From: Alphaproteobacteria bacterium
GTDB lineage: Bacteria > Pseudomonadota > Alphaproteobacteria > RF32 > CAG-239
Direction: 5' to 3'
Length of the DNA stretch: 64,000 nucleotides
Assembly (NCBI GenBank): GCA_048463395.1
Contig: DBFWPL010000002.1
Coordinates: 24,098 to 88,097 of the forward strand
The position numbers and the translations under genes are program-made. Shown one piece after another: positions 1 to 64,000 of this stretch. Position 1 is the stretch's first letter. Every line of letters begins with the position of its first letter. The notes under the pieces are model-generated. The model saw nothing but the letters and a program-made list of their open reading frames with translations. It searched no databases and was not told where the DNA came from.

Positions 1-852
1 GAACAGAGCTTCTGACATTCCTTTGTTTGGATCATCAATAATTTTTGGGGTTTTATCGGGATCTGCTTTGGCAACGTTATTGTCTAAACGGCGAAGCATG
101 TCGGCCATGAGTTTTTCGTCGTTGTATTTTTGTGATAAGGCAACGGCTTTATCTTTTTGTCCGGTACGGAGATAGAAATTGGTAATAATCTGCAAGGCTC
201 GGAAAGACATTTCCAGAGTTTCTTCATTGACAATTATTTCATAATGTTTTTGAGCTTCGTCTTTGCGGTCGAAATAATCATTGAGCATTCCGGCGTGGAA
301 ATGATACAGGGCTTTAAAGCTTTTTTCCTTACTGATACCGGAGAGGGCTTTGAGGGCTTTGTCTTGTTCGTTAAGTCCGGCATAAGCCCAAGCAGACATT
401 AAAGGAATGATGAATTGTTTGTATACCGGTCCGTCGAGATTGTTGATTGTGGTGTTTACGTTTTGATATTGTCCTTTTTTCATCTCCTCAACGGCGATAA
501 TGATGTAGGTAAAATTATTATTGTCTCCGTTTTTCAAAGATTGACGGGCATATTTGGCGGCTTCTTCAATGCGTCCCTGAGAGGCCAGAATGACATACAG
601 GCGACTGATGAGATCCTGATTTTTAGGGTCATCATTCAGGGCTTTGATATAGTAGTCGGCGGCTTTGTTGAAATTGCGGCGTAAGTGAGCAACTCTGCCG
701 GCGAGATAAGCTCCGTAGGATTTTTTTAGGGAAGGGTCTTTGTAGATGACGTTTGCGGAAGCATTACTTTTATTTTCGTCCCAGCGGTTGGAACAGGAAT
801 TAAAAATAATAATTCCCAAAACCAAAAAAAATATGTACCCGAGTTTTGCCAT
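1..852 (-). CDS. TPR-repeat lipoprotein, 5'-partial (runs off left edge)
   Basis: Own translation of the minus strand from ATG 852..850 gives MAKLGYIFFLVLGIIIFNSCS... with a lipobox and TPR-like AYLAGRVAHLRRNFNKAADYYIKALNDDPKN repeats. There is no stop down to position 1. AGGA lies ~10 nt upstream. It is absent from the ORF track because it is truncated by the window edge. Confidence 0.5.
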   Translation of the reverse strand, partial: MAKLGYIFFLVLGIIIFNSCSNRWDENKSNASANVIYKDPSLKKSYGAYLAGRVAHLRRNFNKAADYYIKALNDDPKNQDLISRLYVILASQGRIEEAAKYARQSLKNGDNNNFTYIIIAVEEMKKGQYQNVNTTINNLDGPVYKQFIIPLMSAWAYAGLNEQDKALKALSGISKEKSFKALYHFHAGMLNDYFDRKDEAQKHYEIIVNEETLEMSFRALQIITNFYLRTGQKDKAVALSQKYNDEKLMADMLRRLDNNVAKADPDKTPKIIDDPNKGMSEALF

Positions 853-1015
853 TTTAAGAAAATATCCTGAAAATATGTATCATTAAGAATCTCAAAATTT
901 ATCTTATAGAAATTTTTCAATCATACAATAATAAATTGTTATTTAATACACTAAATATGTGTAAACAACTTATTTATTATTGCAAAAAAAATCAATTGAT
1001 TTACTTTGTTTTATT

Positions 1016-1807
1016 ATGAATGAAAATATGACCTTAAAACAAATTTTGGAGTGGTATATTGATGCCGGAGTGGATGAAACTTTCGGTGAGGTTCCGTTTG
1101 GAAAAAATGTATCCGCCCCCGTCTCGGTCAAAACTTCCGTCTCGGTACCTAAATCGGTTGAAAACACGACCAGACAGGCAACTACGGAATTGGCACAGGC
1201 CAATATTACAGCCCGGCAAAATGCCCGTGAGTTGTGTACCAAGGCCGAAACTCTGGAAGATTTACGGGCTTTGGTGGAGGCTTTTGACGGTTGTGCTTTG
1301 AAACTGACGGCTTCAAAGACAGTTTTCGGCGGGGGCAATCCCGCTTCAAAAATCATGTTGGTCGGCGAAGCTCCGGGGGCGGACGAGGATCGTATCGGGC
1401 AGCCTTTTGTCGGCAGAAGCGGACAGCTTTTGGATAAAATGCTGAAGGCGATTAATGTTGATCGGACTTCCTGCTACATTACAAATGTTTTGCCTTGGCG
1501 TCCGCCCGGAAACAGAACGCCTACCGACGGGGAGATTGCCGTTTGTCTGCCGTTTTTGAAAAGGCAGATTGATTTAATTTCTCCGGATGCGATTGTCGTT
1601 TTGGGCGGTAGTGCCGCGAATGCCTTATTGGAAACAGAGGAACCGATTTCTCGTTTGCGGGGAAAATGGCTTGATTATAAGAAAAGCGACGGAAGTATTG
1701 TGCCGGTTTTGGCGACTTTCCATCCGGCGTATTTGCTGCGAAATTCCGGACAGAAAGCAAAAGCTTGGACGGATTTGCTGCGTTTGTCAAAAAAAATTAT
1801 ACAATGA
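1016..1807 (+). CDS. uracil-DNA glycosylase, family 4, with ~100-aa N-terminal extension
   Basis: Motifs GEAPGADEDRIGQPFVGRSGQLLD and HPAYLLRN are typical of UDG family 4. The track ORF at 980 uses a TTG; the first ATG (MNENMTLKQ) is at 1016. The exact start is uncertain. Confidence 0.75.
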   Translation: MNENMTLKQILEWYIDAGVDETFGEVPFGKNVSAPVSVKTSVSVPKSVENTTRQATTELAQANITARQNARELCTKAETLEDLRALVEAFDGCALKLTASKTVFGGGNPASKIMLVGEAPGADEDRIGQPFVGRSGQLLDKMLKAINVDRTSCYITNVLPWRPPGNRTPTDGEIAVCLPFLKRQIDLISPDAIVVLGGSAANALLETEEPISRLRGKWLDYKKSDGSIVPVLATFHPAYLLRNSGQKAKAWTDLLRLSKKIIQ

Positions 1808-1903
1808 TGTTATCTTTTTTTTCATAATTTATTGGTAAATTAAAAGAAACTGAATTATTATTTAGAAAATTTCACAGGTTTAACTTTTTAAGGAATGTGT
1901 TTT

Positions 1904-2683
1904 ATGAGCAATAAAAAAATATTTACGGGTGTTGCGGCAGCTTTGCTGGCCGGGGTCTGCCTTTCAGGGGCTCAGGCTCAAAACATCAACGATATTGCCG
2001 CTCCGGTTAAAAATAAGGTGGTTCCCGCCCATGCAAAGGGAAAAGCCGATGCCGTTTTGTTTAAAATTCACGATATTTCGTCAGTCAAAAATACGGACGG
2101 AGATGTTGTTGCCTGTGAGTTTAAAGTTACTTTTTATAACCGTTCGCCGAAAGATATCAGCGGTGCTACCGTTCTGCTCAACTGGAAAGACAAGGTTATT
2201 AACGGCGTGATTGACGAAGAGCTGAAACGCAGCGATGAAAAGAATAAAATGAACAATGACGGTCGTTATGTTCGTGCGACTTCCGCGACAGAAAAAGTTA
2301 CTCCGATTGAAGTGAATGCTTCCGTCGATATGCCGGCAATAAAAGCTTATAAACAGCTTACTTTGAGTTCAAGATTACAGTCTGACAGATGTTTCCTGCT
2401 TTTGGACAACACTGATTTTAAGGTCAGTTCTTGTTCGGCTGTTGACAATCAGTCTTCCATGTCTATGGCTGGTTACGGAAACAGTGACTGCGGAGGTTTG
2501 TTTAAGTTTGTATCTTCCAAGGAACCGGAGTATTATAAAGAATTTAAGAAAATTTCTTATGATGAGGAAAAAGCGGCCAAAAGAAGTGCTCAGGAAAGAG
2601 ATACCCAGGAAGTGAATAAAGCTTATGGCGAAGCAGTTGATTCTCTTAACTCGGCGTCAAGCATTTTGTCCCGTATCAAATAA
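1904..2683 (+). CDS. secreted hypothetical protein (signal peptide)
   Basis: MSNKKIFTGVAAALLAGVCLSGAQA signal peptide. AAGGA lies ~12 nt upstream of the ATG at 1904. Confidence 0.5.
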   Translation: MSNKKIFTGVAAALLAGVCLSGAQAQNINDIAAPVKNKVVPAHAKGKADAVLFKIHDISSVKNTDGDVVACEFKVTFYNRSPKDISGATVLLNWKDKVINGVIDEELKRSDEKNKMNNDGRYVRATSATEKVTPIEVNASVDMPAIKAYKQLTLSSRLQSDRCFLLLDNTDFKVSSCSAVDNQSSMSMAGYGNSDCGGLFKFVSSKEPEYYKEFKKISYDEEKAAKRSAQERDTQEVNKAYGEAVDSLNSASSILSRIK

Positions 2684-2700
2684 TATAAAAGAGGTGGAGA

Positions 2701-3447
2701 ATGAGGGCATTGATGAAAAAAGCAAACTGGATGAGTTTGGCCGCGGCTATGTTTCTTATTTGCGGTGTCAATGCTTCTGCCCAAATGTTCGGGGATGAGG
2801 CTTTTGATGAAGTTCCTGCTTCCGAGCCGGTAAAGCCGGAGAAAAAAGCTCCGGCGGTCAGTAACAGGGATATTCTTTCTAATCCGAGAGCCCGCCGTGC
2901 TCCGGCGAAAAAGTCAACGGCAAAATCTAATGTAACCACCTATGCCGGAGAAAAAGTTACCACAGATGAAATTGTCGAAACAGAAAAGAGACTCTCTGAA
3001 AAAAAAGGCAAAAAACGTTATATTCCTCAGGTTATGAGACCAACCTTGGATGGTTCCAAACGTGGCCGTACTTCTATGCGGCAGGTGGTTAAAGACGGGG
3101 AGCAAATGCCTGAAGATGATGCTCTCATCTTCCTTTATTACAGTGATTTTTCTTTGGAACAAACATTAAGCGGAACCATTATGTGCAATGTGCGATTCAA
3201 CATTATGACGACTTTGGACCGCAAGCTTAATAATTTAAGTGTTCGTTTGAAATGGCCGAAGCTTGAGACAACATTAAGTTTTGTCAGTGTTAATCCGAAT
3301 GAGCAAACCTATTTGTCTTATACGCTTCTGGGGGAAGGCTGCTATACGATGGATAAGCTGCCGAACATCATTGTCAACAGGTGTCGTGTCAGAAATATGA
3401 CACAGCAGGATTGTGCCGGCAGAATTCGGTGGTTGAAAAAACAATAG
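2701..3447 (+). CDS. secreted hypothetical protein (signal peptide, basic/Ala-Pro-rich N-terminal region)
   Basis: GGTGGAGA Shine-Dalgarno directly upstream. N-terminal signal peptide MKKANWMSLAAAMFLICGVNASAQ. Confidence 0.55.
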   Translation: MRALMKKANWMSLAAAMFLICGVNASAQMFGDEAFDEVPASEPVKPEKKAPAVSNRDILSNPRARRAPAKKSTAKSNVTTYAGEKVTTDEIVETEKRLSEKKGKKRYIPQVMRPTLDGSKRGRTSMRQVVKDGEQMPEDDALIFLYYSDFSLEQTLSGTIMCNVRFNIMTTLDRKLNNLSVRLKWPKLETTLSFVSVNPNEQTYLSYTLLGEGCYTMDKLPNIIVNRCRVRNMTQQDCAGRIRWLKKQ

Positions 3448-3457
3448 CAGAAAAAGC

Positions 3458-5206
3458 GTGGAGAAGTTGGTTAGAAAAGCTGCGGTTTGGTTATGTTGTT
3501 TGGGGTGTTGGTGCATGATACCCTTTGGGAATGTGTCCGCCCGTCCGATTATTGATAATAACTGCTATAATCAAATTCTTTCTTATTTATATGTTTCCCG
3601 AGATGATGTAACAACTTACAAGAAAATTTTCAAAGCTCTGGAGAAAGAGGATTTTCGCACGGTTGACAATTTGATTGAAGACTTGGACAGCGATATTCTC
3701 ATGGGGCATGTTTTGGCCGAAAAATATCTTTCTAAAACCTACAAAAGTAAATATGTGGAATTGCAAATATGGCTGGAGAAGTATGGAGATTTGCCTCAGG
3801 CTGACAAAATTTACCGCTTGGCCGTAAGAAAAGGTAGAGAAGAAGGGTTAAAAGTTCCGGTCAGAGAAGACAAGCCGAGGGTGTTTTCTCCATACAGCTG
3901 GTTTAATAACCGGTATGAAAATCTGGCTCCTGCAGACAGGGCTTTTATTCGTAAAAAAATTGCCGAGTTCAGAAAAAACGTCAACAAGGGGAAAACTCGG
4001 GCAGCCAGAGCAATTTTGGAGAATAAAAGATTTCGGATGACTATTCCAAACAAAGAATATGATGCGATGTCGGCAACACTGGCGACAGTTTATTTTCTGG
4101 ATAATGAAGATGCTTTGGCGTTACGATGGTCGGAGAAGGCCGCCCGCCGCAGTCATGATGCGACGGCTTATTGGTTTGGCGGTTTGGCAGCATGGCGAAT
4201 GAAAAATTATAAATTGGCATCCGATTACTTTGGCAAACTGGGGAAACTTACCGATAATGACGAGTGGTTGGTTTCCGCCGGAGCTTATTGGGGATACCGA
4301 GCTCAATTGAGACGGAAGAACAAGGTGGAAGCGGAAAAACTTTTGCGGCAAGCCTCAAGATATAAGCGGACGTTTTATGGTATTTTGGCCAATTATAAGT
4401 TAGGTAATCCTATGGATTATAACTGGTCGGGAGCCTCTTATCTGAATGATTTCAGCAACTATGAATATATTAACGAACTGGTTTCGTCTCCGGCTATCCG
4501 TCGGGCGATCATTCTGGTTCATGCCAAGCGGAAAGATTTGGCAGAAAAAGAGCTTCGGGCTGATTTGACGAATATGAGCGATAAGCAGAAAGAGGCGGCG
4601 ATGTATATTGCCGATCAATATAAAATGCACGCATTGGGAATTTTAATTTCAAATCAACTTAAAAAGGACGATCAATCAATTTTTTATGACCATTTAGCTT
4701 ATCCGGCTCCGAATTGGAAACCTAAAAGCGGTTGGAAACTCGACAGGGCATTGGTTTTGGCTTTGGTTCGGCAGGAATCGGGATTTATGCCGAATGCGGG
4801 CAGCGGTGCCGGAGCCAAGGGGTTAATGCAGCTGATGCCAAACACGGCCTTTCATATTACCAAAGACCGGAGTTTGAAAAAAGATCATACACCGCTTTTG
4901 AATGCGGAATATAATCTGGAGACCGGTCAGAAATATGTCAATTATCTTTTGGAGAAACCGTTTATCAACGGAAATCTGTTTTTTCTGACAACGGCTTACA
5001 ACGCCGGTCCGGGAAATTTGCTTAAGTGGCAGAAAAAGATGAAGTACGGTAATGACCCTCTGATGTTTATTGAGACGCTTCCGGCCAGAGAAACCCGAAT
5101 TTATATTGAACGGGTTATGGCCAATTTTTGGGTTTACAGTGCCAAATTTGACAAGGAACACAAAAGTTTGAAAGAGCTTTCTGACGGTAAGTGGCCGACA
5201 TTGTAG
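3458..5206 (+). CDS. soluble lytic murein transglycosylase (SLT domain)
   Basis: C-terminal SLT motif LVRQESGFMPNAGSGAGAKGLMQLMPNTA...TTAYNAGPGN. N-terminal superhelical region. GTG start with signal-like N-terminus. Confidence 0.8.
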   Translation: MEKLVRKAAVWLCCLGCWCMIPFGNVSARPIIDNNCYNQILSYLYVSRDDVTTYKKIFKALEKEDFRTVDNLIEDLDSDILMGHVLAEKYLSKTYKSKYVELQIWLEKYGDLPQADKIYRLAVRKGREEGLKVPVREDKPRVFSPYSWFNNRYENLAPADRAFIRKKIAEFRKNVNKGKTRAARAILENKRFRMTIPNKEYDAMSATLATVYFLDNEDALALRWSEKAARRSHDATAYWFGGLAAWRMKNYKLASDYFGKLGKLTDNDEWLVSAGAYWGYRAQLRRKNKVEAEKLLRQASRYKRTFYGILANYKLGNPMDYNWSGASYLNDFSNYEYINELVSSPAIRRAIILVHAKRKDLAEKELRADLTNMSDKQKEAAMYIADQYKMHALGILISNQLKKDDQSIFYDHLAYPAPNWKPKSGWKLDRALVLALVRQESGFMPNAGSGAGAKGLMQLMPNTAFHITKDRSLKKDHTPLLNAEYNLETGQKYVNYLLEKPFINGNLFFLTTAYNAGPGNLLKWQKKMKYGNDPLMFIETLPARETRIYIERVMANFWVYSAKFDKEHKSLKELSDGKWPTL

Positions 5207-5571
5207 TCTTAATTTTCCTACCCCTAATAAGAGTTGTTTTTCGTCTAAAAATGTGCTAATATAATATTAGATAAAATATTATTAGAGGACATTTTGCTTA
5301 TGGGGTTTTGCCTTTTTGGGTTTTCCCGTGGATATCTAATAATCTTTTTAATCGGACTTAACGGTTGTTGAGTTTTTGTTTGAGGATTTGGGACTGTTGT
5401 TTGATTGGATGAGTTTTGATGTTTAGGTCTTTTACTTTGCGGTTTAGGACTTTTACGACGAGACATTTCTGATTTTGACGGACCTGAGACTTTGGACTTT
5501 AAGAAGTTTGACGACTGTCGGACTGATGTACAAAAAAAAGAATGTTGGACTAAAAAATAATATATTAAACA

Positions 5572-5828
5572 TGGGAACTTTCGTTTTCGTATGCGTAGTC
5601 ATCTTTATCGGATGGCTCGTGTTAAAAGTATTAGGTGGATTATGTGAGGTGATCGGCGTACTCTTTGCCCTTTGCGAACTGGCTTTGGGCGGAGCTATCA
5701 TCGGTGCCGGTCTCTTCTTCCTTTTTTCAGGATTTTCAATGAGTGCTGCCACTGTAGGTGCTGTCATTGGAGCTGTCATCGGTGCAATTTGCACTTTGAT
5801 GGATCTGAAAAAAAGAATTTTCAACTGA
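5572..5828 (+). CDS. small glycine-zipper membrane protein (hypothetical)
   Basis: Two hydrophobic segments with GxxxG-like repeats (GAIIGAGLFF, AVIGAVIGAI). The start is uncertain (track ORF from 5475). Confidence 0.3.
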
Positions 5829-5947
5829 TCCTACCCAGAAAACTTTTTAGACTGCCTCTCGGGGCGGTCTTTTTCTTTGAGGAATTGAAAACTCTGAAAA
5901 CAGGCATATATCTTGAGTGATATAAGTTGTTTTTAGGAGTTTGGACA

Positions 5948-6280
5948 ATGGAATTATATTTATTCTTAGCCATGTTTTTGGTGTATGTGGTTACGGCTTT
6001 TCTGGTTAAAAAGAACGTTTTGTATAAAATTTGGACGTTGGCTTTTATTGCAACCTTTATCATTACGGCTGTTTCAATCGCTTTTTTACGGGTAAACAAT
6101 CAGGATGTGATGATGTCTGCCAATGAACTCAATTGGTATTATCTGTTGTATTTGTTCGGATCAATGTCGGTTGTTTTGGGAATTATCAATGTATGGATGT
6201 ATCGTCGTCCTATTTTCAGAGTTTTGTTTGAAAATAACGATGATGAAGACGATGAGGATGATGAGATCAAAAAAATCTAA
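5948..6280 (+). CDS. small membrane protein with acidic C-terminal tail (hypothetical)
   Basis: AGGAG lies 9 nt upstream of the ATG at 5948. Three predicted TM segments. C-terminus NDDEDDEDDEIKKI. Confidence 0.4.
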   Translation: MELYLFLAMFLVYVVTAFLVKKNVLYKIWTLAFIATFIITAVSIAFLRVNNQDVMMSANELNWYYLLYLFGSMSVVLGIINVWMYRRPIFRVLFENNDDEDDEDDEIKKI

Positions 6281-6957
6281 CGGTTTTTGATGTAAATAAT
6301 CTTGGGTTTGTTGTTAATTTGAACCTGATAAAGATTTTTTTTGAACAGCGAGAATTTTTTTGCAGCATTTAAAAAGCGGCAGGTCAGTGCGGGATTAGGG
6401 GTTATAATCTGCAAGGTATCGGCAGCTTTTTGCTGTTTGGTATCCGGGAGTTTTTTCAAAAAGGTTTGGAAATCCGTTTCGTCTTTCCAGTTCTCGGCTC
6501 CGGTTATATTTCTTTTAAGGTCGATGATTTTTCCGTCCCATGGTTTCGGGTGGTTTTGTTCAAATTCTTGGGCAGTAGCTCCGAGAAGAAACAATAAATT
6601 TTCTTCAGCTTCCTGCTGGTTATCTGCGGCGTGGATGAGGTGTCCGCCGCCGGTCCATTGGCGATATTGGTATTTGCTGGAGATGATATTGCCGTTCAAA
6701 TTGTTTTTAACGGCGGGGTGCAGGTCGTGTACAACAACAAGAAGAAAGGCATCTGTTCCGCATTCTTGTTGTTTTTTGCAGTTTTTAGGAAGTTTTTTTC
6801 CGTAAAAACGGGTCAGGTTGTCAGCAAAAAGGTCTTTGGACCAAGTGATATTGTAAACCTGACGGATTTCGTAGTTTTGGGCAATGTCGTTAAGGATTTC
6901 TTGTTCCTTGTTGCGGGCATTGTTCCAGATAATAAATAAGTTCAGTTCTTTTTTCAT
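6277..6957 (-). CDS. hypothetical protein (226 aa)
   Basis: The long minus ORF continues to 7185, but the upstream part reads like non-coding translation and overlaps the divergent gene. An internal ATG at 6957 begins MKKELNLFIIWNN. No recognisable family. Confidence 0.45.
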   Translation of the reverse strand: MKKELNLFIIWNNARNKEQEILNDIAQNYEIRQVYNITWSKDLFADNLTRFYGKKLPKNCKKQQECGTDAFLLVVVHDLHPAVKNNLNGNIISSKYQYRQWTGGGHLIHAADNQQEAEENLLFLLGATAQEFEQNHPKPWDGKIIDLKRNITGAENWKDETDFQTFLKKLPDTKQQKAADTLQIITPNPALTCRFLNAAKKFSLFKKNLYQVQINNKPKIIYIKNR

Positions 6958-7036
6958 GGGGCTATCATATAAATTTTCGTGGCTTTTATCAAGAATAATG
7001 TTAAGTTTGTAAAAAATATAACCACGGATTGAACAG

Positions 7037-8641
7037 ATGATAAGAGTAAACGGAATTAAGGCAGATTTAGATGCCGATATGGCAGCGTTAAAAGAAATTG
7101 TTTCCATGAAAACGGGATTGGCTCCGGAGTATATTCTGGATATAAAAGTTGCAAAACGTTCCATTGACGCCAGAAACAAAACCAACGTGCATTTTGTGTA
7201 TTCTCTGGATATGACGGTAGACGGGGATGAGGACTATATCTCTGCCATCTTGGCATGGAAAGATGTGGAGCTGATTAAAAATACCGGAGATTTGGTGATT
7301 TCGAAACCTCTTAAACCGGTTAAGCTTCGGCCGGTCATTGCCGGAACGGGGCCGGCGGGAATGCTTGCCGGATTGGCTTTGGCGGAAGCCGGTTTAAATC
7401 CGATTTTATTAGAGCGGGGAAAAGAGGTTTCGGAGCGGAGAAAAGACGTCGAAATGTTTTGGGTGACGGGTAACTTGAAACCGGAGTCAAACGTGCAATT
7501 CGGAGAAGGCGGAGCCGGAACTTTCTCTGACGGAAAGTTAATGACGGGCGTTAAAAAAGACCGATATATGAAGAAAGTTTTGCAAGAATTTGCGGAAGCG
7601 GGAGCTCCCGAGGAAATTCTTTATCTGGCTAAGCCTCATATCGGAACAGACAATTTGACAGCGATGGTAAAAAATATCCGGCGGAAAATTATTTCCCTGG
7701 GCGGGGAATATCGTTTTGGGCATAAACTTGACGGTTTGGTTGTGGAAAATGACAGATTAAAGGCGGTTAAAGTCAGCGTTATCGACGGAGAGAGTTATGA
7801 GTTGCCGTGCGAAAGGCTGATTTTGGCAGTGGGGCACAGTGCCAGAGACACGTTTGAGATGTTGTATTCCGCCGGTGTTAAAATCGAACAAAAGCCGTTT
7901 TCGGTCGGAGCCAGAATAGAACACCGCCAATATATGATAGACGAATCACAATACGGTCGTTTTGCCGGTCATCCCAAGCTCGGAGCGGCGGATTATAAGC
8001 TGGCGGTGCATTTGCCGAACGGGCGTTCCGCTTACACTTTTTGTATGTGTCCGGGCGGGCAGGTGATTGCCGCAGCCTCTGAAGAAGGCGGTGTGGTTAC
8101 CAACGGAATGAGCGAGTTTGCCAGAAAGAAAGTCAATGCCAATTCGGCTTTGCTGGTTGGGATAACACCGGAGGATTTTGGCTCAAAGCACCCTTTGGCG
8201 GGAATGTATTTTCAGCGTAAAATAGAAGAAACGGCTTTTCGTGTCGGCGGCGGAAATTATCATGCTCCGGCTCAGTTGGCGGGAGATTTTCTTAAAAATA
8301 AGGAATCGGAAGATTGGAAAAATGTGGAGCCGTCTTATAATCCGAGGGTTCAGTTTACCAATTTGGCTTATGTTTTACCGGAATATGTGGTTGATACCAT
8401 GCGGGTTGCTCTTGTGGAGATGGACAGGAAACTTCGGGGATTTGCCTCGTATGACGCAGTTTTAACCGGACCGGAAACCAGAAGTTCTTCTCCGGTCAGA
8501 ATTGTTCGGGATGATACCTTGCAAAGCAATATCAAGGGATTGTATCCATGCGGGGAAGGGGCCGGATATGCCGGCGGAATTTCCAGTGCGGCAATCGACG
8601 GTTTGAAGGCGGCCTTACAAGTAGTGGAAAGCTTGGTTTAA
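7037..8641 (+). CDS. FAD-dependent dehydrogenase (uncharacterised NAD(FAD)-utilising family)
   Basis: N-terminal ferredoxin-like domain plus dinucleotide-binding motif VIAGTGPAGMLAGLALAEAG. C-terminal GEGAGYAGGI. Confidence 0.7.
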   Translation: MIRVNGIKADLDADMAALKEIVSMKTGLAPEYILDIKVAKRSIDARNKTNVHFVYSLDMTVDGDEDYISAILAWKDVELIKNTGDLVISKPLKPVKLRPVIAGTGPAGMLAGLALAEAGLNPILLERGKEVSERRKDVEMFWVTGNLKPESNVQFGEGGAGTFSDGKLMTGVKKDRYMKKVLQEFAEAGAPEEILYLAKPHIGTDNLTAMVKNIRRKIISLGGEYRFGHKLDGLVVENDRLKAVKVSVIDGESYELPCERLILAVGHSARDTFEMLYSAGVKIEQKPFSVGARIEHRQYMIDESQYGRFAGHPKLGAADYKLAVHLPNGRSAYTFCMCPGGQVIAAASEEGGVVTNGMSEFARKKVNANSALLVGITPEDFGSKHPLAGMYFQRKIEETAFRVGGGNYHAPAQLAGDFLKNKESEDWKNVEPSYNPRVQFTNLAYVLPEYVVDTMRVALVEMDRKLRGFASYDAVLTGPETRSSSPVRIVRDDTLQSNIKGLYPCGEGAGYAGGISSAAIDGLKAALQVVESLV

Positions 8642-8705
8642 TTGTTTGCATAAAATTATCAGCTTGGTAATATGATTACAGAAAAATAACGGAAAATAGG
8701 GACTG

Positions 8706-10010
8706 ATGATGAAAGTTGCAATTATTGGGACGGGATATGTCGGACTTCCGACGGGTGTCGGGCTGGCAGAACTCGGAAACAAAGTTGTCTGTGTTGATAA
8801 AATCGCCGAGAAGATAGATTCCTTAAACAGCGGAAAAATCACAATTTATGAAGACGGAATGGAAGAACTTTTTCAGAAGAATCTGAAAAAAGGCAGTATT
8901 TCGTTTACAACGGATATGGAAACTGCCGTTAAAGATGCTGATTTGGTCATGATTGCGGTGGGGACGCCTCCGCATCCGGAAACCAAAGAAGCCGATTTGC
9001 GGTATATTTATGCGGCGGCTGAAGAGTTGGCTCAATATTTGACAGGATATACCGTTGTTGCGACAAAATCGACAGTTCCGGTCGGAACCGGAGACGAGGT
9101 GGAAGCCATTATCAAGAGAGTTAATCCGAATGCCAATTGTGATGTCGTGTCTTTGCCGGAGTTTTTGCGGGAAGGTTTTGCCATTCATGATTTTTTCAAT
9201 CCGGACAGAATAGTTATCGGTGCCAACACGGCGAAAGCTCAGGAACTCCTTTTGAGTTTGTACAAACCGTTTAAGGGAAAAACAGAGTTTTTGCTGGTCA
9301 ATCGTAAATCTTCGGAAACAATCAAATATGCCTCCAATGCCTTTTTGGCGATGAAGATTCATTATATTAACGAAATGGCGAATTTTTGTGAAAAAGCGGG
9401 TGCCGATATTAATGAAGTGGCGAAAGGTATGGGGTTAGATACGCGTATCGGCAAGAAGTTTTTGAATGCGGGGCCGGGGTATGGCGGTTCATGTTTCCCG
9501 AAAGATACCAACGCTATGGCTCAGATGGGCAAGAAATACGGTGCTCGTCTTAACCTGATTGAAACGACCATTGCCAAAAACGATGAACGCAAGGTTGAAA
9601 TGGGACAGCGGGTTATTGACGCTGTTAAAGACTATAAAGACGGGAAAATCGCCGTTTTGGGGCTGGCGTTCAAAGGCGGTACGGATGACTGCCGCGAATC
9701 TCCGGCAATGGAGATTTTGAACGAGATTTTGCGTCATTCTTCCAATGTCGCGGTTTATGATCCGAAAGCCATGGAAAATGCCCGTAAGCTTATCGGCGAC
9801 AAGGTTGTTTATGCCGCAGATGCTTATGAAGCCTGCAAGTCTGCGGATATTTTGGTTATTCTGACCGAGTGGGAAGAGTTCAAGCAGCTTGATTTGGTTA
9901 AGCTTAAGCAGATTATGCGGCATGCCAGAATTATGGATATGCGGAATATGCTTAGTCCGAAAGATGTGCGGAACAATGGTTTTGTATACAGCTGTATAGG
10001 GATGAAATAA
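8706..10010 (+). CDS. ugd: UDP-glucose 6-dehydrogenase
   Basis: VAIIGTGYVGLPTG Rossmann motif, catalytic GGSCFPKD motif, C-terminal UDP-binding domain. Confidence 0.85.
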   Translation: MMKVAIIGTGYVGLPTGVGLAELGNKVVCVDKIAEKIDSLNSGKITIYEDGMEELFQKNLKKGSISFTTDMETAVKDADLVMIAVGTPPHPETKEADLRYIYAAAEELAQYLTGYTVVATKSTVPVGTGDEVEAIIKRVNPNANCDVVSLPEFLREGFAIHDFFNPDRIVIGANTAKAQELLLSLYKPFKGKTEFLLVNRKSSETIKYASNAFLAMKIHYINEMANFCEKAGADINEVAKGMGLDTRIGKKFLNAGPGYGGSCFPKDTNAMAQMGKKYGARLNLIETTIAKNDERKVEMGQRVIDAVKDYKDGKIAVLGLAFKGGTDDCRESPAMEILNEILRHSSNVAVYDPKAMENARKLIGDKVVYAADAYEACKSADILVILTEWEEFKQLDLVKLKQIMRHARIMDMRNMLSPKDVRNNGFVYSCIGMK

Positions 10011-10982
10011 ATGGCGAAAATTCTTGTTGCCGGAGGAGCCGGATATATCGGAAGTCATGTGGTTAAGGCGATTTTGCAAGCGGGAGATCAGGCTTTGGTT
10101 TATGATAATCTTTCCAGCGGGCAGAAGATTAATCTTTTTTCTCAGGCGGAGTTTGTCGAGGGGGATATTCTGGATTATGAAACTCTGAAAAAGGCGATGG
10201 GGCAAGAAATTGACGCTGTGGTGCATCTGGCCGGCAAGAAAGCGGTCGGAGAGTCAATGCTTGTGCCGGAGAAGTATGCCGTTAACAATATTACGGGTGC
10301 TTTGAACATCATTAATGCGATGTCGGAATGCGGTGTAAAGCATATTGTGTTTTCGTCTTCTGCGGCGGTCTACGGAATGCCGGAATATCTGCCGGTTGAT
10401 GAAAAACATCCGCTTAATCCGATTAACTATTACGGATTTACCAAACTTGAATTTGAGAGAAATCTGGAGTGGTACAGTCGTTTGAAAGATTTCAGCTATA
10501 TGGCTTTGCGGTATTTTAACGCGGTGGGGTATGACGCTGACGGGGATATTAAGGGGAAAGAACTGAATCCGCAGAATCTGCTGCCGATTATTATTGAAGC
10601 GGCAACCGGAAAGCGTGAAAGCCTGAGCGTGTTTGGAAATGATTATGACACCAGAGACGGAACTTGTATCAGAGATTATGTGCATGTTACGGATTTGGCA
10701 AAAGCCCATGTTTTGGCTCTTGAAAAACTGATGAACGGAGCAAAGTCAGAGGTTATTAACCTGGGAACAAATACCGGAACAACGGTTAACGAAGTTATTC
10801 GGGCAGCGGAAAAGGTTACCGGTAAAAAGCTGAATGTCAAATATGTTGAGCGGCGTCCGGGGGATCCGGCAGAGTTGGTTGCCTCGTATGATAAGGCTAA
10901 ACAGGTTTTGGGCTGGGAGCCTGAATATAAAAATATTGAAGATATTGTACGAACGACATGGAATATGGAAAACCTCGGGTAA
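10011..10982 (+). CDS. galE: UDP-glucose 4-epimerase
   Basis: KILVAGGAGYIGSH, the YxxxK SDR motif and high overall GalE similarity. Start is immediately after the ugd stop. Confidence 0.8.
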   Translation: MAKILVAGGAGYIGSHVVKAILQAGDQALVYDNLSSGQKINLFSQAEFVEGDILDYETLKKAMGQEIDAVVHLAGKKAVGESMLVPEKYAVNNITGALNIINAMSECGVKHIVFSSSAAVYGMPEYLPVDEKHPLNPINYYGFTKLEFERNLEWYSRLKDFSYMALRYFNAVGYDADGDIKGKELNPQNLLPIIIEAATGKRESLSVFGNDYDTRDGTCIRDYVHVTDLAKAHVLALEKLMNGAKSEVINLGTNTGTTVNEVIRAAEKVTGKKLNVKYVERRPGDPAELVASYDKAKQVLGWEPEYKNIEDIVRTTWNMENLG

Positions 10983-11004
10983 AATACCCGAGGTTTTTTT
11001 TAAG
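10966..11004. terminator. rho-independent terminator (bidirectional) after galE
   Basis: acctcgggtaaaatacccgaggt hairpin followed by T8. Confidence 0.6.
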
Positions 11005-11362
11005 CATTATATGGGTAAGTTTGTTTGATTTCTGCGACTTTTTGGCGGCGGAGTTCCAATAGTTGAGAAATTTCGGCTTCAATATCCGGTGTGGAAATTT
11101 CATCCCGTAAACGGTTTATTTCCAAAGTCAGGCAGTCGGTTTCCATGGCGTAAGCACGTGAGCGGAGAATACGTATTTCTTCATTGCTTAATGTTGGTTT
11201 GGGCGGCAGAAATCCGGATAAATAAAATCTTCCGTCGCCGTTGGTTTCAACTTCCTGTTCCGTAAAGCCTGTGTTTAAGAAATAAATAGTATCAGGGTTT
11301 TCTCCGGCGGCGATACAGACTTCTTTAGTTTGTTGATTGATTATTTTGCTCAGTTTCTTCAT
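11000..11362 (-). CDS. phage tail-fibre assembly chaperone-like protein
   Basis: 120 aa. C-terminal ...LTLEINRLRDEISTPDIEAEISQLLELRRQKVAEIKQTYP resembles Tfa-type tail-fibre assembly proteins. It sits immediately downstream of, and overlapping, a tail-fibre-like gene. Confidence 0.4.
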   Translation of the reverse strand: MKKLSKIINQQTKEVCIAAGENPDTIYFLNTGFTEQEVETNGDGRFYLSGFLPPKPTLSNEEIRILRSRAYAMETDCLTLEINRLRDEISTPDIEAEISQLLELRRQKVAEIKQTYPYNA

Positions 11363-12329
11363 GTTTGCTTCCTTTCAAAGGGAAAAAAGTGTATAAGGGG
11401 TTATAACTGCTTAAGCCGGACCAGCTGATGACATCTCCCGTTCCGACCCAGACATCACGAGTTCTTGTAACGGAAACGCTTGGCATTTCGTCAAAAACAA
11501 TTCGGGTACCGTTGACGGTAACGTTAATTGCGGTTACGATTGCACCGCCCTGAAGGTTAATCATTCCCGGCTCTTGAGCCGTAAACGGGCTGGTTATGGA
11601 ATAACCGCGGGTATAGTCTGGAATGCCTAATTCAACGATGGTTGTTTTGGCTTCGGTTGTTAAATTGGCGGCGTTGTTATCCGCTTTGGCGGCGATTTGT
11701 TCTTCCAATTCGGGAAGAATTGTATCCATGTCTTCTTTGGTGTTGCGGATTTCTTCCAGATAAGTTTGTGTTTGCTGCAGAATTTTTGAATTGGTTTCCG
11801 AAGCTTCAAGAACGACGGAAATGTTTTTTTCCAAGTCGTTTAGTCTGAAAGAAGAGTTTTGCAGTTCTGTTTCATCATCACTCCAGACAATAGCTTTGCC
11901 GGCTTCCGGCATTGGCAGGCTGACGTCCATTTGTGTTGGGGCAGAAGGCGGAAAAGTTACCGTGCGTCCGATAAGGTCTTCAAGCTGCTCCATGCAGGCA
12001 AGCTGATAGTCAAATTCAGAGTTTACTTTGGAGCTCATAAACGGTCCGACTTCTTTGAAGTTGGTAGTTCTTTTAAATGGAATGCTGCGATACAGCGTGA
12101 TAACGGTTCCTTCTGCCGGCGGGGTATCAAAAATAACGGTACCGCCGTTGATGTCCGGAGATGAGCTCATGATAACGGAATAACCGTTTTCCAAGAGTTT
12201 GTTGTCCAGATATATTTTAACATCATCGGGGTTGAAAATCGGAAAATGGAAATAATATTCGGACCGGGTGCCGTCGGCAATAAGGCGTAAACGGGGTTTG
12301 ACGCTGCCGGAATCTTGAGGATTGGACAT
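11325..12329 (-). CDS. T7-type tail fibre-like protein
   Basis: N-terminus ...LIADGTRSEYYFHFPIFNPDDVKIYLDNKLLENGYSVI matches the pattern of the T7 gp17 N-terminal tail-attachment domain (DGSNRDFNIPFEYL...VVVTLIG...TDYRF). A central coiled-coil-like segment and a beta-rich C-terminus follow. GGAGA lies 5 nt before the second ATG (12329); the track start at 12422 is probably too long. Confidence 0.5.
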   Translation of the reverse strand: MSNPQDSGSVKPRLRLIADGTRSEYYFHFPIFNPDDVKIYLDNKLLENGYSVIMSSSPDINGGTVIFDTPPAEGTVITLYRSIPFKRTTNFKEVGPFMSSKVNSEFDYQLACMEQLEDLIGRTVTFPPSAPTQMDVSLPMPEAGKAIVWSDDETELQNSSFRLNDLEKNISVVLEASETNSKILQQTQTYLEEIRNTKEDMDTILPELEEQIAAKADNNAANLTTEAKTTIVELGIPDYTRGYSITSPFTAQEPGMINLQGGAIVTAINVTVNGTRIVFDEMPSVSVTRTRDVWVGTGDVISWSGLSSYNPLYTFFPLKGSKHEETEQNNQSTN

Positions 12330-12509
12330 TTCTTTCTCCATTGTTGTTAAGTTGAACAATCGAGAAGATAAACAAATAATAGTGGCAATTGTTCTTGTAT
12401 AATATTTTTTAGAAAAAGTCAAGGAATAAATTCCTATTTTATACGGTTGACTTTTGAATTATGATGATTACTATCTAATTTAGTTTTTAATTTATGAGGA
12501 GATTTGAAT

Positions 12510-13256
12510 ATGGCTGAGACAGAAAAAAGCTGTGGCTGCAGAGGAAAATGTTTTGGTGCGGCGGTTTTGGCTTTGGGTATTGCTCTGGGCGGGTTTTTTC
12601 CGGGGTATTACTATTATCAGGCAAAAGTAAACAACAATTCGGTTACGGTCAAAGGTTTGGCTGAAATGGATGTGAAAGCCGATCTTGCCGTTTGGGATTT
12701 GAAGTTTGTGGTAACCGGAAATGATTTGCAACTTTCCAGACAAGAGGTGTCTGCTCAGGCTTTGGCTATTCGTCAATTCTTGCTTGAAAAGGGTTTTACA
12801 AATGAGGAAATCAGCGACGGACGGATTGAAACCAATGACCTGATGGCTAATCCGTATCGCAGTAATGAGTTGAACGGAGCTCGTTTTATTTTGACGCAGA
12901 CAATCAAAGTCAGAACACATAATGTGGATTTGGTTGAAAACGCTTTGGCTCAAACCGGAGATTTAATCGGCAAAGGGGTTATTTTTGACAGTCAGTCTTA
13001 TGGGTATCCGGTATCGTATGTCTTTACAAAACTGAATGAGATTAAACCTCAGATGTTGGAGGAAGCAACAAAGAATGCCAAAGAGGCCGCTTTGGAATTT
13101 GCCAAGAGCAGCGGCAGCAAGGTCGGTAAAATCCGCAGGGCAAATCAGGGCGTATTCTCTATTCTTCCGGCTGAACAAACTTCCAATGCCATGGAAATGC
13201 AGCAGATAAATAAAAAAGTACGCGTGGTTTCCACAATAGAATATTGGTTGGATTAA
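12510..13256 (+). CDS. SIMPL-domain (YggE/DUF541-like) periplasmic protein
   Basis: GAGGAG lies 9 nt upstream of the ATG at 12510. N-terminal TM/signal, followed by a typical SIMPL-domain region (…NDLMANPYRSNE…, …QGVFSILPAEQT…). Confidence 0.65.
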   Translation: MAETEKSCGCRGKCFGAAVLALGIALGGFFPGYYYYQAKVNNNSVTVKGLAEMDVKADLAVWDLKFVVTGNDLQLSRQEVSAQALAIRQFLLEKGFTNEEISDGRIETNDLMANPYRSNELNGARFILTQTIKVRTHNVDLVENALAQTGDLIGKGVIFDSQSYGYPVSYVFTKLNEIKPQMLEEATKNAKEAALEFAKSSGSKVGKIRRANQGVFSILPAEQTSNAMEMQQINKKVRVVSTIEYWLD

Positions 13257-13257
13257 T

Positions 13258-13292
13258 TGAAGAAAACCCCTCTCATTTGAGAGGGGTTTGTT
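13258..13292. terminator. bidirectional terminator between convergent genes
   Basis: aaaacccctctcatttgagaggggtttg hairpin with flanking A/T runs. Confidence 0.55.
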
Positions 13293-13300
13293 GTTAATTG

Positions 13301-14029
13301 TTAAGGGAGTATGCCAACGCAAATGTGTGGAAATTTCATTTGAGATACTGCGGTCATTTGATAGTTATTGACCATGTTGTAGGGCGTTCCTCCCTTGAGC
13401 CAGATAGAAGCTGATTGTGTTCCTCCTCCGAATGTATATCCATCACTACTTATAGAAATTAAGTTTAAATTTTTAACAATTGGTGAGGTGCTGGTTGCAG
13501 TTTTTAAATTAGCTATCATGCTATATTTGTCTTTTAGCAGTTGGGCCTCTTCAAGGCTAGGCAGATGTCCGGTACAGAGATAGTTTGGTGCTGTGTTGAT
13601 GGCGTGGGCAATACTTGCACATTTATATTGACAGAATGTACTGTTATAACTTTCCGGGGTGCCGTTTCCTTCCAGTAGAACTAATTTGGTAGAGGCATTT
13701 ACCACTATACCGATAGCCTGTTTATCGGGTAAAGCTGTTGTCGGTCGGCTCCATGTGCCGTCTTTGTATACGATGTCTCCATCTTGCAGGGGAATGTTTT
13801 GAGCCAAAAATTCATCTCTGCTGAGTGATGTTCCGCAAGATATTTTACTTTTATCAAAAGGACATTTCAATGTTTTTAGGCCGACACATTGTGCTTCAGT
13901 CATTGTGTATCCTAATTCTTCACAAGAAGGAGGAGTGTCACAGGTTTGGGCGGAAGCTGTTGAGGCGGCGAAGGAGAAAGCGAGTATTGAAAGGCTAACT
14001 CCCCATATATTTCTAAAATTATCAGTCAT
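13301..14029 (-). CDS. cysteine-rich secreted protein (hypothetical)
   Basis: Signal peptide MTDNFRNIWGVSLSILAFSFAASTASA, then Cys-rich region with a CxxxGYT motif. Shares motifs with the upstream gene. Confidence 0.5.
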   Translation of the reverse strand: MTDNFRNIWGVSLSILAFSFAASTASAQTCDTPPSCEELGYTMTEAQCVGLKTLKCPFDKSKISCGTSLSRDEFLAQNIPLQDGDIVYKDGTWSRPTTALPDKQAIGIVVNASTKLVLLEGNGTPESYNSTFCQYKCASIAHAINTAPNYLCTGHLPSLEEAQLLKDKYSMIANLKTATSTSPIVKNLNLISISSDGYTFGGGTQSASIWLKGGTPYNMVNNYQMTAVSQMKFPHICVGILP

Positions 14030-14044
14030 AATCTTTCTCCTTGT

Positions 14045-14998
14045 TTATTTAGTTATAGGTTTCATCCAACATTTATACCAAGAGCAGGTATCAATGTCGG
14101 TGTATCCGGTTGCACATCCGGTAATGTAGTATTTGGAAGAGCATTTCTCAAAAGAGCAGGTGTACCCTGTCGGACAAGAGGTATAAGTACCGACATTCGG
14201 GCAGGATTTACATTTGTTGTATTTGGTAACGCCGTTTTCGGTACAGCTTTGTGCACCGGCTTCGTATCCCAAGTCGCATTCAATGAACTCAGCAGAGCAT
14301 GAGCAGCCGTTCTTTGAAGCGTTTACAACATAAGGGTATTCACAAGATTTACAGATATTTTTCGGGTAGAAATATGAAGTTAAATTCTGATTGCTGCGGC
14401 AGTAGTTGTATGCTTCCACGATATTAGAGCGGTAATCCTGTTCAGAGATGTATTCGTTTTCAGCGGAACAAGGGGTTAGAGAGCTATCGGTACATCGGCA
14501 AGCGTAATAAGTACCGGATTTATCGGAACATGTTTCGGTTTGGGCAAGTTTTCCGCAGGTTGAAAGTCTGTTGCTTTCGGTAACGGTATAGTAAGTTGTA
14601 TCGCACAAACAGGCTTTAAAGTATTTATTATCGTGAGGGCAGCTGGTTGTTTCGTCAGGGAAGGAGTTTTGAGGGCATTCCGTACGATTAAAGCCTTCGT
14701 CCCGGCATTGTAGGGAGGTGTCAATATTAGTATCGTTGTCAGAATAGTTAAGACCAAGACCATAGGCGTTTTTATCAGAGTTAACAATAGATCTGACAGC
14801 GGCGAGTTTGACGGTATTATCCGAGTTAAAAGAGGATATAGGCTTCAGCTCCATGGGTGTATGTGTGTGTGGTGTGTGTGTGTTTACCAGAGGGGTACCA
14901 GAGTAAGCCAAAGTCAGATGTTTAGCCTCGGAGACCTGAGGGTTGCCGGAGAGCAAGACGCAGGCAGAGGCCAGTAAAAAGAACTTAGTATCAGTCAT
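14045..14998 (-). CDS. cysteine-rich secreted protein (hypothetical), ~35 Cys
   Basis: Signal peptide MTDTKFFLLASACVLLSGNPQVSEA. HT(P) repeat encoded by an imperfect (GT)n tract. Repeated C-x-GYT motifs (CPTGYTC, GCATGYTD). Confidence 0.5.
   Translation of the reverse strand: MTDTKFFLLASACVLLSGNPQVSEAKHLTLAYSGTPLVNTHTPHTHTPMELKPISSFNSDNTVKLAAVRSIVNSDKNAYGLGLNYSDNDTNIDTSLQCRDEGFNRTECPQNSFPDETTSCPHDNKYFKACLCDTTYYTVTESNRLSTCGKLAQTETCSDKSGTYYACRCTDSSLTPCSAENEYISEQDYRSNIVEAYNYCRSNQNLTSYFYPKNICKSCEYPYVVNASKNGCSCSAEFIECDLGYEAGAQSCTENGVTKYNKCKSCPNVGTYTSCPTGYTCSFEKCSSKYYITGCATGYTDIDTCSWYKCWMKPITK
14856..14884. repeat. imperfect (GT)n/(CA)n dinucleotide tract inside the CDS (encodes THTPHTHTP)
   Basis: ggtgtatgtgtgtgtggtgtgtgtgtgtt as read in the sequence. 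Confidence 0.7.
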
Positions 14999-15053
14999 GG
15001 TATCACCTCATAGTAATTAAGAACTAAAGCCTATATACTATCCATACTAAGTC

Positions 15054-15066
15054 TTTTTTTTTTTTT
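15054..15066. repeat. homopolymeric T13 (A13 on minus) tract in the promoter spacer of the Cys-rich protein operon
   Basis: 13 consecutive T, located 56-68 nt upstream of the start codon at 14998. Flanked by TTGTTGCA (-35-like) and TAGTAT (-10-like) on the minus strand. Confidence 0.8.
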
Positions 15067-15072
15067 GCAACA

Positions 15073-15104
15073 AAAAAGTGCATCTGCCCGCACTTTTAAA
15101 AGGA
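15073..15104. terminator. hairpin terminator (bidirectional)
   Basis: gtgcatctgcccgcac hairpin flanked by A6 and T4. Confidence 0.4.
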
Positions 15105-15165
15105 GATTTCACATTTCTGTTACATTCCGGAAAACATCTCTAACTTTTGTCTGTGTTTGCCGATC

Positions 15166-15198
15166 ATAAAAAAGGCTCTCGTTTGAGAGCCTCGGAAA
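15166..15198 (-). terminator. rho-independent terminator of nagB
   Basis: ggctctcgtttgagagcc hairpin followed by T6 on the minus strand, just downstream of the nagB stop. Confidence 0.6.
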
Positions 15199-15990
15199 TC
15201 AGAAATTGTTTTTTTCAATATCTTTGAAGTATCTAACTGTGTCGGCTTTGAGTTCGTTTGTTGCATCCTCATCGCAGACGATAATACCGTGTTGGTGCAT
15301 TTGCAAAATACTGACCGGCCACATATGGTTAATGCTGCCTTCAATGGCGTGGTGAATAGCTCGGGCTTTTTTCGAGCCGGTTGCCAGAATCATAACTTCT
15401 TCCGCGTCCATGATCGTGCCGATACCCACTGTCAGGGCTGTGGTCGGGACTTTGGAAACATCATTGTCAAAAAAGCGGGAGTTTACCTGAATGGTGTCGG
15501 AAGTCAGGGTTTTGACACGAGTTCTTGAGGTTAAGGACGAGCCCGGTTCGTTAAAAGCGATATGTCCGTCTTCCCCCAGTCCGCCAAGAAAGAGATGAAT
15601 TCCTCCGAATGCTTTGATAGCGTTCTCGTAAAGTTCACATTCTTTCTCATAATTTTTGGTCATGCCGTTAAGAATGTGGATGTTGTTCTTTTTTATATCA
15701 ATGTGTCTGAAGAAATTTTCCCACATAAAGTAATGATAGCTTTGCGGATGTTTTTCATCCAAGCCGATATATTCGTCCATATTAAATGTTACGACATTTT
15801 CAAAGGAAAGTTTGCCCGCCTGATACATTTTGATGAGTTCTTTATAAACGCCGAGCGGAGTGGAACCGGTTGGTAAACCCAAAACAAACGGTTTTTTCAG
15901 AGAGGGTTTGAAACGTTTGATTTTATAGGCGATATAATTGGCGGCCCAGAGGGAAACATTGTCGTAATCCGGTCTTATCAGCACTCTCAT
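15199..15990 (-). CDS. nagB: glucosamine-6-phosphate deaminase
   Basis: [21 protein letters not shown]...GLPTGSTP...[25 protein letters not shown] are canonical NagB motifs. Confidence 0.85.
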
Positions 15991-17162
15991 TTTACTTTTC
16001 CTTTTTCAAATAGTTTTCCGTTGATGATTGTATATAAGGTATTGAATTTCTTGTCAAACACGACCAAATCGGCATCGTATCCCGGTGCTATTAATCCAAG
16101 GTGCTCTTGTCTCATGATAACAGCCGGATTAGCGGCGGCCATACGGATGGCTTGTTCCAGATTAAGACCGAAGGAGACCAGATTTTTTACGCCGTCAATC
16201 ATGGTCAAAGCCGAACCGGCGATGACGTCATCTGATTTTCTTAAAAAACATTTATCCAGATAAACTTCTTCGCCGTTGGCAATCAGAGGAAGGGTTTTCT
16301 GCTTGGTCGGTTTAAGCGAATCGGTTACCAGCACCAATTTATCAAGTGGTTTGCATTGCAACAGAAACTTGATGATGTTCGGGTTGATGTGAATGCCGTC
16401 GGCGATAATCTCACAGGAGAGTTCCGGATGAATAAATACGGCTCCGACAGCTCCGGGGTCGCGGTGGTGCATTCTGCTCATGGCATTGAACAAGTGGGTT
16501 ACGTGCAAAATGCGAGCCTGCATGCCTTCAACCATTTGTTCGTAAGTGGCATTGGTATGTCCGGCTTGCAGGACAATTCCTTTGGAGACGCAATAAAGGG
16601 CAAGTTCCCGCATATTCTTGAGTTCAGGAGCCACGGTCATGTTGATAATGTGTCCTTCGGCGGCGTCCAGCAATTCATTCATTAAATCTATGCTGACCGG
16701 GCTGAGCGACTCCGGTGTTTGTACGCCCAGACGATCCGGAGAGATGAACGGTCCTTCCAGATGAATTCCCAGAATTTTGGCTCCTTTTTCCTGTCCCATG
16801 GCTTCAACAACAGCACGTATCCCCTTGATAAGCTGCTCTTTGGGAGCGGAATATAAGGTCGGGATAAAAGAAGTAACGCCGTATTTGGGCAGAACTTCCG
16901 ACATTTTTAAGATAGATTGGGGAGAAAAATCGTCGGTTCCCCAGCCTTCAATTCCGTGAATGTGAGTATCCATAAAGCCCGGGGCGATATAAGCTCCGTC
17001 GGCGTCGATAAATTTGACGGTGTCTTTGAATTTTTTCTGAGCAAAACGGGTTTCGTTGAAAACATCAATAATCTTGTGCTGTTTAATCAATACCGCACAA
17101 TTTTTCATTTCGGAATAGCCGGTCAAAACGGTGGCATTATGCAAGCAAATTTCGGAATCCAT
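15987..17162 (-). CDS. nagA: N-acetylglucosamine-6-phosphate deacetylase
   Basis: Metal-binding DTHIHG motif, amidohydrolase fold, 4-nt overlap with nagB. Confidence 0.85.
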
Positions 17163-17281
17163 CTTTTCTCTTTCCTGTTCGAATCTAATGTTAAAATAAT
17201 AGCGATTAAAAGTAAATTATTGCCTAAATTTAAAATTAGTTTATGCTGATTTTCAGATAAATTACTGAAAGGGCTTTATTG

Positions 17282-18214
17282 ATGTTTTTTTCCGGATTTT
17301 TTGAGCCGAAACCTTTTAATGAGGGATATTTGCCCGAGGCTGACGGCCATTCTGTTTATTTTTGCGAGTATGGAAATCCGAAGGGGATACCGCTGGCAAC
17401 AACTCACGGAGGACCGGGGGGCGGCGGTTGTAAACCTCGTTATCTGCAAGGCATTAATCTCAGAAAATACCGGGTTGTTATGTTCGACCAGAGAGGCTGC
17501 GGAAAGTCAACGCCGGCCGGAGAAATGAAAAACAACACCATGGAAGACACGCTGTTTGATTTGAAACGTTTGCGGGAATATCTGAATATTAAAGAAAAGG
17601 TTATTCTTAAAGGGGCTTCTTGGGCTTCCACGGTTATGCTGATGTTTGCGGAACGGTATCCGAAACTGGTTAAAAAAATGATTTTGTCGCAGGTTTTTCT
17701 GGCAGACAAGATGAATGACGATTGGATGTTAGAGCAAAGCAGTCTGTTTTATCCGGATGTGATGGAAAAAATAAAAGCAGAGGTGCACGGTTGGAAGACT
17801 GTTCCGGAAACGTATGCGGAACTCATCAATTCCGATAATGCGGAAAAACAGCAAAAGGCGGTTTCTTTGTTTGGAAATTATGAGCAGGTTTTGGGGAATT
17901 TTGACGTTAATCCGGAAGTCGGGGAGTTGAACGAAAAGTCTTTGGCTGCCAATCGTATTTATTTGAATTATTTTGCCAAGAATTTTACGCTCAAAAGTAA
18001 TGAGATTATGCGGAACGTGAAGAAAATCGCAGATATTCCGGCGTTAATCGTGCATAATCGTTTGGATTTTGTCTGTCCTTTGAAAAACGCTTATGATTTA
18101 CATAAGGCTTTGCCAAATTCAAAGCTGGTCATTGTGCCGGAAAAAGGGCATGGCGGAAAGCTGTTGTTTAAGACCATCAAAAAAGAAACGGAAAAGTTTT
18201 TGGCAGAGGATTAG
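17282..18214 (+). CDS. pip: proline iminopeptidase (S33 family)
   Basis: VMFDQRGCGKST and GASWAST (GxSxG) motifs. GAAAGGG SD. The track start at 17279 is TTG; the ATG is at 17282. Confidence 0.8.
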   Translation: MFFSGFFEPKPFNEGYLPEADGHSVYFCEYGNPKGIPLATTHGGPGGGGCKPRYLQGINLRKYRVVMFDQRGCGKSTPAGEMKNNTMEDTLFDLKRLREYLNIKEKVILKGASWASTVMLMFAERYPKLVKKMILSQVFLADKMNDDWMLEQSSLFYPDVMEKIKAEVHGWKTVPETYAELINSDNAEKQQKAVSLFGNYEQVLGNFDVNPEVGELNEKSLAANRIYLNYFAKNFTLKSNEIMRNVKKIADIPALIVHNRLDFVCPLKNAYDLHKALPNSKLVIVPEKGHGGKLLFKTIKKETEKFLAED

Positions 18215-18216
18215 TT

Positions 18217-18555
18217 ATGTCTGATAAGAATTTGATTTTGAGAGAAAGTCCGTCATTGCAGGATTTTCAGGATTATGTAGCTGAGATGAAGCGGGTACGG
18301 GGATTTAATACAACCGATAAATTTTATGAGTGTTGTCTGTTGGCTGAAGAAACAGGGGAACTGATTTCCGCTGTTCGCAAAAACAGCAAGTCCGGTTCTA
18401 TCGGAAGCGGTTCAAGGGTTGGAAATGTTAAGGAAGAGTTGGCCGATGTTTTTATATATGTGTTGAGTTTGGCTAATATGCATGGTATTGATTTGGAAGA
18501 AGCTTTTCGTGAAAAAGAGGAAATAAACAAGCAGCGAATCTGGAAAAGGTTGTAA
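18217..18555 (+). CDS. MazG-like nucleoside triphosphate pyrophosphohydrolase
   Basis: EExGELxxA and EELADVFIYVLSLANMHGIDLEEA motifs. GAGGA SD. Confidence 0.6.
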   Translation: MSDKNLILRESPSLQDFQDYVAEMKRVRGFNTTDKFYECCLLAEETGELISAVRKNSKSGSIGSGSRVGNVKEELADVFIYVLSLANMHGIDLEEAFREKEEINKQRIWKRL

Positions 18556-18636
18556 AAGCGGAAATCATTTGTTGACAAAAGAACGGATAGTTATTACCAA
18601 TCAGAATGATGGTTTTAATTTAATTCCGGATGTTAA

Positions 18637-19962
18637 ATGAGACGTTTAATTATCAGTATTTTACTTACAATTTTGCTTTTGGTTTGGGGGCTCGACTTCT
18701 ATTGGTGCGGTGAGCCGAAGTGTTTTGACTGGAAGGTTTTCGTAATCATTTCGTCAATCGGCTTTTTGACAATGTATAAGCTGGTGCAGTATTTGGCCAA
18801 GTTTAAAATCGTGGAGCATAATTCGCGGATTGATATTGTGTTTATTGTCTGTGTGGTTGCCTTTATGTATTTTCCGGCGTCCAAAATCAACCATGACGAA
18901 ATTTCGGTGCAGGAAAACCGGGTGTTGGCAAAATATGTTCCTCTGACCGAAAACGGAAAAATCAATTATAATTACGGGCGGGATTTTGAGGCTTGGTTTA
19001 ATGACCGATTTAATCAGCGGAAGTTTTTTATCGACGTTCATTCCGCCCTCAGTCGTTTTATTGATAAAAAACTCAAGAATGAAAAAGCCATGGCCGGAAA
19101 AGACAACTGGCTGTTTACCAAACGTTGGAACTCGGTTGAAATGTTCCAAAACAAAGAACTCTTCTCTGATGAGGATTTGCAGGAAATTAAAGAAAAGCTG
19201 GAAGGGATGAAGAAGTGGGCTGCTAAGTACGGAATTAAATTTTATGTCTTTTTAATTCCGGATAAAGAGCGGATTTATCCGGAATATTATCCGAAGGAAT
19301 TCAAAAAAGTACGTGAAGAATCTAAGATTAATCAGCTTTATGATTTTATTCGGACGCAGACAAGTGTTCCTGTTGTGTATCCGTATGAGGCTTTGATGGC
19401 GGCGAAACCGAATCATATTCTTTATTATAAAACCGGAACGCATTGGAATCACCGCGGAGCTTATGTGGCTTATCAGGAAATGATGAAAATGCTCAAAAAG
19501 GATTTTCCGTCCCTTTATGTGATGAAAGAAAGCGACTTTAATATTCAGCCGAAACTGGAGGCAGATGTGGACATCGCTTCGGCATTGGGAATTGATGCTT
19601 ACAGCGTTTTTCCGAAAGAAGATTTGACTTATGAGGTGTTTGAGGTAAAAAATCCGAAAACCGTCAGCGGGCATGAGTGGGTAAACAAAAAGAAAAAAAT
19701 TGAAACCTATGATTATGTCAACAGGGAAGGCGGGCGGAAGCCTCGGGCTGTTTTTTACGGCGACAGCATGTTTCTTCGGATGAACTGGTATACGGCGGAA
19801 AGCTTTGCCAAAATGCAGCATATTTATACCGGTTACGGGCGGAATTTTGACGTTGCCTATATGGCCGAAGATATCAAAAAGCAAAAACCGGATATTTTCG
19901 TGATTGAAACCGGAGAGCGGTTTTTAGAGCGTTTGCAAAAATTGGAAGTTCCGGAGGATTAG
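18637..19962 (+). CDS. DHHW-family (AlgJ/PatB-like) polysaccharide O-acetyltransferase partner
   Basis: N-terminal TM segment. The KTGTHWNHRGA motif resembles the DHHW signature. Immediately upstream of an MBOAT gene. Confidence 0.5.
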   Translation: MRRLIISILLTILLLVWGLDFYWCGEPKCFDWKVFVIISSIGFLTMYKLVQYLAKFKIVEHNSRIDIVFIVCVVAFMYFPASKINHDEISVQENRVLAKYVPLTENGKINYNYGRDFEAWFNDRFNQRKFFIDVHSALSRFIDKKLKNEKAMAGKDNWLFTKRWNSVEMFQNKELFSDEDLQEIKEKLEGMKKWAAKYGIKFYVFLIPDKERIYPEYYPKEFKKVREESKINQLYDFIRTQTSVPVVYPYEALMAAKPNHILYYKTGTHWNHRGAYVAYQEMMKMLKKDFPSLYVMKESDFNIQPKLEADVDIASALGIDAYSVFPKEDLTYEVFEVKNPKTVSGHEWVNKKKKIETYDYVNREGGRKPRAVFYGDSMFLRMNWYTAESFAKMQHIYTGYGRNFDVAYMAEDIKKQKPDIFVIETGERFLERLQKLEVPED

Positions 19963-19966
19963 TCTT

Positions 19967-21373
19967 ATGTTATTCAGTTCCATGACATTTTTGTTTGTGT
20001 TTATGCCTCTGGTTTTGACGGCGTATATTTTATCTAAGAAAGAAATCCGCAATTATATTCTGCTGGCGGCGAGTATTATTTTTTATGCTTGGGGAGAGCC
20101 TCGGTATTTGGCGATAATGATTATTACCATTATTACCAATTATGTCGGAGCCCTGTTGCTGGACAGGTATGAAAATCCCCTGAAACGGAAGTCGGCGTTG
20201 TTTGCCACTTTGGCTGTGGATTTGGGCTTTTTGGTTTATTTCAAATATTTCAATTTTATTATTGATAATATCAACTGGTATTGGGCGACGGATTTTGAGT
20301 TTATTGACGTGATTATGCCGATTGGTATTTCATTTTATACGTTTCAGGCAATTTCTTATTTGTTGGATGTGTATCGCAAAGAGGAAAAAGCCCAGAGGGA
20401 TATTTATAAACTAGCGTTGTATATTGTGTTGTTTCCGCAGTTGGTGGCCGGGCCGATTGTCAAATATCATGATGTTTGCGAGCAGATTGACGAACGTTCG
20501 GTCGAATTTAAGTATGTGATTATCGGTTTTAAGCGTTTTATTATGGGACTGGCAAAAAAAGTGTTGATTGCCAATACGTTGGCAGCGGTTGTCGATAAGA
20601 TATTCGCTCAATCTCCCGATCAGCTCAGCTGGGGAATGTCTTGGCTGGGGGCAACGGCTTATGCCATGCAGTTGTATAATGATTTCAGCGGTTATTCCGA
20701 TATGGCCATCGGTTTGGGGTTGATGTTCGGATTTAAGTTTTTGGAGAACTTTAATTATCCCTATATCTCTAAATCGGTTACGGAATTTTGGCGGCGGTGG
20801 CATATTTCCCTGTCCACATGGTTTAAGCAGTATCTTTATATTCCTTTGGGCGGAAACCGAATCAGCCCGGTTCGGACCTATGTAAACCTGTTTTTGGTTT
20901 TTGTCATTACGGGTGTTTGGCACGGAGCCAGCTGGAGTTTTGTGGTTTGGGGCATTTGGAATGGCATATTTATTGTTTGGGAGCGTTTTTCCGGCTGGAA
21001 CAAAGACAGCAACGACAAATTTTCGTTAGCTTTTGCCCGCCATGTCTATGCATTGCTGATTATCCTTTTAGGTTTGATTATTTTCCGTTCTGATACTTTA
21101 GGGTATTCTTGGGAGTATATCAAAGTGATGCTGAAGATAAAGAATAATTCGGGTATTCCGGAATTTGACTATGGACTGAATTATAAGTTTGCGATTGCTT
21201 TTGTCAGCGGTTTGGTCTTGTCTCTGCCTTTGTTTAAGAATATTTTATATGTGAAATATGAACATAAAGTTTTGCGTACGGTGATTAATATCTGGCTCTT
21301 TATGTTGTTCTTCCTTTCGACAACGGCGTTGGCGTCATCGACGTATAATCCGTTTATTTATTTCCGTTTTTAA
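19967..21373 (+). CDS. MBOAT family membrane-bound O-acetyltransferase (AlgI/PatA/DltB-like)
   Basis: Multi-TM protein with conserved MBOAT His region (WRRWHISLSTWFKQYLYIPLGG). GGAGGA SD. Confidence 0.8.
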   Translation: MLFSSMTFLFVFMPLVLTAYILSKKEIRNYILLAASIIFYAWGEPRYLAIMIITIITNYVGALLLDRYENPLKRKSALFATLAVDLGFLVYFKYFNFIIDNINWYWATDFEFIDVIMPIGISFYTFQAISYLLDVYRKEEKAQRDIYKLALYIVLFPQLVAGPIVKYHDVCEQIDERSVEFKYVIIGFKRFIMGLAKKVLIANTLAAVVDKIFAQSPDQLSWGMSWLGATAYAMQLYNDFSGYSDMAIGLGLMFGFKFLENFNYPYISKSVTEFWRRWHISLSTWFKQYLYIPLGGNRISPVRTYVNLFLVFVITGVWHGASWSFVVWGIWNGIFIVWERFSGWNKDSNDKFSLAFARHVYALLIILLGLIIFRSDTLGYSWEYIKVMLKIKNNSGIPEFDYGLNYKFAIAFVSGLVLSLPLFKNILYVKYEHKVLRTVINIWLFMLFFLSTTALASSTYNPFIYFRF

Positions 21374-21418
21374 AAGCTTTTTATAGCATATCTAACGTTA
21401 TTTAGCGGAGAGAAAAAT

Positions 21419-22024
21419 TCATGTACTTTTTATTTCCTGCCAAGCTTCGCGGAACCAAGGGTGCAGAGAAGACGGTGTGTTTCTTTCATTGTCAAGATTA
21501 CTGAAGTGACATTTGATTGCTTCATCAAGGGATGTTTCAAGGCATTTTAAGATTTCCGGCATATAAGTCGATGTTTGAAGGGAATCCATAGACATTTTGT
21601 CAGCCAGAAAAATAATTTTATCCAGTTGGGAAGCTTTTTTTCGCAGTGTGGTATGAAAATTGATGGCGTTCAGGACTTCTTTATCGGTAATGTTAAAGCT
21701 TTCAACCGCGATAATTCGGGATAAGCGTTGATTTAACAAAAACGGAGAATGATATTCCGTTTCATAAATAGCTAAGTCGTAATCTTTGGCAAAATCTATG
21801 TAATTTTCTTCCGAAAGCAGGTCGGCGATATTGTGCAGCAAGGCAGCATCGGAAGCTTGGTGTTCATCCAGTCCGAATTTTTTGGCCAAGGCAACAGCGT
21901 GGAATCTGGTTTGAAGGGCGTGGGCAAGGCTTTTTTCTTTGTGAGCCGAGCGAAAGTTGATTTTAACATTTTCTTCCAAAGATAATGCTGGAGAATAAGC
22001 AATTTCGGCATCAGTCATCGGCAC
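21419..22024 (-). CDS. HD-domain-like hydrolase (YqeK-like, HD->HN variant)
   Basis: HAVALAKKFGLDEH...AALLHNIADL resembles the HD phosphohydrolase motif, with Asn replacing the Asp. Confidence 0.4.
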   Translation of the reverse strand: MPMTDAEIAYSPALSLEENVKINFRSAHKEKSLAHALQTRFHAVALAKKFGLDEHQASDAALLHNIADLLSEENYIDFAKDYDLAIYETEYHSPFLLNQRLSRIIAVESFNITDKEVLNAINFHTTLRKKASQLDKIIFLADKMSMDSLQTSTYMPEILKCLETSLDEAIKCHFSNLDNERNTPSSLHPWFREAWQEIKST

Positions 22025-22259
22025 CTCTTTTTCTTATTAACTGTTCTATATATAATTGATTTTTTGAAAATTGCCAGCAAAAAATAATATATAGGAAAAT
22101 TCGGCGGTTATTGTTGAGAAAATGGTTTATTCGTTGAGTTATAAGATAAAGTGTGTTACGCTGACAAAACACAGCTCTCAATCAAATAAAGTTTGGCTTA
22201 TGGAAAAGAGTAATTTTGATTTTTGTGATAATTTGAAAAAGAAACTGGCGGACAGTCTG

Positions 22260-23138
22260 ATGACTGATCAGAATAAAGTCGTGGTTAAAATCCATGGTGG
22301 TTTGGGGCGGCAGATGTTCCAATATGCTTGTGCCAGAGCTTATGCCTTGAGGCATGCAAAAAAATTGTTTTTAGATATTTCTTCCGGGGTTCCGTGGAGC
22401 AAAAGCAAGCGTCCGTATCAGCTGGATGTTTTTAATATCAATGCGGAGATACTTTCGGAAGAAGAGGTCAAACAATGGCATGCGAAATTACGTTTTCCGA
22501 GGTTTTTGAGAAAACTTCTGGGTTTTAAAATTTATGAAGAGAATCCGCAGAAGTTTCGTTATAATTCCAAAGTCGCCGGTAACGGAAATTATCGTTATCT
22601 GAGCGGACGGTTTGCCAGCGACCGTTATTTTGAAGGGTTTGAAGACGAGATTTGTCATGATTTTGATTTTCGGATAGCTCCGTCTCCGGCCAATCAAAAA
22701 CTGATTGATAAAATTACGTCAGAAAATTCGGTGGGTATTCACGTTCGCTGCAAGCCTTATGCTTATACCAAAAATTTCAGCGAAATGCGAGGCATGTGCT
22801 CTTTTGATTATTATATGTCGGCAATCAATTATATTATCCGTCGGGTTGAAAAACCGGTGTTTTATATATTTTCGGATAATCCGCAGTGGGTGAAGGAGAA
22901 TTTCAAAATTTCGTATCCGATAACGATTGTAACCTTGAATGAAGATAAAAACTGTTTTGATGATTTGCGTCTAATGAGTTTGTGCAAGCATAACATTATG
23001 GCCAACAGTTTCTTTTCGTGGTGGGCATCATGGCTTAACAAAAACAGGCATAAAATTATCATTGCTCCGGAAAAATGGTTTCATACCAAAGATTTGGATG
23101 TGACCGACCTGATACCGGAAAATTGGATAAAAATGTAA
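22260..23138 (+). CDS. glycosyltransferase family 11 (alpha-1,2-fucosyltransferase-like)
   Basis: KVVVKIHGGLGRQMFQYACARAYA matches the GT11 N-terminal motif (xGGLGNQMFQYA). The ORF is open from 22122, but the homologous start is M at 22260; the upstream extension is probably untranslated. Confidence 0.65.
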   Translation: MTDQNKVVVKIHGGLGRQMFQYACARAYALRHAKKLFLDISSGVPWSKSKRPYQLDVFNINAEILSEEEVKQWHAKLRFPRFLRKLLGFKIYEENPQKFRYNSKVAGNGNYRYLSGRFASDRYFEGFEDEICHDFDFRIAPSPANQKLIDKITSENSVGIHVRCKPYAYTKNFSEMRGMCSFDYYMSAINYIIRRVEKPVFYIFSDNPQWVKENFKISYPITIVTLNEDKNCFDDLRLMSLCKHNIMANSFFSWWASWLNKNRHKIIIAPEKWFHTKDLDVTDLIPENWIKM

Positions 23139-23256
23139 ACTTTCTTTCCCATATTAAATTTAGACAAAAAATATCCTCAACCCCAATAATGTTTTGACAT
23201 ATTTTTCCAACTAAGGCTATTATGTAGTCGGTTTAGTTATATTCTTCGGAAAAAAC

Positions 23257-24477
23257 GTGTCGGAAAAAAAGAACATAAAAATTTTATATGATGTCGAGCA
23301 GCTTATGAAAGAAGCGGTTTCCGCAAGGAGCGGCATTTTCAGAGTGGCTGATGAATTGTTTAAATATCTTGTTTCAGCCGCCAACGTGGATTTGTATTTA
23401 GCCGTTACGGAGAATAAAGGTAATCTGCCGATGTATCTCAAAAGTATCGGCAGGGAGGATTTGCTTGATAAGACGGTTGTTTTGCCGGCGGCAAAGGTTA
23501 TGACCAAAAATAAGAATATGCTTCAGACATTGAGAAGCAAGGTTTGGGCATTTTTTCTGAAATCGTCGTATCAAAAGAAATTATCCGGTTTCGATTGGTA
23601 TTTTTCGCCGTTTTCTCCTGTTTCTCCGCTGATTTATCAGCACAAAATCAAAACGGCGGTTATGGTTCATGATATTATACCGATTGTGCGTCCTGATTTG
23701 GCGGATAAAGGGTCTAAATTTGTAAAAAAGTATAAAAACTGGATGTCTTCGTTGAAAGCTGATTTGATTGTTTTTAATTCGGTTTCTTCGCAGAAGGATT
23801 TTCTGAACTTCAGAAAAGATGTTCTCCCTTATAAAACGTTGGTGGCATATTTAGGAGCCGATGAGCGTTTTGTTCCGGTTGACGGAGAGAAAAAGCCTGC
23901 CGTCGTTTTGCAGAAATATTCCGTTGCAGGAAAGCGTTATATTCTGTCCTTGGCTGATCGGAACAAAAGAAAGAACTTTCCGCATTTGATAGCTTCTTTT
24001 GTTAAGTTTCTTGAGAAAACGGGAAATGAAGATGTTTGTCTGGTGTTGGCCGGACCGCGTCGGAAAGGCGGTGTGGAGCTGGATGGCGTGATTTCCGGTT
24101 ATGAAAAATACCGCGGCAGAATAGTGAATGCAGGTTTTGTGGAAGAGGGCGATTTGGCTTCCTTATACGGCAATGCCGAGTTTTTTGTTTATCCTTCTTT
24201 GTATGAAGGTTTTGGGCTGCCGGTGCTCGAGGCGATGAAATGCGGGGTTCCGGTTATCTGCGGGAATAATTCCTCTTTGCCGGAAGTGGCCGGAGATGCG
24301 GTTTTGTATGTCAGCGGAACGGACGAAGAAGAAACGGCAGAGGTGATGGTTCGTTTATTTAATGATAAACATCTTCAAAATTCTTTGATCAAAAAAGGGT
24401 TGGAACGGGGAGCCGGATTTTCGTGGAAAAGAACGGGAGAAACGGTTTTCAGTGCTTTTCAATCTTTCGGAAACTGA
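23257..24477 (+). CDS. glycosyltransferase family 4 (GT1-group)
   Basis: FVYPSLYEGFGLPVLEAMKCGVPVICGNNSSLPEV is the classic EX7E retaining-GT motif. Confidence 0.8.
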   Translation: MSEKKNIKILYDVEQLMKEAVSARSGIFRVADELFKYLVSAANVDLYLAVTENKGNLPMYLKSIGREDLLDKTVVLPAAKVMTKNKNMLQTLRSKVWAFFLKSSYQKKLSGFDWYFSPFSPVSPLIYQHKIKTAVMVHDIIPIVRPDLADKGSKFVKKYKNWMSSLKADLIVFNSVSSQKDFLNFRKDVLPYKTLVAYLGADERFVPVDGEKKPAVVLQKYSVAGKRYILSLADRNKRKNFPHLIASFVKFLEKTGNEDVCLVLAGPRRKGGVELDGVISGYEKYRGRIVNAGFVEEGDLASLYGNAEFFVYPSLYEGFGLPVLEAMKCGVPVICGNNSSLPEVAGDAVLYVSGTDEEETAEVMVRLFNDKHLQNSLIKKGLERGAGFSWKRTGETVFSAFQSFGN

Positions 24478-24569
24478 GAATATATGTGGGTATCGTGCTA
24501 AAGAATGTTGTTTTCCGCGGGGTAACGTGTAACATGGGTGTTATTACGAAATAATTCAAAGGAATACCT

Positions 24570-25454
24570 ATGAAAGGCATAATTTTAGCGGGAGGCAGCG
24601 GTTCACGGCTGTATCCTTTAACAAAAATCACCAGTAAACAGCTTCTGCCGGTGTATGACAAGCCGATGATTTATTATCCGTTGTCAACGCTGATGTTGTT
24701 TGGTATTAAAGACATTCTCATTATTTCCACGCCGCAAGACACGCCGAATATCGAAAAGCTTTTCGGTAACGGGCATAATCTGGGGCTGGATATCTCCTAT
24801 AAAGTTCAGGAAGAACCGAAGGGGATTGCTCAGGCGTTTACCTTGGGGGCGGATTTTATCGGCTCTGAGGATGTTTGCCTGATTTTGGGGGATAATATTT
24901 TCTATATGGGAGAGCAGTTAAAGCTTTTTCGCGAGGAAATCTCAAAAAATACGGGAGGAACGGTTTTCGGATATCATGTGTCTGATCCGGAACGTTTCGG
25001 TGTGGTTGAGTTTGATAAAAACCACAAAGCGGTTTCTATTGAAGAAAAGCCTAAACAGCCGAAATCCAACTATGCGGTGGTCGGGTTGTATTTTTATACC
25101 TCCGATGTGGTGGAAAAAGCCCGTAAGCTGAAACCTTCCGCCCGCGGAGAGTTGGAAATTACCGATTTGAACAAAGAATATCTGGCTGAGGGACGGCTTA
25201 ACGTTGTTACCATGAAACGGGGCAACGCCTGGCTGGATGCCGGAACGCCGCAGTCTTTGCTGGATGCTTCCAATTTTATCGGCATTATTGAAAAAAGGCA
25301 GGATTTGAAAATCGCCTGTATTGAGGAAATCGCCTATAAACGCGGATTTATCAATGATGAACAGATGCAGGGCATTATCGCGTCTCTGAAAGACGGAACG
25401 GATTACAAAGCTTATTTGCAAAGAGTTTATGAGGACAGCCATGAAGATTATTAA
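24570..25454 (+). CDS. rmlA: glucose-1-phosphate thymidylyltransferase
   Basis: MKGIILAGGSGSRLYPLT…KQLLPVYDKPMIYYPL signature. AAGGA SD. Confidence 0.9.
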   Translation: MKGIILAGGSGSRLYPLTKITSKQLLPVYDKPMIYYPLSTLMLFGIKDILIISTPQDTPNIEKLFGNGHNLGLDISYKVQEEPKGIAQAFTLGADFIGSEDVCLILGDNIFYMGEQLKLFREEISKNTGGTVFGYHVSDPERFGVVEFDKNHKAVSIEEKPKQPKSNYAVVGLYFYTSDVVEKARKLKPSARGELEITDLNKEYLAEGRLNVVTMKRGNAWLDAGTPQSLLDASNFIGIIEKRQDLKIACIEEIAYKRGFINDEQMQGIIASLKDGTDYKAYLQRVYEDSHEDY

Positions 25455-25986
25455 TACGGATATTGAAGGTGTATATATCATTGAACCGCAGCTTTTTGAA
25501 GATTCCAGAGGTTATTTTTTTGAAAGCTATAACAAGGCAAAAATGGATGAAGCCGGATTAAAGTATGATTTTATTCAGGATAACCAGTCAAAGTCTTGTT
25601 TCGGGACTATTCGCGGTGTTCATTTTCAGAAAGGGGAATTTGCCCAAGCGAAACTGGTTCGTGTTCTGGAAGGGACGGTTTTGGATGTGGCCGTGGATTT
25701 GCGGAAAGGTTCCAAAACTTTCGGACGTCATGTAGCGGTCGAACTTTCTGCCGAAAATAATCGTCAGTTAATGATTCCGAGAGGCTTCGGGCATGGTTTT
25801 TCGGTTTTGACGCCGACGGCGGTTTTTGCCTATAAGTGTGATAATGTTTACAATAAAGCCAGCGAAGGCGGCGTGCGTTTTGATGATCCGGATTTGAATA
25901 TTGACTGGAAGGTTAAACCGGAAGAGGCTGTTTTATCTGAAAAAGACAAGCTTCTGCCATTGTTGAAGGATATTGAATGTTTTTAG
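25441..25986 (+). CDS. rmlC: dTDP-4-dehydrorhamnose 3,5-epimerase
   Basis: Cupin fold with RGVHFQ and RGFGHGF motifs. GAGGA lies 5 nt upstream of the ATG at 25441 (the track start at 25429 is also possible). Confidence 0.85.
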   Translation: MKIINTDIEGVYIIEPQLFEDSRGYFFESYNKAKMDEAGLKYDFIQDNQSKSCFGTIRGVHFQKGEFAQAKLVRVLEGTVLDVAVDLRKGSKTFGRHVAVELSAENNRQLMIPRGFGHGFSVLTPTAVFAYKCDNVYNKASEGGVRFDDPDLNIDWKVKPEEAVLSEKDKLLPLLKDIECF

Positions 25987-26813
25987 TTACGGGAGCCAAC
26001 GGGCAGCTCGGAAACGAACTCCGGTTAAGACTTGGGGAACAAGCCCGATATGTTGACAGAGATGAGCTGGATATTACGGATGCGGAAGCCGTACAGGCTT
26101 TTGTAAAAGGAAAGAATTTCGACGCTATTGTTAATTGTGCGGCTTATACGGCGGTTGACAAAGCCGAAGGCGATGTTGAAACGGCAGAAAAAATTAATGT
26201 CCAAGGTCCGGCCAATTTGGCAAAAACAGGTATTCCTTTAATACATGTTTCCACGGATTATGTTTTTGACGGGACGGCTTGCGTGCCATATACCGAAGAT
26301 GTTCAGCCAAATCCAAACTCTGTTTACGGACGGACAAAGCTGGCAGGGGAGCAGGTTGTTGCTAAATATTCCCAAGCAGCGGTCATTGTTCGGACGGCGT
26401 GGTTGTATTCCTGTTTCGGAAATAATTTTGTTAAGACCATGCGGCGTTTGGGAGCGGAAAGAGAAAGCCTTAATGTGGTTTTTGACCAAGCGGGAACACC
26501 GACATATGCCGGAGATTTGGCGGCGGCAATTGTTGAAATTCTCGGAAAAATGCCGCAACAGGGATGTGAGGTTTATCACTTTTCCAACGAGGGTGTTTGT
26601 TCTTGGTATGATTTTGCTTTGGAGATTATGAAACTTTCAGGGTTAAAATGCAAAGTTTTTCCGATTGAAAGCAAAGATTATCCGACGCCGGCCAAGCGTC
26701 CGTCTTATTCGGTTTTGAACAAGGGTAAAATCAAAAAAGATTTTGGCGTTGCCATCAGGCATTGGTCTGAGGCTTTGGCGGAATGTATTGAAAAGATGAA
26801 AGCGGAGAATTAA
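25977..26813 (+). CDS. rmlD: dTDP-4-dehydrorhamnose reductase
   Basis: MFLVTGANGQLG Rossmann motif, YGRTK catalytic motif. AAGGA SD. Confidence 0.85.
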   Translation: MFLVTGANGQLGNELRLRLGEQARYVDRDELDITDAEAVQAFVKGKNFDAIVNCAAYTAVDKAEGDVETAEKINVQGPANLAKTGIPLIHVSTDYVFDGTACVPYTEDVQPNPNSVYGRTKLAGEQVVAKYSQAAVIVRTAWLYSCFGNNFVKTMRRLGAERESLNVVFDQAGTPTYAGDLAAAIVEILGKMPQQGCEVYHFSNEGVCSWYDFALEIMKLSGLKCKVFPIESKDYPTPAKRPSYSVLNKGKIKKDFGVAIRHWSEALAECIEKMKAEN

Positions 26814-26814
26814 A

Positions 26815-27831
26815 ATGAAGTCAATTTTGGTTACCGGGGGAGCCGGTTTTATCGGGGCAAATTTTGTGCCTTATTTTGCAAAAAAGTATCCTGAATATAA
26901 AGTTATCAATTTGGATAAACTGACGTATGCCGGAAATCTTGATAATCTGAAAGATTGCGACGGGCAGGATAATTATTGTTTTGTTCAAGGCGATATTTGT
27001 GATGCCGCTTTAATCGAAAAACTTTTTAATGAGCATGATATTCGCGGAGTGGTTCATTTTGCGGCGGAAAGTCATGTTGATAATTCGATTACGGGGCCGA
27101 GAGCGTTTGTTGAAACGAATCTACTCGGAACGTTTACGCTTTTGGATGCGGCTCGTAAATATTGGATGAAGGCTCCGTATGAATATAAAGAAGGTTATGA
27201 GAATTGCCGTTTTCATCATATTTCCACCGATGAGGTTTACGGGGCTTTGGGTGAAACGGGTTTCTTTACGGAAACAACCCCTTATGACCCGAGTTCTCCT
27301 TATTCGGCTTCCAAGGCCGGTTCGGATATGTTGGTGAGAGCATATCACCGGACATACGGGATGAATGTTACGGTTTCCAACTGTTCTAACAATTACGGGC
27401 CGAAGCAACATCCGGAAAAGTTGATTCCGAAAATTATTTCCAATGCTTTGAGCGGTAAGAACATTCCGATTTACGGCGATGGTAAAAATGTTCGCGATTG
27501 GCTGTATGTTCTTGACCACTGCAAGGCTATCGACTTGATTTTTCATAAAGGAAAAAGCGGGGAGACATATAACATCGGCGGACATAACGAAAAGAACAAT
27601 CTGGAGATTGTCGATGCGATTTGCTCCATTCTGGATGAGAAAATGCCGGCTGCGGACGGGAAATCTTACAAAGATTTGATTGTTTTTGTGAAAGACCGTC
27701 CGGGGCATGATCGGCGTTATGCGATTGATGCAGAAAAGCTGACGACACGGTTGGGGTGGAAAGCGGATGAGAATTTTGCTTCCGGTATTGTTAAGACTGT
27801 GGATTGGTATTTGCAAAATATGAAGAAATAA
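26815..27831 (+). CDS. rmlB: dTDP-glucose 4,6-dehydratase
   Basis: ILVTGGAGFIGANF, YSASKA and HISTDEVYG motifs. GGAGA SD. Confidence 0.9.
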   Translation: MKSILVTGGAGFIGANFVPYFAKKYPEYKVINLDKLTYAGNLDNLKDCDGQDNYCFVQGDICDAALIEKLFNEHDIRGVVHFAAESHVDNSITGPRAFVETNLLGTFTLLDAARKYWMKAPYEYKEGYENCRFHHISTDEVYGALGETGFFTETTPYDPSSPYSASKAGSDMLVRAYHRTYGMNVTVSNCSNNYGPKQHPEKLIPKIISNALSGKNIPIYGDGKNVRDWLYVLDHCKAIDLIFHKGKSGETYNIGGHNEKNNLEIVDAICSILDEKMPAADGKSYKDLIVFVKDRPGHDRRYAIDAEKLTTRLGWKADENFASGIVKTVDWYLQNMKK

Positions 27832-27839
27832 CCAAAAAG

Positions 27840-27862
27840 CCTCTCTTCCGAGAGGCTTTTTG
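27840..27862. terminator. terminator hairpin after rmlB
   Basis: aaaaagcctctcttccgagaggctttttgg. Confidence 0.55.
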
Positions 27863-27863
27863 G

Positions 27864-28121
27864 TTAATCAATCAGTTCAATTTGAATTTTCTTTTTGAAG
27901 AATTTGGTAAAACGGGTCAGATAGGCAAGGGCGAAAGTCGTACCGTTTTCAACCTCAATCCAGCGGTCGGACTGAAAGTCAAGAATGTCGCACAGTTCGG
28001 CAACGGAATAATTGTTATCGGTTCGGATTTGTTCAATTTGCCGACCAAGCAAAATGGTTGTTTCCGGATTGCGTTCGGCAAAGTTTGTGTTAAACGGACG
28101 GTTTTTTCTTTTACTCATTTT
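27864..28121 (-). CDS. small HTH (XRE/Cro-type) transcriptional regulator
   Basis: AAGGAG lies 6 nt upstream of the ATG at 28121. LGRQIEQIRTDNNYSVAELCDIL... helix-turn-helix. The track ORF from 28223 includes an untranslated leader. Confidence 0.55.
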   Translation of the reverse strand, partial: KMSKRKNRPFNTNFAERNPETTILLGRQIEQIRTDNNYSVAELCDILDFQSDRWIEVENGTTFALAYLTRFTKFFKKKIQIELID

Positions 28122-28134
28122 CAAACTCCTTAAT

Positions 28135-28340
28135 TTGTTTATATAAAACAAAACCGCCTCAGAAATCCTAAGGCGGTGGAGCTCAAAAACTGTCATAGCA
28201 CAGTCAGCCTTATTCGTCTGCAAAGCAGCTTATATCGACTTACTCCACCTGCTGGTGGATTGCTACGAAGATGTTTTTGAGACACCGCAGTTCACCTCTG
28301 AACTGCAGAAGAATGATAGCGGAAACAGGTTAATTTGCAA
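28135..28340 (-). ncRNA. candidate small RNA or structured leader (unknown family) with intrinsic terminator
   Basis: Non-coding ~200 nt between the typA terminator and the HTH gene. Several perfect local hairpins (gcagttca/tgaactgc, ccacc/ggtgg). Ends in a ccgcc...ggcgg hairpin plus U-tract on the minus strand (28166..28128). Confidence 0.25.
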
Positions 28341-28342
28341 TT

Positions 28343-28376
28343 AAAAAAAAGCTCCTAAAAAAGGAGCTTTTCGAAA
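28343..28376 (-). terminator. rho-independent terminator of typA
   Basis: agctcctaaaaaaggagct hairpin followed by T8 on the minus strand, immediately after the typA stop. Confidence 0.75.
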
Positions 28377-28378
28377 AG

Positions 28379-30199
28379 TTAGATATTATCGCCCGGTTTG
28401 GCACGTTTTCTCAAAATCGGGTCGAGAATACGTTTTCTCAAACGAAGTGACTTTGGCGTAACTTCCAGAAGTTCGTCTTCCTGAATGTAAGATAAACCTT
28501 GTTCCAAAGTCAGCTTGCGAGGCGGAATCAGGTCAATAGCTTCATCTTTTCCGGCAGCACGGATGTTGGTGAGCTGTTTGGATTTTGTCGGGTTAACCTC
28601 TAAGTCGTTAGACTTGGTGTGTTCGCCGATAATCATGCCGACATAAACCGGAGAGTTGGCGTCAATAAACATCGGACCGCGGTCTTGCAGTTTCCACAAA
28701 GAATAAGCAATGGCCGTTCCGGCTTCGGATGAAATCAGTACACCGTTGCGACGGCTGTCGATTTCGCCTTTGTATGGTTCATAGGCTTTGAACAAACGGT
28801 TCATAACGCCGGTACCTCTGGTGTCGGTCAAGAATTCGGAGTGGTAACCGATTAAGCCGCGGGAAGGAGCGTTGAAAATCAAACGGACTTTGTTGCCGAT
28901 TTGAGAAGGAATCATCTCAATCAATTCAGCACGTTTCTGTCCCAATTTTTCAACAACGGTACCGGAAAATTCTTCGTCAACATCTATGACGACTTCTTCG
29001 ATAGGTTCCAAAAGCTGTCCGTTTTCATCTTTTTTCATCAAAACTTTTGGACGGGAAATGGAAAGCTCAAAGCCTTCGCGACGCATGGTCTCAATCAATA
29101 CGCCCAATTGCAGTTCGCCTCGTCCGGCAACTTCAAAGGAATCAGTGGTATCTGTGCGGGAGATTTTGAGGGCGATGTTGCCTTCGGCTTCTTTGCACAG
29201 TCTGTCCCAGATCATACGGGAGGTTACTTTGTCTCCTTCTCTTCCGGCCAGCGGAGAATCGTTGATGGAGAAGGTCATGGCCAATGTCGGAGGATCAATC
29301 GGTTGAGCATGGATGGAATCGTTTACTTCCAAGGCACAAATTGTGTCGGCAACCGTTCCTTTAACAACACCGGCCACAGCGATAATGTCGCCGGCATGAG
29401 CTTCTTCCAAAGCAACACGGTTTAAGCCCTGATAGGCTAAAATTTTGCTGATTCTGACTCTTTCAAGTTCTTTGTTTTCGCCATTCAAAACCTTAACCGT
29501 ATCATTAACATGTAAGGTACCGGACTGTACTTTTCCGGTTAGCAGTCGGCCGATAAATTTATCGGCTTCCAATGTGGTGGCTAACATAGAGAAAGGTTCG
29601 TTCGGTTGGCAGTTTGGTTCCGGAACATAAGAGAGAATCAGCTCAAACAAAGGAGTTAAATCTTTTTTCTCATCACCCATTTCCTTAACAGCCCAGCCGT
29701 TGCGTCCGGAAGCATACAGTACAGGGAAGTCTAACTGTTCGTCAGTGGCGTTCAGGCTGACGAACAAGTCAAAAATTTCGTTTAACACTTCATCAACGCG
29801 GGCGTCGGCTTTGTCAGCCTTATTAATAACAACAATAGGTTTTAAGCCTACTTTAAGAGCTTTCCCCAACACAAATTTGGTTTGCGGCATAGGTCCTTCT
29901 GAGGAGTCAACCAACAAAACAACGCCGTCAACCATGGACAAGATACGTTCTACTTCACCGCCAAAGTCAGCGTGTCCCGGTGTGTCTACAATATTAATAT
30001 GTGTTCCGTTCCAATCTACGGAAGTGCATTTGGAAAGAATCGTAATTCCTCTTTCTCTTTCCAGATCATTACTGTCCATAACGCAGGTTTCTACTTTTTG
30101 ATTTTCTCTGAAAGTGCCGCTTTGTTTTAACAATCCATCCACCAATGTTGTTTTACCGTGGTCAACGTGGGCTATGATGGCAATATTTCTCATACTCAT
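28379..30199 (-). CDS. typA: translational GTPase TypA/BipA
   Basis: AIIAHVDHGKTTLVD G1 motif, DTPGHADF G3 motif, EF-G-like domain organisation, 606 aa. Confidence 0.9.
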   Translation of the reverse strand: MSMRNIAIIAHVDHGKTTLVDGLLKQSGTFRENQKVETCVMDSNDLERERGITILSKCTSVDWNGTHINIVDTPGHADFGGEVERILSMVDGVVLLVDSSEGPMPQTKFVLGKALKVGLKPIVVINKADKADARVDEVLNEIFDLFVSLNATDEQLDFPVLYASGRNGWAVKEMGDEKKDLTPLFELILSYVPEPNCQPNEPFSMLATTLEADKFIGRLLTGKVQSGTLHVNDTVKVLNGENKELERVRISKILAYQGLNRVALEEAHAGDIIAVAGVVKGTVADTICALEVNDSIHAQPIDPPTLAMTFSINDSPLAGREGDKVTSRMIWDRLCKEAEGNIALKISRTDTTDSFEVAGRGELQLGVLIETMRREGFELSISRPKVLMKKDENGQLLEPIEEVVIDVDEEFSGTVVEKLGQKRAELIEMIPSQIGNKVRLIFNAPSRGLIGYHSEFLTDTRGTGVMNRLFKAYEPYKGEIDSRRNGVLISSEAGTAIAYSLWKLQDRGPMFIDANSPVYVGMIIGEHTKSNDLEVNPTKSKQLTNIRAAGKDEAIDLIPPRKLTLEQGLSYIQEDELLEVTPKSLRLRKRILDPILRKRAKPGDNI

Positions 30200-30213
30200 T
30201 TGTTTATTCCCTA

Positions 30214-30376
30214 AATACTTGTCATGTCATGAGTTTGGTTCCTCGCGTACGCTTATCTGTACGCGTCGTCGCCGAACTCATTTCCAGCACAAGCATTTAT
30301 GGAATAAATACCGTGCCGGACTAGAACTTGTCGTGTCATGAGTTTGGGTCCATTTTGTACGTGAGGAACCAAACTT
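30214..30376 (-). promoter_or_regulatory. structured typA 5' leader with direct and inverted repeats (alternative pairings)
   Basis: Direct repeat cttgtcatgtcatgagtttgg (30218-30238) and cttgtcgtgtcatgagtttgg (30327-30347). agtttggttcctcgcgtac (30232-30250) is the perfect reverse complement of gtacgtgaggaaccaaact (30357-30375). The second unit also folds locally. Confidence 0.4.
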
Positions 30377-30560
30377 ATGCTTAACAGCCGTTTTATTGCA
30401 GGGTTTTTATTGTTTTCTTATCAGTTATTATCTGCAATTTAAAAATTCACCTTAACATACCAATTTGATTTTAAATTACAAGAAATAACTATATTTTTTT
30501 AATTTTTAGTTGATTTTGTCTAAAAAATGATTTAGATTAAGGAAAATAAATTATAAAACT

Positions 30561-30941
30561 ATGTTGAAAATTCTGGAAATTATAGTGTTTGCCGCTCTTT
30601 GTCTGGGATGGGGAGTTTGTGCTTTTGGGTGTCTGGTTTGTATTATGCAGTTTTACATTCAGATAGTGGTTCAATGCCAATCTGTTCGTCGGAAAACTGA
30701 CTGGGCTGTTGAGCTTATCCAGACGTTGTTTATGATCGGAATTCTGATTTGCTCATTTTTTTTGGCAGTTTGGGATTGGAGTTTTATTTCATGGTCTCTG
30801 AGCCCTTGGGTAAAATGGCTGCTTGTTCTATTTGCACCACACTTATGGTGTATTTTTTGCGATGCCGTTATTTTAGCTTATCTTATTGACTGGAAAAAAC
30901 TTTTCAAAGTAATCTTCACATTAAAACTAAAAGCTTTATGA
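30561..30941 (+). CDS. small polytopic membrane protein (hypothetical)
   Basis: 126 aa, 3-4 TM segments, W/C-rich. Preceded by a very AT-rich 190-bp region. Confidence 0.45.
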   Translation: MLKILEIIVFAALCLGWGVCAFGCLVCIMQFYIQIVVQCQSVRRKTDWAVELIQTLFMIGILICSFFLAVWDWSFISWSLSPWVKWLLVLFAPHLWCIFCDAVILAYLIDWKKLFKVIFTLKLKAL

Positions 30942-31354
30942 GTACACTTGTACAGGGGCAGGCAGCTCTTCTCATCGCCATGGCGGTGGTTTCGGCAGGT
31001 TATTTCTGCTGGACGTTGATCAGGTATCTTGTTCTTCGGAAGTCTTTTTTGACGCATGAAGAAATTATTCCTTCTAAGGAAGCCTCTTTCTGGATTCGAA
31101 TGGTGTTTGCGGTTTTGGCAATAGCCTTTATCGCAGTCAATTGGTCCGATGAAGATTGGGGCGGGCGGATAATCTACTGCTTCTTTGCCATCGGTTTTTA
31201 TGCCGAAGGAATTCATGTTATCCATGGATTGGTTATTATCCTGTTAGGAATACTGAGAGGTGTGGTAAATATGTTTGTCAGTCTTTGTAAAGACTTTTTC
31301 CGTATTTACCGATTGATATGTAAGTTATTCGTTCATAAGTGCGATAAAGAGTGA
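30938..31354 (+). CDS. small polytopic membrane protein (hypothetical, paralog-like to upstream gene)
   Basis: ATGA overlap with the upstream gene. Shared motif F(L/I)AV(W/N)DWS after a TM helix. Confidence 0.45.
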   Translation: MSTLVQGQAALLIAMAVVSAGYFCWTLIRYLVLRKSFLTHEEIIPSKEASFWIRMVFAVLAIAFIAVNWSDEDWGGRIIYCFFAIGFYAEGIHVIHGLVIILLGILRGVVNMFVSLCKDFFRIYRLICKLFVHKCDKE

Positions 31355-31377
31355 GTTCGCGGAGGAGTTTTGGTGAG

Positions 31378-31440
31378 GAATTCTTATCAAAACTCTTCTT
31401 TTTTGACTTAAGAAGGCGGTCGGTTGACCGCCTTTAACAT
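31378..31440. terminator. tandem terminator hairpins between convergent genes
   Basis: gaggagttttg...caaaactcttc plus T6, and ggcggtcggttgaccgcc. Confidence 0.5.
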
Positions 31441-31442
31441 TA

Positions 31443-32468
31443 TTAAATGGTTTTTCCGTATTTTCTCAATTGGTTACGGACAAATCCTCTTAAAGAGACT
31501 TCCGGCCGGGCTCCGTAATGACTGATGATTTCAGCTGCGGCGATACTGCCGATCATCGCACAGGTTCCCAAGCTTCGGTCTGTCGTATAACCGAATAAGA
31601 AACCTGCCGCATATAAATCTCCGGCTCCTGTGGTGTCGACAACATCTTCAACTTTTTCTGCTTCAACAAAGATTTTAACCCTTCCGTTAACAACGACCGA
31701 ACCCTGAATATTTCTGGTAATGGCGGCTATTTCTACATCATGTTTAATTAAATCAAGTGTTTTATACAGGTCTTCTTCCTGAAACAAAGCTTTAATTTCG
31801 TCTTCATTGCAAAACAGAATATCTACATATTTTTTGATTAGTTTGATAAATTCCATCCGATGCCTTTCAACACAGAGTTTATCTGAAAGGGAAAAGGCGA
31901 TTTTGCGATGGTGTTTTTGTGCCAGTTTGCAGGCTTTAAGCATGGCTCTTTGGGCACTGAAGTCATCCCACAGATAACCTTCAATGTAGATGATTTTCCC
32001 TGAACGAATGGTGTCTTCGTCAATATCTTTGGCTGAGAGTTTTTTTGCGGCTCCGAGGTAAGTAAACATGGAACGTTCGGCATCCGGTGTTACCAAAACA
32101 ATGCTTCGTCCGGTCGATGGGCCCTGATTGAGCGGTTGGGTAAAGAAATCTACTCCGGAAGCTCCGATACTGCGTTTGAATTCTTGTCCGAGTTCGTCAT
32201 CATGGACTTTTCCGATGAAGGCACAGGAGACTCCGAAAGAAGATAATCCGGCTACGGTATTTGCGGAAGAACCGCCGGAGACTTCTCTTTCCGGAATAAT
32301 ATCACTGTAGATTTTTCCGGCATCAGCGGCTTCAACAAGGGTCATGGCTCCTTTCGCCAGTTTACGTTCCGAGATAAAGCCTTCCCCTACTTTTGCCAGT
32401 ACGTCAACGATGGCGTTTCCTATTCCTACAACGTCATATACGGTTGAATCTTTATTTATCATTTTCAT
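31443..32468 (-). CDS. PfkB-family carbohydrate/nucleoside kinase (adenosine kinase-like)
   Basis: N-terminal VGIGNAIVDV motif. C-terminal DTTGAGDLYAAGFLFG anion-hole motif typical of the ribokinase/pfkB family. Confidence 0.7.
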   Translation of the reverse strand: MKMINKDSTVYDVVGIGNAIVDVLAKVGEGFISERKLAKGAMTLVEAADAGKIYSDIIPEREVSGGSSANTVAGLSSFGVSCAFIGKVHDDELGQEFKRSIGASGVDFFTQPLNQGPSTGRSIVLVTPDAERSMFTYLGAAKKLSAKDIDEDTIRSGKIIYIEGYLWDDFSAQRAMLKACKLAQKHHRKIAFSLSDKLCVERHRMEFIKLIKKYVDILFCNEDEIKALFQEEDLYKTLDLIKHDVEIAAITRNIQGSVVVNGRVKIFVEAEKVEDVVDTTGAGDLYAAGFLFGYTTDRSLGTCAMIGSIAAAEIISHYGARPEVSLRGFVRNQLRKYGKTI

Positions 32469-32529
32469 TACCTTAAAATTTAAATTTCAAACTTGTTTCA
32501 GAAATAGTTTAATTTGTGCGATTTTGCAA

Positions 32530-32566
32530 CATAAAAAAGCCTCTCCGAAGAGAGGCTTAACGGAAA
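32530..32566 (-). terminator. terminator of pyrF
   Basis: gcctctcttcggagaggc hairpin plus T6 on the minus strand. Confidence 0.55.
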
Positions 32567-32582
32567 ACGGGTTTCCGAATTA

Positions 32583-33419
32583 TCAGAGTTTGCTGTATTC
32601 TTCAAGCAGTTGAGCCATCTGTTGTTGAAGTTCAGCGGCTTTTTGAGCGGCGATTTGGGCAAAATCTTCTTTGTGAGAGGCATAGATAATGCCTCGGGAA
32701 GAGTTGACCAGAAGACCGCAGTTTTCAGTCATGCCGTACAGGGCAACATCAGCCAGGCTGCCGCCCTGAGCTCCGACGCCGGGAACGAGAAGGAAGTGTT
32801 TGGGGATAATTTGTCTTATCTCTTGAAGCATGCAAGCTTGCGTTGCTCCGACGACGAACATGGTGTTCTCTTGAGTTCCCCAGGCGGCAGCCGTTCGCAA
32901 AACATGGTGGAAAATCGGTTCATTCTGCTCATCTGTCAGGAATTGGAAGTCATGACTGCCCGGATTGGAGGTCAGGGCAAGGATGATGGTCCATTTTCCT
33001 TCGTGGTTGAGGAACGGTGAAACGCTGTCTTGTCCCATGTAGGGGGCGACGGTTACCGCGTCGGCATTGAGATTATCGAAGAAAGTGTGAGCATATCTTT
33101 CCGATGTGTTCCCTATGTCGCCGCGTTTGGCGTCAGCGATGATGAAGATGTCGGGATGTTTCTCCTTGATATATTCGATTGTCTGTCGCAGAACGTTCCA
33201 ACCTTCCATGCCTTCACTTTCATAGAACGCGACATTGGGTTTGTAAGCGACAGTGTAGGGAGCCGCAGCGTCGATGATGGCCTTGTTGAAGGTCAGCATT
33301 GCGTCTGCTCGATTCAGTTTCTGAAGATGAGCCGGGATTTTGTTGAAGTCCGTATCCAGTCCGACACACAAGAAAGATCGCTTCTTTGCAATCTGATTCA
33401 CTAATTCTGAATAATTCAT
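32583..33419 (-). CDS. pyrF: orotidine-5'-phosphate decarboxylase (type 2, long form)
   Basis: FLCVGLDTD...KPNVAFYE...[13 protein letters not shown] motifs of the long-form OMP decarboxylase. Confidence 0.7.
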
Positions 33420-33576
33420 ACGCAGAAAAATTTTAAGTTTGACATAATGTTTATAAAACGGGTGCAGTATATCGACAAAAAAATATTTTTCAAGCTTTTA
33501 TTGACAAAAAAAAGAGCCTGATGTATTTTATGGCAAGTTTTTTAGTTTTTGTGTATAATTTAATTTTCTAAGTATT

Positions 33577-34233
33577 ATGAAACAGATTGCAGATCAGCTG
33601 TTGGCTATCAATGCCGTGAAGCTTCAGCCAAACGAGCCTTTTACTTGGGCCTCAGGCTGGAAAAGTCCCATCTATTGCGATAATCGCAAAGCTCTTTCCG
33701 ATCCTGACGTTCGTTTCCTTATCTCGGAGACTTTGACCCGTCTGGTAATCAGTAAGTTCAACGGGGCTGATTGTATCGTCGGAGTTGCCACCGGTGCAAT
33801 TGCCTGGGGTGCCATCGTCGCTGATAATCTCGACAAAGCATATGTTCGCTCCTCGGCAAAAGACCATGGCCTTCAAAACAAGATTGAAGGTGTGGTGAAA
33901 CCCGGTGATAAGGTTGTCGTTGTCGAGGATCTCATCTCTACCGGAGGTTCTTCTCTTGCGGCTGTTCAGGCTCTTAGAGATGCCGGTGCCGAAGTTCTCG
34001 GGATGGTGGCTATTTTCAGCTATCAGTTTCCAAAGGCACAAGAGGCTTTTATTGCTGCCGGATGTGATCTTTATGCTGCCAGTGGCTATACGGAATTGGT
34101 TGATGTGGCTGCCGCTCAGGGGTTGTTCGGCGAAACAGAAAAAGAATTGCTTGCGGAATGGCGTAAATCACCGGATACCTGGGTAAATGATTTATCGCTT
34201 CTTAGTAAAAGAAAAGGGGACGCTTTCAAGTGA
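33577..34233 (+). CDS. pyrE: orotate phosphoribosyltransferase
   Basis: PRPP-binding motif KVVVVEDLISTGGS. OPRTase N-terminal FTWASGWKSPIYCDNR. Confidence 0.8.
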   Translation: MKQIADQLLAINAVKLQPNEPFTWASGWKSPIYCDNRKALSDPDVRFLISETLTRLVISKFNGADCIVGVATGAIAWGAIVADNLDKAYVRSSAKDHGLQNKIEGVVKPGDKVVVVEDLISTGGSSLAAVQALRDAGAEVLGMVAIFSYQFPKAQEAFIAAGCDLYAASGYTELVDVAAAQGLFGETEKELLAEWRKSPDTWVNDLSLLSKRKGDAFK

Positions 34234-34266
34234 AAGCCTCCCCTTTTTTGTAATCTGAAAAAAGGA

Positions 34267-34509
34267 TTAATCGTTGGCGTTTGGCCATTCTTTTGCTTTT
34301 TCAGCATTGATTTCAATCCATTTTTCTTCGGCATCGCTGTCAGAAGAAATAGCTTCCTGAGGGCATTCGGAAATGCAAACACCGCAGTCAATGCAAGTAT
34401 CCGGATCAACAACCAGATAAGCATCGCCTTCATGGAAAGCGTCTACAGGGCAAACGTCTGCACAAGATTTACATTTAACGCAAAGGTCGCCATTAACAAC
34501 AGAAACCAT
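34267..34509 (-). CDS. ferredoxin (4Fe-4S/3Fe-4S, FdxA-like)
   Basis: [12 protein letters not shown] and [12 protein letters not shown] cluster motifs. Confidence 0.75.
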
Positions 34510-34589
34510 ATTTTATCTCCCAATTGGTTAGTTAAATTTCAATCCCCAATCTAACGAGATTATTTATAAAATCAAGTATTTTGTTTTTA

Positions 34590-34625
34590 AATGTTGCGAT
34601 TTGTGATTTTGCTTCCCATATAAGT
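34590..34625 (+). promoter_or_regulatory. candidate sigma-32-type heat-shock promoter of htpG
   Basis: gTTGcgAt -N15- CCCATATAag resembles a CTTGAAA-N13-15-CCCCATNT heat-shock promoter. Confidence 0.3.
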
Positions 34626-34653
34626 AGTAATAAAAATTTATCAGGAGCGAAAA

Positions 34654-36492
34654 ATGACAGATAAAATGAATTTTCAGGCCGATGTGAGCAAAATGTTGGA
34701 TATTGTGGTTAACTCCCTTTATTCCGAAAAGCAGATTTTTTTGCGGGAGCTGATTTCCAATGCCTCCGATGCTTGTGATAAGCTCAAATATATGGCTCTG
34801 ACTCATCCAGATATTACCAAGCAGTCCGGGGAGTTGAAAATTACGGTTACTCCGAATGCCGAAGCTAATACGCTGACGATTGCCGACAATGGTATCGGAA
34901 TGAATCGGGAAGATTTAATCAACCATTTGGGAACAATTGCCAAGTCGGGAACGGCAGAATTTGTTAAAAATGTTAAAGAGAACGGGTCGGCGGTTGATTT
35001 AATCGGTCAGTTCGGGGTTGGTTTTTATTCCGCCTTTATGGTAGCGGACAAAGTGGAAATTCTGACCAGAAGAGCCGGAGAAGATAAGGCTTACAGCTGG
35101 ACTTCAAACGGAATAGACGGTTTTGAAATTACCGAAGCTGAAAAAGCTGTTAACGGTACCAGTATTACGCTGTTTTTGAAAGAAGATCAAAAGAATTTTA
35201 CGGATACGATTTATTTGCGGCAGATTATTCGGACTTATTCCGACCATATTGATTATCCGATTGTATTGGACTTGGGAAAAGCCGGGGAAGAAACCGTTAA
35301 TACGGCTTCGGCTTTATGGGCAAAACATAAATCGGAAATTACTCAAGAGCAATATAAAGAATTTTATCATCATATTTCCAAGAATTTTGACGAACCGTGG
35401 ATGACGTTGCATTTTAAAGCAGAGGGTAATATTGAATATACCGGTTTGCTTTATATTCCGACGGTTACGCCGTATGATTTGTTTCAGCCTGACCGGAAAC
35501 AGGGATTGAAGTTGTATGTAAACAGAGTGTTTATTTCCGATAAGGTTGAGGAGCTGCTGCCGGCGTATCTGCGTTTTGTTAAAGGAGTTGTCGACAGTTC
35601 GGATCTGCCTTTGAATATTTCCCGCGAAATGCTGCAACAAAGTTCGCTGATTGCAAAAATCCGGCAGGGAACGGTTTCAAGAATTTTGAAAGAACTCAAA
35701 AAACGCTCCAAAGATTATGATGATTATATCAAGTTTTGGAATGCGTTCGGCATCGCTTTTAAAGAAGGGCTTTATGAAGATTTTTCGAATCGGGAGGAAA
35801 TAGCCGAGTTGTCCCGTTTTGCCTCGACGGCGTCGGCTGACAAACTGACATCTTTAGACGAGTATATTTCCAGAATGCAGTCGGAGCAGAAAGCGATTTA
35901 TTACATTACCGGCGATGATGTGAAAACTTTGGTTAACAATCCGCAGTTGGAAGCATTTAAAGCCAAGAATATTGAAGTGTTGTTGCTGACGGATCCGATT
36001 GACGAGTTCTGGACTCAGACTTTGACGAGCTATAAGACTTTTGCCATTAAGCATATTTCTCAGGCAGGCATAGATCTGTCGTTGAAACGGGATGAAACCA
36101 AAGCCGATGAGGGAAGTTTGAAAAAGCTGACAGATATGATGACAGAGCTTTTCAAAGATGAGGTAGCAAAAGTAACAACGACGGATAAGCTGACCAAATC
36201 ACCTGCAAGTTTGACGGTTGAAAACGGGCAAATGAGTATCCATTTGGAACGTTTGATGAGAAATCATCAGCAACAGACAGCTTTTGCAAGTTCTCGTATT
36301 TTAGAAATCAACCCGTATCATCCGCTTATTATTAAAATGGCGGACAGTATGGATGATAAAGAGAAGAAACAGGAAATTAAGGATATTTCCCGTATTCTTT
36401 TGGATCAGGCAAAAATTGCGGAAGGAGAAGCGATTACCGACTCTTCCTTCTTTTCAGAGAAACTCAGCGAATATATTCTCAAAGCCATGTAA
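34654..36492 (+). CDS. htpG: chaperone HtpG (Hsp90)
   Basis: LRELISNASDA, IGQFGVGFYS and the IYYITGD motif. 612 aa. Confidence 0.9.
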   Translation: MTDKMNFQADVSKMLDIVVNSLYSEKQIFLRELISNASDACDKLKYMALTHPDITKQSGELKITVTPNAEANTLTIADNGIGMNREDLINHLGTIAKSGTAEFVKNVKENGSAVDLIGQFGVGFYSAFMVADKVEILTRRAGEDKAYSWTSNGIDGFEITEAEKAVNGTSITLFLKEDQKNFTDTIYLRQIIRTYSDHIDYPIVLDLGKAGEETVNTASALWAKHKSEITQEQYKEFYHHISKNFDEPWMTLHFKAEGNIEYTGLLYIPTVTPYDLFQPDRKQGLKLYVNRVFISDKVEELLPAYLRFVKGVVDSSDLPLNISREMLQQSSLIAKIRQGTVSRILKELKKRSKDYDDYIKFWNAFGIAFKEGLYEDFSNREEIAELSRFASTASADKLTSLDEYISRMQSEQKAIYYITGDDVKTLVNNPQLEAFKAKNIEVLLLTDPIDEFWTQTLTSYKTFAIKHISQAGIDLSLKRDETKADEGSLKKLTDMMTELFKDEVAKVTTTDKLTKSPASLTVENGQMSIHLERLMRNHQQQTAFASSRILEINPYHPLIIKMADSMDDKEKKQEIKDISRILLDQAKIAEGEAITDSSFFSEKLSEYILKAM

Positions 36493-36494
36493 TC

Positions 36495-36528
36495 AAAAGC
36501 CCCTCGGACAGAGGGGTTTTTTATGACG
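36495..36528 (+). terminator. rho-independent terminator of htpG
   Basis: gcccctcggacagaggggtttttta. Confidence 0.7.
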
Positions 36529-36582
36529 TTTATTAAATATTAACAAGAATCAGTTAAATTCGCAAAAAAAGGAGAACTGGCC

Positions 36583-37257
36583 ATGATTTATGCTCTATAC
36601 GGTTTGATTTTCGGTTTGTTGATTCCGTATATCAGCCGGCGTTTTGAAAAGTTTATGCCGGCAACGCCTGCTTACGGTTTGTACAGAATTGTTCGTTCGG
36701 GGAAAAAAGTGTCGGCGGATAAAAGAAAAAAGAATCCGAAATATGTGCGGCTGATGAAGGCTTATCGTTTACGCAGCCTTATGTACGGGTTGTTTGTCGG
36801 AGTATTGTCGTATTTGGCATTCATGCGTTTCGGCAGCAGTCATGCCGGTTGGTATTTGGCCTTTATGTGGATTATGGTTTTGTTGGCCGAGATTGATTAC
36901 CGGATGTTTCTTTTGCCGGATATTTTGACTTATCCGTTGTTGTTGAGCGGATTGTGTTTTGCTTTGTATTTAGGCAGCGGGGCAGCTGTTACCGACAGTA
37001 TTGTCGGAGCAACGGGCGGTTATGTTTTGCCGATTTTTGCCAGCTTGTTTCTTGTTTGGAGAAACAAGGACGTGTTTGGCGGCGGAGATATTAAGTTGTT
37101 ATCGGCCGTCGGTGCATGGATGGGGCTTGAGAATCTGTTATATGTCATTATTTTATCTTGTCTTTTTTTCGGAATATATGCTTTAATCGGCAAGAAAAGA
37201 GCGGGAGCGTTTGGTCCGGCAGTAACAGCCGCCGTATTAGTTGTTGCTTTTTTGTAG
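36583..37257 (+). CDS. A24-family prepilin peptidase (TadV/CpaA-like, no N-terminal methyltransferase domain)
   Basis: Polytopic. LLPD and GGGDIKLL aspartyl-protease motifs. Confidence 0.65.
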   Translation: MIYALYGLIFGLLIPYISRRFEKFMPATPAYGLYRIVRSGKKVSADKRKKNPKYVRLMKAYRLRSLMYGLFVGVLSYLAFMRFGSSHAGWYLAFMWIMVLLAEIDYRMFLLPDILTYPLLLSGLCFALYLGSGAAVTDSIVGATGGYVLPIFASLFLVWRNKDVFGGGDIKLLSAVGAWMGLENLLYVIILSCLFFGIYALIGKKRAGAFGPAVTAAVLVVAFL

Positions 37258-37304
37258 CATGGGGATAAAATAAAGAAAATTTAAAAACTTAAAGGATTGG
37301 TACA

Positions 37305-38021
37305 ATGGTAAGCAAAGCTTGGGAAAAAGATAAGCGTAAAGTTAAAAAACTGGTTGAAGGGAAAAGTTTTGACTGGTTGATTATGTCGTTGATTTTGATG
37401 GATGCCGTTATTCTCGGCTTGATGACAGCAGCGTTTATGACCGAAACTCTGAAAGCCGATTTGTTTGTTTTAGACCGGCTGTTTATGGCAATTTTTATTG
37501 CCGAGATGATGATGAAAATTTATGCTTACGGCAAAAAATTCTTTAAATCCGGTTGGAATGTTTTTGACTTTACGATAATCGCGATTTCCTCTGTACCGTT
37601 TACAAGCTATTTTATTATTCTGAGAACATTCCGTTTGTTTCGTTTACTTCGTTATATTAACAAGTTTTCTCGTTTGAAGCAGGTTATCAATACCTTTATT
37701 TCCTTGTTGCCGAATTTTATGGCCATGCTTTTGGTTTTTATAGTGTTTATCTATGTTTTTGCAATTATGGCGGTTGCTTTATTCGGGGATATTTTTGTTG
37801 AGTTTTCAAATTTGGGCAGTGCTTTGTTTGCTTTGTTGCAGATTTTTACTCTGGACGGTTGGGCTTCGGATATTGCTCGTCCGGTTATGGCGGTTTATCC
37901 GCATGCGTGGTTGTTTTTTGTTTCGTATGTTTTTATTTCGTTCCTTATCGTTATAAGTTTTTTGATGAGTGCGGTATCGGAAATCGTCAGAAGGCAGTTT
38001 ATGTTTAAGTCCAGAATCTAA
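37305..38021 (+). CDS. single-domain voltage-gated ion channel (BacNaV-like)
   Basis: S4 helix RTFRLFRLLRYINKFSRLK with Arg every third residue. Pore loop FTLDGWASD. Confidence 0.6.
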   Translation: MVSKAWEKDKRKVKKLVEGKSFDWLIMSLILMDAVILGLMTAAFMTETLKADLFVLDRLFMAIFIAEMMMKIYAYGKKFFKSGWNVFDFTIIAISSVPFTSYFIILRTFRLFRLLRYINKFSRLKQVINTFISLLPNFMAMLLVFIVFIYVFAIMAVALFGDIFVEFSNLGSALFALLQIFTLDGWASDIARPVMAVYPHAWLFFVSYVFISFLIVISFLMSAVSEIVRRQFMFKSRI

Positions 38022-38096
38022 ATTGGAAACGTATAAAAACAAATCCCCGTAAAGAATTTAACTTTACAGGGATTTGTTTTATCCAGAGATTGTTTC

Positions 38097-38609
38097 TTAA
38101 AGTTTTATGTCGGACAGGTCAATGGCATCCAGCAATTCGTTCAGTTCTTTTTGATGGTAAATATGCTCGCTGAAAAGGAGCATAACCGAGATGCAGGCTC
38201 GCAATGTGTTACGATTGATTTCCTCCGGATGCATTTCTCCAACTTTTTGGATCAGTTGATATTCAACGGAAGAAAGTCGATAAGAAGTTCCCATGGGAAC
38301 TTGTTTGAGAACAGTTTCCATTGTCTCCAAGTATTCGGAAACAACGTTGCATTTTTGTTCACTGATGTAAACATTGAGTTGATAACGGGCAAGTCTTCGG
38401 ATGTCGCTTGCGTATTTATGTCTTGTGTCCGAGAGAATTTCTTTTTGGCAGTTGTCCTTATTTAGGATGAAGTCCCACATTGTTTTCCGAAAATCGGAAT
38501 TCTTGTCGTGGGTAATGTCTGATATCTCAAAGAATTTCTCCAAGATGGATTCTGAAAAGACAATCTTATTGCCTATCAGACTAAACAGTTTTTCTTGTAA
38601 TTCGCTCAT
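38097..38609 (-). CDS. hypothetical protein (170 aa)
   Basis: Clean ORF with AT-rich flanks. No recognisable motif. Confidence 0.4.
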   Translation of the reverse strand: MSELQEKLFSLIGNKIVFSESILEKFFEISDITHDKNSDFRKTMWDFILNKDNCQKEILSDTRHKYASDIRRLARYQLNVYISEQKCNVVSEYLETMETVLKQVPMGTSYRLSSVEYQLIQKVGEMHPEEINRNTLRACISVMLLFSEHIYHQKELNELLDAIDLSDIKL

Positions 38610-38742
38610 GTCTCTGGGTATTTTACAGTTAATAATTAATAAAAATGTATAAAAGTATCAAAATAGTAAAATTTAGTTTTTTAAAACTAGTTCTTTTCGG
38701 ATATTTTGTCAAAACTTTTTTGGGATATTTTTTATAAAAATA

Positions 38743-38785
38743 ATTTGAAAGCTTGACAATGATGTTTTTAATTCCTACCTAATCA
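38743..38785 (+). promoter_or_regulatory. candidate groESL promoter (TTGACA -35 / heat-shock-like)
   Basis: tTTGAAAgcTTGACAatgatgtttttaattccTACCTAAT. No CIRCE inverted repeat was seen. Confidence 0.3.
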
Positions 38786-38815
38786 TCAGAAAAACTAAAT
38801 TAAGGAGTTGAATAA

Positions 38816-39106
38816 ATGAAAATCAGACCGTTACAAGATCGTGTCGTCGTCAGAAGACTGGATGAACTGACAAAAACTTCCGGAGGAATTATTATTCCGG
38901 ATACAGCAAAAGAAAAACCAAGTGAAGGTATTGTGGAAGCTGTCGGACCGGGAATGATTTCTCCGGAAGGTAAAGTTATTCCAATGGCTGTCAAGGCAGG
39001 TGATAAGGTGCTGTTTGGCAAATGGTCGGGTACAGAAGTCAAACTTGAAGGAGAGACATATTTGCTGATTAAAGAAGCTGAGATTTTAGGTGTTATTGAA
39101 GAATAA
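38816..39106 (+). CDS. groES: co-chaperonin GroES
   Basis: [14 protein letters not shown]...[13 protein letters not shown]. 96 aa. Confidence 0.9.
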
Positions 39107-39120
39107 AAATTTTTGGATAA

Positions 39121-40776
<1,656 letters not shown>

Positions 40777-40797
40777 AATCTATTCAATAAATCATAA

Positions 40798-40832
40798 AGA
40801 AAGGGGGCTCTTTTTTAGAGTCCCCTTTTTGG
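40798..40832. terminator. bidirectional terminator after groEL
   Basis: aaagggggctcttttttagagtcccctttttgg. Confidence 0.7.
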
Positions 40833-40843
40833 TTGGTGATTGT

Positions 40844-42847
40844 TTATCTTCCTCTTGATCTTGCCGCTAACAAAAGTTGAGGTGTCGGAACTTGAGATGT
40901 TTGGGGTTGTTGAGTTTGTCCGGTGTTAGTGGGAACTGTCTGTTCTTTCATATTTTTTTGTTTGTTCTCGGAGGTCCGTTGTTGTATTTTTTCTTTTTGT
41001 TTTTTGAGTCGTTCTTTGGTTTCCGGTTCAATACCTTTCAGTTCGGAGATGTCGGGAAGATTGCTCATCTCAATATTGTTTTCCAGGCAGGCAAGCATTA
41101 ATCTTGCTTTAAATTCCGGAGACTTGATGTCGCCGAAGATGATTTTTTGACCGGTTTTCTTAGCCAGCAGAGCCAAGTCGTTGAAGTCTTTATAATCAGG
41201 AATTTTCGGTTTTTTATCTTTGTCTTTGCTCCCTAAACTTATTCTGTTTTCAGAAGTGGCAACAATGTTAAGCTCCTCGCCGTTTTTGCGGGTTAATTTT
41301 GCTTTGTAATAAGGAGAGGTTTCATCTTCCGAGTATTGTGATTTTTCCTGTTTGGCAATATTTTGGTAGAATTGACGATAAGGTTTTGCAAATTCTTTAT
41401 CCGGGGTGGCTTGTGGTTTATTTTTCGGTTCAGAAATGTTTTCTTCGACTGAAATTTTAGAGTTTGGTTGTTTTTCTGTTTGACGGTCATTCAAATTCAA
41501 AGAAGAATCTGCTTCGCGAATTTTTTCCCGAAGCATCTCTTCGGCGTGCTTGATGGCGTCAAGGAGTGGTTCTCTCCATCCGGGTTTGTTTATGGTTTCA
41601 CTGGCGATTTTTCTTCTTTCTTGGCTTTTTTCAATAATCTCTCGGCTTTCTTCGTTAATGTCTACATCAACGGTTATCAATTTTGATAAATCTTTGGTTT
41701 CGGTTTGGGGATTATAAACCTCAAAACTATAGAACAGCGAACGTTGGCGGTTGTATTCTTCATGATTAACATCATCAGGTCGAGATGTGTAGCTTTGTGC
41801 ATGCTGAAGGCATAAATTTTCAAATTGCATATTATATTGTGCTGTATAGTTTTTGTTCCAGTTTTTTATACTGCTGTTTATCAGTAAGGTATGGTCAGAC
41901 AAGATTGATTTGATTTCTTCAGTTGTTTTTCCTTTTAAAAGGTTATCCAACCAAGGGTTGTCGTGTCTGACGGTGTTTAGCAAATCATCATTGTTATTTT
42001 TGAAATAGTTGTTCACAGCCTCTATTAATACGGCGACTTCTGCAGATCGTTCGTCTTCTACATTGATTCTGTAAATGTCTTCACAAGAGAGTTTTGGTGT
42101 TCCTTCTTTTATTTGGCGTCTGTCCCTGAGAAAATGATTTTTAAAATGTTTGCATTCATGAATAAAAGCACTATGCTTATGTTTTTGTTTTGCATGAGCC
42201 TGAGAAATTATTAAATAAAGATTCTGTTCCCGATAAGGAAGAGTTTTCAAGTAGTCGGGGTTGTTTTTGATTTTATTTTTTATATCCAGATATTTTTTGA
42301 AATCTTCCTTTTTAAAAAGATATCGGGGCATTTTGAAATTCATCAGGAGAGACTCGGAGTCTGCATAAGCAGAACCACCAAGATAATCATCATTTTTATT
42401 GATAATTTTTCTGTCTTTATCGAAGTAGTCCAAATTTCCGTCTTGATCAAGTTCCAAATACATATCTCGTATATCGGCCTCAATGGTGTAATTGAGTTTT
42501 TTCATCATTGGAGGAATTTCATTGTCCGGAACCGGTTTATAATCAAACAGAGCAACATAATCTCCGATTTTTTCGACCTGAGGAAAATCAGGCAGATGGC
42601 TTAAGTCGTTTCTAAAAGGTTTTGTGTCAGGAAAAGTTTGTGGAGGCAGTTCGTGATTAAGAAAATAGGTTAGATAGTTATTTAAATCCGTAAATTCATT
42701 TTTTGACATTTTATCAAGGAAATCCGAGCGAGATAACTTAGAGTATTTCTCTTTTTTTTCTTGAGCTTCAGCGGGATCATTAACAACAAGAAAAAATCCG
42801 GTTTCCGTGAGGACGGTGCGTTCAATGAGAGGGTTGGTTTCAGACAT
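40844..42847 (-). CDS. large low-complexity K/E/N-rich hypothetical protein (effector-like), 667 aa
   Basis: No signal peptide and no TM segments. Charged, disordered C-terminal third ending in ...TQQPQTSQVPTPQLLLAARSRGR. Followed by a very AT-rich 300-bp upstream region. Confidence 0.5.
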   Translation of the reverse strand: MSETNPLIERTVLTETGFFLVVNDPAEAQEKKEKYSKLSRSDFLDKMSKNEFTDLNNYLTYFLNHELPPQTFPDTKPFRNDLSHLPDFPQVEKIGDYVALFDYKPVPDNEIPPMMKKLNYTIEADIRDMYLELDQDGNLDYFDKDRKIINKNDDYLGGSAYADSESLLMNFKMPRYLFKKEDFKKYLDIKNKIKNNPDYLKTLPYREQNLYLIISQAHAKQKHKHSAFIHECKHFKNHFLRDRRQIKEGTPKLSCEDIYRINVEDERSAEVAVLIEAVNNYFKNNNDDLLNTVRHDNPWLDNLLKGKTTEEIKSILSDHTLLINSSIKNWNKNYTAQYNMQFENLCLQHAQSYTSRPDDVNHEEYNRQRSLFYSFEVYNPQTETKDLSKLITVDVDINEESREIIEKSQERRKIASETINKPGWREPLLDAIKHAEEMLREKIREADSSLNLNDRQTEKQPNSKISVEENISEPKNKPQATPDKEFAKPYRQFYQNIAKQEKSQYSEDETSPYYKAKLTRKNGEELNIVATSENRISLGSKDKDKKPKIPDYKDFNDLALLAKKTGQKIIFGDIKSPEFKARLMLACLENNIEMSNLPDISELKGIEPETKERLKKQKEKIQQRTSENKQKNMKEQTVPTNTGQTQQPQTSQVPTPQLLLAARSRGR

Positions 42848-43161
42848 CTAGCTTTTCCTTTGAAAAAAAATATTAATTTTATCTTATCATATCAAGACAT
42901 ATTATACAAATGTTTTATAGACAAAATGTGATTGCAATTTAATGGGAAATGGTATTGCTCAGCACTTAATTCTATCCATTTTTGGGTTTTGGAAAAATAA
43001 ATGGACAAAATTTCAGGAGACGATTGTTGACAAAAATTGTAAACTGTGATAGCTTTTTGTCATTCGAAAATAATTATTCTGGAAAATACAATTTTGTATA
43101 AAGTTAAGGTATTTAACTTTTCCGTTTTGATTGTTTTCATAATCTTTAAACAAAAAATTAT

Positions 43162-43407
43162 ATGAAACAGAAGAACAAGAAACAAAAATCTTGGTTTAAA
43201 ACCCAAGTTATCAAGGTACAGATATTGCCTTGGTATTGGAAACTTGTCGCTACACTGCTTATCTTCTTTTTGGGAGGAACGTTCGGTACACAACTTTTTA
43301 CTGCTGCCGATGATCTTTTGATGATCTGTGGTTTTGCTGTTCTGGCTGTGGCACTATGGTTTCTTATCCAAGTGTGGATGCCTGCACCCGGTGGCGGTAA
43401 AAAGTAA
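43162..43407 (+). CDS. small membrane protein (Lys-rich N-terminus, two TM segments)
   Basis: 81 aa, directly upstream of an SPFH gene. Confidence 0.4.
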   Translation: MKQKNKKQKSWFKTQVIKVQILPWYWKLVATLLIFFLGGTFGTQLFTAADDLLMICGFAVLAVALWFLIQVWMPAPGGGKK

Positions 43408-43464
43408 CCAAAATTCGAGAATTCTTACAACTTTATTTCACTTAAAATTTTAAAATCAACGTTT

Positions 43465-44373
43465 ATGAAAGCGAACAAAAATTTTCTGGTGATTGTGATG
43501 ATTGCCGTTCTGAGTCTGGGATTTGTATCTTGTACACAGGTTGAGCCCGGTGAAGTTGCCTTGAAAGTTTACCAACTCGGGGATAAAAAAGGGCAAATTG
43601 AAGTTCTGGGGCCCGGCCGTTATGCCAATCATTGGTTCGGGTACTTTACTTATAAGATTTATCCGTCCAATCTGCAGCAGCATAGCTGGACAGAGAAAGA
43701 AACGAAAGATTCTCCCGCTAATGAACAAGTTTCTTTTCAGGCCGAAGGTCAAAATCTCAGTGCCGACATCGGTATTGAGTTTGAGTTTATGGCTGAAGAT
43801 GAAGCCAAGATGATAGCGATGTATCGTTACTTTAAGCGAGAACCGCAGGATATTGTTCAGGATTTTATGCGAAAAGATGTTCGAAGCTTTTTCAATAAGG
43901 TGGTTGAGAAAATGCCGGTCGAAATGGTTTACAGTACGGCAAAAGACAGTATCCGCAACGAAGTTCAACGGCTTATGGCTCAAAAATATGTCGAGCACGG
44001 TATTCGCATTAAGGAGGTAACTTATTTATCTTCCATTAATCTGCCTGATAAGGTGAAGGATGCCATTTCCGCTAAAATCGAAGCCAAGCAAAGAGCAGAG
44101 CAGCGAGAGAATGAAGTTGCCGAGAAAGAAGCAGAAGCCCGCAAAAAAGCCGCTGAAGCTCAGGGTGAGGCTGATCGACTGAGAAGCGAAGCAGAAGGCC
44201 GAGCCAAGGCAATAGAGGTTGAAGGCCGAGCTTTGGCAAATAATCCTCAGATATTGAGGCTGAAAGAGATTGAGATGCAGAAAGAACTGGCCGCCTCAGC
44301 GAAAAACTGGGACTATGTTAACTTCTCTGCTTCTCAAGCCGGACAATTACTCAACATCGGAACAGGAAAGTAG
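43465..44373 (+). CDS. SPFH/band-7 domain lipoprotein
   Basis: Lipobox LSLGFVSC. SPFH domain followed by a charged coiled-coil (AEAQGEADRLRSEAEGRAKAIEVEGRA). Confidence 0.7.
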   Translation: MKANKNFLVIVMIAVLSLGFVSCTQVEPGEVALKVYQLGDKKGQIEVLGPGRYANHWFGYFTYKIYPSNLQQHSWTEKETKDSPANEQVSFQAEGQNLSADIGIEFEFMAEDEAKMIAMYRYFKREPQDIVQDFMRKDVRSFFNKVVEKMPVEMVYSTAKDSIRNEVQRLMAQKYVEHGIRIKEVTYLSSINLPDKVKDAISAKIEAKQRAEQRENEVAEKEAEARKKAAEAQGEADRLRSEAEGRAKAIEVEGRALANNPQILRLKEIEMQKELAASAKNWDYVNFSASQAGQLLNIGTGK

Positions 44374-44401
44374 TGCCTACTAAAATAAAACATTTTGTTT
44401 T

Positions 44402-44430
44402 GACCCGCCGTTTGGCGGGTTTTTTCGTTT
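44402..44430 (+). terminator. rho-independent terminator
   Basis: gacccgccgtttggcgggttttttcg. Confidence 0.7.
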
Positions 44431-44487
44431 TGGGGTTAGCAAATATTAACTTATTTACGGTAGAATTCCCCAAAATAGGAAAATTTG

Positions 44488-45108
44488 ATGAAAAAACATT
44501 TTTACATATTTCGTCACGGACAAACAATTTGGAACGCTGAAGGACGTCCCCAAGGACAACACGAATATCCGGTTCCTTTGACAATGAACGGACGGGAACA
44601 AGCTCAGAAACTTGCAGAAAAATTATCAGGCCGGAAGATAAAGCTGATTATCAGTTCGGATCTGCTTCGGGCACAGCAGACCGGAGAGATTGTGGCTCAG
44701 ATACTGAAGGTGCCGATAATGTTTGATAAGCGTCTGCGGGAAGTGGATTATGGTATTCTAAACGGTCTTTATACCCTTGAGAGGGAAGAAGTTTATCCGG
44801 ATTTTAAGAGATCTTATCAGGATTCAAAAATTCCGTTTCCGGAGGGCGAAAGTCTTCATCAAGTTGCCTTGCGTTTTATTGATGTAATCAAAGACATTTG
44901 CGGAAAGTATAGTTATCGGGCGATTGGACTTTCTTCGCACGGGCATGCAATTACCTCTTTGATTGAAGAAGTGTTCGGATATCAGGCTCAGAGAATTGAA
45001 AATTGTGATTATGTGCATATTACCTATGATTTGGAAAAAGATAAATTTGAGGGCGTGGAACTTCCGGAAAAGCGTGAAATCTATGTGCCTCAGCTGCCAA
45101 ATTATTAG
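44488..45108 (+). CDS. histidine phosphatase (phosphoglycerate mutase family)
   Basis: FRHGQTIWN RHG catalytic motif and a later SSH motif (GLSSHGHAI). The ATG is at 44488 (the track start is TTG at 44485). Confidence 0.7.
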   Translation: MKKHFYIFRHGQTIWNAEGRPQGQHEYPVPLTMNGREQAQKLAEKLSGRKIKLIISSDLLRAQQTGEIVAQILKVPIMFDKRLREVDYGILNGLYTLEREEVYPDFKRSYQDSKIPFPEGESLHQVALRFIDVIKDICGKYSYRAIGLSSHGHAITSLIEEVFGYQAQRIENCDYVHITYDLEKDKFEGVELPEKREIYVPQLPNY

Positions 45109-45223
45109 GTGTAATATTTAAATTTTGTTTGCAGGATTGGAGATTAAGATTTTTTTGAAATTTTTTGAAATTAATGCTTGCAATTTTTTTTGGTTATGGT
45201 AATTAATAATTCGTTCTACAGAT

Positions 45224-45298
45224 GCGGGCGTAGCTCAGGGGTAGAGCGCAACCTTGCCAAGGTTGATGTCGAGGGTTCGAATCCCTTCACCCGCTCCA
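45224..45298 (+). tRNA. tRNA-Gly (anticodon GCC)
   Basis: Manual fold: acceptor gcgggcg/cacccgc (one C:A mismatch at 6:67), D-arm gctc-aggggta-gagc, anticodon arm caacc-ttGCCaa-ggttg, T-arm gaggg-ttcgaat-ccctt, encoded CCA. Confidence 0.85.
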
Positions 45299-45300
45299 TA

Positions 45301-45328
45301 AAAAAACCTCCTTTAGGGAGGTTTTTTT
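45301..45328 (+). terminator. terminator hairpin after tRNA-Gly
   Basis: aaaaaacctcctttagggaggttttttt. Confidence 0.7.
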
Positions 45329-45330
45329 AT

Positions 45331-45476
45331 GGAATTGAGGGGGAACGATGAGAACCCGAACAGAGGGTTCGGAGCGGATAGTTGGCGAGCACGATTTTAA
45401 GAAGTGCGAGGTTTACGTCGCGAAAGGGACCCATTGGCAGTGCCGATGGGAATTTACAATCCCTTCACCCGCTCCA
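45331..45476 (+). repeat. tRNA-linked structured element, copy 1
   Basis: Leader hairpin gaaccc-gaacaga-gggttc, then gagggttcg (tRNA-Gly T-stem 5' half plus first 4 nt of T-loop). A ~92-nt core follows: gagcggatagttggcgagcacgattttaagaagtgcgaggtttacgtcgcgaaagggacccattggcagtgccgatgggaatttac. It ends in aatcccttcacccgctcca, identical to tRNA-Gly from T-loop nt 58 through CCA. A near-identical copy of the tRNA terminator (45477-45510) follows. Confidence 0.7.
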
Positions 45477-45630
45477 TTAAAAAAGACCTCCTTTAGGGAG
45501 GTTTTTTTGTAAGGTTAATTCATGCTCTCTTTTGGGGAGTTTTGTTGTATTAGGGGAAGGATGTTCCCTTGATAAATTTGTTTGAGGGATTATTTTTATG
45601 CCATAACCTCTCTAAGCGAAAGTTTTAAGA

Positions 45631-46101
45631 ATGTTTACGGCAGAAAAAGAAAAGTTTTCCCGATGGCTTCAAATTGATGAGCGAATTCGTTTTGTCAGTG
45701 TCGGTTTTTGTAACATGGGGTTGAGATATGTCCTTTTTGTTTTACTGAGGTTGTTTTGGGCGATTCATTATCAGATTATTTTGATGTTTTCGTGGCTTTT
45801 ATCATCTGTGGTTGCTTTTTTTGCATATAAAACGTTGGTCTTTAGGACTGAGGGAAACCATTTTAAAGAATATTTGAAATGTATTGCCACCTGGTCGGTC
45901 AGTTATGGGATAAATGTGGTTATTTTACAGGGGCTTGTCAGCGGTTTTTCTTGGAATGTTTATATTTCTCAGGCAATTGCAATTGTTGTCATTACGGTTA
46001 TTAATTATCTGTTATTTAAGCATTTTGCCTTTCGTCCGGAACCCAAACCGTTAACTGTTTGGGAAAAATTAACGTCATTTTTGAATGTTTTCGGTCGGTA
46101 G
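45631..46101 (+). CDS. GtrA-family membrane protein
   Basis: ~150 aa, four TM helices, N-terminal RFVSVGFCNMGLRYVLFVLL typical of the GtrA-like family. Confidence 0.5.
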   Translation: MFTAEKEKFSRWLQIDERIRFVSVGFCNMGLRYVLFVLLRLFWAIHYQIILMFSWLLSSVVAFFAYKTLVFRTEGNHFKEYLKCIATWSVSYGINVVILQGLVSGFSWNVYISQAIAIVVITVINYLLFKHFAFRPEPKPLTVWEKLTSFLNVFGR

Positions 46102-46168
46102 TTTTTATTGAATTTTTAGATTTTAACTTTTATAATTTCCAAGTCAGAAGATTATGAAAGGTTTATCC

Positions 46169-46603
46169 ATGCAATATAAAATGCCGATATACAGTATTCC
46201 TTTTAAATTAATTAAGGAAGGAAAACGCAAGGTGGATATGCGTCTTCTGGATGAAAAACGTCAAAAACTCAAGCTGAATGATATTATCGAATTTATTGAT
46301 TCCCGTACGAATGAAAGCCTGTTTTGTAAAGTTAAGGGGCTTTTGGTTTTTAATTCTTTTGATGAGTTGATAGACGCTATTCCTTTGGAAATGTTTGGAA
46401 CCTATAAAGATAAAGATGAAATAAAATTGAGAATAAGACGGTTGTATGCGAATCAGAATATAGAAGATTATCAAGTTGTCGGAATTTTTATTGAACTATT
46501 GGATATTGATGTCCTTGAAAAAGACAGAGGCTCTAAATATTTATCTTTAGGAGATGAATTGGTTCGTTTTAATTTTTTGACGGGGTATCATGATGAAAGA
46601 TAG
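46169..46603 (+). CDS. hypothetical protein (possible ASCH/PUA-like domain)
   Basis: GAAAGG lies 7 nt upstream of the ATG at 46169. Weak resemblance to the ASCH fold; low confidence. Confidence 0.3.
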   Translation: MQYKMPIYSIPFKLIKEGKRKVDMRLLDEKRQKLKLNDIIEFIDSRTNESLFCKVKGLLVFNSFDELIDAIPLEMFGTYKDKDEIKLRIRRLYANQNIEDYQVVGIFIELLDIDVLEKDRGSKYLSLGDELVRFNFLTGYHDER

Positions 46604-47192
46604 TTTTTTAGATTTTGTAGAAAAACGCAGATCTGTTTATGGTTTGGGAAAAAGGGATGTCCTGAGTGAAACGGAAATCACGGAGCTTGTGGAAACGGCG
46701 GTTAAATATTGTCCGTCCGCTTTTAATTCTCAGTCGGCCAGAGTGGTTATTTTATTTGGAAAAAACTATCAGAGATTTTGGGAAATTGTTGCGGAGAGTT
46801 TGAAAGCGATTGTTCCGGAAAAAGCTTTTGAAGCAACAGCTAAAAAACTTGAAACTTTTCGCAATGGTTTGGGAACGGTTTTGTTTTTTGAGGATATGGA
46901 TGTGGTGAAAGGATTGCAGGAAAAATTTCCGTTGTATGCTGATAATTTTCCGAAGTGGTCTATGCAATCTAACGGAATGTTGGAATATATCGTTTGGACA
47001 GCTTTTAGCGAGAGAAATATCGGAGCCAGTTTGCAACACTATAATCCGCTGATTGACAAGGCCGTCATGCGGGAATGGAAATTGCCGGAGAGTTGGCAGC
47101 TTTTGGCTCAGATGCCGTTTGGAAGTATTGAAGCTTCTGCAGAGGCAAAAACGTTTGAACCGATGGATAAAAGAGTTAAAGTTTTTAAATAA
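46590..47192 (+). CDS. nitroreductase-family protein
   Basis: RRSVYGLGK...PSAFNSQSARVVIL N-terminal motif of the nitroreductase fold. Confidence 0.65.
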   Translation: MMKDSFLDFVEKRRSVYGLGKRDVLSETEITELVETAVKYCPSAFNSQSARVVILFGKNYQRFWEIVAESLKAIVPEKAFEATAKKLETFRNGLGTVLFFEDMDVVKGLQEKFPLYADNFPKWSMQSNGMLEYIVWTAFSERNIGASLQHYNPLIDKAVMREWKLPESWQLLAQMPFGSIEASAEAKTFEPMDKRVKVFK

Positions 47193-47233
47193 TCCTTGAT
47201 AAATGTGTCAATTGTTATTAAAACTATCTGTCA

Positions 47234-47325
47234 TGGAGAGATGGCAGAGTGGTCGAATGCGGTTGACTCGAAATCAATTGTACTCTTTACGGGTACCGGG
47301 AGTTCGAATCTCCCTCTCTCCGCCA
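47234..47325 (+). tRNA. tRNA-Ser (anticodon CGA)
   Basis: Manual fold: acceptor ggagaga/tctctcc, D-arm gca-gagtggtcgaa-tgc, anticodon arm gttga-ctCGAaa-tcaat, long variable arm, T-arm gggag-ttcgaat-ctccc, discriminator G, encoded CCA. Confidence 0.85.
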
Positions 47326-47327
47326 TT

Positions 47328-47368
47328 TATAACAAAGCCCTCCCTTGTGGGGGGCTTTGTTATAAATG
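47328..47368 (+). terminator. terminator hairpin after tRNA-Ser
   Basis: aacaaagccctcccttgtggggggctttgttataaa. Confidence 0.6.
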
Positions 47369-47369
47369 A

Positions 47370-47513
47370 TGAGGAAGAGTGGAATTTGAACTCCCGGTGA
47401 GGAGTTCGGAGCAGATAGTTGGCGAGCACGATTTTAAGAAGTGCGAGGCTTACGATGCGAAAGGGCCCCATTGGTTTTGCCAATGGGAATTTACAATCTC
47501 CCTCTCTCCGCCA
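47370..47513 (+). repeat. tRNA-linked structured element, copy 2
   Basis: Leader hairpin gaactcc-cggtga-ggagttc, then ggagttcg (tRNA-Ser T-stem 5' half plus ttcg). Core is ~90% identical to copy 1 (gagcagatagttggcgagcacgattttaagaagtgcgaggcttacgatgcgaaagggccccattggttttgccaatgggaatttac). It ends in aatctccctctctccgcca, identical to tRNA-Ser from T-loop nt 58 through CCA. A terminator-like hairpin (47514-47550) follows. Confidence 0.7.
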
Positions 47514-47698
47514 TAACAAAAGCCACCTGAAAAGGTGGCTTTTGTTATGGCGGAGGACTGCTCAGCTTCGGATATATCCTTGCTTTGCAGAGGGAGACAA
47601 GTTTTTCTAAACTCACTTAACAGCTCTTGCTGTTTCGTTTGTTAATAAAAACTTTGTGATACGATAAAAAAAGATGACGTTAAGTCATCTTTTTTATC

Positions 47699-47716
47699 TA
47701 TCCCCTCTCTCCGATT
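47699..47716 (+). repeat. third fragment resembling the tRNA-Ser 3' end (cccctctctccg), preceded by a terminator hairpin
   Basis: atctatcccctctctccgattt versus tRNA-Ser aatctccctctctccgcca. Upstream hairpin agatgacgttaagtcatct plus T6 (47670-47697). Confidence 0.4.
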
Positions 47717-47748
47717 TATAATGAAAAAGAATGAGTGGTAAGCTTATG

Positions 47749-48573
47749 CTATTTTAATTTGCCGTATTCTTCATCAGAGACGGCTTCCAGCCATTCGTTA
47801 GAAGTTTCTTCACCGTCTAATTCAAATGCTAAATGTGAAAACCAAGAATCAGGAGCTGCTCCGTGCCAGTGTTTTGTATTTGCCGGAATATGAATGACAG
47901 TTCCCTCTTTAATTTCAACAGGTTCTTTTCCCCACTCCTGATAGTAACCACGTCCGCCGATGCCAATCAGCATTTGTCCTCCGCCTGATTTTGCGTGGTG
48001 TATGTGCCAGTTATTGCGGCATTTCGGTTCAAATGTTACGTTAAAAAACTTAATCTGTTCGGTTGAAATCGGAGCCAGATAACTTTGCCCGATAAAATAT
48101 TTGGCATAAGCATTGTTTGGTTCTCCGATAGGGAACATAATTGTTTGAGCGTATTTATCTTTTTCGCTCATTGCCGGAGTATCTTCATTCCAAATATCTT
48201 TGGCAAGGCGGAATACGGCCCATGCTTTTGGCCAGCCGGCGTAAAAAGCGGTATGGGTGATAATCGCAGCTATTTCAGCTTTGCTGACGCCGTTGTTTTT
48301 GGCATTTTGCAGATGATGTGTCAGTGATGAATCGGTAATTCCCATCGACATCAGAGAAACAACCGTGATAATTGAGCGGGTCTTGACATCAATGTCTTGA
48401 TTATTCCAGTTTTCGCCAAATAAAATATCATCATTATAATGGGCAAAATCAGGAGCAAAATCCCCGAGTTGGGTTCTGCCTGCCGTCTGCGTAATTTTTT
48501 CTGCCATAACATTACCTCCATAAGTTAACAAACACGTTGTCAGCAACAAAACTTTAGATAAATTTTTCATCAA
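47749..48573 (-). CDS. secreted carboxymuconolactone decarboxylase-family (AhpD-like) domain fused to a cupin domain
   Basis: Signal peptide. An AhpD/CMD-like helical region (…HTAFYAGWPKAW…), then a cupin beta-barrel (…WHIHHAKSGGGQMLIG…, …GTVIHIPANTKHWHGAAP…). Confidence 0.55.
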   Translation of the reverse strand: MMKNLSKVLLLTTCLLTYGGNVMAEKITQTAGRTQLGDFAPDFAHYNDDILFGENWNNQDIDVKTRSIITVVSLMSMGITDSSLTHHLQNAKNNGVSKAEIAAIITHTAFYAGWPKAWAVFRLAKDIWNEDTPAMSEKDKYAQTIMFPIGEPNNAYAKYFIGQSYLAPISTEQIKFFNVTFEPKCRNNWHIHHAKSGGGQMLIGIGGRGYYQEWGKEPVEIKEGTVIHIPANTKHWHGAAPDSWFSHLAFELDGEETSNEWLEAVSDEEYGKLK

Positions 48574-48794
48574 TTTTTCCTTTCAATATTGACGATAGCA
48601 AACTCAGATTTTGTTCTGGTCTTAAATTTTGCAACTTGTTCATCAATTCCGTTACACTGAAACTGCGATAAGCTGATACATATCGACCAAATCCAGATTT
48701 TTTTACCATATGACGTGTTTCTTGCTTGTATTTTCAAAAGCAACAGTCATATTGCTTATTTCTAAGAAAACCAAAACAAAAAACAGTAACTTTT

Positions 48795-49289
48795 TCATAA
48801 ATTCAAGCTGTTTACAAAATCTTGCAGCTTTTCAACGGATGGATTGCCGTTTAAAACTTTACCGTTGATTATCTCAGGATTGCCTTTGGCGTCTTTTTGC
48901 AAATCTGTTGCCGTATTACCCAAGCCGCTGCTGCCCGAGGTGGCAAACAGAACAATCTTTTTGCCGCTGAAATCGTAACTTTTAACAAACTGATTAACGA
49001 TTTTCGGTGATGTTCCCCACCAAATCGGAAAGCCTAGGAAAATGACATCATAATCTTTTATCGGTGCATTTAAGTCAGCTAATTCCGGATAAGGTATTTT
49101 ATTTTCCATCTCCAAAGAGCTGCGGCTTTGCGAATTACGCCAATTTAAATCTGCTGATGTGTATTTTTCTTTAGCTTGGATTTCATAAGTTGGGGCGTCT
49201 AAAGTTGTTGCCAAATTCTGTGCAACTTGTGCCGTTGTGCCGGTGGCTGAGAAATATACAATCAAAACAGAAGCTAAAATATTGTTCAT
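48795..49289 (-). CDS. flavodoxin-like protein
   Basis: LIVYFSATGTTAQVA FMN-phosphate-binding motif. Confidence 0.65.
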   Translation of the reverse strand: MNNILASVLIVYFSATGTTAQVAQNLATTLDAPTYEIQAKEKYTSADLNWRNSQSRSSLEMENKIPYPELADLNAPIKDYDVIFLGFPIWWGTSPKIVNQFVKSYDFSGKKIVLFATSGSSGLGNTATDLQKDAKGNPEIINGKVLNGNPSVEKLQDFVNSLNL

Positions 49290-49301
49290 TTTTAATCTCC
49301 T

Positions 49302-51056
49302 TTATTTTAGTAACTTTTTTAAATCATCACAAACAAGTTCAGGGGTTAAATGGTAACGCTGATAAAGTTCGGTTATGGAAACTCTGTCGGTAAATTCTTT
49401 GGCGGCACCATAGTTTAAGACTTTTATTTTGTCTGCCCCGTAAAAAGAGGCGATCTTTTCGCCGAAACCGCCCGCGATACAACCATCTTCAAAAGTCAGC
49501 ACAATGTCATGATCTTGTTTTAAGCTTTCTAAAAGTTCGGTATCAAGTCCGGAAAGGTAAACAGGATTGATGAGTGTTGCCTCAATGCCAAATTTATTTT
49601 TAATTTCGGCATGAACGTTTTTAGCCAGATGATAAAAGTTTCCGGCTCCGATTAACGCAATCTTTTGTCCTTTATGTGTTACTTTGGATTTGTTAAGTTT
49701 GCCGTAATCTGTTGTATCTGTTTTCCCGGACGACATAACCGTTCCGTAAGGTGCACGGATAACCACCGGATGTTCTGTCTGTTCAACCGACCAATCAAGC
49801 ATAGCCAAGTATTCTTCTTTGTCTGTAGGTGCCAAATACACGATATTCGGGATGTTGGCAATCAACGGAATGTCAAAAATCGTTAAGTGCGTTACATCAT
49901 TGGCTCCGATTGCACCCCAACAAATAATGATGGTAGCAGGAGCTTTGTTGATTGCCAAATCTTGTGAAAGTTGGTCATAAGCACGTTGAATAAAAGAACT
50001 GTGGACGGCCAACACCGGTTTGGCTCCGTTTGCCGCCAGGCCGGAAATATATCCGACAGCGTGCTGTTCGGCAATATCCACATCGGTATAGTTAGCTCCC
50101 ATTTTTGCTCTAAATTCCGGTGTGAAACCGCAAATTCCCGGAGTGGCCGGTGAAACGGCAATGATAGTATTGTCTTTTTTCTTTTTCTCTAAGAGGTAAT
50201 TAACCATTAATGTATTATAAGTCTCACCAAAGTCATAGACCTTGCCGTCAGCTACCCCCGGCATAATCCAGTGATAAGGTTCTTTATTTTCTTCTGCCGG
50301 TTTAAAACCTTTGCCTTTCAGAGTGTGGATATGCAAAACAGTCGGTTTGTTTGTATCTTTGATTTTGTTAAGTGCCGTAATCATTTTTTCAATACTGTTT
50401 CCTTCTTCAACATAGGCGTATTCATATCCCATGGCTTTGAAGATATTTTTATCCGATTGGCCGTTGGTTGCCCGAAGTTCTGCCAATCCTTTGTATAAAC
50501 CGCCGTTGGTAGGGGCAATGCACATATCGTTATCGTTTACCAAAACAATAAAGTTGCTGTTTAAGACAGCCCCGTTGTTTAATCCCTCCAGAGCCTCTCC
50601 CCCGGAAAGGGAACCGTCGCCGATGATGGCAACAACGTTATATTTTTCGCCTTTCAAATCTCTGGCCTTAGCCATTCCGCAGGCCAAGCTGACGGAGGTT
50701 GAGGTGTGTCCGATGGTGAAAAAGTCGTGTTTACTTTCGTTAGGATTGGTATAACCGGTAATTTCCATATGATTGAGCGGATCTAAAAACGCATCTTTTC
50801 GATTGGTCAGCATTTTATGCGGATAGCATTGGTGCGATACGTCAAAAATAAATTTATCTTTAGGAGAATCAAAAACATAATGCAAAGCAATCGTGGCTTC
50901 GACAATTCCCAAATCACCGCCAAAATGTCCTCCGACCAGATTAGAGTGATTTATAACGCCGTAGCGGATTTCTTCGGCCAATGCGGTTAAGTCAGGTATA
51001 GACATATTTTTAATATCAGCAGGGCCGGTTACTTTATCTAAAAACGGGGTCTTCAT
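49302..51056 (-). CDS. transketolase-like / 1-deoxy-D-xylulose-5-phosphate synthase family protein
   Basis: GGHFGGDLGIVEATIALHYVF and GDGSLSGGEALEGLNNA ThDP-binding motifs. 584 aa. Confidence 0.55.
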   Translation of the reverse strand: MKTPFLDKVTGPADIKNMSIPDLTALAEEIRYGVINHSNLVGGHFGGDLGIVEATIALHYVFDSPKDKFIFDVSHQCYPHKMLTNRKDAFLDPLNHMEITGYTNPNESKHDFFTIGHTSTSVSLACGMAKARDLKGEKYNVVAIIGDGSLSGGEALEGLNNGAVLNSNFIVLVNDNDMCIAPTNGGLYKGLAELRATNGQSDKNIFKAMGYEYAYVEEGNSIEKMITALNKIKDTNKPTVLHIHTLKGKGFKPAEENKEPYHWIMPGVADGKVYDFGETYNTLMVNYLLEKKKKDNTIIAVSPATPGICGFTPEFRAKMGANYTDVDIAEQHAVGYISGLAANGAKPVLAVHSSFIQRAYDQLSQDLAINKAPATIIICWGAIGANDVTHLTIFDIPLIANIPNIVYLAPTDKEEYLAMLDWSVEQTEHPVVIRAPYGTVMSSGKTDTTDYGKLNKSKVTHKGQKIALIGAGNFYHLAKNVHAEIKNKFGIEATLINPVYLSGLDTELLESLKQDHDIVLTFEDGCIAGGFGEKIASFYGADKIKVLNYGAAKEFTDRVSITELYQRYHLTPELVCDDLKKLLK

Positions 51057-51065
51057 TGTATTCTC

Positions 51066-51680
51066 CTATAATTTATTATTTAGCAGTGTCAAAATTGCCT
51101 GATAGGCAAAATCATAAATCTTAAGTTCGGGATATTTTATTTCGGCTTTATTCATCGCCTTTTTTTGTTTTTCTGTTACATTTGTGTAAGGGTATAGGCC
51201 AAACATAAACGGAAAGAACGTATAGATAAAATGCTCAATACCTTCCCGGGGCATTTGCGGGAAATAAGTGTTTAAGAGCAGAGCCATGGTTTCGAGAGCT
51301 TTTTTATATATTTTTTTGAAATTGGTTAAATCCTCCAAAGAACAATTTTCTTCCAAATCGTAAAGATTCATTGAAAGAAGTTTCAAAAGCATTGGACGAT
51401 TTTCTAAAGTTTGAGCCAGGTTATCAGCAAATTCTTCAACGGAGAGAGTTTTGTATCGGCTCAAAATATTATCCATGTCTTCGCACCATAAAACATATTC
51501 TTCTCTAAAAATTTCGAGAAATATGCTTTCTTTGGTTGTGAAGTAGTTATAAATGGATGGGCGGGAAAAGCTGGTATAGCGGCTTATTTCTTTAAGGCTT
51601 ATTTCCTTAAAGTTCATTTTTTGATAGAGTTCGCGACAAGCCTTTAATATTTCGGCTCTTCTTTTATCAATAGTTGCCAT
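51066..51680 (-). CDS. TetR-family transcriptional regulator
   Basis: N-terminal HTH region (…KEISLKEISRYTSFSRPSIYNYFTTKESIF…). AAGGA SD. Confidence 0.8.
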   Translation of the reverse strand: MATIDKRRAEILKACRELYQKMNFKEISLKEISRYTSFSRPSIYNYFTTKESIFLEIFREEYVLWCEDMDNILSRYKTLSVEEFADNLAQTLENRPMLLKLLSMNLYDLEENCSLEDLTNFKKIYKKALETMALLLNTYFPQMPREGIEHFIYTFFPFMFGLYPYTNVTEKQKKAMNKAEIKYPELKIYDFAYQAILTLLNNKL

Positions 51681-51700
51681 ATAAATATCCTTTTATGCTT

Positions 51701-51751
51701 CTGACACAGTGTCAGTTTGTTGTTTTATACATTTTATCTGACACGGTGTCA
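51701..51751. promoter_or_regulatory. two palindromic candidate TetR operators
   Basis: ctgacac-a-gtgtcag (51701-51715) and tgacac-g-gtgtca (51739-51751), 21-70 bp upstream of the TetR start. Confidence 0.5.
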
Positions 51752-51804
51752 AGTGCTTTTATGGTGGTAAAACAAAACCCCGTTCTTGCGACGGGGTTGA
51801 GGGG

Positions 51805-53709
51805 CTATTGGGGGTTTTCGTTGTCTTCCGAGGTTTCGGAGTGGCCGTTGAGGTTGCTTAAAAACTGAGTCTCTATTTTCATGTATTGGGTCAGCAGCCA
51901 ACGAGACTGAGAAAGCAGAACGATTGAAGAGATTACCAAAAGCATGGTTACTTTCGGGTTTTCCGTCAAAAACCGGTGGACGACCGTTACGATGAAAAAT
52001 GAAATGACCAACAGCCGGAAGCTGGTTAAGACCATTAACGGTAAGCGATTTACTTTCTTGGCTTTCCAAAGTTTATAATAAATGGCGGCAATTTTATTAT
52101 TGGAAATAAAATAGTCTTTTATATTATCCGTACGTTCTTCCGTAACGGATGCAAAACTGATATTTTTCTCCAAGACATTACTGATATTTTCTTTTTTGTA
52201 AGACGGGATAATTTTGCAGATTAAGGAAACGGTTTTTCGTTTGATAAAAGACGGTAAAATCGTTTCCCATCCAATGAGAGCTTTTAAGAAAGGAGACATC
52301 AGGGCAAAAGTTATGACCGTTACGACTATTCTGGCCAGCAGATTAGGCATTAGCGAATGAATGAACGGTTTAATGAAGTATGCCGACAATCCGATAATCG
52401 TATATAATATCATCGTGAACAGAATTAAGCGGGAAAAGTAGTTCTTAAACAATAAATTCCAACGCATTTCTTCACTTTTGGTTTCTTTGGCGGTGGAGGC
52501 GTTTTGTTCAATATATTTGCTCCATGAAGAGGGCAGAAGTTTGGTTATTATCTTATAAGCCGGTTCTGCGGATTTTATCATCATCGGGGTTAAAAACGTC
52601 GTAATTACAGATACGGCAACGATGATAGGGTATACGCGGGCATTGAGAACGCCGATACTCATGCCGAGACTGGCAATAATGAAAGCGAACTCGCCGACTT
52701 GAGCAAGGGAAAATCCGCCTAACAAAGCTGTTTTTAAGTTTTGTCCGGAGATAATAAACCCAAAGCTTGAGAAAGAGATGATACCGCAAATGACAATTAT
52801 GGTTATGATGCCGATTGGTTTTGCATATTCAATAAACATAGCCGGATCAACCATCATGCCCACGGAAACGAAGAAGATGGCACCGAAGAAGTCTTTAAGC
52901 GGTTTGATAACGTTTTCAATACGGTGAATAATTTCCGTTTCGGCCAGAATCGACCCCATGATGAAGGCTCCCAGAGCAGAAGAGAAACCGGAGGACGTAG
53001 CCAGTAAAACCATCCCGAAACACAAGCTGATTACAATCAGCAGCAGCATTTCGTCGGTTAAGAATTTGGTTATTTTCTTAAGAAATGTCGGAACGACATA
53101 AATACCGATAACAAAGCATAAAACCAGGAAAAAGATTAACTTTAAAGTACTGATAACCAGATTGGTTCCGTCAATATTGTTACCGAGAGCAATTGTCGGC
53201 AGTAAGACCAAAAGTAAAATGCCAACCATGTCTTCAACGACTAAGACGCCAAAAACTAAGTCGGTGAATTTTTGTTTTTTTATGTTTAAGTCCTCAAATG
53301 TTTTGATGATGATTGTTGTAGATGACATGGATATCATACTTCCGAGGAAGAAACTGTCTATCATGGACCAACCGAGAAGCAAACCGGTATTATACCCTAA
53401 AAACAACATGAATAAAATGTTGAGCATGGCGGTAATCATGGCTGATTTTCCGACGTTGACCATCTTTTTGAAACTGAATTCGAGACCGAGACCGAACAAT
53501 AGGAAGATTACACCGATGTCTGCCCAGATAGAGAGGTTTTGCGTATCGCTCACCGTCGGGACAAAGTTGAAAAACGGTCCGGCGAAAATACCGGCCAGCA
53601 GATAGCCGAGTACGGTCGGTTGTTTGAGTTTTTTGAATATGAGCGTTGTTATTCCTGCATAGATTGTGATTAATGTCAGATCAATAATCAGCGTGTGAAT
53701 AGAGTGCAT
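51805..53709 (-). CDS. CPA2-family cation:proton antiporter (Kef-like) with C-terminal extension
   Basis: 12-13 TM helices. N-terminal MHSIHTLIIDLTLITIYAGITTLIFKKLKQPTVLGYLLAGIFAGP typical of KefB/NapA-type exchangers. Confidence 0.7.
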   Translation of the reverse strand: MHSIHTLIIDLTLITIYAGITTLIFKKLKQPTVLGYLLAGIFAGPFFNFVPTVSDTQNLSIWADIGVIFLLFGLGLEFSFKKMVNVGKSAMITAMLNILFMLFLGYNTGLLLGWSMIDSFFLGSMISMSSTTIIIKTFEDLNIKKQKFTDLVFGVLVVEDMVGILLLVLLPTIALGNNIDGTNLVISTLKLIFFLVLCFVIGIYVVPTFLKKITKFLTDEMLLLIVISLCFGMVLLATSSGFSSALGAFIMGSILAETEIIHRIENVIKPLKDFFGAIFFVSVGMMVDPAMFIEYAKPIGIITIIVICGIISFSSFGFIISGQNLKTALLGGFSLAQVGEFAFIIASLGMSIGVLNARVYPIIVAVSVITTFLTPMMIKSAEPAYKIITKLLPSSWSKYIEQNASTAKETKSEEMRWNLLFKNYFSRLILFTMILYTIIGLSAYFIKPFIHSLMPNLLARIVVTVITFALMSPFLKALIGWETILPSFIKRKTVSLICKIIPSYKKENISNVLEKNISFASVTEERTDNIKDYFISNNKIAAIYYKLWKAKKVNRLPLMVLTSFRLLVISFFIVTVVHRFLTENPKVTMLLVISSIVLLSQSRWLLTQYMKIETQFLSNLNGHSETSEDNENPQ

Positions 53710-53799
53710 TACCTTGTGTCCATCTTATCGGTTAGAATCTTAAAACGCTTAAATTTAACAGAGAAAATGTTAATTTTTTTAAAATAAAAAAAGAAAAAA

Positions 53800-55164
53800 T
53801 CAGACTATGTTCAGTGTTTGGCTGGCTCGGGCAATATTTACCGTTAATTGTTTGACTTCATCACTCATGCCGACATTTTCAAAAATATATAAAGCGTCAT
53901 GAAAATATTCCAAAGATTCTTCTAAAAGGGCTTTGTTGTAGTTGCCTTTGCCCAAACGGTAATAAATTTCGCCGATATGGCTTTGAATCTTTGCCCACGC
54001 CAACGGATCCCTTTTTTCGGTAATGATTTTTTGCTGATTTTTATAGCAGGTTACGGCAAGTTCGGAGATGTCTTCACTTTTGCTGAAATTACCAAGCAAA
54101 GAAAGAAGGTGTCCTAAATCTCCCTGAATAGAAGCCCAAAATTCCGGAAACAGAGCATAGGTATAAATTTTTTCGGCTTCTCTGAGCTGGAAAACGGCAT
54201 CTCGAAGAGCCTGAATATCTTCTTTTTGCCGCCAGTAGTTGAAGTATAACCGAGCCAGTTTGTAAGATATTTGTCCGTAGTCGTAAGGATAGTTGTATTT
54301 ACTTAAGTATTTTTGAGCATAACGGTAATATTCAATAGCTCCGCGGAAGTAATTGGACGGCTTTTTTTCCATGTGTTCGGCGGCAGAATCGTATAGTTGT
54401 CCGAGATGGTTGTAAATGCAGCCAAGGTGGATTTGACTGGTTATCAGGTCTTGGTGTTTTATGGCCGTGTCAAAGAGGTTTTTGACGATTTTGAAATCTT
54501 TATTGTCGCTGTTTTCGTATGCATAACTCAGGTATATAATTCCCAAAAAGTTCATGACATAAGGCATGTATTCTATGGATAGGGTTTTGGCGGAATTATC
54601 TTTTGACAGTTTATCGATAATTTTTTTCAGAAGATATTTTTTATAAATTTTTGTTTCTTTGCTGTCGGTGTTTATGGCACTGATGACGGCTCCGTAAATC
54701 AGTTCGCTTACCGCGTCGGGAAAATTACCCTGATCTTGGGTCATGTGTGCCGGAATGTAGAGGCTGTCCATCAGAGAAACAAACGCTGCATCTTCATTTT
54801 CGTATTGTTTTGCGGTTTGGAAGTTAAGGCGGATTTTGTTTCCGTCACGATACCCCCAAATCAGGACATCCGCTCCGCTTTTATCCAGAAGGTCCTGTCC
54901 TTTGTCGATCAGGTCAAAAAGGGTGCGGCTTTCCAGATTTAAGAAGGTTTTGGGAAAAGGTTCATCAAAATAGGAAACGGCCAATCCGTTTTTTTTGCTC
55001 AGCATTTTGGCTACGGTTTCTCCCGAATTGCTTTCGACATTGTCGCTGAATTCAATAACGACAATTTTGAATTTTGGACGGTGCAGTTCCTCTTGAACGG
55101 AAAATTTTTCAGTCGATGATCCGTTTTTGATAAAGTTTGTTTTTATCCAGTCCAAAAGTTCCAT
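53800..55164 (-). CDS. hypothetical protein with TPR-like C-terminal repeats (454 aa)
   Basis: Repeated Y/W-rich helical hairpin segments (YYRYAQKYL, LARLYFNYW, IGEIYYRLGKGNY). Confidence 0.4.
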   Translation of the reverse strand: MELLDWIKTNFIKNGSSTEKFSVQEELHRPKFKIVVIEFSDNVESNSGETVAKMLSKKNGLAVSYFDEPFPKTFLNLESRTLFDLIDKGQDLLDKSGADVLIWGYRDGNKIRLNFQTAKQYENEDAAFVSLMDSLYIPAHMTQDQGNFPDAVSELIYGAVISAINTDSKETKIYKKYLLKKIIDKLSKDNSAKTLSIEYMPYVMNFLGIIYLSYAYENSDNKDFKIVKNLFDTAIKHQDLITSQIHLGCIYNHLGQLYDSAAEHMEKKPSNYFRGAIEYYRYAQKYLSKYNYPYDYGQISYKLARLYFNYWRQKEDIQALRDAVFQLREAEKIYTYALFPEFWASIQGDLGHLLSLLGNFSKSEDISELAVTCYKNQQKIITEKRDPLAWAKIQSHIGEIYYRLGKGNYNKALLEESLEYFHDALYIFENVGMSDEVKQLTVNIARASQTLNIV

Positions 55165-55170
55165 ATTCGC

Positions 55171-56250
55171 TTATTTGTCCTGTTTCAGGTGTTGTTTTAT
55201 TTCATCGACGTTTTCCCTGATATCTCTGATGAAATTTGTGTTTATTTCCTTTAGGCTGACAGTTTCTTCCTGCCAATTTTTTATCTTGTTGCAGAACCAT
55301 AGTGCCAAGATAAAAGATACTGCCGGTAAAGAATAAGCATTTGGAGCGTAAACCTGGAATGTTCCCAAAATTAGCAATAAGGCTTCCAGTTTTGCAGCGG
55401 CATTGCATATAAAGTTCGGAGCCAGTCCAGAAACATTGGCCTGATAATAGTTCATATCGGACATGATATCTTTATACTGCGGACGCATGGTCAGCTTGAG
55501 AGCTGTGGCCCAGATTACCTCGGTAATGAAAAAAAGGCTGAAAATAAGATTGCAGGAAGCTGCTTTTTCAACAGAGGATTGAATAATCAGCCAGGCGACA
55601 ATGAATCCCAGAGCAGAGGCCGCACTTTGTTTTAAAACGATACGGGCCGGATACCAGCTGAAAGCCATAAAAGCAGCGGTAACACCAACTAATGCAAGAG
55701 CATAGTTGCCGAGCAGGAAAGGAGCTCCGCCCAGCAGAGAAATGAAGAAAATTCCTGCTCCGGAGGTCATGGTTTGTAAGCTTAGTATGCCGTCAATCCC
55801 GTTCATGTATTTATAGGCAAAGCTGAATAAAAACCATAACAGGATAACGATACTGCGATCCAAAACAAGCGGTAAATTTCCTTCAAACAAAAGAAAGTCT
55901 TTTGGAAGCAGAAAAGAACATCCGATTGCTGCAGCCAAAATGATTAACGGTGCGTATTTTTCACTCTTTTTGAAAAAAGAACTCAGATAAATTAATCCGG
56001 CAGATAAAAAGGCAAGCAGTAAGGACCAGTATTCAGGCCGATAAATGAAGTCAAAAAATTGCCGATTGGTAAAAAATAAAGTTGTGAAAGTAATGAAGAG
56101 TATAGCATACAACGGAAGGAAACTGTCTTTTGCCACGGCGGAAGAGGGTTCAAAGTCGGAAAGACGTTTGGAATAAGCATTTAACCAGAAAAATCCGACA
56201 GAGAAGGGTAGGATAAAAGAGGCGAGGGTTATCAGATATTTTATTTCCAT
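55171..56250 (-). CDS. WecA/MraY-family (GT4 polyprenyl-phosphate sugar-phosphotransferase) homolog with degenerate catalytic motifs
   Basis: 10-11 TM helices. MNGIDGILS resembles N-x-x-DG-x-DGL. YPARIVLKQSAASALGF aligns to PARIFMGDxGS with GD replaced by KQ. Confidence 0.45.
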   Translation of the reverse strand: MEIKYLITLASFILPFSVGFFWLNAYSKRLSDFEPSSAVAKDSFLPLYAILFITFTTLFFTNRQFFDFIYRPEYWSLLLAFLSAGLIYLSSFFKKSEKYAPLIILAAAIGCSFLLPKDFLLFEGNLPLVLDRSIVILLWFLFSFAYKYMNGIDGILSLQTMTSGAGIFFISLLGGAPFLLGNYALALVGVTAAFMAFSWYPARIVLKQSAASALGFIVAWLIIQSSVEKAASCNLIFSLFFITEVIWATALKLTMRPQYKDIMSDMNYYQANVSGLAPNFICNAAAKLEALLLILGTFQVYAPNAYSLPAVSFILALWFCNKIKNWQEETVSLKEINTNFIRDIRENVDEIKQHLKQDK

Positions 56251-56326
56251 GGTGCTTTCCTTTAATTTTTACTGTCTGACATTTTTATAATATGTTTTGA
56301 TGTTTTCTTCAATAAACATTCATCGG

Positions 56327-57295
56327 TTATGCTAAGATAATGTTATATAATTTATTCAAAATTTTGCGAATTTCAGTATTCGGGAGTTTTTTCTTTTGGG
56401 AAATGTCCAGAAAACAAGATGAGAGCAAATCCAATTCGCCGATTTTTCCGAGGCTGAATTCTGCTTGCAGCGGATAAATATAGCTGTTTGGCGTGTTATA
56501 GAGTTTTTTTAATATTTCTTCTTCATTGATGGTTTCGTTTTCTGACTTTGCGATGGTACATAGCTCTTTTACCAGAGGTTTTATGTTGTCCCGCAGAGAT
56601 TTGTCCTTGGTAATCTGGGCAAAGTTTTTGTTGAAATAAGCGGATAGGAGAGAACCGGCAGCATAAGTCGTAAAATAATTCCAAAAAGCGGATGTTTCGT
56701 CGGTTTCCGTGCGGGTTGTTATGTCTGACAAAACGAAAAGTTCGTTAATGAGCTGAAAATAAGGGTTCTTTTCATCCATGCACAGGGTTATGGAAGGTTG
56801 TCTGCCCAGTTGGGACAATTGCTGGTTTTCAAGGCTTAAATAGCCGTCGAAAAAAGCTCTGAAGATATTTTCGTTAAAAAGTCCGGTAAACAAATTGAAG
56901 TTTTTCAGAGGAGTGAAGCATAAAACAGGGGCATCACCGATATTTTTAGAAGCGGTAGCCGCTATTGCCGCTTTTATTTTGTGCGGGGAGGCGGCAATAA
57001 TAAGAACTTCCGGTTTTTCCCGAATCATAAAAGAGGTTTGGAATATGCAGCGTTGTTTTTGTAAGGCACGTTCTTCTTTGAGGGTGATGCCGTTGGTACT
57101 CAGGCTGGTGTTTTCGGAAGTTCCCGAGATGATTACTACTTTTCTGAACGGTGAGAGTTTGGCCGCCAGATAGCATGTCAGGGCATTGTCGCCGACGATG
57201 TAAACGGGAGCGTGTTTTTCCGCTTTTTGTTCCGGAATATCGGCGGGTGAGTTTTCTGAGGTTTTATTTTTCGGGGTACTTTTTTTGAAGAACAT
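56327..57295 (-). CDS. ketopantoate reductase (PanE/ApbA)-like protein with degenerate Rossmann motif
   Basis: VYIVGDNALTCYLAAKLS in place of IxIxGxGAxGxxxGxxL. C-terminal PanE-like helical domain. Confidence 0.35.
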   Translation of the reverse strand: MFFKKSTPKNKTSENSPADIPEQKAEKHAPVYIVGDNALTCYLAAKLSPFRKVVIISGTSENTSLSTNGITLKEERALQKQRCIFQTSFMIREKPEVLIIAASPHKIKAAIAATASKNIGDAPVLCFTPLKNFNLFTGLFNENIFRAFFDGYLSLENQQLSQLGRQPSITLCMDEKNPYFQLINELFVLSDITTRTETDETSAFWNYFTTYAAGSLLSAYFNKNFAQITKDKSLRDNIKPLVKELCTIAKSENETINEEEILKKLYNTPNSYIYPLQAEFSLGKIGELDLLSSCFLDISQKKKLPNTEIRKILNKLYNIILA

Positions 57296-58567
57296 TTAAG
57301 CCTCTTTTTGTAATTTTGCGATAAAAAATGCGTCCATGCCGCCTTGTTCTGCCAAGTGGAACGGAAGGGTGCGAAGGTATCCTTCCGGTGTCAGGGCTTC
57401 TTTAAAGCAAGCGTCTTTAATCGGTAATAGTTTGAAGTCAGGATTGCTTTTCAGAAATTCGGAAATTTGCTCTTCTCCCTCGGCTTTTGAAATGGAACAA
57501 GTGCAGTATAGTAAAATTCCTTTGGTTTTCAGTGCCTTTCCAGCCAAGTTTAAAAACTGTTTTTGCAGAGCGGCTTGTTTTTGAATGTCTGCCGTGGTTT
57601 TGATATGGACGATTTCCGGATGTCGGCGGAGTGTTCCGGTTGCCGAGCACGGGGCATCCAGCAAAATGATGTCGTATGGTTCGTCATTAAATTCACGAAG
57701 ATATTCCAAGGCATCTGTGCAGATTGTTTTCTCGGTTTGAAGGTTCAATCGTTTTAGGTTTTCGTTCAGGGTTTTCAGCCGATCGGCGGAGATGTCCAGG
57801 GCTGTTGTTTTTGCTCCGGCGGCGATTAGTTGGGCTGTTTTTCCTCCCGGTGCAGCACAAAGATCCAATATTCTTTTTCCTGAAATTTCGCCAAGGGTTT
57901 TAACGGCCAGTGAGGCAGCAGCGTCTTGTACCCACCATTCGCCGTCGTTGTATCCGGAAAGTTTCGGAATTTTAACATTGCCGTTTAAGCGGATACTGCC
58001 GTTGGGAAGAACGGTTCCCTGAAGCTTTTGGGCCCAGATTTCGGGAGACTTTTTAACCGTAATGTCCAATGGCGGTTCCTGTTGAGCGGCTTGCTGAATT
58101 TTAGCGATTGTTTTTTTGCCGTAACTGTTTTTAAGGATTTTAAAAAACTCGGATGTGAAAAATTCTCCCGAGCTACCGGAAAGAATTTCGTCTTTATCCG
58201 CAGCGACTTTTCTTAGAACGGCGTTTACAAACCCGGCAACGAACTTATCGGTTTTTTGCTTGGCTAAATTAACATAGCTGTTGATAACAGCATAGTCCGG
58301 CGTGTTTAGAAACAAGAGTTCCGAAATGCCGAGGAAAAGGGCGTAATCAGCGTAAGCCGCTTTTGCGGGAAGTTTTTTCTTGGCGTATTTATGCAGTGTT
58401 TTTTTGATAAAGACAAGCTGCCGGAGGGTGGTAAGAATCAGCATATTGAGAAAAGCGGTTTCCTGATTTTCCGAGGAAAGTGCGTCGTTTTTGGCTTCTT
58501 TGAAGAATTGCTTTTTTTCAAGAATGTTTTGTAAGATTTCTATGGCTGTTTTTCTGGTGTCCGGCAT
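57296..58567 (-). CDS. rsmB: 16S rRNA (cytosine-C5)-methyltransferase RsmB/Sun family
   Basis: N-terminal NusB-like domain. LDLCAAPGGKT SAM-binding motif. Catalytic DAPCSATG and the second Cys (TCS). Confidence 0.8.
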   Translation of the reverse strand: MPDTRKTAIEILQNILEKKQFFKEAKNDALSSENQETAFLNMLILTTLRQLVFIKKTLHKYAKKKLPAKAAYADYALFLGISELLFLNTPDYAVINSYVNLAKQKTDKFVAGFVNAVLRKVAADKDEILSGSSGEFFTSEFFKILKNSYGKKTIAKIQQAAQQEPPLDITVKKSPEIWAQKLQGTVLPNGSIRLNGNVKIPKLSGYNDGEWWVQDAAASLAVKTLGEISGKRILDLCAAPGGKTAQLIAAGAKTTALDISADRLKTLNENLKRLNLQTEKTICTDALEYLREFNDEPYDIILLDAPCSATGTLRRHPEIVHIKTTADIQKQAALQKQFLNLAGKALKTKGILLYCTCSISKAEGEEQISEFLKSNPDFKLLPIKDACFKEALTPEGYLRTLPFHLAEQGGMDAFFIAKLQKEA

Positions 58568-58712
58568 TTGTATTTTCTCTTGTTTAGTTTGGCATATTGT
58601 AAGCGGATGTTTGTTTAATTACAAGTGAGAAAATACAGCATTTCTATTGCCATTTAGTTTAAATTATTATAATTTGTGCGTAGTTGATAATTTTTAGAAA
58701 GAGTTTTGATAT

Positions 58713-59186
58713 ATGAAAAAACAGCTGAGTATGGTTTTGGCCGTTTTGTTTTTGACATCGGCTTGTTCTTGGATGCCTGACTGGTCATGGTCATCGCTTA
58801 ATCCGTTTTCTTCTTCCGAACAGGAAGTTCAACAGGTTGAAGAACCTGAAGTTAAAATCGGCGTTAATCCGTTTTTGTGGCGGGCAAGTTTGAAAAAATT
58901 GTCTTTTATGCCGTTGGCAAGTGTTGATTCACAAACCGGTGTTCTTGTTACCGATTGGGCAGCTGTTAACGGTGTCAGCAATGAACAATTTAAAATCACG
59001 GTGAATGTTCTTTCTAAAAATTTGCGGGCAGATTGTTTGAAAGTTTCTGTGTTTAAGCGAGTTTGGATGAACGGAAAATGGAATGACACGGCGGCAGACC
59101 GCCGTTTGGCCGATGAAATTGAAAAAGCAATTTTAACCGAAGCCAAAGATATGTTTATAAAAGATGCGGAAGCAGAAAAGGAATAA
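58713..59186 (+). CDS. lipoprotein (hypothetical)
   Basis: Lipobox LFLTSACSW. 157 aa. Confidence 0.5.
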   Translation: MKKQLSMVLAVLFLTSACSWMPDWSWSSLNPFSSSEQEVQQVEEPEVKIGVNPFLWRASLKKLSFMPLASVDSQTGVLVTDWAAVNGVSNEQFKITVNVLSKNLRADCLKVSVFKRVWMNGKWNDTAADRRLADEIEKAILTEAKDMFIKDAEAEKE

Positions 59187-59192
59187 TAAAAA

Positions 59193-61679
59193 ATGACTAC
59201 AAATAATGCGAGATACAACGGCAAAGCTTCTTTTGACGAATGGAAGAAAGAGTGGGATTTGGAAGAACGTTATAATTTCCATAAAATTGAGGAAAAATGG
59301 CAGAGAATTTGGGAGGCTGAAAAAGCTTACAAAGTCGAGATAGATAAAAATAAAGAGAAGTTTTATGCTTTGGTTGAGTTTCCGTATCCGTCAGGTGCCG
59401 GTTTGCATGTGGGACACCCTCGCTCTTACACGGCTTTGGATGTGATTTCCCGCAAAAAACGCATGCAGGGTTTTAATGTGTTGTATCCGATGGGGTTTGA
59501 TGCTTTCGGACTTCCGGCAGAAAACTATGCGATTAAAACAGGGGTTCATCCGGCTGTTTCCACCAAGGCCAATATTGAAAACTTTACCCGTCAGTTGAAG
59601 TCAATCGGCTTCAGCTTTGACTGGGACAGATGTATCAATACGTCTTCTCCGGAATATTATAAATGGACACAATGGATGTTCATTAAATTCTTTGAAAAAG
59701 GATTGGCTTATAAAGATAAAATCGCGATTAACTGGTGTCCGTCCTGTAAAGTCGGTTTGGCGAACGAAGAGGTTGTCAACGGCTGTTGTGAGAGATGTGG
59801 GGCACAGGTTGTTCGCAAAAATAAAGAGCAGTGGATGATTGCGATTACCAAATATGCCGATCGTTTGATTAATGATTTGGATGATTTGGATTTTATTGAC
59901 AGAGTAAAATCTCAGCAAATTAACTGGATTGGACGTTCTGAAGGAGCTGAACTGGATTTCGGTTTGGTTGATAAAGACGGAAATGAGTTAGAAGATAAGA
60001 CAATCACCGTTTTTACAACCCGTCCGGATACGACTTTCGGCGTTACTTATATGGTTTTGGCTCCGGAGCATGAGTTTGTGCAGAAATATATGGATAAGTT
60101 TGAAAACCCTGCTGAAATTAAGGCCTATGTTGAAGAAACGGCGAAAAAATCCGATTTGCAAAGGAATATGAGCGATGATAAAACCGGTGTAGAGCTAAAA
60201 GGTATTAGGGCTAGAAATCCATATACCGGAAATTTGATACCTGTTTATATTTCCGATTATGTTTTGACCGGTTACGGTACGGGGGCTGTTATGGGTATGC
60301 CTGGTCATGATCAGCGAGATTGGGATTTTGCTACGAAATTCGGGTTGCCGATTATATCTATTTTAGATGGTGTTGATGTTAGTGAGAAAGCCGGAGAAGG
60401 TGATGCACCACACATTAATTCAGGTTTTTTGAACGGCATGAAAAATGATGAGGCTGTTAAGGCAGCGACAAATTATGCCGTTGAACACGGTTTCGGAAAA
60501 GCGAAGGTGAATTATAAACTGCGTGATTGGGTATTTTCCCGTCAACGTTACTGGGGCGAACCTATTCCGATGGTTTATTGTGAGAAATGCGGTTGGCAGC
60601 CGATACCGGAATCCGAACTTCCGCTGACTTTGCCTGAAGTTCCGGATTATCATCCGAATGATGAGGGCGAATCGCCTTTATCAAAAGCAGGAGATTGGTT
60701 GAATGCGACTTGTCCGAAATGCGGCGGATATGCCCGCAGAGAAACCGATACCATGCCGAACTGGGCAGGGTCTTCTTGGTATTTTCTGCGTTATTGCGAT
60801 CCTCACAATGATAAGGAGTTCGCTTCTAAAGAAGCTTTGGATTACTGGATGAATGTTGACTGGTACAACGGTGGTATGGAACATACAACCCTGCACTTGC
60901 TGTATTCCCGTTTTTGGCACAAATTCCTAAATGATTGTGGTTTGGTGCCGACCAAAGAACCTTACAACAAACGGACTTCTCATGGTATGATTTTGGCCGA
61001 GAACGGCGAGAAAATGTCTAAATCCCGCGGCAATGTGATTAATCCGGATGATATTATTGACGCTTACGGAGCCGATACATTCCGTTTGTATGAAATGTTT
61101 ATCGGTCCGTTTGATCAGGTTGCCATGTGGTCCGATGAAAGTTTGATGGGTGTTTATCGTTTTGTAAACAAAGTTTACGGTTTGTTTGCAAAAGTTGATA
61201 AAAACTTACAACCGAGTGCCGATGATTTGCGTCAAATGCACAAGACGATTTTGGATGTTACCGACCGTATTGATCAAATGAAGTTTAACACCGCGGTTTC
61301 TTCTCTGATGACCTATGTCAACTATTTGTCCGGAAAAGAAAAAATCGCTGCAGAATTGTATACAGCATTGCTGAAACTGATGTCTCCGTTCACACCGCAC
61401 TTGGCGGAAGAGATGTGGGCAAGAATGGGTAATGATACTTTAATTGTTACCGAAAGCTGGCCTAAAGGAGACAAGTCTTTGGCTCAGGATAATGTGATTA
61501 CGATGGCGGTTCAGGTTTGCGGCAAAATGCGTGGAACAATTGATGTTCCGGCTGAGACTTCCCGTGAGGAAATTGAAAAAATCGTGTTGTCTTTGGATAA
61601 TGTCAAACGTCAGATTGAAGGACGTGAAATTAAAAAGATTATTGTCGTTCCGAAGAAAATCGTTAACATTGTGGCTTAA
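59193..61679 (+). CDS. leuS: leucyl-tRNA synthetase
   Basis: YPSGAGLHVGHPRSY HIGH motif, KMSKS, 828 aa. Confidence 0.9.
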   Translation: MTTNNARYNGKASFDEWKKEWDLEERYNFHKIEEKWQRIWEAEKAYKVEIDKNKEKFYALVEFPYPSGAGLHVGHPRSYTALDVISRKKRMQGFNVLYPMGFDAFGLPAENYAIKTGVHPAVSTKANIENFTRQLKSIGFSFDWDRCINTSSPEYYKWTQWMFIKFFEKGLAYKDKIAINWCPSCKVGLANEEVVNGCCERCGAQVVRKNKEQWMIAITKYADRLINDLDDLDFIDRVKSQQINWIGRSEGAELDFGLVDKDGNELEDKTITVFTTRPDTTFGVTYMVLAPEHEFVQKYMDKFENPAEIKAYVEETAKKSDLQRNMSDDKTGVELKGIRARNPYTGNLIPVYISDYVLTGYGTGAVMGMPGHDQRDWDFATKFGLPIISILDGVDVSEKAGEGDAPHINSGFLNGMKNDEAVKAATNYAVEHGFGKAKVNYKLRDWVFSRQRYWGEPIPMVYCEKCGWQPIPESELPLTLPEVPDYHPNDEGESPLSKAGDWLNATCPKCGGYARRETDTMPNWAGSSWYFLRYCDPHNDKEFASKEALDYWMNVDWYNGGMEHTTLHLLYSRFWHKFLNDCGLVPTKEPYNKRTSHGMILAENGEKMSKSRGNVINPDDIIDAYGADTFRLYEMFIGPFDQVAMWSDESLMGVYRFVNKVYGLFAKVDKNLQPSADDLRQMHKTILDVTDRIDQMKFNTAVSSLMTYVNYLSGKEKIAAELYTALLKLMSPFTPHLAEEMWARMGNDTLIVTESWPKGDKSLAQDNVITMAVQVCGKMRGTIDVPAETSREEIEKIVLSLDNVKRQIEGREIKKIIVVPKKIVNIVA

Positions 61680-61688
61680 GGAAAGTAG

Positions 61689-62258
61689 ATGAAAAAATAT
61701 CCGGCATTGGTTCTTTGTTTTCTGTTTGTTTCTTCCTGTGGTTTTGAACCGCTGTATGTGCAGAAAAAGCATGATAATATGTGGTATTTCAGCGGTAATT
61801 TTGATACATCCATTTCTTCTGAAATGGCAAAGGTTAAAGTTGAAGCCTCGGGAGAACGTTTCGGACAGATGATAAGGAATCAGTTACTGGATATGTTGAC
61901 ACCAAGAGGTGTTCCTTCCAAGCCTAAGTATCGTCTGTATATTGAACCGATGGACAAAGAAGTTATTCAGCAGGCTTTGCGAAGTGATATTACGGCGACG
62001 CGTGAACGGGTTCAATATATGGTGAGTTATATGATGTATAACGGAGATGAGCTTGTTGTCAACGGAAACAGCGTAGCTTATGTCAGCTATGATATTCTCT
62101 CAAATCCGTATTCTACTACCATGGCACAGAAAAAGACCGAGAAAGACGCGGCCAAGATTATTGCTGATGACATTGCTTTGCGTATCGGGGCTTATTTCCA
62201 TACGATTATAACCAAAAAGGGCAGTTTAAGTGATTTTCAAACAAGTTCAGATAGATAA
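61689..62258 (+). CDS. lptE: LPS-assembly lipoprotein LptE-like
   Basis: Lipobox LFVSSCGF. Position directly after leuS and before holA is the conserved leuS-lptE-holA synteny. Sequence similarity alone is weak. Confidence 0.5.
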   Translation: MKKYPALVLCFLFVSSCGFEPLYVQKKHDNMWYFSGNFDTSISSEMAKVKVEASGERFGQMIRNQLLDMLTPRGVPSKPKYRLYIEPMDKEVIQQALRSDITATRERVQYMVSYMMYNGDELVVNGNSVAYVSYDILSNPYSTTMAQKKTEKDAAKIIADDIALRIGAYFHTIITKKGSLSDFQTSSDR

Positions 62259-63267
62259 GTTTCTGAAAAAGCCGGACAACTCGCTTAAATGTGTTGTGGT
62301 TTACGGAAGCAATGAAGGATTGCAGGCCGAATATGTTAAAAAGTTTACGGCGGCGATTTCTCCTGACTTGTATGATCCTTTTCGGGTTGTTTATTTGAAC
62401 GGGAGCGATGTTAATTCTGATGCGGGAATTTTGTTCGGGGAGTATAACGGACAATCGCTGATGGGCGGCCGCCGAGTGGTTGTTATTCGGGATGCGGACA
62501 ATAATCTGACCAAACATCTTAGGGCTTTGTTTGACGGTTCCGTGTCGGATACTTTGGTGATTATCTCCTCTTCAACCCTGAATAAAAGTTCTTCGTTGGT
62601 TAAGTTGGCAACCGAAAGCGATGATTTTGCCCTGATTGCCTGTTATGAAGATCGGGATGAAGATATTTTCTCAACCGCAAAAACGATGTTTGTCGAGAAT
62701 GGTTTTACAATCAACAACGAGGCTTTGCAGCTTTTGTGTTCCCGTCTTTCCAATGATCGAAAATCCAATCTCGGGGAGATTGAAAAACTGATAACTTATA
62801 TGGGAGATCGTAAAAACATTACGGTTGAGAATGTGGTCAGCATTATCAGTGATAATTCCGCATCCAATACGGATGATGTTTGTTATTTTGCGGCCGGCGG
62901 ATATGCCGAGAAAGCTTTGGCCGCCTATGTCAAACTTTTGAATGAGGGAAGTGAACCGATTTCTATTATCCGAAGTTTGACGTATCATTTTAATAAAATT
63001 CTTTCCTGTATGGCGGTTATGGAACAAGGGGAAACTTTGGACAAAGCGATGTATAAGCTGACGCCGAGAGTGATTTTTTTCAGGGAAAGCAGTTTCAAAC
63101 GTCAGGTAAGCATTTGGCCGAAGGATAAGGTTTTCGGGGTTTTGGATTTGTTGTATAAGTGTGAGAAAGATTGCAAAACAACCAATATGCCGGTTGACGA
63201 GATTGTCAGCTATGCACTTATGCAGATTGCTTCGGCCGCGGCTAAGCTTGGGCGTTCCCCTTATTAA
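62230..63267 (+). CDS. holA: DNA polymerase III delta subunit
   Basis: N-terminal YGSNEGL...NGSD pattern. Conserved position after lptE. GTG start overlapping lptE. Confidence 0.65.
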   Translation: MIFKQVQIDKFLKKPDNSLKCVVVYGSNEGLQAEYVKKFTAAISPDLYDPFRVVYLNGSDVNSDAGILFGEYNGQSLMGGRRVVVIRDADNNLTKHLRALFDGSVSDTLVIISSSTLNKSSSLVKLATESDDFALIACYEDRDEDIFSTAKTMFVENGFTINNEALQLLCSRLSNDRKSNLGEIEKLITYMGDRKNITVENVVSIISDNSASNTDDVCYFAAGGYAEKALAAYVKLLNEGSEPISIIRSLTYHFNKILSCMAVMEQGETLDKAMYKLTPRVIFFRESSFKRQVSIWPKDKVFGVLDLLYKCEKDCKTTNMPVDEIVSYALMQIASAAAKLGRSPY

Positions 63268-63556
63268 GAATCCTGTCCATTTCTTCTTGAGAAACAGTTC
63301 CCTTAACGGTAAACAGGATATATCCTTTTTTGAATAGAAAACGGGCGTATAAGCGGTTGTATGTGAATGCCATCGGGATGGATGATAAGCCGAAGGTAAT
63401 TAAATATGCCATCAGCCAAAGCAATCCGTTTATCCAATCTCTTCTTGAAAAAGGAACGCAGAAGCCAAACAGCAGGCAGCTCCATGAAAAGCCGAGAGGA
63501 GCAGTTTTAATAAGCTGTGTCCGCGGGTTTTTTAAAATTAAAATGTTGTTTGTCAT
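63242..63556 (-). CDS. small membrane protein (hypothetical)
   Basis: 104 aa, two TM helices. Overlaps the 3' end of holA on the opposite strand; may be spurious. Confidence 0.25.
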   Translation of the reverse strand: MTNNILILKNPRTQLIKTAPLGFSWSCLLFGFCVPFSRRDWINGLLWLMAYLITFGLSSIPMAFTYNRLYARFLFKKGYILFTVKGTVSQEEMDRILNKGNAQA

Positions 63557-63650
63557 GATTTATAAAATTCCTGTATTTTTTCTCTTTTATATATAAACTG
63601 GCAAAAAATACAAGATGGTAATTTTTGAGAGTAAAAAGGTAGAGAAACTT

Positions 63651-64000
63651 ATGCAAAAAATGCTTACATATTGGAATAAAAAGTTGATACAACCGATGAA
63701 AAGACAGTATCGGGATCCACGCTATTTGGCTCGGGCAACTTCCATCGGCATGGGGTTGGCTTTTGCTCCTTTTCCGGGGCAGATTCCGGTAGTGGCGGCG
63801 ATTTGGGTTTTGGCCAGAAAATTGAAATGGCGTTTCAGTTTGGTCGTCAGTTTGGCGTGGACGTTTATTTCCAATGTTTTTACCAATCTGCCGTTGTTTT
63901 ACCTGTATTATCTGGTCGGTAATTTTTTAAGAGGAAAAAAGGATGTTTTAAGTTATGGGAGTATTCAGGCCAGATTTGACAGCGGTTTATTTTACGGAAT
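63651..64000 (+). CDS. membrane protein, 3'-partial (DUF2062-like)
   Basis: The ATG at 63651 is preceded by AAGGTAGAG. The hydrophobic ORF continues past the window end. Confidence 0.35.
   Translation, partial: MQKMLTYWNKKLIQPMKRQYRDPRYLARATSIGMGLAFAPFPGQIPVVAAIWVLARKLKWRFSLVVSLAWTFISNVFTNLPLFYLYYLVGNFLRGKKDVLSYGSIQARFDSGLFYG

Follow-up and report, generated by a model that had tools for sequence, protein, structure and literature searches.

The repeated core that lies behind tRNA-Ser(CGA) in the window (the whole 64-kb stretch of DNA that we analyzed, from an uncultured gut-type bacterium) is best read as part of a single gene-less module of ~180 to 190 bp, one member of a lineage-specific cassette family located directly downstream of tRNA genes. 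The layout of a module is tRNA, terminator, inverted tRNA 3' half, direct T-stem fragment, body, exact 3' tail, and terminator; the body spans 80 to 110 nt, the tail reproduces the last 12 to 20 nt of the tRNA exactly, and the terminator behind the tail is the older one. Such modules look like debris or mini-versions of tRNA-inserting mobile DNA, an unusual variant of a known process. Phages and genomic islands classically insert at tRNA genes, and the 3' fragments that they displace are usually read as simple scars. Here, the scars are organized into uniform ~180-bp modules with palindromic tRNA copies and a folded insert, and they are age ordered and polymorphic even among near-identical strains.

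Two tRNA-linked modules in the window

The window carries one module behind tRNA-Gly(GCC) and one behind tRNA-Ser(CGA), followed by a remnant, with these features:

45224..45298, + strand: intact tRNA-Gly(GCC) with encoded CCA (ARAGORN; Rfam tRNA, 65.6 bits)
45296..45333, + strand: terminator hairpin T1 behind tRNA-Gly, its stem starting in the CCA end (CCATAAAAAAACCTCC / GGAGGTTTTTTTATGG; sequence and DNA fold)
45330..45362, + strand: inverted degenerate copy of the tRNA-Gly 3' half, including the leader left arm gaaccc at 45352-45357 (sequence reading)
45363..45371, + strand: direct copy of the T-stem 5' strand plus TTCG, GAGGGTTCG, tRNA-Gly gene positions 48-56, the leader hairpin right arm
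45372..45457, + strand: body A copy 1, 86 nt (alignment; cmsearch E=5e-26)
45458..45476, + strand: exact 19-nt direct repeat of the tRNA-Gly 3' end (A58 to CCA), AATCCCTTCACCCGCTCCA
45477..45510, + strand: terminator T2, a near-duplicate of T1 (sequence)
47235..47325, + strand: intact tRNA-Ser(CGA) with encoded CCA (ARAGORN; Rfam tRNA)
47295..47399, + strand: long imperfect palindrome running from the tRNA-Ser 3' half through the terminator to the inverted 3'-half copy (single-strand fold z=-13.5)
47401..47408, + strand: direct T-stem 5' fragment GGAGTTCG, tRNA-Ser gene positions 65-72 (exact-match map), the leader hairpin right arm
47409..47494, + strand: body A copy 2, the "core," 86 nt (alignment; cmsearch E=1.3e-27)
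47495..47513, + strand: exact 19-nt direct repeat of the tRNA-Ser 3' end, AATCTCCCTCTCTCCGCCA, gene positions 73-91
47506..47555, + strand: terminator palindrome with 22-bp arms, which takes in the last 8 nt of the tRNA-like tail
47575..47750, + strand: older distal module remnant of ~175 nt, absent from L004/L005 (sequence; comparison)

The first-pass annotation had described a core recurring at ~90% identity after tRNA-Ser. Alignment bore this out, with 77 of 86 positions identical between the two copies of body A (89.5%). A 24-mer common to both cores occurs exactly twice in the window, where none is expected, and a covariance model search of the window returned these two places only (E about 1e-26 to 1e-27). 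With the same model, no further copy was found in the window or the other loci (~224 kb in total), so that body A was seen only next to a cognate tRNA. On both sides, the flanks are those of the tRNA upstream: paired exact 19-nt repeats lie at 45280-45298 / 45458-45476 and at 47307-47325 / 47495-47513, module 1 taking its cognate flanks from tRNA-Gly. These data support the core as a genuine repeated unit with cognate tRNA flanks. Coding by the core was rejected, as the substitutions between copies are nonconservative in its sole open frame.

In both copies, the left (8 to 9 nt) and right (19 nt) flanks adjoin in the upstream tRNA at standard T-loop position 57/58. Insertion at this point, as had been proposed, holds for the two window copies but not as a general rule, since other modules of the same architecture join elsewhere, at 58/59-59/60 in unit a of L011 and at position 65 of tRNA-Glu in L027. 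The left-flank ends also differ among modules (TTCG, TTTG, CTCG, and GAA). Furthermore, the 57/58 junction coincides with the limits of the sole sequence that the two window T-arms have in common (GTTCG / AATC), and at the edge of such shared sequence gene conversion would look alike.

Both leader hairpins are present in the sequence as originally described, gaaccc/gggttc at 45352-57 / 45365-70 in copy 1 and gaactcc/ggagttc at 47388-94 / 47401-07 in copy 2. Their covariation with the host tRNA had been taken as evidence for a functional RNA; as independent evidence it does not hold, for both arms come from the neighboring tRNA, and they match it because one is an inverted and the other a direct copy. 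The "leader hairpin" is the junction of the inverted degenerate tRNA 3'-half copy with the short direct copy, and its left arm is not free-standing. In the serine module, the inverted 3'-half copy holds GAACTCCCGGT at 47388-47398, an exact inverted 11-mer. The inverted glycine leader shows 93% conservation in L003/L005, which lack the body there. The terminator-like hairpin reported after copy 2 is real and larger than claimed; the inverted copy of the final 8 tail nucleotides in its palindrome is TGGCGGAG (47548-47555). The distal remnant comprises an inverted fragment, AGAGGGAGA (47589-47597), a further terminator, and a third, decayed tRNA-Ser tail, which reads CCCTCTCTCCG at 47703-47713 and then ATTTATAA.

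Body A copy 2 can be folded with helices 3-5/48-50, 10-15/40-45, and 18-21/33-36 and a 9-bp hairpin, 59-67/71-79. The internal hairpin CCCATTGG...CCRATGGG, with its changed loop and its T-G to T-A exchange, was confirmed by sequence. Among five sequences, 89% of cells pair in the core fold, compared to 34 to 43% with the partner slid, and G-U accounts for 20% of the pairs, which would be mismatched on the minus strand. Changes on both sides affected 4 pairs versus 1.7 in shuffles (24/500), a marginal excess from five sequences only. These data suggest that the core fold is plus-strand specific with modest covariation. What stands of the compensatory change claimed for the stems is that the core folds on the plus strand with some such changes, the leader hairpin being excluded. 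When the whole unit is folded, leader and tail pair with each other.

Modules and arrays in relatives

The module layout recurs after tRNA-Ser in relatives and after tRNA-Glu in a nonsyntenic lineage (L027), where the body is unrelated and the T-arm is not split. Direct repeats of the tRNA 3' end, located +160 to +180 nt past the end of the tRNA, were found at seven loci in four to five lineages and for three tRNA types, and successive tails are spaced with a period of 171 to 204 nt. The repeat pattern is also present in L011, L014, L019, and L027. Three tRNA loci were inspected in this uncultured, probably alphaproteobacterial clade, and all three (3/3) carried modules. Neither homology among bodies A, B, and C and the Glu type nor a tRNA-derived origin of the bodies exceeded what shuffles gave, and both were rejected.

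By blastn, plasmids and phages gave no match to the unit. The 22-mer GAGCACGATTTTAAGAAGTGCG, one pattern position of which varies in relatives, had no exact match in genome, metagenome, and viral collections. An exact scan of public collections with the 20-mer CGATTTTAAGAAGTGCGAGG found only the syntenic L003/L009 contig, from a metagenome-assembled genome (MAG) of a relative, and one chance match inside a coding sequence, read as a GH127-like gene; in the viral collection, this 20-mer had no match. A degenerate viral scan produced three chance matches in coding sequences with no tRNA nearby, and bodies B and C had no matches in the viral collection.

Within a stack of modules, the unit closest to the tRNA is the freshest. 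L011 has two units, with a proximal tail that matches at 18/18 positions and a decayed distal tail; in L019, a perfect tail of 19 to 20 nt is followed by a truncated unit; and in the tRNA-Ser array of the window, the perfect tail at 47495 precedes the decayed one at ~47703. The number of units is polymorphic: the window has one where L001, an otherwise identical contig, has two identical 180-bp units, L011 carries an extra proximal unit relative to L005, and L019 carries extra material relative to L014. Moreover, the combination of the terminator ATACGCC..GGCGT with a body A behind it makes up unit 1 of L005 and unit 2 of L011, and the tRNA-Ser terminator of the window (AAAGCCCTCCCTTGT...) is the distal terminator in L005/L006.

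The bodies also change fast. Between L003 and L005, flanking genes are 99% identical and 68 of 68 4-fold sites in a flanking gene are the same, whereas the body differs at 5 of 86 positions and by a 26-nt indel; thus, the modules outpace the synonymous sites of the flanking genes. Core identity is 89.5% between the Gly and Ser copies of the window, 76.7% between the Gly copy and L005, and 86% between the Ser copy and L005. The Gly copy is therefore nearer to the Ser copy of its own genome than to the Ser orthologue of relatives, which points to intragenomic exchange. The polymorphic copy number, the age-ordered arrays, and the Gly-Ser similarity within one genome agree with the first-pass view of the core as a recombining or moving sequence. 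Its statement that the core is not a decaying relic was too strong, as distal copies and the copies of relatives clearly decay. We also considered purifying selection on the core, given its 85% identity next to terminators that cannot be aligned, and dropped it: the terminators are unlike because they belong to different modules, and neutral sites are themselves ~72% identical.

Origin of the modules

The reading that we favor, and hold as plausible though short of probable, is that the modules are gene-less att-bounded integrative cassettes or scars that accreted at tRNA genes and were mobilized in trans. Mobile elements that integrate into tRNA genes leave partial 3' tRNA copies (attR) (PMC9897764), and integrase-less att-bounded CIMEs (cis-mobilizable elements) accrete in tandem (PMC5704250). 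The modules may be miniature or decayed att-bounded elements of this kind, CIME-like but far smaller. The inserting DNA would be a small circle that carries, in this order, tail, terminator, inverted copy, direct fragment, and body and that recombines once with the tRNA gene, at the T-loop or the 3' end. The incoming 3' end and terminator would restore the tRNA, its former 3' end would move downstream, and repeated insertion would build arrays with the youngest unit beside the tRNA. The product of such a single recombination matches the module layout exactly, and arrays, copy-number polymorphism, and shuffled linkage of terminator and body were all seen, which fits the circle model. A site-specific recombinase encoded elsewhere would move the modules in trans, and body A may recently have been exchanged between Ser and Gly modules within the shared T-loop limits. 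More speculatively, the inverted and direct tRNA copies and the plus-strand fold might together form a folded single-strand attachment site.

Several observations argue against the cassette reading. A recombinase is absent from the module, the window, and the surroundings of the arrays: no integrase or other recombinase domain was found in any window open reading frame of at least 180 amino acids (64 kb), no tnpA, tnpB, or transposase gene in the 64-kb window, and no recombinase gene in the module or among the genes called within 3 to 10 kb of arrays in relatives. Prophage-type HNH endonuclease debris, which occupies the body position of the truncated unit in L019, speaks for the cassette reading; we rejected this endonuclease as the mobility enzyme, for it occurs in one lineage only and its relative P0130 (41% identical) lies inside an ordinary prophage. 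The uniform size of modules with unrelated bodies also counts against cassettes, since random decay gives no explanation for it, as do the T-stem fragment left of the body and the long inverted 3'-half copy, which are foreign to an ordinary attP or attR. No excised circle or empty site was seen. To our knowledge, modules of ~180 bp are orders of magnitude below any described CIME or island. Furthermore, unequal crossing-over between the repeated tail and terminator could alone yield the one-versus-two polymorphism, and the near-identical tRNA-Gly terminators could stem from a local duplication just as well as from integration.

A small RNA gene, or a tRNA read-through product, that mimics the 3' half of the neighboring tRNA is an unlikely alternative to integrative cassettes. 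The antisense leader and sense tail would form an acceptor-like stem with an NCCA overhang, the body would be a structured insert in the T-loop, and factors that handle tRNA would process or bind the RNA. Consistent with this, the fold is plus-strand specific with four pairs changed on both sides, leader and tail pair in whole-unit folds, each module ends in an intrinsic terminator of its own, and tails of fresh units equal the tRNA exactly (19/19). Architecture and size are kept across lineages, and the inverted Gly leader is 93% conserved between the window and L003, compared to ~72% at neutral sites. However, units of relatives decay, truncate, or lose their interior, they outpace synonymous sites between close strains, and arrays of tandem copies would be unusual for a functional small RNA. 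Bodies A, B, and C and the Glu type are without detectable homology to one another, and the covariation, from five sequences, is marginal against shuffles (24/500). Rfam 15, at gathering and E-value thresholds and covering the window, the relatives, and all body types, matched only tRNAs. No sigma-70-like promoter was found upstream of the module; the module does have a terminator, and tRNA read-through is possible.

According to an earlier reading, the 86-nt core would itself be a nonautonomous, MITE-like insertion element that targets the T-loop and landed in displaced tRNA 3' fragments. It might be of the IS200/IS605 type, with subterminal hairpins and a right end plus 19-nt flank resembling an omega-RNA with its guide, or of the IS110 type, with target-matching guides. 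The flanks of both window copies are contiguous in the tRNA with no target duplication, one body occurs in two tRNA contexts, hairpins that form on one strand only stand ~17 nt inside the left end and 7 nt inside the right one, and unit a of L011 has a different body that splits the T-loop as well. We nonetheless find this reading doubtful. Not one copy lay away from a cognate tRNA in the ~224 kb examined, the exact 20- to 22-mer searches and plasmid and phage blastn gave only the syntenic L003/L009 contig and one chance match, and no body-less displaced fragment, that is, an empty target, was seen. The two hairpins are dissimilar to each other, unlike IS200/IS605 ends, and transposase and TnpB genes are absent from the window. 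In addition, left-flank ends vary, the tRNA-Glu module does not split its T-arm, and position 57/58 is a boundary of shared T-arm sequence at which gene conversion gives the same picture.

Finally, the modules could lack both a function and any dedicated mobility and have arisen as by-products where replication switched templates and gene conversion acted on the long palindromic terminators that follow tRNA genes, which we judge quite improbable. Inverted and direct duplication with templated filler would have been homogenized later via T-loop microhomology. Two switches are expected to leave direct, inverted, and direct tRNA 3' pieces around a terminator hairpin, as seen here; two samples of one species carry the terminator loop in opposite orientations (L005, TACAAGG; L006, CCTTGTA), the local rate of change and indels is very high, and, on reading the sequence, mismatches between inverted copy and tRNA have no strand bias. 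By-products of this kind would not account for a layout and similar period shared by several lineages, three tRNA types, and unrelated bodies, for terminator-body linkage kept across lineages, for the strand-specific fold of body A with compensatory changes, or for exact 19/19 tails beside degenerate inverted copies.

Other candidates failed outright: ribozymes (hammerhead GAUGAG, HDV-like, and group II ends GAGCG...AC) had no model match and lacked core motifs; a tRNA intron (group I, group II, or archaeal bulge-helix-bulge) would have only the 8 to 9 nt of 5' exon present, the 86-nt insert is too short, and no intron family matched; and for a tmRNA or tRNA-like gene, ARAGORN and Rfam detected only the two canonical tRNAs.

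Relation to known systems

The att scars and CIMEs left by tRNA-integrating phages, ICEs, and IMEs resemble the modules in that the insert is delimited by a directly repeated tRNA 3' end and the tRNA is restored (PMC9897764; PMC5704250). As in CIMEs, the modules have tRNA 3'-end direct repeats with an intact tRNA at one end and a polymorphic copy number. Arrays at one tRNA, decayed distal repeats, and strain-variable content are further likenesses, as is the prophage debris (the HNH gene) in one array here. The modules differ in being gene-less, 171 to 204 bp long, and uniform in size with unrelated bodies, and in having an inverted tRNA 3'-half copy, to which types A and B add a T-stem 5' fragment beyond the body. 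No integrase was found near them; in a CIME, it is absent by definition.

In integron attC and CTXphi attP(+), imperfect inverted repeats within a single strand can form a duplex resembling the target site. Like these systems, the modules have strand-specific structure and form ordered arrays of small, often noncoding units with the newest at the entry site. However, they lack GTTRRRY/RYYYAAC boxes, a dif-like site, and an adjacent intI or xer gene, they target a tRNA gene, and an 86-nt branch replaces the central region. An integron cassette proper was rejected, for the T-loop GTTCGAA does not fit GTTRRRY and an integrase is absent from the window. A bolder proposal, to which we give little weight, is that the modules are a new class of miniature gene-less integrative cassettes whose inverted and direct tRNA 3'-half copies, folded on one strand, mimic the T-arm/acceptor duplex of the tRNA gene and serve, like CTXphi or integron attC, as a folded att site for a trans recombinase that builds integron-like arrays at many tRNA genes, or else that the arrays encode tRNA-end-mimicking RNAs.

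The MITEs and PATEs of IS200/IS605 elements are likewise small noncoding inserts with strand-specific subterminal hairpins and no target duplication, and omega-RNA resembles the modules in its structured right end followed by ~19 nt of target-identical sequence and a terminator. In contrast to both, the modules have no dispersed copies, no constant target tetranucleotide, and, in the window, no tnpA or tnpB; the module hairpins are dissimilar, and tRNA-specific inverted copies lie outside the insert. With tmRNA, YrlA, and viral tRNA-like structures, the modules may have in common an acceptor-like stem that ends in the NCCA of the neighboring tRNA, a T-arm-derived helix, and a large insert. They differ from them in that no equivalent of the D or anticodon arm, no conserved bodies, and no promoter were found, and they go undetected by ARAGORN and Rfam.

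Mobile modules would be smaller than any att-bounded integrative unit described so far and would give a handle on how attachment-site specificity is reprogrammed between tRNAs; transcribed modules would make up a family of mimics of tRNA ends. In both cases, annotation pipelines should mask the spurious open reading frames and pseudo-tRNA fragments to which the modules give rise. Two such frames, 47203-47400 (+) and 47274-47519 (-), exist in the window, and overlap the tRNA gene and the noncoding module; the first-pass annotation was right to call both spurious.

Anatomy of the units behind tRNA-Gly and tRNA-Ser

Each of the two tRNA genes in the window is followed by one copy of body A, an 86-nt core, and the two copies are identical at 77 of 86 aligned positions. 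A common 24-mer occurs twice in the window against zero expected, and a covariance model of body A matched at only these two places in the window. The features of both loci are as follows.

45224-45298, tRNA-Gly(GCC)
45372-45457, body A copy 1, 86 nt, downstream of tRNA-Gly
47235-47325, tRNA-Ser(CGA)
47409-47494, body A copy 2, 86 nt, downstream of tRNA-Ser
47506-47555, second terminator, a palindrome with 22-bp arms; the final 8 nt of the tail lie inside it, together with an inverted copy of these
47589-47597, inverted tRNA-Ser fragment, within segment 47575-47750
about 47668-47697, terminator-like hairpin, within segment 47575-47750
47703-47713, decayed third tRNA-Ser tail/3′ end, within segment 47575-47750

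Exact copies of the adjacent tRNA flank both cores, the left one 8 to 9 nt long and the right one 19 nt (GAGGGTTCG / AATCCCTTCACCCGCTCCA at the Gly locus and GGAGTTCG / AATCTCCCTCTCTCCGCCA at the Ser locus); in that tRNA, the two flanks are contiguous between T-loop positions 57 and 58. These data confirm the observation made in the first-pass annotation, which had described a second core behind tRNA-Ser, cognate tRNA flanks, a leader hairpin at both copies, an internal hairpin (given there as 8 bp and found here to span 8 to 9 bp, with a loop change and a T-G to T-A change), and a terminator-like hairpin after the core, which is the palindrome at 47506-47555. The two ORFs that it named were also found; they run across tRNA gene and repeat sequence. 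The feature is genuine and has a more elaborate anatomy than first reported.

The tRNA 3′ half recurs, inverted and degenerate, in the stretch that separates the tRNA terminator from the leader hairpin. At the Ser locus, the reverse complement of 47356-47399 is CACCGGGAGTTCAAATTCCACTCTTCCTCATCATTTAT, compared with TACCGGGAGTTCGAATCTCCCTCTCTCCGCCATTTAT for the tRNA and its trailer, and an exact inverted 11-mer is found at 47388-47398. Folded as a single strand, the tRNA-Ser 3′ half, the terminator, and the inverted copy form one hairpin with arms of ~50 bp (z = −13.5), and the Gly locus gives an equivalent fold on a smaller scale (z = −7.2). The leader hairpin, present at both copies, marks where the inverted copy meets a short direct copy of the T-stem 5′ strand; the covariation with the host tRNA reported for it thus follows from the tRNA origin of both arms. 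From one end to the other, the unit reads tRNA, terminator, inverted 3′ half, direct T-stem fragment, body, exact tail (a copy of the tRNA 3′ end), terminator, and short inverted piece. Further downstream, a ~175-nt segment (47575-47750) with AGCTT at both edges is missing in the relatives L004/L005.

Related units and arrays in other genomes

No core was found in plasmid and phage collections, and searches for exact words in genome, metagenome, and viral collections returned nothing beyond a syntenic MAG contig and a single chance match within a coding sequence. The latter, the sole metagenome match of a 20-mer (L010 4526-4545), lies in a coding sequence translating to YDFKKCEETGRIDNF, which we take to be a GH127-like motif. 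Relatives were therefore sought through the neighboring nitroreductase gene. In L001 (ENA ERZ14651210), whose nitroreductase is identical to that of the window and whose neighboring genes and gene order match, two identical 180-bp units stand in tandem after tRNA-Gly (8541-8900), whereas the window equivalent (45299-45510) has one.

An NCBI MAG (L003/L009) and Logan contigs (L004-L007), with ~81% amino-acid identity in the nitroreductase, carry body A after tRNA-Ser at 85 to 86% identity, with a decayed tail and a different leader. Their Gly locus keeps the inverted leader, 93% identical to that of the window (L003 3703-3790, L005 618-700), and has no body, tail, second terminator, or next gene, which encodes GtrA; the residual GATTTGATTCCCC in L003/L005 suggests an internal deletion. 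L003/L009 is the closest genome in the species-representative collection, and its label, "uncultured Azospirillum sp.," probably stands for an uncultured group of gut-associated Alphaproteobacteria and not for true Azospirillum.

At ~65% identity, L011/L012 have two units after tRNA-Ser: in the proximal one, an unrelated body, B, is enclosed by GGGAGTTTGAA and a perfect 18-nt tail, and the distal one holds a relative of body A with a decayed tail. A third body, C, with the inverted T-arm copy GATTTGAACCC, occurs in L014 and L019/L020 with tails of 15 and 20 nt, respectively. In L019 (4051-4818) and also L020, a truncated second unit, composed of the inverted T-arm copy and ~35 nt, leads into the gene of a phage-type HNH endonuclease (206 aa), a homologue of which (P0130) lies in a prophage beside terminase and DnaB genes (L025). 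The same layout follows tRNA-Glu(CTC) in a nonsyntenic lineage (L027-L029, 17405-17625; NCBI GCA_944392195.1 and GCA_964311575.1), where the inverted copy comes immediately after the terminator and a 12-nt tail lies 163 nt downstream. There, the body is ~120 nt with an internal terminator-like hairpin, and the tail begins at tRNA position 65, outside the T-loop; next come a terminator and an inverted TGGTGAT. In the seven loci, which represent only three tRNA types, the tail repeat always starts 160 to 180 nt past the tRNA end, and successive tails are spaced 171 to 204 nt apart.

A 1.3-kb intergenic region of L011 lacking a tRNA gene holds three remnants (1900-2045): a tRNA-Gly-like 3′ end CCCCTTCGCCCGCTCCA, then the terminator of the window tRNA-Gly, and directly after it the terminal part of body A joined to a Ser-type tail GGAAATTTACAATCTCC. 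It looks like a graveyard of units.

Probable sequence exchange and the fold of body A

Fourfold degenerate sites are 61 to 75% (mostly 70 to 75%) identical between the window and L003/L005, compared to 85 to 86% for body A among Ser orthologues; body A is thus somewhat better conserved than neutral sites. Between L003 and L005, all 68 fourfold sites of the flanking gene are identical, while 5 of 86 body positions differ and the leader carries a 26-nt indel. In the window, the Gly copy shares 89.5% identity with its Ser counterpart but only 77% with the Ser copy of L005; the two window copies therefore appear to have exchanged sequence since the species diverged. Each terminator stays linked to the body behind it: the ATACGCC...GGCGT terminator accompanies body A in unit 1 of L005 and unit 2 of L011, and the terminator of the window tRNA-Ser is the distal one in L005/L006.

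Across five sequences of body A, a fold model of three nested helices and a 9-bp hairpin paired 89% of cells, versus 34 to 43% with the 3′ partners slid. Four pairs changed on both sides, versus 1.7 in shuffles (24 of 500 shuffles reach 4); from five sequences, this is modest support for the fold. One such change is column 5:48, where the Gly copy has G:C and the Ser copies have A:U, and another turns a hairpin A-U pair into U-A. Because G-U pairs make up 20 of 100 cells, only ~69% of cells would pair on the reverse strand; the fold is a plus-strand one, as RNA or single-stranded DNA. A coding role for body A was rejected, as the open frame across it gathers nonconservative changes.

Possible origins of the units

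An incoming circle of ~180 nt, ordered tail, terminator, inverted copy, direct fragment, and body, could be joined to a tRNA gene by a single crossover at the T-loop or 3′ end. Such a crossover would reproduce the observed layout exactly and would likewise explain tRNA regeneration, the age order of arrays, and the terminator-body linkage. Mobile elements that insert into tRNA genes leave partial 3′ copies behind (PMC9897764), and integrase-less att-bounded remnants (CIMEs) accrete in tandem (PMC5704250). On these grounds, we tentatively rank first, at somewhat below even probability, that the units are att-bounded cassettes, miniature or decayed, that are mobilized in trans. However, no integrase, transposase, TnpB, reverse transcriptase, or HNH gene was found in the window, the units are tiny and uniform in size, and an inverted copy with a split T-arm is not an ordinary att feature. 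The inverted copy and the split T-arm may represent a folded single-strand attachment site, to which the CTXphi attP and integron attC offer analogues. Altogether, the feature fits best as a very small and unusual form of integration and accretion at tRNA genes; a functional RNA or a new type of cassette is less likely. The window is otherwise ordinary, AT-rich chromosome (GroEL, HtpG, BipA, LeuRS, LptE, HolA, and sugar-nucleotide genes); several of its long ORFs (667, 365, 242, and 317 aa; 40844-42847, 11325-12422, and 13301-14998, all on the minus strand) had no Pfam match.

A tRNA-end-mimicking small RNA produced by read-through, with which a plus-strand RNA fold would be compatible, is unlikely: no body type matched Rfam, no sigma-70-like promoter was found ahead of the units, and similarity among bodies A, B, C, and the Glu type did not exceed shuffled controls. 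Nor was a tRNA origin detectable for any body in either orientation. Equally doubtful is a T-loop-specific MITE, a reading in line with the T-loop insertion point named in the first-pass annotation. The identical insertion point at 57/58 holds for both window copies, but not for the tRNA-Glu tail; moreover, the exchange ends exactly where T-arm likeness ends (GTTCG on the left, AATC on the right), which alone would yield an identical insertion point. Palindrome-driven template-switch junk, homogenized via T-loop microhomology, is slightly less likely still. On its side stands the Ser-module terminator, whose loop has opposite orientations in L005 (~2160-2185, TACAAGG) and L006 (~1575-1593, CCTTGTA), two samples of one species with identical terminator stems.
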